Made by a program: the position numbers and the translations under genes. Below, one piece after another: positions 1-36,267 of a DNA stretch of 36,267 nucleotides. The notes beneath the pieces are model-generated. The model made no database searches. It was not told the origin of the DNA and worked only from the letters and a program-made list of their open reading frames with translations. The first letter of the stretch is position 1; each line of letters starts with the position of its first letter. Source of the stretch: Chiloscyllium plagiosum (lineage: Eukaryota); NCBI RefSeq assembly GCF_004010195.1, contig NC_057754.1, forward strand, positions 6,436,197 through 6,472,463, given 5' to 3'.

Positions 1-130
1 TCCACCCTAACCTGCACATCCCTGGGCACTACGGGGACAATTTAGCACGGCCAATCCACCCTAACCTGCACATTCCTGGGCACTATGGGACAATTTAGCA
101 CGGCCAATCCACCCTAACCTGCACATCCTT
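1..130. repeat. About 53-54 bp tandem repeat, roughly 2.4 copies
   Basis: TCCACCCTAACCTGCACAT starts at 1, 55 and 108. Confidence 0.9.
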
Positions 131-296
131 TGGACTGTGGGAGGAAACCGGAGCACCCAGAGGGAGCCCCACGCAGACACGGTGGGGGGGAGAATGTGCA
201 AACTCCACACAGACAGCCGCCCGAGGGTGGGTTCAAACCCAGGTTCCCCCGGTGCCATGAGGAAGCAGTGCTAAGCCACTTATCCACCGTGCTGCC
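1..296 (-). mobile_element. HE1-like tRNA-derived V-SINE (partial) with internal tandem duplication
   Basis: Minus strand reads GGCAGCACGGTGGATAAGTGGCTTAGCAC...GGGTTTGAACCC (A/B-box-like head), then the V-domain GTGTGGAGTTTGCACATTCTCCCC...TCCGGTTTCCTCCCACAGTCCAAAG. Same family as 25879-26172. Confidence 0.85.
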
Positions 297-1074
297 TCAT
301 GTTCCAACCTGCTCCGGGAGTGTGTAATAACCTGCCTGATTGGCGATGTCTATAGCTGAGGACTGAGACACAAGGCAGGAAGACCTTAATAATGTTTTGC
401 AGGATAGGCGCACAAATGGCAAATCAATACAAGGTGCGCAAAGAGTAATGAGTTCCACCAGCCCTTGGAGCGTGAGGCTAAATCAGATGCTACATCAGGA
501 GGATGTGGAGGTGCAGATACATAAATCATTGTAAATTGCAATTGGTTAATAAGATCCTAAAAACAGACAGAGCTGGTTTTAATTTCTATAGGGACACAAT
601 TGAAAAACAAAGTACGTTCAATTTGTAAGAAACCTTAGTTAGAGCATTGTTGAAAGTTCCTTCGGCGTTGTGGGCCCAGCATTTGTAGCCCGTCCCTAGT
701 TGCCCCTTGGAAGGTGGTGGTGAGCTGCCTTCTTGAACCTGGGTGCTGTAGACACGAGGGACGCAGCCCCAGGACCCGGTGACAGTGAGAGGGAACGGCT
801 GTTAGGCCGGTGGAAGGGGATTCCTCGCACTGCCCCTGCTGCATGGGCTGCTCCCCTGCCCACTAGTGGGTGGACAGTGGTCACCGAGCGACCACACACA
901 CACACCCAACTCGCACCCCGACAAACCCGTTCAGATCTGCTCCTGACCCGGCCCCTCCCCATCCCCCGTAAAAGCTGTGGCAAGGCCAGTACAAAGCAAG
1001 CTGGCGCTGTCTGAACCAGGTGCCTTCCCAGAGCAAGCAGGGTGTGTGAATGATAAAAGATAGACTGAGAATCT

Positions 1075-1697
1075 GGAACGTAGAACATAGTATATAGAAT
1101 ATAGAACATGCAGCATAGAAAATGGAACGTTGAACATAGAACAGGGAACAGTACAGCACAGGAATGGGCCTTTTTCGCCCTTAATGGCGTGCCGAACATT
1201 ATGCCAAATTAAACCCATCCCTTCTGCCTTGGTCCATATCCCCCCATCCCTTGCGTATTCATGCGCTTATCTAAAAGTCTTTAAACGCCCCTATCGTATC
1301 TGCCTCACCACCACCTTTAGTTTTAGACATTTAAACTCTGGGAAAAAGATTCTGACCATCAGCCCTGTCTGCGTATCTCACAATTTTACAGCCTTCTATC
1401 AAGTCTCCCCTCCGCCTCCAGAGAAGACGACCTGAGTTTTTCCAGCCTCTCCCTGTAGCTTATACCCTCTAATCCAGGCAGCATCCTGGGAAGCCTCTTC
1501 TGCACTTCTCTCCAAAGCCCCCACAACCTTCCTGTAATCGGGCGACCAGATTGGAATACAATACTTTACTTGTGGCCTGACCAAAGTCTTATACAGCTGC
1601 AACATGACATCCTGACTCTCCCATTCAATTCCCCGACCAATCAAGGCAAGCCTGCCACACGCCTTCTTCATCGCCCTGGCTACTTGCGAGGCCACTT
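1075..1697 (-). mobile_element. CR1/HER1 LINE 3' fragment
   Basis: ORF 1399-1695 has the CR1 ORF2 C-terminal motif LQLYKTLVRPQVKYC..WSP. An (ATAGAAC)n-like tail lies at 1075-1150. Confidence 0.85.
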
Positions 1698-1790
1698 TCT
1701 GTTCTCCTTTCTCTCAGACTGAAACACAAATCTCCAAACTCATATTGACGTGTCACCCAGAGATGTGGAACTTACCATCACAAGAAAGGG

Positions 1791-1946
1791 CTGAAAATGG
1801 CATCCAAGGAGCAGGATTCCTGAAGAAGGGCTCATGCCCGAAACGTCGATTCTCCTGCTCCTTGGATGCTGCCTGACCTGCTGCGCTTTTCCAGCAACAC
1901 ATTTTCAGCTCTGATCTCCAGCATCTGCAGTCCTCACTTTCTCCTG
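1791..1946 (+). mobile_element. Short Penelope-derived element with hammerhead core, inverted 5' segment and 13-bp TSD
   Basis: Direct repeat TCACAAGAAAGGG at 1778-1790 and 1947-1959. Core CTGAAGA-A-GGGC-TCAT-GCCC-GAAAC-GTC at 1820-1847. Confidence 0.8.
1814..1853 (+). ncRNA. Minimal type I hammerhead ribozyme motif (putative)
   Basis: CUGANGA box, 4-bp stem II, GAAA box, palindromic ACGU in place of stem III, GUC cleavage triplet. Confidence 0.65.
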
Positions 1947-1984
1947 TCACAAGAAAGGGTCAGGATGCGAATCAGTGATTTTTA

Positions 1985-2700
1985 TTTGGTTTGATGTGAT
2001 TTATTATTGTCACGTGTCCCGAGATACAGTGAAAAGCATTGTTCTGTGTGCAAATCCTACTTTACATAAGTACATCAGGGTGATGGAACAGAATGCAGAA
2101 TATAGTGTCCTAGCTACAGAGAAGGTGCAAGTGCAGATCAACTCCAGTATATGAGAGGGTCGTTCATGACAGCAGGGAATAAGCTGTTCTTGAATCTGAT
2201 TGTACGTGTTTTCAAACTCCTGTATCTTCTGCTCGATGGAAGAGGGTGGGAGGGGTCTTTGATGACGCTGCATAGAAAGCGGGTGCAGGGTAGTCCATTC
2301 GGCCCTTCGGATCCGCACCACCGCTCACAGCTGACCGTGCCATCTCAGTATCCCATTCCCGCCCTCTCTCCCGGTACCCCTTGACCCCTTTAGCTGCAAG
2401 ACCCACGTCCAGCTCCCTACTTGAATGCATCTAACGAACCGGCCCCAACAGCTTCCGGCGGGAGAGAATTCCACAGGCTCCCTACCCTCTGAGGGAAGAA
2501 ATTCTTCCTCATCTCTGTCCGGACTGGCTCGCCCCTTATTCTTAGACTGTGACCCACCCCCACTAGCTCTGGCTGACTTCCCGAGGCAGTGGGAAGTGTA
2601 GATGAAGGCGAAGGGAGGGAGAGAAGGCTGGTTTGCATGGCGGACTGGACTGCGTTCTCAAGTCTCTGTAATTTCTTTGCGGTCTTTGTGGGGTGGGGGG
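1985..2700 (-). mobile_element. Decayed Rex1/Babar-like LINE 3' region interrupted by a CR1 3' fragment (about 2270-2570)
   Basis: ORF 2417-2713 fuses KKLQRLENAVQSAMQTSL (Rex1-like C-terminus) to the CR1-like GHSLRIRG..RKNFFPQRVGSLWNSLP. Confidence 0.55.
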
Positions 2701-3624
2701 GGAATGGGCACACCCCTTTGCCAAGCTGAACAGGATGTCTTCCTTAAAAACCGCTAGGAATACACCTGAAGGGGAGACCAGGTGAGCAGATGAGGTAAAA
2801 AGGGGAGATAGATTTCGCAGATATTAAAAGGGTTGGATGGGGAGCCATGGTTACGAGAGGAGACTGAATACGCCACACAGTCTTATTTCTTTAATCCATG
2901 CGACGTTGTGAATGGAAAGTAGCCTCGCTGAGGTGAGCTGTTTTGGGTTTTAGTTGTGTGGGAGCACCCCAGGGTGGCTGAAATGGCACCCCCCCACCCC
3001 CCCTCATCCCCCCCCCCCCCGCCTGTTCAGGACAGTAATTTGTTTCAAAGATTAAAAAATAAAGGCAGGCTTCAGTGTTCACACCAACTCTCCTGAAGAT
3101 CACCTCGGGTCTGACTGGAGGAGATAAGGCCAGCTCAAAAGCCATTAGAGGTCTGATGAAGTGCCGATTGCCGCGTATCGCGTTGCACGCTTGTGTGTAA
3201 GTCAGATTTGAAACCGGACTGCAGATAACCGTGCCAACGCAGCGCGCCGCTCGCTGTTAATTTAACCTTCTCCTCAGGAGCTCTGCTGGCTTTCAATAAA
3301 TTCAGGTTAACCCTTTGCTGTGCGATTTGCAGCTGATCCTTTCCACCCTTGATTTGCTCCCTCTCCCGATTTCTGGGCGCAGATCCTGCTGGGCACCTGT
3401 TCGGATCTTGTTTCCGGAACCCCCACCGACTGTGGTAGTAGAGATGACCAGGAGTGCCGAATGTCCTTAGTTTCACAAGCTCGGTTGACGTCCTGTGGTT
3501 CTGATGCTTTTTGAGCGTGATGGGATCCTTCAGGGTGTGTGAAAATATCTTTGTTCTCCTGGGGTCTGCAGTTCTTGGAGTAAGGGGTGGTGCTTACCTG
3601 CAACGCCGGGGGGGGGAGAGGCGT

Positions 3625-3815
3625 AGGGCATGGCCAATCCACCATGTGGACAATTTAGCACGGCCAATCCACCCTACTCTGCACATCTTTGGACTGTGGA
3701 AGGAAACCCCACGCAGACAGGGGGAGAAGATCCGAACTCTACACAGCCAATCCCCAAGTGGGGAACTGAACGCGGGTCCCTGACGCTCTGCGAACCACTG
3801 AGCCACCATGCCACC
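3625..3815 (-). mobile_element. HE1-like V-SINE, degraded
   Basis: GGTGGCATGGTGGCTCAGTGGTT head and V-domain on the minus strand. Confidence 0.8.
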
Positions 3816-3879
3816 CTTCAGCTGTAGGTTCAAGTCTCTGAAGCCTTTCAGAACCCAACTCCTTCATCAACCATAGTAG

Positions 3880-3966
3880 ACAAACAGGATGTCGGGAGAA
3901 CACAGCAAGCCAGATAGCATCAGGATTTGGAGAAATCAACGTTTCGGGTAAAGCCCCTCTTCAGGA
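3880..3966 (-). mobile_element. Penelope-derived repeat fragment with hammerhead core
   Basis: Minus strand CTGAAGA-GGGGCTTTACCC-GAAAC-GTT-GATTTCTCC (3964-3930). Confidence 0.6.
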
Positions 3967-4034
3967 CCAGCCCATAAACCACAACCTTAATCTTAGTTTT
4001 GAAATTCAGGTCCTCAAATACTTGCCTTCATTAC

Positions 4035-4735
4035 TCAGACCTTTGAGTATAGAAGTTGCGACGCCATGGTGGGGTTGTACAGGACATTGGTGAGGCCTCG
4101 TCTGGATCACTGTGTCCAGTTCTAGCCGCCCTGTTACAGGAAAGATGTTATTAAACTGGAGAGGGGTCAGAAGTGATTTACCAGGATATTATCAGGTATG
4201 GAGGGTCTGGGTTATAAGGAGAGGCCGGATAGGCCAGGACATTTTTTCACTGGAGTGTAGGAGGTTGAGAGGGTGACCTTATAGAGGTTTATAAAATCAT
4301 GAGGGTCATGGATAGGATAAATAGGCAAAGGGTTTTTCCCCAGGATAGGGGAGCTCAAAACCAGAAGGCATGGGTTTAAGGTGAGAGGGGAAAGATTTAA
4401 AAGCAATCTCAGAGGCATATGTTTTACACAGAGGGTGGTGCATGTGTGGCATGAACTTCCTGAGGAAATGGTGAATTGTGGGTACAGTTACAACATTTAA
4501 AAGGCATTTGGATAAGGACATGAACAGGAAAGGGTTTGGAGGGACATGGGCCAGGAGCAGGCAGGTGGGTCTAGTTTAGTTTGGGGATTATGGTCGGCAC
4601 GGACTGGTTGGGCCGAAGGGCCTGTTTCTGATGATGGGCTTATGCCTGAAACGTCGACTCTCCTGCTCCTCGGATGACCTGCTGTGCTTTTCCAGCCACA
4701 CTTTTGGACTGAAGAGTCTGTTTCTGTGCTCCATC
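4035..4735 (+). mobile_element. CR1/HER1 LINE 3' end with a Penelope-derived insert at about 4626-4704
   Basis: Translates to LYRTLVRPRLDHCVQF.. and FTQRVVHVWHELP. Typical 3' UTR GGGCCGAAGGGCCTGTTTC. Insert has CTGATGA-T-GGGC-TTAT-GCCT-GAAACGTC at 4628-4655. Confidence 0.85.
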
Positions 4736-5068
4736 ACTCTGCAAGTAATCTTTTCTGTGCAGTCCAGAGTCAGCGAAGAATTAAGGTGACGAACAACTTG
4801 TGTTGTCAGTGAGGCCCCGGCGTTGCTGATGCTGTGTGCGCTGAAAACTAGGTATATGTAAAACCCCAGGGCCCTACTCTTTACAAACAGAGAGAATGTA
4901 TTTTTGCCATACGCTCTTTTTGGACTCAACTATTCCCCCGTTCCACTCCCTGCCCCAATCAGTGTCCAGCCCCCTCGTGTAAAATTGAAACAAAGACGGC
5001 AGTTAACTGTCAATCCGCATTGTTGGGTGCATCCAATCAGATTCCGCCAGGCAGCCCCGCCCTCTCGT

Positions 5069-5313
5069 CTACAAGAGCAGATTAGAGGTTAGGGATCCTG
5101 TAGTGTGCAACTCACCTCCTGACTCCTCCAAAGCCTGTCCCACCATCGACAAAGCACAAGTCAGGAGGGTGAGGGTACACTCCCCACTAGCCCCTGGATG
5201 GCGTGGCATGGGGGGGCAGCTCCAACAACACTCAAGAAGCTCCACACCATCCAGGGACAAAGCAGCCACTGCTTGATTGGCCCCACAGCCACAAACACCC
5301 ACTGCCTCCACAC
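5069..5313 (+). mobile_element. Non-LTR retrotransposon ORF2 C-terminal fragment, frameshifted
   Basis: Remnant motifs TIDKAQVR..YSPL..AAPTTLKKLHTIQ. Runs into a gap. Confidence 0.65.
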
Positions 5314-5813
5314 NNNNNNNNNNNNNNNNNNNNNNNNNNNNNNNNNNNNNNNNNNNNNNNNNNNNNNNNNNNNNNNNNNNNNNNNNNNNNNNNNNNNNNN
5401 NNNNNNNNNNNNNNNNNNNNNNNNNNNNNNNNNNNNNNNNNNNNNNNNNNNNNNNNNNNNNNNNNNNNNNNNNNNNNNNNNNNNNNNNNNNNNNNNNNNN
5501 NNNNNNNNNNNNNNNNNNNNNNNNNNNNNNNNNNNNNNNNNNNNNNNNNNNNNNNNNNNNNNNNNNNNNNNNNNNNNNNNNNNNNNNNNNNNNNNNNNNN
5601 NNNNNNNNNNNNNNNNNNNNNNNNNNNNNNNNNNNNNNNNNNNNNNNNNNNNNNNNNNNNNNNNNNNNNNNNNNNNNNNNNNNNNNNNNNNNNNNNNNNN
5701 NNNNNNNNNNNNNNNNNNNNNNNNNNNNNNNNNNNNNNNNNNNNNNNNNNNNNNNNNNNNNNNNNNNNNNNNNNNNNNNNNNNNNNNNNNNNNNNNNNNN
5801 NNNNNNNNNNNNN

Positions 5814-5966
5814 TCTCTCAACTATTGAGGAAAGCTGTTACAATTGTTTCATTCATAAAAACATGGGGGAGGTCCGGCAACAGTTTCGAGTGTCTGCTTG
5901 TGTTTACTATAAGGTAGAAAAGACTAAAATGCAGCTAACCATTTAAAAATTACACTAACCCCTACA
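5814..5966 (-). repeat. 3' LTR (U3 part only; remainder in gap)
   Basis: Matches 14540-14689 with 4 substitutions and 2 indels by my alignment. Starts TGTAGGGG on the minus strand right after the PPT. Confidence 0.95.
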
Positions 5967-5968
5967 AA

Positions 5969-5986
5969 TCCCCCGCGTCTTTTCTT
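5969..5986 (-). other. Polypurine tract
   Basis: AAGAAAAGACGCGGGGGA, then TT, then the LTR-opening TG. Confidence 0.9.
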
Positions 5987-6000
5987 ACGGCCTGTAATTT

Positions 6001-7923
6001 TTAAACCGTAAGTTTCTTCTCCAGGGCGTTTAATAACTCCCGAGCTTGTTCATCAAACTGCCCGTCTCTAATACTACCCCCGCCCAAGAGGGATTCACGT
6101 TGTTCCATCTCGAGATTCATTCGTTCAACCTGCCCATAGGGAACATCCCTCTTAGTAAGGGCGGTTTCGATCAGTCGTTGAGTTAATCCCCGGACGCAGG
6201 GAATAACGCAACACCCAAAGGCAGTGAGTACCCCTGCCACCACTATACATGAGACAAGAAAGGGAACGACCACCCCCGTCCATTTACCGAACCAAGCTTC
6301 CAACCAGTCCGTGAGGCCAGAGTCGATGCCCGAGTTTTCAGCCAGTTCGTCCGCCAATGTGGTGAGTCCATCCAGGGCGCGGGTGATGGACCCATCAGGG
6401 GCTGTGTTGTTGGGGATGAAAGTGCAGCACTGAGTGCCTATCATGACACAAACACCCCCCTTCTCTGCCAACATCATGTCTAAGGCCAACCTATTTTCCC
6501 ACGCCATCCTACTAGTGGCGTCCAGTTGTTCTGGTATTCCTTTCACTGCATCCCGGGTATAATTAATGAATCTCTGCTGATTGTAGTAAATATAATTAAT
6601 CCAATCCACGTTCTTATTGATGGTCACCCACCAGAATAGTGACGACTTAAAACCCGCCGCTATCTGGTTCCTAGCCTTGTATTCGTCAGGAACACCCCTG
6701 GGGACCCCTATGGCATCTAAACATATGTTATCATCGAAAGAGGTCTCCAAAGCTCTCTCAGTTCTTCCACTGGAACGGGGTTGCTCTTGTTGTTCGAATG
6801 CCAGGGTGAATGGGATGGCCAATTGAACGATTGCACAAGTGCCCGTCCATTTTCGGGGCAGGGTCGGTCGCAGAACCCTCCCACCACAGTACCACCAGAG
6901 GTCTGCCCTAGGCACATGAATGTGGGAGTAATTCCCGCCCCCGGTAGCTTCATTGACCAGCCGAATTGATCCGCTGCACTTGTCAAATGTCCGCACATCG
7001 TTGTCCCACTGTAGTCCCGTCCGAGAGACGCAGGCCTGGTGCGTACCCGTTACCCCTGAGAATGATGGCGGGCGGGGCGCCCCCTCAGACCTGGCGGGGG
7101 GAAACTTCAAACTCAAGTGTCGACAAGTGGAGTCGTTCCAGGCCTCTCGATCCTGGTACAGCCTTATCATGCAGTCCAAGGCTCGTGGGTGTTTCTCCCA
7201 TCCCAGCGGGAATGGGACCACCTGAGGGTTCGGGCGGGCACTCGTGCATGCGTAGCAATCTCTCTTTTTCATGCTCCTCACAGTATATTTGACCCATTCC
7301 ATTCAGGCATTCGCCTCCCCGTATCCCGTTTCTATTTCAAAGGTCTTTTCCAAATCCGTCACCTCAATTATTCTAATATTTTCCTGTTCATCGGTGGCGG
7401 ATGAGCCCCCAGACTCAGCTTCAATGATCGTGATATGCGTGCAGCACAGCTGCAACCCCTCCCGTCCTGCCTGGCCCCCAACCCTAATACCCAGTATTAA
7501 GGCTCGCCCCGTTGTTTCCCAAGTTCTTTACGGTCAGATAGAGCGGATTGCACTGGTTCTGCCCACAATCCCGTCCAGGGGTGATGGGATTATGGACAAC
7601 TGACACCATAGCCTGGACCCCTGGGCTGGAGGCCTATTTATCCCTTCCCTACCATGCAATTGTAATACTAACGTCTGACCTGGAATCCCCTTTCTCTCTC
7701 TAGGTTCTGCTTAGTTTGATTCAGTTCTCCTTTAGTCCCACAGGGCACCAACCCACATAGGTCTAAGCTAAATGTCTGTGTTGGCTTGTTGGCAGGCACG
7801 GAGATGGAGAACCACTGACGGTCCTCTGCTTGTTTTTTTCCGGAGGCCAAATTGGGTAACACGCACACTATGACCCAGCCCAAGGATAATGGCATAGCAA
7901 GTTAACAATACGATTGACCGCAT
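6001..7923 (-). pseudogene. env: env (gamma-type); disrupted in the N-terminal SU, open for 433 codons at 6001-7302
   Basis: Signal peptide MRSIVLLTCYAIILGLG at 7923. CXXC (CYAC), degenerate furin site RTER, ISD-like ENRLALDMMLAEKGGVC, CX6CC (CVMIGTQCC) and a hydrophobic TM helix. TGA at 7303-7305 in ..GYGEANA*MEW, with frameshifts upstream. Confidence 0.93.
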
Positions 7924-7991
7924 TTTGTCGCGACACCTGTAGCCAGAGGGCACAGTTCCTTTAGACTCGCCAAAGTCCGATCAGTTTGTTC

Positions 7992-10900
7992 TCAGGGTCT
8001 CTGTTCCTTAGATGCCTTTGTCAGAGAGGTTCGTTCGTCCTCCGTCGGTTGTGGCACTGGTCCCTTGACTCGAGTGTAATGTGTCCAGCCCTATTCGGCC
8101 GTACGGACAGCCGTTTCGGTAGTCAAAAGTACCAGGAAGGGACCGTCCCAAGTTGGTTCGAGGGTACGTTGCTTCCAGCTTTTAATCAGGACCCACTGAC
8201 CCGGCTTGACGGTGTGCAACGCAAACTCGAGGGGCGGCGTCTGTGCCAAAAGTCCCTGTTGGCGTAAACGAGATAGAGCAGACCCCAGAGCCACCACATA
8301 TTTTTGCACAAACATATCTCGAGACTCGAATACAGGAGGTTCCCCCTTCGGCCCATGGAACGGGAGGCCAAACAGCATTTCGAAAGGGGAGACGCCCAAA
8401 TCCCGCCTTGGCTGGGTGCGAATTTGCAATAGGGCAAGGGGTTGGCATTTGGTCCAAGGCAGGCCGATTTCACTAGTGAGTTTGGTTAGTTGCTTTGTGA
8501 TGGTCTGGTTCATTCTTTCGACCTTGCCAGGGAGTGTGCAAAGCCCAGTCAATCCCCATTGCTTGCACTACATTCTGGAGGACGGTCGAGGTGATGTGGC
8601 TCCCCTGGTCAGAGTCAATAGCGCGGAGTAGCCCAAATCGTGGGATGATTTGTTCGAGTAGAATTTTGCTAACCTGAATTGCCGTTGCCGTGGCAGTGGG
8701 GAAAGCTTCCACCCAGGTGATCTACTACTACTAATAGATACTTCAGGCGACCTGTGGGGGGGAGCTCAGTGTAATCTACCTGGACATACTCAAACGGCCT
8801 ATAGGCCGGACCCCTATCCCCTTGTGTTGCATGCTGCCGCAGCCCACTTTTGTTAATCTATCGACATGTTATGCAATCTCCTGTGACCTGCTTGGCTACC
8901 GTGTACAGACCAGGGTGAGCATATCGGCGCAGGAAGGCATCACACAGTGCCTGGGCGCCCCAGTGACCCCCTTGGTGTAGACGGGCAATAATATCCCGCG
9001 TCAACGGTCGATTTAGTAGCTGGCGGCCATCGGGTAAGGTCCACTTCCCTTCCCTATCCTTTCTACCCCCCAGAGACGCAAGAAGAGTTTCTTCTTTGTC
9101 GGTAAACGTGGGGACTTCGGTAATTTCGGATATCTGGGGAATCCTTACCAGGCAGTTTATTACTTCCTTCCCCATCCCGGCCAATTTTGCCTGTTCATCT
9201 GCCAATTGGTTCCCCAGGGTCTCTATTTTATCGTCTTTCTGGTGCCCTTTCATATGTACTACAGCAATCTCTTGTGGCAGCAACAAATCTTCCAAGATCA
9301 TGGCTACTAGTTCCTCGTGCACCAACTTCTTTCCTCTGCTATTTATCATTCGCCTTTCCTTCCAGATCTTCCCAAAGGTGTGTACTACCCCAAAAGGCAT
9401 ACTTAGAGTCAGTGTAGATTGTCCCGGCTATTCCCTTTAAATTCCTCAAAGCCCGGTGCAAGGCGTACAATTCGCACGTTTGTGCGGACCAGGCATTCGG
9501 TAGCCGTCCACTTTCCACTAATTCCCAACCAGTCTCACTAATGACTGCATAACCGTTGTGTCTCTTCCCATCTATCACTCGAGAGGACCCGTCAATGCAC
9601 CACCGCCTTCCTGCATGTAAGGGGGTATCCCTCAGATCTTCCCTCACTTTACTCTGGTACTCTATTATGTCTGAACAGCAGTGTTCCAGTTCCTCCTCCC
9701 CTTCCCCTTTCCAAAGAATGTCCGCCGGGTTCTGGCAGCCCCCGACTTCTATTCGGAGGTCTTCTCGGTCTAACAATATGGCTTCATATTTCAGAATTCT
9801 CGAGTCAGTCAGCCACCTCCCAGCCTTCTGATTCAGGATAGTTCTAATCTGGTGGGGAGCAGTGACTGTCAAGGGGGCCTCGAAAGTCAACTTCCTGCTT
9901 TCCTCTACCAGCTTTGCCGTGGCTGCCACCACTTGGACACACTCCGGCCACCCTCGGGAGACTGGATCCAGAATTTTTGACCGGAAAGCCACGGGCTTCC
10001 TTTTTCCCCCCAATCCTGGGTCAATACTCCAAGAGCGGTTCCCTTTCTGGAGATCACAAAGAGACGAAATGTCTTACTAAAATCCGACAAGCTTAAAATA
10101 GGTGCGGTCATCAATTTTTCTTTTAGGATTCCAATTAATTGTTTCTCCTCCTCCTCCCATTTTATTCTGTTGGGTGCCTCCTCAATGAGTTTTAGGTACA
10201 AGTCTTTAGAAAGGGGGGCACAGTCGTCTATCCATAACCGACAATAGCCTAAGAGTCCCAAGAACTTCCGCAACTCCCTCTTGGTCGTTGGGAGGCCTAG
10301 TTCGATTATTGCCCGCACTCATTCCGGACTTATTCGTTTCTGTCCCTGGCTTATCAAGTGTCCCAGGTACTTAACCTCTTTCTCGACATATTGGAGCTTC
10401 TTCTGACTAACTCTTAACCCCTTCTCAGCTAGGTAATTTAACAGGGCATTAGTCCCAAGTAGGACGTCCTCCTCCGCGGGTCCGGATAAAAGGACATCGT
10501 CCATGTATTATATAAGCTTAAGGGCTGGGGACAAGGTTAGTCCCTCCAATAATTGTTCCAGAATCTGCCCGAACAGAGTCGGGGACTCAGTGACTCCTTG
10601 GGGGAGCACGGTCCACCTGTACTGCTGTTTTCTGCCAGTATCAGGATCCTCCCATACAAAAGCAAAAAGATCCCTACTGTCCTTGTCCAGGGGACACGCC
10701 CAGAAGGCATCCTTTAAGTCTATAACACTAAACCAGCCGTTGTCCGGAGGTATTCGCCCCAGAATAGTGTATGGGTTCGGTACCACAGGGTGCCGTACTT
10801 GGACAATTTTATTTACTTCCCTTAGGTCTTGGACCATTCGGTAGCTCCCGTCCGACCTCCGGACCAGCAGGATGGGGGAATTGTATCGTGACATACAGGG

Positions 10901-11471
10901 TTCTACCAATCCATCTTTTATTAGGTCTTCCATAACTGTCTTCAGACCCTGCCTCCCTTCCCAAGAGATGGCGTATTGGCGCACTCTGACGTCGGGGCTC
11001 TGGGGCTTTAATTGTACCTCCACAGGTCGAATTGCGAGTCCCCCCCCGGTTCCCTTTGGCGACCCAAACCCTAGGGTCTATCTCTGTCAATCGGGACTCA
11101 CTAAGGTATGACATGGTAACGGCTAATTCATCCTCTTCTCCCACTTCTATTCGTAATCCGAAACGGACTATCAAATCCCGTCCCAACAACCCATAGGGAA
11201 GATGGGGGAGGTGAAGGAGTTCCACCTGGAGCTCCTCCTCCTCCAGCCGCAAGGGTTGTGGTTCGAATATTTTCGCACTAAAAACCCCACCCTTAACTCC
11301 TGAAATGTTTAATGTTTTAGCCTGGAAGCCAACCCCCCTAGGATGGAGGGGGATTGAGGACCAGCCGGCGCCTGTGTCAACTAAGAAGATAACATCTTGT
11401 CTAAATGGGCCCACCCGTAAATTTACCAGGGGTTCTTGGTAGGCCCGTGTTCCGATCCTCCCCTGACTTCC
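7992..11471 (-). pseudogene. pol: pro-pol (PR, RT, RNase H, IN) with several stops and frameshifts
   Basis: PR FLVDTGA and LLGRD. RT IDLKDAF, LPQG, YMDD (preceded by TAA at 10508-10510). RNase H IDGSS, SAQTCEL, YTDSKYAF. IN HHCC (HQGGH..CITC), DSDQG, GKVERMN, WDGPF. Confidence 0.97.
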
Positions 11472-11474
11472 CTA
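11407..11474 (-). promoter_or_regulatory. gag-pol UAG read-through signal with candidate pseudoknot
   Basis: TAG GGA AGT CAG GGG continues in frame to the protease (GSQGRIGTRAYQEPLVNLRVGPF..DTGA). Pairings CAGGGG/CCCCTG and GGGCCTACC/GGTGGGCCC. Confidence 0.75.
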
Positions 11475-13726
11475 ATCCATTTGTTCACGCTCCATTTCAT
11501 ACAGCCCTTCTCTTTCCCTTTTAAACTCGGGACAATCCCTTTTGAAGTGTCCCAGTTTCCCGCAATGGTAACATCCAGCCATTGGAGGCCGCTCAAATCC
11601 ATAAAATCCTCCTCTCTCACTTCTGCCCCGTCTCGCTTCTCTCCCTCTCCAACTTTTCTTCGACATTCCTCTTTCCACCCCATAACCTCCCTCCCCNNNN
11701 NNNNNNNNNNNNNNNNNNNNNNNNNNNNNNNNNNNNNNNNNNNNNNNNNNNNNNNNNNNNNNNNNNNNNNNNNNNNNNNNNNNNNNNNNNNNNNNNNNNN
11801 NNNNNNNNNNNNNNNNNNNNNNNNNNNNNNNNNNNNNNNNNNNNNNNNNNNNNNNNNNNNNNNNNNNNNNNNNNNNNNNNNNNNNNNNNNNNNNNNNNNN
11901 NNNNNNNNNNNNNNNNNNNNNNNNNNNNNNNNNNNNNNNNNNNNNNNNNNNNNNNNNNNNNNNNNNNNNNNNNNNNNNNNNNNNNNNNNNNNNNNNNNNN
12001 NNNNNNNNNNNNNNNNNNNNNNNNNNNNNNNNNNNNNNNNNNNNNNNNNNNNNNNNNNNNNNNNNNNNNNNNNNNNNNNNNNNNNNNNNNNNNNNNNNNN
12101 NNNNNNNNNNNNNNNNNNNNNNNNNNNNNNNNNNNNNNNNNNNNNNNNNNNNNNNNNNNNNNNNNNNNNNNNNNNNNNNNNNNNNNNNNNNNNNNNNNNN
12201 NNNNNNNNNNNNNNNNNNNNNNNNNNNNNNNNNNNNNNNNNNNNNNNNNNNNNNNNNNNNNNNNNNNNNNNNNNNNNNNNNNNNNNNNNNNNNNNNNNNN
12301 NNNNNNNNNNNNNNNNNNNNNNNNNNNNNNNNNNNNNNNNNNNNNNNNNNNNNNNNNNNNNNNNNNNNNNNNNNNNNNNNNNNNNNNNNNNNNNNNNNNN
12401 NNNNNNNNNNNNNNNNNNNNNNNNNNNNNNNNNNNNNNNNNNNNNNNNNNNNNNNNNNNNNNNNNNNNNNNNNNNNNNNNNNNNNNNNNNNNNNNNNNNN
12501 NNNNNNNNNNNNNNNNNNNNNNNNNNNNNNNNNNNNNNNNNNNNNNNNNNNNNNNNNNNNNNNNNNNNNNNNNNNNNNNNNNNNNNNNNNNNNNNNNNNN
12601 NNNNNNNNNNNNNNNNNNNNNNNNNNNNNNNNNNNNNNNNNNNNNNNNNNNNNNNNNNNNNNNNNNNNNNNNNNNNNNNNNNNNNTCCCCCTGTTTATAA
12701 GGCTTCTGAGATCTGTCATATTGGCCCGTCCCCCCGCGTCGTTATGATCCCACCGGGGGTCCTCTAAGGGGTACTTCTGCTCTCCACGCTGAGGGCCGTC
12801 CTGATGCTCGCTATCCCAAATGGCCATTGCACTATTCCGGTTCATAACAATTTCATCGTAATTAAATAGTATTCTCATCATGGCCTGCAGTTCAGCCCAT
12901 GTGTATATACTGGGCACCAGAAATTGGTCCAGTTGTATTCCCACACTGACGGGGTCGTCCAGTAGACGGGGTAGTTCGTTACGGAGTTTCTGGATATGCC
13001 CAGAATTTAAAGGTTGTACTACGAACCCGGTCAGTCCGTTCCCAAACGGCACCTCTCGTAAGGGGTTCAGCTGTTCAATATTGTCACTCCTCCCAGCTCT
13101 CAATTCCTCTTCTCGGCCTTTCCGCATCTCGAGTCGGACTGATTTCCTAGTGCCTGGGGTGGGTTCTGCTCCCCCTCCTGTGGCCCCCCAGCCGTCCCTT
13201 CCTCACTGGTCGTAGCCTGCTGTGAATCGGATTTATCTGTCGCAGGAGGGAGGTCCGCACTGGACGCCTGGTCGTGCGCGGGTGGTATATACGGGGGCGG
13301 GACAGACGGTGGCAAACCGTCGGTGAGGATGTCCCAAGACTTCTGGGGCTTCCTCGGGTCTGTTTGGGGAATCAGAGGATAAAGACGCGTGGGACCCTCG
13401 CCGTCGCCCGCCAACCAGGCGGCGGCGTATTTGCTCTCTTCTGGGTCAAACGGTTGTTTTCTGTTAACATATACATTTAGGATTTGACACACCCAGTCTT
13501 CATCAGACCCATACTCGGGCCAATCTACCGAGGGGGCGCGGATAGGTTCTTTGGTCCATATAAAACAACAATATTTTATCATGGTCTCTTTCTTTAAGTC
13601 CTTCGTTCTACTACTGTCCGTCCATAGACTTAACCTCCGACCTAGTGGACTATCGGTGGGTATTTCTTTCCCATTTGCAGTCTTCCCTGACTTCTCCTTA
13701 GTCAATCTAGAAGTCTGATTTCCCAT
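11472..13726 (-). pseudogene. gag: gag, with one visible frameshift near 13100-13150 and a 990-N gap in CA
   Basis: MGNQTS myristoylation start, PPPY late domain, CA start PLREVP, one visible zinc knuckle CYHCGKLGHFKRDC, TAG at 11472-11474. Confidence 0.95.
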
Positions 13727-13730
13727 GGTC

Positions 13731-13862
13731 TATCTTCGGTCCTGGTCTTAAACGTCTAAAACGTTTTCACAGATGACCGTCAAAACCACAATTTCCCGTG
13801 GTTTATCTTCGGTCCTGGTCTTAAACGCCCAAGGCGTTTTCACAGATGACCGTCAAAACCAC
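13731..13862. repeat. Direct repeat of about 59 bp (period 73) in the ERV leader
   Basis: TATCTTCGGTCCTGGTCTTAAACG...CGTTTTCACAGATGACCGTCAAAACCAC at 13731 and 13804. Confidence 0.9.
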
Positions 13863-13891
13863 GCGGCCAACAAGGAAGAACAAAAGAAACT

Positions 13892-13901
13892 CTCTTACCT
13901 T
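13892..13901 (-). promoter_or_regulatory. Putative major splice donor of the ERV
   Basis: AAG|GTAAGAG on the minus strand between the PBS and the gag ATG. Confidence 0.6.
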
Positions 13902-14169
13902 GATCCGTGCACGGAGTTGTCTGGCCTTTTTAAATGTGTGTACCCCCGTGTATAGTCACTAACTGGTCGTCCCAGCACTCGTCCGTGTGTTCCTTTTTCC
14001 AGGATTCAAAATTATTTTTAAATGAGCCGGGTCACATCCTCTCTTGGCCGACGGCCGACGGACCAAGCTGATCAGTGAGAAGTATAAATATATACTATAC
14101 GCGTCTTTGTTGTGATCAGGCTTGATCAGTGAACCGAAGAGACTTCTCCCCCCCGGCAATAATTATTTA

Positions 14170-14187
14170 ATCCCGGAGGAGCCCCCA
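14170..14187 (-). other. Primer binding site, tRNA-Pro
   Basis: TGGGGGCTCCTCCGGGAT matches the canonical Pro PBS TGGGGGCTCGTCCGGGAT at 17/18 positions, 2 nt after the LTR-terminal CA. Confidence 0.93.
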
Positions 14188-14189
14188 AT

Positions 14190-14689
14190 TGTGCGAGATA
14201 TGCGGCTGTCCGGCCCCATCTCCGGCACTTTTATTTCCCTTCCCAGGAACAAAGACATGGAGGAGTCTGTCAAAAACTTTTTCATTCAACTTTGCAAAGT
14301 CGGGTGTTGTTCCCGTGGGTACACACACAAGCATAGTAATCTCCACGCATTATATACGTGTATATGTGGGCTGGGTCTCCTACTGCTGTCTTGACCAATG
14401 AGTGCTAGGGTTCCCCACTGTTTTCCTTATTTGGGTTCTGGTGCCTGCGATTATTTTGTTATTCACTTGGCCAATCAGTGTTCGAGCTCCCCATTCTTTC
14501 CTTATATGGATGATGTTGTACAACTGTGGTTAAGGGCGGTCCCTCAACTATCGAGGAAAGTTGTTACAATTGTTTCATTCATTAAAAACATGGGGGAGGT
14601 CCGGCAACAGTTTCGAGTGTCTGCTTGTGTTTACAGGTAGAAAAGACTAAAATGCAGCTAACCGTTTAAAAATTACACTAACCCCTACA
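14190..14689 (-). repeat. 5' LTR, 500 bp
   Basis: TGT...ACA termini, TATATAA at 14356-14350 and AATAAA at 14235-14230. Confidence 0.93.
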
Positions 14690-17600
14690 ATATTCGTAAA
14701 AAAGTCAAGGGGGATATATTCCATGACTATCCTGGGCCAAATTGAAAGTCCTCGGGAACCTTCGGATATCCAATTCACTAAAATGTTTTTTTTCCCGGTC
14801 AAAAGGCAAGGATAATGAATAATTTCCTCCCGCATACATCCAAACAAGGGAAATGTGGGGAGCCCAAAAGTAGAGGCACTGGGTCCCACCCAATCTCTGT
14901 ACCCAAAATCATTGCCAAGGCATTCACTACTCTGTACAAATACATGCGTATCTTACGGCATGTCCACAGACAATGCGTGAGAGTACTAACTTCTATGTTG
15001 CATGTAGGCCACATTGGAGATGCTCCTGCCTTGAACTTTGCAAGTCGCCCAGGTGCCATTTGAGCCCAATGAAGTATCTTGAATTGGATTCTGTTACAGA
15101 TAGACATCTTCCTGGCGTTTTTCCAGACGTCCTCTCACATCTCCAAGGAGATTACCATCCACAATACTTGACTCTATGTTTTATATAACCGTTCCTTGTC
15201 CTTTGATACCTTATTAAATAGTTTGTGGTAGAGAGTACTTACCGCGAGCGGACCCATCGGCCGAAGCACTCTCCTTTCCCTATCTGATTTATATGGATTA
15301 ATTATCAGTACGGTCTTCTTTTGTATAAAGTATCGTATTTGAAAATATTGAAAAATATATTTACTAGACAGCCCAAATTTCTGACGTAGCTGTTTGAAGG
15401 ACATCATGACCTCCCCATTGAACAGGCCTCTCAAACAGAAGATACCTTTGCACTCCCAGGTTCTGAATACGCATCAGTCAGCCCTGGCTGGAATCCCAAC
15501 GTTCCCACTATATGGGTATGGTGGAGGATTTTTGTAGGTTGCCCTCAACCTGTCGCATTATCCTCCAGGCTTTGATTATATTTAATAAAGTAGGATTTTT
15601 ACAATGATCGTAACAACTGTCATCTTGTCCATAAATAGTAGATTGATGAGGGATATTTTGCTTGGGAGGCCTCATATCTAACCAGATTGTTTGTGGGTCA
15701 CAAGAGACCCAATCAGCTACGTAGGACAATAGAGAGCTCAATTGGTACCTCCTGAAATCCGGAAAATCCAACCCACCCCTTACTTGTGGAAGCTGCAGCT
15801 TTTCTAATTTAATAAGGGGCCGTCTCTGACTCCAAATAAAGTAGCCGAGCCAACCATAAAGGTTACGCAGCGCCTGTTTCGGCAGCATCAAGGGGAGCAT
15901 TCTCACAGCGTATAACAGGTGAGGTAGGATATTCATGTTGACCAAAGCTATTCTATCTCGCCCGGATATCGGGAGATCTTCCCAGAGTTGAAGGTCCTAT
16001 CTTATTTTCTCCAATAAATGTGTATAATTGGCTTTATATAGCTTCTCCTTTCCCTATCTGATTTATATGGATTAATTATCAGTATGGTCTTCTTTTGTAT
16101 AAAGTCTCGTATTTGAAAATATTGAAAAATATATTTACTAGACAGCCCAAATTTCTGACGTAGCTGTTTGAAGGACATCATGACCTCCCCATTGAACAGG
16201 TCTCCCAAACAGAAGATACCTTTGCACTCCCAGGTTCTGAATACGCATCAGTCAGCCCTGGCTGGAATCCCAACGTTCCCACTATATGGGTATGGGGGAG
16301 GATTTTTGTAGGTTGCCCTCAACCTGTCGCATTATCCTCCAGGCTTTGATTATATTTAATAAAGTAGGATTTTTACAATGATCGTAACAACTGTCATCTT
16401 GTCCATAAATAGTAGATTGATGAGGGGATATTTTGCTTGGGAGGCCTCATATCTAACCAGATTGTTTGTGGGTCACAAGAGACCCAATCAGCTACGTAGG
16501 ACAATAGAGAGCTCAATTGGTACCTCCTGAAATCCGGAAAATCCAACCCACCCCTTACTTGTGGAAGCTGCAGCTTTTCTAATTTAATAAGGGGCCGTCT
16601 CTGACTCCAAATAAAGTAGCCGAGCCAACCATAAAGGTTACGCAGCGCCTGTTTCGGCAGCATCAAGGGGAGCATTCTCACAGCGTATAACAGGTGAGGT
16701 AGGATATTCATGTTGACCAAAGCTATTCTATCTCGCCCGGATATCGGGAGATCTTCCCAGAGTTGAAGGTTCTATCTTATTTTCTCCAATAAATGTGTAT
16801 AATTGGCTTTATATAGCTGACCAAATGCCGGAGTATTAAAAATACCTAAGTAAACAAAACATCCCAGTGACCACCGAAAGGGGAAACGAGATCCATCCTT
16901 AAAATTGGATATACTGGCAAGACCTCCCAGCGGCATGGCCTCCGATTTCATAAAATTAATTTTATAACCTGAGAACATACCAAATAAGTTAACCACTTGA
17001 ATTAAGAGGGGCACAGATGTCAATGGATCATTTAAGAAAAGGAGGTCATCATCTGCATACAGAATAATTTTGTGCTTGCCCGATCCAAACTCCAGAGTCA
17101 TTATATTAGTGTCTGCTCATGTAGCTTCCATGAACAACTCAATCACTGGTGTAAATAATAATGGTGAGAGAGGGCATTCCTGACGACAACGTCTCCTAAC
17201 GCTAACGCTATCCGAACTTAAACCACTGCTTTGGGATCATTAATTAATACTGTTACCCATTTAGTAAAGACCTCTCCAACACGAAACCGTTTCAGTGCAT
17301 AAAAGTGATATGGCCATTCTACCCGATTGAATGCCTTATCTGCTTCTAGGGAGATAACCAATCCCGGTATCTGGCTTATAGCATATTTAAGACTCTTCTA
17401 ATGTCATTAGTTGATCTGCGACTCTGCATAAACTCCGTCTAGTCCTCTTTTATAACGAATAGTAAAACCGTCTCCAGTCTTAATGCCAACATTTTTGTGA
17501 GAACTTTAAAATCCACATTCAACAAGGACATAGGTCTATATGAAGAGCAGTCATCTGGGGCCTTTCCCTTCTTAAGAATGAGTGAAATATTTGCTTCTCT

Positions 17601-18976
17601 CAGAGAAGGCGAGAGGCATCCCTGACTATGTGAGCAATTATACATATTTATAAGTGGCCTGGCCAATTCCCCAATACATTATTTGTAGAACTCAGCCTGG
17701 AATCCATCTGGTCCGGGCGCTTTGCCACCCTAGAGCTACCTTACCTCGTCATGTACTTCCTGGGTTGCCGGGGGCGGCATTCAAGAACAACACCTGCTCC
17801 AAGGTTAGGCCCGGGAGGGCAGATTTTTTTTAAAAAAAGACTCTATCTTCCTCGTTCTATCCTCACAGCCCTTTGACCTACACAATTTGAAACAGAACTT
17901 TGTAAAGGCTGCATTGCTCATTTCACGATCACAAGTCAGGCTACCAGCGCTCTTTCTAATAGAGGTAATGGCTTATGGAGCCTTTTTTCTTTCTGGCAAA
18001 ATATGCTAGATACCTGCCAAGCTTGTCACCGTATTCAAATAATCTCTGCTTCGCAAAAAAAATCTCCCTCTTTGCTATTTGAGTAAATGTGGGATTCAAA
18101 GTTGCCCTAAGAACTGTGATCCGCTGTAGTTTAGTAATGGAGGGTCTATCCACATACGCTGTCTCAGCCGCCTTCAGGCGAGCCTCGAGCAGACACTGAT
18201 GTTCTCCCTTTTGTCTTTTCCGTGGCACAGAATATGAGATAACCAAGCCCCGCACGTATGCCTTACCATTCTCCCACATGACTGAAGGGTTACTGGCCGT
18301 GCCTGAGTTGATATCCCAGAAGGTTTTAAATTGCTGCGAGAAATATTTAATGAACTTACTATCCTTCAATAGAAAAGGGTCCATACGCCAATGTCGGGAA
18401 GCTATCTCGTCATCACTAGTGTTAACCTCCATATATACTGTGGCATGTTTGGAAATAGTTATATTACCTACTTTACAAAACAATATTGAGTTCAAAAGGG
18501 TCGAGGGGATAGAAACATATCGCTTCATGTGTGGTACATGTGTGGGTTAGAATAAAAAGTAAAGTCTCTACCCTNNNNNNNNNNNNNNNNNNNNNNNNNN
18601 NNNNNNNNNNNNNNNNNNNNNNNNNNNNNNNNNNNNNNNNNNNNNNNNNNNNNNNNNNNNNNNNNNNNNNNNNNNNNNNNNNNNTAATATATATCATCCA
18701 GACTCTTCTTTTATCTGGCTTAGCATTTGGAAGGGAAGATTCTTCCCAGTAAGATTGGCAACTCCCCAACTTGTTGAACTGAATGATGAAAAGAACACAA
18801 CGCCAAATCCAACCTGTTGCCGCTTCGAATGCTCCTTATCAAGTAGATGTGTTTCCTGTAGAAGGGCTACATCCACCCTTTCTTTTATTAAGACTTATTA
18901 ATATAATTTTCCTTTTGATTGGTGAGTGGCTCCCCTTGACATTCCAGGTGCACCACCTAAACGAATGACTAGCCAT
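14690..18976 (-). pseudogene. L1 ORF2 (APE endonuclease, RT, C-terminal Cys-rich region)
   Basis: TWNVKG, LLQETHL, PGPDGF, YRPMSLLNVDFK, PLSPLLF, LYADD, YLGI, GGLDFPD, C..THCLWTC. Many disruptions. Confidence 0.92.
15270..16818. repeat. Tandem duplication of about 775 bp (15270-16043 and 16044-16818)
   Basis: Two near-identical head-to-tail copies, reflected in duplicated ORFs 15508-15945 and 16394-16720. About 7 differences seen. Confidence 0.95.
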
Positions 18977-19559
18977 GATAGTCCAAGCAAGTCCGAGAAC
19001 CCCCAGGAGGGAGATCCCCACCCAAAGACATTGGATAAAAACCAAAAATGATACACACATAAAACACTCTTTAAGACAGCTAAATCAAAATAAATAAGAG
19101 CCACTCCTAAAAACAAATAAAATAAAACATATTTAAAAGGAGACTTTCCCCTTTGTTCACAAGGGGCACTACTACCTTCTAATAATCTCACCACAACATC
19201 TCCCAGCCAGAGGCATGCCCTCGGCCCAGGCATTAAAAAGTAGAGTAAATAACTTCCAACATCTTATAAGACAGAAGTTAAATGTGGGCGACCCCCCACA
19301 CGAACACCTCGATACACTTAGCAAAACAACACAAGATGAAAATAAATAAAATTACAATCCCAGCAAGTAATAATCAAACAATTTTTTAAAAACACTCAGA
19401 AACGTCCCCCAATAATCAAATAAACTGCACGAGCTATAGATAAGAGTCCATAGAAAGGATAAGGAATTAGCACTCCCCCTCCCCCACCGCCATGGAAAGA
19501 TACAGAAGAGAAAAAAGGAAGAAAAGAGGAGAAAACAAAAGAAGAAAAGGGGCAAAATA

Positions 19560-20383
19560 AAGTCATTATCCATATCGTTCAAATCCTGCAGTCTATTTAA
19601 GAGCATCCAGGAATTCTTTTACTTTTTTCCCGGTGTCTGAAATCATCTACAGATCCTCCATGACTGCAGCACAGCGTTGCCGGCTATCGCATAAAATATT
19701 GAATATTTAAATCCCAAAGACGCTTCTTCGCCTCATCAAATGCCTTCCTCTTGCGGACCACACGCAGAGAACAACATTATCCTGGAGCCCCTGTACATCT
19801 TGGCATGGGGATCCTTCTCCAACACTCTGGTGGACTCCAGCAACATCGGTTTTTCCCTCTTATATTGAAGTTGAACTCTCACCTGGCAGGGGCGCTGGTC
19901 CGACCCGAGCCGGCGCACAGCAACCTGATGGGCCCGCTCAACCGGCACCCAGCCCAGCTCCGACTCCAGTTTCAGCAGCTGTGGGAGCCTTTGCTCCAGG
20001 AAATCAACAAGCTGCCCTTCCTCCTCCCGTTCGGGAAGGCCCAGCAACCGAATATTTTTCCAATGACCTCGATTTTCGAGGTCATCAATATGTTCATCTA
20101 AGGTCGGGACTCGATGTTCCTGAGCCCAGACCTGAGCCATGGATGACTCAGCAGTGGTTTTGGAGGCTGAGGCCCGTTGCCCCGCCCTACCCTGCCCGAG
20201 TTTCTCGATCTCTCCATCATGTTTCTCCATCATGACCCCCACCTGGGAGTCAATGGACTCATCAATCTTCTCTCAGAGTTGTAGAAACTCCCTGCAGGTA
20301 ACGCCCCTTTCTCTGTTGCTAAGGGGTAGTGGGGGAGAAGTCCCTGGCTGTTATGAACTGCGAGAGCCTTTACCTCTGGTCAT
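19560..20383 (-). pseudogene. L1 ORF1 (coiled-coil/RRM type); 3' boundary approximate
   Basis: DDLENRGHWKNIRLLGLPERE and ERAHQV..RP motifs. Likely ATG at 20383. Confidence 0.85.
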
Positions 20384-20552
20384 TTTAAAAAGCATCAGAC
20401 TGTATAAAGTTTGATGTGGAATGGCCAAGGATGCTGGCCAAAAACTTTTAGCAATTTAGCAGGTGAGGTGAGGGTGGGTATCTCACTTTGCCTGAGTCTT
20501 GGGCAGAGCTCTGCAGATTCAGACCTACTGGGTCGCCGCTATCTTGGATCTC

Positions 20553-21330
20553 GCTAACACCCTGTTTAAAAGGGGAATAAGGCAAAAGACAGAAAATTGC
20601 AAACTTATTAGCCTAACCTCAGTCGTGGGTAAGTTCCTGCAATCCATTACGAAGGATGAGATTTCTGAATAGCTGCCAGTGCATGGTAAAGTAGGGCGAA
20701 GTCAGTATGGTTTCATCAAGGGGAGGTCATGCTAATGAATCTGTTAGAACGCTTTGAGGATGTAACAAGCAGGTTAGACCAAGGAGAGCTAATGGATACT
20801 ATGTGTCTGGACTTCAAGAAGGACAGTGACAAGGTGCCGCACGGAGGCTGCTGAGTAAGACAAGGGCACATGGTGTCAGAGACAAGGTACTAGTGTGTAG
20901 AGAAGCTTGACTGTCTGTCAGAAGGTAACGAGTGAGAATAAAAGGGTCCTTCTCAGGATAGCATCCAATGACAACTGGTGTTCTGCAAGGGAACCACAAC
21001 TTTATACTTTGTACATTATCAATCCAAATGAAGGAACTGAGGGCAATTCAGCGAGATGTTTAGACTTTTCAAAGGTAGATAGAGGGACAGGTATCATTGA
21101 GATGGCAGGGAGGCTGCAGAAGGATTTAGACAGGGTAGGAGAGTGGGCAAAGACGTGGCAGATGGAGTACACTTGGGAAAGTGCGAGGTGATACACTTTA
21201 GTCGGAAGTAGAGAGGCAGGGACTATTTTATAACTAGGGAGAAAATTCAGAAGTCTGAAGTGCAGAGTGTTGCGAGTTCCAATCAGGATGGTCACAATGT
21301 AAATGTGTATGTTGTGTCAGTAGCTAGGTA
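20553..21330 (+). mobile_element. CR1 LINE RT fragment, degraded
   Basis: TPLFKRG..ISLTSVVGK, QSQYGFIKGRSC, LDF..DKVPH and RLQKDLDRVGEWAKTWQMEY remnants. Confidence 0.88.
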
Positions 21331-22829
21331 AGTGCTGTATCTGCCACACAGTGTGTTTGAAATCGTATATTCAGCAAAAGAACTGAGTCAACTCTTATGA
21401 ACAATGATATTTGTTTATTGAACACAATTAATATTAGAACAATAAAACATATGTAATACAAAACACTACAATATATCTTATGGTTTAACTTAGGTAGGTT
21501 TATGGACAGGGCTTTAAACTGACAGAAAGGATGCAGGTACAGGGTTCATGTGAAAGGAGCTTTCCAAATACAAAGAAAAAATATGAAGCATCAGAACAGC
21601 ATGGGAATGTGGCTGAAGACATAAGGAAAGGAAAAGGATGGGACAGAGTTTAACTAAAGCTGTACATCTGTGAATAGGTTTGTGACAGGAAATTGTGGGA
21701 AAGAATAAATTATGTTTTTTTTTTAAGAATGGACAAAGTTTCTACCTTTTTGTAAAATCCTTTGGGATTCTCCTTAACCCTATTTGCCAAAGCAACCTCT
21801 GTCTGTTTTTCGCTCTTAAGTATACTCCTACTACCTTCATACTCATCTCAGGATTCACTGGATTTCTCCTATACCTACTTGACATATGCCTCATTCTTTT
21901 TCTTAACTAGAACATCAATTTGTCTAGTCATCCAAAATTCCCTGGACCGACAAGCTGTTCTTTCATGCCAGCAGGAATACTGTATACTGTCTCTGGACTC
22001 TCGTTAACTCATTTTTGAAGGCTTCCCATTTTGCAATGATAAAGGTTTCATTTTCTCAAAATCAAAACTCCCCAATTGCTGCATCTCGTGAAACTGCCGC
22101 TGAAATATAATGAAAAACAATCAGGATCATTCCAATCGATGGCTTTGTTGAGGAGAGCTCTGCTCAATCATGTAGATCTGGAGGTCACATGAGTAGCATC
22201 AGGTCAGTGTCAGACACACAAACAGAAAGGGTAAATAGATTCACATCAGAACTCACATTTACCAACCTCGGAACCTGAAGCTGTGTTCAGCCATTCTGAT
22301 AAACATCTACAAAATTATGTCATGAAGATTGGACAGTGGTCCAATCAAAAATAAAATCCGTCATTCAAACTCGAACATGCTTCAGGTTCCACAACCCATT
22401 CTAACTTGGTCCCATCCTGCAGGTTTTATGAATCTCATTCCCTCTAACCACCTAAATGACCCATATCCCTTCCTACATTAGTACCATCCTCCAGGTACTA
22501 CATCCCTTCCTAAATCTGCAACATGGCTCGGACTCTACGACTCTTCCTTCCTCTGCAAGGTTCCCTAGATGGGCATTGGATGGTGTTGGGGGTTACAGAC
22601 ATAGAGAGGGATATCAGGACGGGAGGGTAATGCAGACATTAGGAATATTTCAGTGGCAAAAAGGAGGCTTCGGAATTTTGAGGGTTGATGCTCATAAAGG
22701 AGGTTACAGAGCCAAGGAGGATTGTAGGGACGTGAAGAGGTTTCACAGTTTAGAAGCGCTGTAGGGACTAGATGAAGTTATCAAGATTGGGAGTGTTAAA
22801 GATTGCAGGATTTCACAGAAAACCTTTAC

Positions 22830-23498
22830 AAGGTTAAAAACAGGATTATTGGCAGTGTGGAGGAACAGCGGGATCTTGGGGTTCATGTCCATAGATCCCT
22901 CAGAGTTGTCAACCAAATTGATAGGGTTGTTGAGAAGGTGTATGGTGTGTTGGCTTTCTTTAAGAGTTTAAGAGCCACAAGGTTGTGCTGCAGCTCTATA
23001 GACCCCTGGGTAGACAACACTTGAAATATCATGTTCAGTTCAGGTAGCCTTATTATTAGAAAGATGTGGAAGCTTCAGAGAGGGTACAGAGGCGACTTAT
23101 CAGCATGCTGCCTGGACCGGAGGCCATGTCTTATGAAGAAAGGCTGAGGGAGGTAGGGCTTTTCTCATTGAGGATGAAAAATAACTTGATAGAGATGTAC
23201 GAGACGATGAGAGTCTGAGATAGAGTGGACAGCCAGAGAATTATTTAAATGTGATTAGAGGAAGATTCAGGGGAGTTGTCAGAGGAAGGTTCGTTACACA
23301 AAGAGTGGTGGGTGCATGGAATGCACTGCCAACGGTGGTAGTAGAGTCAGTGACACGAGGGATATTTAAGTAATTCTTCGATAGGCACATGGATGATAGT
23401 AAAATATCATAGTTTGATCTCAGACTAGGATAAAAGGTCGGCGCATCATCGAGGACCGAAGTGTTTGCACTGTGCTCTACTGTTCTGTGTTCTATATT
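22830..23498 (+). mobile_element. CR1/HER1 LINE 3' fragment
   Basis: EEQRDLGVHVHRSL and FVTQRVVGAWNALP remnants, with a TGTTCT-type tail. Confidence 0.85.
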
Positions 23499-24229
23499 GC
23501 AAGGTTACAATGCATGCAGATGTTTCGGAAAGCTGGAGAATATGAGATCTGGAGGAAGAGACCCAAATGGAAAGGGTTGCTAGGAATGTCAGGGGTAACA
23601 GAGACAGCAATGGTATGATCTGGAGCAGATGACCCAGGTTCTGAGGGTTCTGGGAATTGGACGTGGTTTCACCAGGAAGGCGGACAGTAGGGACACAGGA
23701 AGTTACAGATATGTGGAGAGCTGTAGAGCATCCATTCATGGAGACGGGGAGGTTGGGAGGGATGGACCAGTTTACTGGCAGAAGGATGTTGGAAGGAGGG
23801 AGTGGTTCACACAGACAGGGAGTGTTTTAGGAGCAGATCACAGAGATAAAGTGGTTTGTACAAATTGAAAGAACAAACAGATATATGCAAGGTAGTTAGA
23901 CCGAACATGTTTATAGATATAGGAAGGCTAAAGTTATTGAGTTTATTTGGATATGGAGGGTGTGGAGTCTGACAGATTTTCCGAGAGATAAGGACAGCAA
24001 TTTTGGTTGGACACTGTTTCACAGAAAAAAAGGAGAATGGGTAAGCTCCTGCAGTTTGGTCAAGGGAAGGGTTGCAGGGGAGGGTGATATTTACATACAT
24101 TGGGAAGTCAGAGCTGTACCTGGTCACCTGTCAGCCTCTGATACTCTTACAAAACAATCCAACTTTGTTTAATTTCCTCTAACACCGAACACACCCTTAA
24201 AAACCTAACACAGGCAACGTGCTGATAAA

Positions 24230-25000
24230 CCCCTTTTGCACCCTCCCCAAAGCCACCCCATCCTCCCTATTGTGTAGAGATGAGAACTGCACCCAGTACT
24301 CCAAATGTGGCCAAACAGAAGTTTTACACAATTACAACATCAGATGCAACCCACCATACACAACGTTGTGACCGATGACGGCCAGTTTTCCATTTGCTTT
24401 CGTTCCCATCTGAAACACTTCTGTTGTCATTTTCTGGGAGTTACTGACTTGCACCAAGATCCTTCTGTATATCAATATCCCTCAGTATCCTAACTTTCTT
24501 CTTGAATTAGACACGACCTCAGACTTTCCAGCTTAAACTCTATTTGTCATTTCTCTGCACATCTTTCCAACAGATCTGTAACTTCCTGCAACCTTGGATC
24601 TCCTTGCTCATTAACCCCAACTCCACCGATTTTCATGTCATCTACAATAATTATCTTTGTCACTTCCTTTTCTTTCAATGGTGTGAGAATCTGTAACCGG
24701 GGGCAGAAAATCCCAGCAAGGGCTCACCCATTTAAGATGGAGATGAGGAGGAATATCTTCACTCAGAGGGTAGTGACTCTGTGGGAATTCCTGACTGGAG
24801 GGGACTGTCAAGGCTGGGTCATTAAGAATATTTACAACAGTGGTGGTCAGATTTTAATGAATCAGGGAAGCGAGGGTTTTGTGAAAAAAGGCAGCAAAGT
24901 TGAATTTAGGATAATTAAATCAGCAGTGATCTAATTGAAGGGCAGAGCATCCTCAATGGGCCAAATGGCCCAATTCCGCTCTTAGGTCTCATGTTCTGAA
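24230..25000. mobile_element. Two degraded CR1 fragments (minus about 24230-24645; plus about 24690-25000)
   Basis: AACTGCACCCAGTACTCCAAATGTGG (antisense PHLEYWVQF) and sense EMRRNIFTQRVVTLW. Confidence 0.7.
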
Positions 25001-25878
25001 TTCAAACTCTATATATCCTGTATAACATTATAGGTCTTTGCTCACAAAACTCCTTTACAATGGGAATATTATGTATTTATTATTACACAACATTTGATCT
25101 ACAATAGACTATTTGTTGATGGCTCCTTGATGTGATGTTATGGAAAACCATCTCGTATACAATCCAGGATTCCATCCATTACAGCCCTGATACTCATTAG
25201 TTATCCAGTCGGGATGGAGGCCACTGTCACACACAGTTACTGTACATCCCTTGCTACAAGTACATTCAGTGTCCTGACTGTAACCATACTGTCATTTCCA
25301 TCACTGCCTGATGCCTACAAAAGAATTCCTGCAAACGGTTGCTGCCACTTGCTTATTCTCAGCTCCACTCAAATAAAACTCCAAATTTTGATCATCAGTA
25401 CCACATGAGTGTCTCATTAGTGCATTAATCCTATCCTTTCTTCACAACTTGTTGGCTTTTTACCTAGCCTGCCTTGATCCCAACAACCCTTCGATGGTCA
25501 TTCTGCAGCTACATCTCCGGAATGGCAGTTCCATCATAACTGTTCAACTGTCATTCAATCTGCCTTATGGCGAATTCAGGGAGTCATTCCTCAGTAGTGG
25601 GGGGGGGGGGGGGGTGTGAACGGATGGGTAGAGTTTACAGAGATAGGAAGGCTTACAGGGGCTCGAGGATGTTCAAGTTAAACAGAGTTACATCTGCTCA
25701 AGAACGTCAGTGAGACAAAGGGGTTTGGGGATTGGAGGAATTTACAGGGAGAGAGGGAGCTGGGTTAGATTCTGGAGATAGGGATAGAGATGGATGTAGG
25801 GAGAGGCAGGCAGACTGAGAGGCACTGGCAGCGGGTGTTTCAGTAGGCGGGTATTGTATATACTAACAGAGATTTTGT

Positions 25879-26172
25879 GGGCGGCACGGTGGCACAGTGG
25901 TTAGCACAGTGCCAGAGACCCTGGTTCAATTCCCGCCTCAGGCGACTGACTGTGTGGAGTTTGCACATTCTCCCCGTGTCTGCGTGGGTTCCCTCCTGGT
26001 GCTCCGGTTTCCTCCCATGGTCCAAAGATGTGCAGGTCAGGTGAATTGGCCATGCTAAATTTTCCGTACTGTTAGGTAAGAGGTAAATGTAGGGGTATAG
26101 GTGGCTTGCGCTTTGGCGGGTCGGTGTGGAAGGGCCTGTTTCCACACTGTAAAGTAATCTAACCTCATCTAA
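25879..26172 (+). mobile_element. HE1-like V-SINE, near full length
   Basis: A box TGGCACAGTGG, B box GGTTCAATTCC, V domain, CR1-derived tail GAAGGGCCTGTTTCCACACTGT and (ATCTA)n-like end. Confidence 0.9.
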
Positions 26173-27479
26173 AGATATGGAAGGTTGTAGTGACTGAAGA
26201 CATTTAGAGATACAGGAAGGCTTCTCGGCTCTGGAGGCGACATAGGAGGAAAGTAATGGAGGATGCCAAGTTACTGGGTTGGAGACAGTTACACAGATGG
26301 GGATGGTTGCACAAACTGAAAGAGGTTCCTGTGGTCGAGAGGATTGGTGTGGGGTCAGGGCTGAGGGTGAAGTTTAAATAGATTAAGAAGAATTGGAGAA
26401 CGATAAGGAGCTAATGATTTTCTCACAGATAGGGAAGGGTTATAGGAGCTGGAGAATTTTACCCAGATAAGGACGGATGTCGAGGTTAAAGACAAATACA
26501 TTGACATGGTGGGTGGTATTGTTAGGACGAGTTTACAGGGAAAAACAGGACTGTCGGTGTTTCCAGGGATGAAGGAATTTAGCATCTACTGGAAAAAAAT
26601 TAGCGATTAGGGTGTTAGGGATTGTTGAACCTGACAGAGATAGAGAGAATTGTGCGGATTAGAGGAGATTCCGAACAGAGGAAGGATTATTGGGACTGGA
26701 GGATATTACAAGAAATGACTAATGCAACATGGGCCAGGATTGATACCTGGGACCTCTTATGCTGTCTCCGATGAGGACCAGTTCAGCAGAAGTGATAGCA
26801 GGACACCCACAAGATGGTGGGAATGAAGTTTAGACTGTTGATGTTACTTGCCCAGCTCTGTATCTATGTCCTGTCTTCTGGGTCTGAATACAGAAGGCCA
26901 CTAACTCCTCCCTGTGCTGTTTACTGTGAGTGATCTTACCGGCTGCAGGATTTACTGAAGGCTGCAGATGTCCCTCTCCATCTCTCTCTGGCTGACCAAT
27001 TGTCTTCAGTGTGGTAATGGACAATAATTCGGAATTCGGCTAAGTCAGGAACATCCTGATTACCTACAGGAGACAGAGAAACACACAGAGTGGGAAATTC
27101 GAATGAGGCAGTGAGAATGACTCATGTATAGTAGCACTGAGTCCAACAGAGACCTGGAAAATCCCAGTCTCCATCCTTGTCCTGAGCTGCTGCCTCTCTC
27201 TGGAGTGGAGAATTCTGTTGACTTAGAATCTCGAACCAGCTGCAAGAGTCAGAGGCGCTGACAAAGGCACCAATTAAAGCCACACAGTGAGGGATACCAC
27301 ATGGAGAGATACTGAGTGATATTACCAGAGTGCAGCAGGTTTTCAGAATCAAACAATGGTGTCAGAAGAAGTGGGCCTGATGCAGTGGGAACTGCTACCA
27401 GTACTCAGGGAGGAGTCAGCTATTGTAATGTGATGGTATGGTGCTGGAGCCAGTGCCCTGGTCAATCATATGACCAGAA

Positions 27480-28092
27480 TTATGTAGAATGCTTTAAACT
27501 GACACACATGAGGAGGGACAGGGCTCAGCTGAAAGGAAATCCCAATTCCATGGGGAAAGGTTGAAATATTGAAACATGGGAACCAGGCTGATGAGAACCA
27601 GAAAGAAACAGGAAGGAAGTGAGTTGAACTAAAATTGAACATCAGCAAATAGGTTTGTGACAGGAAATTGTGATAAATAGTAAATTACTGTTTCTAAATT
27701 TGGATGCACGAAGTATTTGCAATAAGGGATATGCACGTGTGACTTGTGATTTCTATCTAATCACCATCGTGGAGACATGGTCACAGGGTGAACAAAACGG
27801 TGGGGCATTAATATTCACAGCTACAATATTGTGGAATGTCAGGCAGAATGGGAAGAAGGAAGGGGAACTCTCATCGTTCGGGATAACAATGGAATGAAGA
27901 AAATATGTAGCCTTAGATTATCAATCAGTCATAGATCAAAATTCTGGGTAATAAGGGTCAGAACACAGAAGTGGAAGGGCAGTGTTAAGGCTCCTTTACG
28001 GCATTACATTGTGAGACACTGCATTAACAGGGAATTATTTGAATTTGTAACAACGGCGCTGGGATAATTGAGGGGGGGGATTCAACTTTCCT
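27480..28092 (+). mobile_element. Old CR1 fragment (inter-ORF region and endonuclease start)
   Basis: FLNLDARSICNK and ITIVETW remnants. Shares AATAGGTTTGTGACAGGAAATTGTG with 21673-21697. Confidence 0.6.
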
Positions 28093-29363
28093 TTCTCATC
28101 ATCTCATTGGTGATGGGTCACAGACGAGGCTGACTATCTCCCACGCTCAGGGGGAGTTTGTCGGTGGCTGTTCAGACTGATATGGCCTTCACCAGACTCT
28201 GTTACACTTGGGGCAGAAGTTGGCCGTGGGAAGGGCGTGGGTCGAGCGTTGGTGCAGCAGCACGTTCCTCGTGCTGTTTTCTCCTGGATTCCCCACAGTA
28301 AATCCTAACGCAATTTTTTTTTCGGATCTCTCCAATCAACTGTGATTCCACAGAGACAGGCTCATTGACCTTTGAGGGGCCCTATTCTCTCCCTCTCTAT
28401 ACTTGAGCCTCTGTTGAAACTTGTCAAAATGCCTCTTCTACGTAACTCTTTAAAAATTATGCTTCTAGGAAGGATCTCGACCAAGAAAATACTCGGGCCT
28501 CTCAGGGATGAAATGGAGAGAGAAAGCAGTTGTGGGGGAGGTGGATCGGTAAGAACAGGGAAGAGAATACAGTGTGTAAGAGGGAGCGTGAAGAATAAAA
28601 GCAAGCAGGAGCTTTGGAGAGTCCGAGTGATGTTTGTGAGGGAGGCTGCATATACGAGTGGAATAAATTAACAGCACGTAGCTTAGGGACCTGTAGTGAT
28701 TAAACCCTCGTTTGAACATGACTGGAAGGAATCACAATAAACTATCACATCAGGTTAAAATCCACATTATTAAGGGTCGTGCAGGTTGGACAATGACAAA
28801 GAGATTGTCATGGATGACAGGGGTGAAACAGAGCAATGGATGGAAATGGATTCAGATCCACATTAAAGGGATCACACCAGGGCCTGACCAGTGAACCACA
28901 GTAAAGCAAGTTCACTATCGAATTATAGATGAATGCTCAATACTATTCACCTCTGAACCAACTTCATTGTCCTTCAATGTAAACTCTTCACCTGGACCTT
29001 GTAGCTGAGAAGATAGTACAGAACTGGAATCAGAGAAACACTTCAGTTTTCATTACTTCCATTTCTCTGTAAAATGAGATGACAAAAGACACATGTTGAG
29101 AGACATTCAGGATAAACAAATATATGTCTTGGTTTGAGTGCTAAACATCGACCTGTTAAAGGAGTTTCCAAAATCCACCACCATCAATTCAGGATGGGAA
29201 TTTACAAAATGATTTGAGAGAGCTCGTACTTTAATGAGAAGGTTAATTTTAATATGTTTTTCTAAACGCTAAGTTTGTTCTTCCAAAGATTATTTGGAAA
29301 ACAAAAGGTTGGAATACAGAAAAGAGAGAGTTATTAATGAACAGAATTAATATTCTGTCATAC

Positions 29364-29677
29364 CTGAAATCAATGGCGGGGATTAACTACCCAGCATGCG
29401 CCGCGGTGGTGAATGGTGACAAGCGATGGCCGGACATTGGCAGTACTAGCTTTATCTCCGTGGGAAATGGGCAGAGACGCGATTTTCCATACGGAAAGGC
29501 TGCAGGAGCTGGAGAGCATTTATAAACCATTCCGGCGAGAATGAAAATGTGGATTTTAACTTGAAAAATAACTTGCGGTAAATGTTTCGTATCTCCGAGG
29601 TGAACAGCCCGCCATCCTGTCCGGGGATCTCGGCGCAAGCGCAGACGGGCTGGTGATGTCATAGTACGGGGTGGGTC
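29364..29677 (-). promoter_or_regulatory. CpG-enriched candidate promoter or first exon
   Basis: CpG cluster, ZNF143/Staf-like CTACCCAGCATGCGCCGCG (about 29387-29405), NRF1-like GCGCAAGCGC (about 29633-29642) and donor CAG|GTATGA at 29364/29363. Confidence 0.4.
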
Positions 29678-30370
29678 NNNNNNNNNNNNNNNNNNNNNNN
29701 NNNNNNNNNNNNNNNNNNNNNNNNNNNNNNNNNNNNNNNNNNNNNNNNNNNNNNNNNNNNNNNNNNNNNNNNNNNNNNNNNNNNNNNNNNNNNNNNNNNN
29801 NNNNNNNNNNNNNNNNNNNNNNNNNNNNNNNNNNNNNNNNNNNNNNNNNNNNNNNNNNNNNNNNNNNNNNNNNNNNNNNNNNNNNNNNNNNNNNNNNNNN
29901 NNNNNNNNNNNNNNNNNNNNNNNNNNNNNNNNNNNNNNNNNNNNNNNNNNNNNNNNNNNNNNNNNNNNNNNNNNNNNNNNNNNNNNNNNNNNNNNNNNNN
30001 NNNNNNNNNNNNNNNNNNNNNNNNNNNNNNNNNNNNNNNNNNNNNNNNNNNNNNNNNNNNNNNNNNNNNNNNNNNNNNNNNNNNNNNNNNNNNNNNNNNN
30101 NNNNNNNNNNNNNNNNNNNNNNNNNNNNNNNNNNNNNNNNNNNNNNNNNNNNNNNNNNNNNNNNNNNNNNNNNNNNNAGTATCAGTGTGTGAGAGATTGA
30201 GTATCAGTGTGTGAGAGATTGAGTATCTGTGTGTGTCTGAGATTGAGTATCGGTGTGTGAGATTGAGTATCTGCGTGTGTGACTGAGTATCTGTGTGTGA
30301 GATTGAGTATCTGTCTGAGATTGAGTATCTCTGTGTGTGTGCGTGTGAGATTGAGTATCTGTGTCTGTTT

Positions 30371-30742
30371 GAGACACGACCCTCTCTCCCTCGTAGCCCT
30401 ACACACGGATGAAAAAAAACCCACCATTTCGACTGGGACAACACATCTATCTTGGGACAGGCTAAGCAAAGACCTACCAGAGAATTGCTAGAACCCTGGC
30501 ACTCCAACCACGCCATAAACAAACGCATAGATCTTGATGCCATTTATTAACCGCTCAGAAAACAAACAGGAAATGACATCACCACAAACCCCAGGAAGCC
30601 CATCCAGGAGAAAGGTATAAATAGAAAGCAGGAGACAACAGCTTCGCTTCACTTGGAGGTCGCCACTGATGATGTTACCTAGCCAAGTAATGAAACGTCT
30701 GGATATCACACCTACAGCCCAGCGAGCAAACCTACACCCTAA
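30371..30742 (+). mobile_element. Penelope-like element 3' fragment (GIY-YIG C-terminus and pseudo-LTR with hammerhead)
   Basis: RHDPLSLVALHTDEK..HFDWDNTSILGQAKQR..RELLEPWHS..AINKRIDLD, then CTGATGA-T-GTTAC...GTAAT-GAAACGTC at 30666-30699. Confidence 0.85.
30663..30702 (+). ncRNA. Minimal type I hammerhead ribozyme motif (putative)
   Basis: Stem I CCA/TGG, CUGAUGA, stem II GTTAC/GTAAT, GAAAC, GUC. Confidence 0.65.
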
Positions 30743-31149
30743 GCCTGAATATCTGTGTGTGAGCCTGAATATCAGTGAGTGTGTGTGAACATTGTGTATG
30801 TGTGACATTCTGTATTTGTGTGTGTGATCAGAGTATCTGTGTTTGTGCTCATGTGTGATTGAATATCTGTACGACTATGTCTGCGCAAGATTATTTCAAT
30901 GTGCATCATGAAAGATTGACTGTCCCTCGCTATATACACACACACATGAATACGTGTGTCTGTGTCCCTACCTCAGTTGTGCCCACTCCTTTGGGCTTAC
31001 AGTTGTGTATACAGATTTGTGCACGTACCTGTATATTTCAAAAGGCCTTTCTCTCTTTATCTCGCCCTTTGAGCGGACGGTTGTGACTGTGTGTATGTCG
31101 CCACTCCCCACACCCTATGTGCATTTCATTTTTTAAAAAAAAAAATCAA

Positions 31150-31532
31150 TGATGGGTAATAGGCATCACTGGCTGTGTCACTGCCCCTTCAGGTGGTGGT
31201 GAGCTGTTTTCTTGAACCACTGCAGTCTGTGTGCTGCAGTTAGGCCCACAATGTCCCTTAGGGAGGGAATTCCAGGGATTTTGACAACAAAGGGACGGCC
31301 GATATATTTCCATGTCAGGACCGTGATTAACTTAGGGGGAAGCTTGCAGGTTGTGGCATTCCCATGTACTTGCTGTCCTTGTCCTTCTAATTGGAAGAGG
31401 TCACGGGTTTGGAAAGCGCTAAGGAGCCATGGCGCGTTGCTGCTGGGCCCCATGTAGATGGCACACACCACTGCCACTGAGTGTCGGTGGTAGAGAAAGT
31501 GGATGGTTATAGATGTGATGCCAATCAAGTGG
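31150..31532 (-). mobile_element. LINE-derived 3' repeat, same family as about 665-740 and likely 5069-5313
   Basis: CCCCTT..AGGTGGTGGTGAGCTG..TTCTTGAACC shared with 704-739. Antisense translation LQWFKKTAHHHLKGQ. Confidence 0.65.
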
Positions 31533-32906
31533 AACTCTGTGTTACTTGGAAAATCCAGAAAAATTGACAGGACTTGAAAAATAGGAACATGCGATCTCTC
31601 ATGCCTGTCCCTCCAGCTGGCAAGATCATGTTCGATCTGCTCTAGACCTCAACCCCTCTTTGGTGTCAACTTCTCAAGGCCTCCACTTCATCAAGATGAA
31701 TCTACCTCCCTCAGGGCCAATATTCACCACCCTCTGACAGGAGACATTTGAGGGAGTGTTTTGTTATTTCTGTGACTGTCTCCCCTTTCTCAGGCTTGTT
31801 CTCCCCCAGCAGAAAGATTTTCTCAGCATCAGCAGAGGAACCTCAATTATCGGGTATTTGACAATCCAAATATTTGGCAAGGCGGCCCCAATGCTGGGCT
31901 AAACTGCGTTATCTGGCATTCCATTAACCGAACGAAATACCCCCCAACCTTGTCCTTCCAGTGATCAAGGTTTTTCTGTACATGAATGTGAAAGCGTGCG
32001 GTTGCTGTGTCTGACTTGTACACTTTGGTGAATGAGTCTGTGAGCGTTAGTGTGTACACACGAGTGGGAAAGTGTTCATGTGCGCATGTTTGTGCCTGTG
32101 ATTACAGGCAAATTGGAGAGAACACCCACAAAGTTCATAGTCACACAGCACAGAAACAGATCCTTTGATCTAAATTGTCTGTGCCGACCAATTTCCCAAA
32201 CTAAACTAGCTCCACTTGCGTGCGTTTGGGCCTTATCCCTCTAAATCTTTCCCAACCACGCCTGTTAAATGTACCTACCACTCCTCCGGTAGTTCATTCC
32301 ACATACCAACCACTGACTGAGAGACAAAGTTGGCAATTCCCTATTAAACCTTCCACCTTAAATTCTTTACCAATTCCGGGGCGGCAGTTGCCAGGCTCAA
32401 CTAATAGTCAAAACCAGATCACTAATGCTTAAACGGTCAATCACCCCAACTGAAAGAAAATATGGAAAGAAACAGCCTTGGCATAAAAGTAGCCTGTTTG
32501 GGCTGGAACGTAACTCAATAACCTTGACTTCCTCGGTAATCCAACACAGAACCACTTAGAGGTGTTTTGCAACTTATTTTCTGTACAGTGGTATCTCAGA
32601 ACAAGTACTGAAAGTACTACAAAATGATGAGAGCCAGAAAAGTACTAACATCAGTGCACTCTGTCCCACACATTGCACTGGGGCCATGTATCCTGAATGA
32701 CCTCCAAAAGCCAGCAGTCCCTGACAGGCAGTGAGGCCCCAGTATGGAATACGTCTAGTTTAAATAGGCTCATTAGTTTGCATATACCTGAATTAGATTA
32801 AGTGAATAAATTTGCTTTAAATCAAAGCATGTCTTCTCATATTCATTCTCATCTGACCTTCAAGAAACCATGCGTTACCTTCAGCCTCATGCCACAGTAG
32901 CACATT

Positions 32907-33025
32907 TCTGGGGAAGGGTCACTCAACACGAAATATTAACTCTGATTTCTCTCCGCAGCTGCTGCCAGATTTGCTGAACTTTTCCAACAATTTCTGCTTT
33001 TGGTTTTGATTTGCAGTATCCGCAG
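32907..33025 (+). mobile_element. Degenerate Penelope-derived repeat (decayed hammerhead)
   Basis: CTGGGGAAGGGTCACTCAACACGAAATATT followed by a GCTGCCAGA..TGCTGA..TTTTCCA.CAA body like 1820-1945. Confidence 0.55.
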
Positions 33026-35225
33026 CACACTCAGTTTTTAATACAGCTGTCAGTGTTGTGCTGTTCAGACAGTAAATAAGACGGCACAGCCTGTACAAAG
33101 TATATAATCAATTGTATTTCCTTCTGGTAGATTTACACTGATTTTGAGGCAACAACACATTACAATAACATTGAGTAGTACATGGAGATATATGGTATCA
33201 CAACTCAACCAATCATTTCATATCCGTTTTGGGGGATTGGGGGCAATAGACGATAAAAAAAATTCTTTAAATCCTGTCCCAAGAAAGATGCAAACATCTG
33301 CCCCCCCCACCCCAATTGTGTGGAAAGCTCCACAGTCAACCATTGAACTGTACTACACACAAGGTGCACTGCTTGGGAGTACAGTGAAACCACAAACGGA
33401 CCTCTACTAATGCCACATCAATGGTGCTGGGAGGCAATGGCAGGGGGAATCTCTCCACATTTCCCAGAGTTCCGGCCACCCAAATCCACTTCCACCCACC
33501 CATGGGTGAGCCAAGCATCTTGAGCATACTCACCACCTGTTCGTCCCCAAAACCCAGCATGTGCCTCAGGGTTTGGACTGATGGGTCAGACACAATCACA
33601 TTTCGGGAGGTGGGGGGATTGGCCAAGAATGGAGGGGGATAGAGTGATGGAAGAGATAGAGAAAGCAAGGCTATAGGGAGCAGGGTTGATGACTGGTCTT
33701 GGGGGGAGGGTTGCAAGAGAGAAAGGGTGATGGAGTAGTGGAAGGCTATAGGAGTTTAAACATTACAAACAGATCTCCAAACAGGTTAAAAGCTTCAAAA
33801 TGAACCTTGCGAACATTAACTATACGGTCAGTGTTTTACACACACTGAGTTGTACACAGTGCTAGGATCCCTTTGACTTGCCAGACATTAACCGCAGATC
33901 AGTACACACTCTATGGAAAGATTTAAAGGAAAAAATAACGGAAAGAATCTCATCACTCAGTAAACGATAGGATCCCTTCCCTGCTCCAAACAAAACCTGG
34001 TGTTTTGTGTTGCTTGTATAGAGGGGACACAGGTGGGATCTCATACACCAAAAAGTCTCTCGATAAACCACTTCCAACACACAGCATCACCTGAATGTGA
34101 CCTTCGATGAACAATCCCTTCATTAACATCCTCCACACCCCAGGCACTGGGCTGACCCCTCACAACAGTTACTCTGCCATTGTCCAAAGGGAGGTCAACA
34201 AGGAGGCCATTTTGAAAGGAAGCCATTTTGCAAATTGGCTTGAAAAGTTGGCTCTCCCCCTACAAATGCTGCCAGACCGACTGAGACCTTCGAGAATTTT
34301 CCGTTGATTTTTATTTTGTTAAACGGGTCTGCAGTGTTTCGATCTCGCTGTAAAAGAGCCAATTCATCTCACTTTTAGCTCTTTAGTTTCACCTGAAGCC
34401 CATCAAACATGGAGGAGGCCCTCTCCAAACAGCACGTTGGTTTCCTCTCTTTTTAGTTTTTTTAAATCATTATCTGCTCCAAACGTCCAAGAGAAAAAAA
34501 AAAGCAGATTTTGACGTGCATGCGTTTTGAGTCTCTCCCCAGCCTCCTTTGCGTTTCTCTGCCTCTGATTTTCTACACAGCGCGGGGCAAGGTTCTCAAG
34601 TACTCACTGTTCAGCACCTTAGCGTGACGTCTGTTCCAAAATGGCAATGAGGAGGGGGAAGAGATGTGGGAAGGAGGTGGTGTTTGGGCAGCTCAGGCTG
34701 GCGAGGGGGTGAGGGGAGAAGAGCCCCTTCCCCACCTGGTCACACTCACCAACAACACGAGCTGGAACATCTTGCAGAATCATAATTCCGGAGAGGGGTC
34801 CGTGAAGAACACAACAGGTTTCTAAACGTCAGGAAGAGAGGCTGACAGGGGCAGAGAAGGGAAAAGCACACAAATTTTCACTCAAAGGGGAAAGGGCCCC
34901 ACAGACACATCGCGGCTCAGAAAGGAGTGTCGGCCGAGACAGAAGTTGTCAGTGGCAGCTGTTGCTCCGTCATGGGCCTCCACTTGGCACCTCGTCTAGG
35001 CTGATGGACAGCCATGAACATGCCAGAGAGAAACGTGTGTGGGGGTTGTGTTTGGAGGTTGGGGAGGGGGTTGCGCGCATGTGACAGATAGGAAGTGTGG
35101 GGTGGGGTGCTCAAAATTTGGAAGGTACAGTACCCTATATGGTGGATAATATCCCTCTCAACTCTGCTGTGAATGAGGGTGGAGGTGGAGTAGCAGAACA
35201 CACAAAATTTATTCAAACTCTCAAA

Positions 35226-35520
35226 TGCACGTGCGCACACACATACTTGTAGACTCAAATGCACATGCATCTGCACACAGTACAGACACACAGATTTGCA
35301 GACAGGTGCATTCACACACACATTGATACATGCACATGCATTTGTGCATAAATATGCACACACACATTTGCATACAAACTCGCAGTCATTTGCAGATGCA
35401 TATTTGCAAATGCATGTGCGCAGACATCCAAACACACACGTGCACCCACACAGGTAGAGACACGGACATACTCATGTAAACATGTGCACCTGCACTTGCC
35501 CATGCGTGCGCGCACACACT
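35226..35520. repeat. CA/ATGC-rich low-complexity tract
   Basis: Dense alternating purine-pyrimidine runs. Confidence 0.8.
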
Positions 35521-35787
35521 GCCACGCTCACTTGCATCGACAAAGCTGCTGCCCCACCCCGATCCAACCTGAGGTGTGAGAAAGGGGGATGCAGCAACAA
35601 AACGTCAGCGAAACAGCAGGGCCCGGGCTGTTTCCTCACCGCCATCGCTCACACTCCCAAACACTGCTTTCACTGTCAGAAAACATCCAAACCACACAAC
35701 CTGTTCTTACAAAACAAAGTGTCTTTGCGATGGGGGACGGGGAGCTTTTGCTGGTCCTCTCTCCCTCACACTTCTTTTCTCCTTCTG

Positions 35788-36100
35788 CACAAACCCTCTC
35801 ACTCACGCAACATCTCCCTCCTCACTAACAGCATCCTCTCACAAACCGTTATACCCTCTCACTCCGAACTCATGCACACACTCTGCTCACTCCACACATC
35901 CAGCTTCAAACACACACGTCCTCCTCACCATCAAACCTCAGACACAAACCCTCTCACTCACGCAACATCTCCCTCCTCACTAACAGCATCCTCTCACAAA
36001 CCGTTATACCCTCTCACTCCGAACTCATGCACACACTCTGCTCACTCCACACATCCAGCTTCAAACACACACGTCCTCCTCACCATCAAACCTCAGACAC
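35788..36100. repeat. Perfect 155-bp tandem duplication
   Basis: 35788-35942 equals 35943-36097. Confidence 0.93.
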
Positions 36101-36267
36101 TCACCCTGACCCTCCTCACAACCTCTTTCCCCTCATACTTCTCTCAACCACCCTCACTCTCTCGCTCTGACACCCCACTCACTCTCATCTTTACTTTTGA
36201 AACAACCTGAAACACCGGTTTCTTCTCATGCCCTCTTCACACTCACTCATCCCTACATATTCCCCTC

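Follow-up and report, generated by a model that had tools for sequence, protein, structure and literature searches.

Does the provirus on the minus strand of this stretch of Chiloscyllium plagiosum DNA represent, as the initial annotation proposed, a complete genome of an undescribed, HERV-I/IP-like retrovirus family? The window analysed here is the whole stretch of 36,267 nucleotides, and all positions are given in its coordinates. The element is very probably a germ-line copy, now dead, of a simple class I retrovirus, one of a multi-copy family whose env groups with bird envs and with primate EnvP(b)1, and it likely belongs to a wide-host lineage that includes HERV-IP.

The proposed order LTR-gag-pro-pol-env-LTR is borne out on the minus strand by the LTRs and by Pfam domains (Table 1). 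Matches in 10 of the 14 pieces scanned run in the order Gag_p30, zf-CCHC, RVP, RVT_1, RNase_H, Integrase_H2C2, rve, MLVIN_C, and TLV_coat, with those of Gag_p30, rve, and some RNase H falling below the curated cut-off. With pro in frame past the gag stop, the LTR-PBS-gag-pro-pol-env-PPT-LTR layout is that of a class I (gamma-like) element, the 3' LTR being partial. The integrase C-terminus is MLV-type (MLVIN_C, E 5e-11), and against PDB the reverse transcriptase (RT) scores 292 bits with MLV-type, 123 with foamy, 95 with HERV-K, and 76 with HIV-2 enzymes. Gamma-type Env proteins are marked by CXXC in SU and by an ISD and CX6CC in TM (PMC9967133), all of which are found here. Gag is 89-94% identical to an unnamed protein (P0507); a search with the matrix protein (MA) gave 204 matches, all without names, and the corresponding Atlas clusters are labelled as generic matrix protein. 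Rfam gave 0 matches within the window.

Table 1. Features of the provirus, in window coordinates
Feature	Position	Strand	Remarks
5' LTR	14190..14689	-	500 nt, TG...CA
TATA-like box in 5' LTR	near 14356		putative promoter role
AATAAA in 5' LTR	near 14235		putative polyA role
Primer-binding site, tRNA-Pro type	14170..14187	-	starts 2 nt past LTR
Splice donor	13893..13902	-	exon end = 13899; canonical donor and junction contig of run X15
Tandem duplication (family D9)	13718..13862	-	73 nt, copies 92% alike; leader end, overlaps gag start
gag	11472..13726	-	MA with Gly2, proline-rich part, capsid N-half, gap, one CCHC knuckle
gag amber stop	11474-11472	-	
Assembly gap within capsid	11697..12685	no strand	989 N
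Read-through context 3' of gag stop	11387..11471	-	predicted two-stem pseudoknot, 8 and 9 pairs
pro-pol: protease, RT, RNase H, integrase	7970..11471	-	same frame as gag; 3' end approximate
YMDD of RT	10507-10496	-	
env splice acceptor	8255..8275	-	exon start = 8255
env, gamma type	5965..7923	-	CXXC in SU, CX6CC in TM
Polypurine tract (PPT)	5970..5986	-	inside env frame end as read in relatives
3' LTR start	5814..5966	-	153 nt; interrupted by 500-N gap (5314-5813)

The primer-binding site had been read as Pro type and is so: it agrees at 17 of 18 letters with that of the MLV record (L008), whose RT matches the solved MLV RT, and shows the same one-letter difference from 12 other of the 17 virus records. 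MLV reverse transcription is primed by tRNA-Pro, and the HERV-IP primer site is likewise of tRNA-Pro type, while that of HERV-I proper is tRNA-Ile; the site found here is of the HERV-IP type and not that of HERV-I proper. A Pro primer site is common to MLV and deltaretroviruses and discriminates little.

Taken together with textbook gammaretrovirus biology, this anatomy suggests how such a virus would have worked. The 5' LTR would drive transcription, and unspliced RNA would give Gag and, by read-through of the amber stop, Gag-Pro-Pol. Env would come from an RNA spliced once, from donor 13899 to acceptor 8255, a junction seen in one related sequencing run; the first ATG downstream of the acceptor is the env start at 7923. 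A tRNA-Pro would prime reverse transcription, and entry would be mediated by a disulphide-linked SU-TM with an N-terminal domain predicted to resemble EnvP(b)1's receptor-binding domain in fold. The predicted pseudoknot 3' of the gag stop may be a lead for the read-through step and is treated only as such: 3 of 78 control windows reach an equal number of pairs, and the same search missed the known MLV structure.

The initial annotation described a complete layout and a reconstructable full genome, a description that does not survive two N gaps, 16 breaks in the frames, and a 3' LTR of just 153 nt. Relative to relatives with open frames, the visible part of gag carries one frame shift (near 13180), pro-pol five (near 11050, 10000, 9394, 8712, and 8527) plus four stops (at 10510, 10321, 8860, and 8093), and env four (near 7840, 7685, 7622, and 7497) plus two stops (at 7305 and 6003), for a total of 10 frame shifts and 6 stops. 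No complete Gag, Gag-Pro-Pol, or Env can be made from the present copy. The capsid gap is about 600-750 nt longer than predicted from relatives, and because the 3' LTR runs into the 500-N gap, no target-site duplication is readable. Over about 150 columns the two LTRs differ by 4 substitutions and 2 indels (about 2.7%). The 4 substitutions correspond to 61 million years (range 17-157) at the rate of PMC4422223 and to 14 million years at a rate of 1e-9, an age that is too loose for use and void if the two halves of the element stem from two copies.

Two features singled out at first carry less than they seemed to. The YMDD motif is present, as are the MA and RT stretches quoted alongside it, but YMDD is rejected as a mark of the lineage: of 260 RT relatives, 239 have YVDD, 4 have YMDD, 3 have another letter, and 14 leave the position uncovered. 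There is indeed no space for accessory genes 3' of env, but env does not end about 15 nt before the PPT as had been supposed. The stop about 14 nt 5' of the PPT is premature and is rejected as the genuine env end, since Chiloscyllium relatives continue to 5965, through the PPT.

The RT places the element outside both of the well-known groups with which it might be compared, as the initial annotation had anticipated. The RT tree comprised 37 rows, hand-picked from the best matches (240 listed from searches giving 476 and 518), with gamma-type, WDSV-type (L018-L020), and fish virus (L014) references; L018 is taken as WDSV by its layout (12,708 nt, with a cyclin ORF 3' of env). The window RT lies inside a 17-row clade (100/99) with elements from ray, skate, catshark, rattlesnake, corn snake, lizard, and bird as well as unnamed proteins, a placement repeated in quick trees of 64 and of 52 rows. 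Over the RT core, identity is 55-67% to the named members of this clade, 46% to MLV, and 40% to WDSV; RT identities of 42% to MLV, 36% to WDSV, and 35% to L014 were also obtained. Grouping with the WDSV-type and fish-virus rows is rejected (p-AU 9.5e-5), which refutes an epsilonretroviral placement, and so is grouping with the MLV-type rows (p-AU 3.4e-7), which sets the element apart from genus Gammaretrovirus. Named human HERV-I or HERV-IP Pol is absent among the 240 RT matches listed and the 20 Pol clusters, none of which carries a primate name, and the trees are made up without named human HERV-IP, HERV-ADP, HERV-I, ChiRV1, or lemon-shark Pol. Among viral contigs, 0 of the 5 candidates scanned with the nearest Pol were related, and wider viral scans gave solely gamma-, delta-, and epsilon-type viruses plus one fish virus.

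The env gene gives the more informative placement. Among 59 rows hand-picked from the best 120 of 643 matches, a Mustelus protein shares 71% of residues with the window env and other sharks 57-66%; near-full-length bird envs share 61-65%, primate EnvP(b)1 orthologues 56-57% (384 residues), a bilby protein 56%, and bony-fish and frog envs 41-52%. Identity is 38% to the env of fish virus L014 and 20% to that of MLV; the env of L018 gave no similarity match to the window env. In a tree of 39 rows, sharks group with birds (100/99), then with primates (92/81), then with a marsupial (98/97), and a mixture model on 29 rows recovers the same order (97/96, 95/88, and 99/96). By cluster membership, the primate rows connect to 6W5Y, the solved domain of EnvP(b)1. 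Bony-fish and frog envs fall outside the shark-bird-mammal group, and a single clade of birds and mammals is rejected (p-AU 3.0e-4). The shark envs form one clade with weak support (62/22). Another Chiloscyllium env, P0221, groups with bony-fish envs, so sharks carry more than one env lineage.

By sequence comparison, the shark env is thus nearer to bird and primate envs than to bony-fish envs. This env tree conflicts with the host tree, and the lineage is likely to have jumped between sharks and amniotes. Such jumps would be old and would lie within an already known lineage.

Structure prediction points in the same direction, with modest weight. For P0273, a natural protein of 656 aa, the model was built from an alignment that included EnvP(b)1 rows; its mean pLDDT is 61, and its N-terminal domain ranges from about 26 to 64 per block. 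The top structural match is the EnvP(b)1 domain 6W5Y (Foldseek E 5e-5), with Z 6.8 and rmsd 4.1 over 115 aligned residues; the next best match has Z 5.6, and a Z below 8 can reflect a common fold. The N-terminal domain aligns weakly in sequence with the EnvP(b)1 domain at about 26% identity (sister family E 3e-12). With due reserve, then, the fold predicted for the Env N-terminal domain resembles that of the EnvP(b)1 receptor-binding domain.

A shark host, first suggested from the letters alone, is supported by env identities of 94-96% to predicted Chiloscyllium proteins. At 433 aa, the longest env piece matches C. punctatum proteins at 95-96% identity and a C. plagiosum protein at 94%. At 90% identity the env cluster holds 33 proteins, all database predictions; among the 15 listed, 14 are from C. 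punctatum and 1 is from C. plagiosum. Three members have 656-aa open frames, which come from different contigs of chromosome size, align collinearly with 7923-5965, and are mutually 96-98% identical. Near-identical DNA occurs in 20 runs from 8 studies and two organisms, which contain 24-42% of the sampled words, and 1617 contigs of one DNA run map to the stretch. The close env identity and the three full-length frames argue that the element belongs to a multi-copy Chiloscyllium family, of which it is one decayed member.

The family is also transcribed. None of the runs holding near-identical DNA is catalogued as RNA, and 4 of the 24 listed runs were mapped onto the stretch. Run X15, which like X20 is RNA by guess only, has depth over 5814-8374 and zero over 8375-11526; one of its contigs departs from the window at 8257 and resumes with leader sequence at 13901-13930, a GT-AG join of donor 13899 to acceptor 8255. 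Among raw polyA reads of run X24 (about 2% of the run was read), 201 mapped, nearly all in one orientation, which by the usual library rule would be sense to the provirus. Only 8 of these 201 are at least 99% alike to the window. Sister copies retain open env frames, and low-level transcription is shown at the level of the family and not of the present locus. In supplement file 10 of PMC10435555, both Chiloscyllium species stand without the asterisk carried by S. canicula; this suggests that the older Chiloscyllium assemblies hold no identical-LTR copy and counts weakly against current activity.

How does this element relate to named groups? The joint label HERV-I/IP does not hold, since ERVPB1 Env clusters with HERVIP, the HERVIPADP supergroup resembles avian ChiRV1, and HERVI sits in a different supergroup, as described in PMC4724089. 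The HERVIP part of the label stands by way of the env clade with EnvP(b)1: the clustering with ERVPb1/HERVIP Env that marks the HERVIPADP-related lineage is recovered in both trees (92/81 and 95/88). According to the same text, Pol clustering is the main criterion for membership of HERVIP or HERVADP, and human HERVIP has an A content above 31% (PMC4724089); the sense strand here has about 27% over 6001-11000, and by A content the element is a relative of the human HERVIP group and not a member. Membership in a wide-host lineage that includes human HERV-IP is likely, this link resting on env, a gene often swapped. With HERVIP/ERVPb1 and avian ChiRV1-type ERVs the element shares the env clade, CXXC, CX6CC, the predicted N-terminal fold, the Pro primer, and a Pol that groups with bird ERVs; it differs from HERVIP/ERVPb1 in its shark host, in an env nearer to birds than to primates, and in lacking an A-rich bias, and from ERVPb1 in forming a multi-copy family as against a single kept gene.

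Comparison with gamma- and epsilonretroviruses gives a mixed picture. Like MLV (L008), the element has a simple genome with a Pro-type primer site, pro in frame after the gag stop, a single CCHC knuckle, an MLV-type integrase C-terminus, and a spliced env, but its RT is 42-46% identical and falls in another clade, its env is 20% identical, and it gives no Gag_MA match. With WDSV (L018) and the elephant-shark lineages CmiERV II/III it shares an aquatic host, class I affiliation, and, in the present copy, YMDD; unlike WDSV, whose RT grouping is rejected and whose env shows no similarity, it has no accessory ORFs, its env reaching the LTR.

Retroviruses of cartilaginous fishes are scattered through the tree, with frequent host switches, according to PMC6001957. 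The lemon-shark ERV is reported in PMC4422223 to be a close relative of a human ERV, with cross-transmission suspected, and the elephant-shark lineages to be epsilon- or snakehead-like. The present element and the lemon-shark ERV are alike as shark elements with human class I kin and a suspected history of cross-transmission; the present element is set apart, by description and not by sequence, in offering a whole gene layout and a family. The original lemon-shark report reportedly consists of a single sequence. The lineage is already known from that fragment, and the bamboo-shark family has probably been catalogued. In PMC7683403, EnvP(b)1-related sequences are said, from nucleotide BLAST, to be absent from avian and piscine genomes. 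A literature search that covered few subscription journals found no paper that connects any shark ERV with EnvP(b)1 or gives the present family a name. For the kinship among shark, bird, and EnvP(b)1 envs, no printed precedent was found.

The proposal of an undescribed family is accordingly doubtful. A preprint mined six cartilaginous fishes for ERVs with gamma-type env and built consensus sequences; it gives the name ERV-GA.a-Cpu to a gamma-related lineage of C. punctatum and counts 46 orthologous ERV groups in Chiloscyllium (bioRxiv 10.1101/2021.11.23.469661). By description, ERV-GA.a-Cpu is like the present element in its gamma-related Pol, its gamma-type env, and likely the same host genus. 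It is somewhat probable that the family is ERV-GA.a-Cpu itself, given its abundance in C. punctatum, or else a sister lineage found in that screen, with only the copy new. Against this, the name may belong to another C. punctatum env family (P0124, P0133, and P0149 are 61-65% identical), and the available text of the preprint contains 0 occurrences of 'herv' and 'envp'. Either outcome is compatible with a dead copy of a simple class I retrovirus related to HERV-IP. A recombinant in which an EnvP(b)1-type env sits on a pol from outside the HERV-IP lineage is unlikely. Env is often swapped among class I viruses, and env identities of 38% to L014 and 20% to MLV, set against 35% and 42% for RT, imply different deep origins of env and pol and make it likely that the clade acquired a fish-type env early. 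Yet that swap seems older than the whole clade, RT and env both group the element with bird and shark ERVs, and HERVIPADP is itself likened to an avian virus in PMC4724089.

The integrity of the locus and the history of the lineage invite two further objections. The scaffold might join halves of two copies, so that no single provirus is present: the gag gap, the sole connection of the halves, exceeds expectation by 600-750 nt, and the family has many near-identical copies. Such a join is nonetheless improbable, given that the halves agree with a single genome in orientation, order, and frame position, that they are similarly decayed (gag 89-94% and env 94% identical to relatives), and that the LTRs are about 2.7% apart. 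Far less credible still is a single ancient infection, handed down along the host lines to yield the shark, bird, and mammal members free of jumps between classes. Sharks evolve slowly (PMC10587355), which can preserve likeness, but the envs of sharks stand closer to those of birds than the latter do to those of mammals, a monophyletic amniote grouping is rejected, the envs of bony fishes and frogs branch outside, and the copies are young relative to the shark-tetrapod split. A single dead provirus of a lineage that likely crossed between sharks and amniotes remains the preferred reading.

The copy itself is ordinary, and the family is of modest importance. The element supplies whole-genome anatomy for a shark lineage known from a fragment, and the placement of its envs with those of birds and primates, and not of bony fishes, would make a neat example of transfer across aquatic and terrestrial vertebrates. 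Full-length env frames and spliced env RNA in the bamboo-shark family raise a tentative possibility, one we hold to be less likely than its negation: that sharks, which with birds may hold the nearest non-mammalian kin of EnvP(b)1, contrary to the absence stated in PMC7683403, express an EnvP(b)1-like envelope of matching receptor-binding fold, or have co-opted one, after its acquisition in a shark-amniote jump. The receptor and role of human EnvP(b)1, a cell-fusion gene, are open questions, and the shark envs would provide natural relatives in which to compare which surface residues are kept.

The provirus seems to interrupt a decayed LINE, which its motifs suggest is L1/Tx1-like; a Pfam scan of four pieces of this element returned no match. 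The insertion point seems to lie in the final codons of LINE ORF 2. Because the remaining portion of the LINE was not found to the left of the 500-N gap, the true left flank of the provirus is missing. The direct repeat within the LINE is either an assembly artefact or a recent duplication. The short interspersed repeats elsewhere in the window are presumably of a type known from shark genomes. Within the provirus, the packaging region may include the tandemly duplicated 73-nt segment in the last part of the leader.

Repeats and duplications in the window
Feature	Window positions	Strand	Details
Decayed LINE	14690-20300	minus	
Direct repeat within LINE	15270-16724		period ~775 nt; 98-100% alike; repeat families D2, D3
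Tandem duplication, end of provirus leader	13718-13862		73 nt; 92% alike
Short interspersed repeats	1-250, 1817-1904, 3647-3755, 4625-4705, 25918-26035	both	
Minisatellite	30164-30870		20-22-nt unit; adjoins a 500-N gap
Tandem duplication	35788-36097		155 nt; perfect

Compared with other relatives, this family and its sister in Mustelus have a less basic putative SU-TM cleavage site in env (near window 6770-6790), as seen in P0273 (a 656-aa Env of the family) and P0326. Frames of 497-501 aa account for 6 of the 15 listed family members (P0275-P0278, P0281, and P0282). All six start inside SU and lack a signal peptide, a shared truncation that suggests a common broken sub-family that went on spreading.

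Bird-type ERV Pol proteins occur in the database under Klebsiella pneumoniae entries (the P0051 cluster, comprising P0264-P0269, and P0433), likely reflecting host contamination in bacterial assemblies.

Chiloscyllium punctatum carries at least two more env families from the same clade, and further multi-copy families occur in Mustelus (6 members), Heterodontus (22), and Scyliorhinus (handles for all shark families: P0124, P0133, P0149, P0123, P0125, P0127, and P0130). Given this distribution, the env lineage is widespread among sharks.
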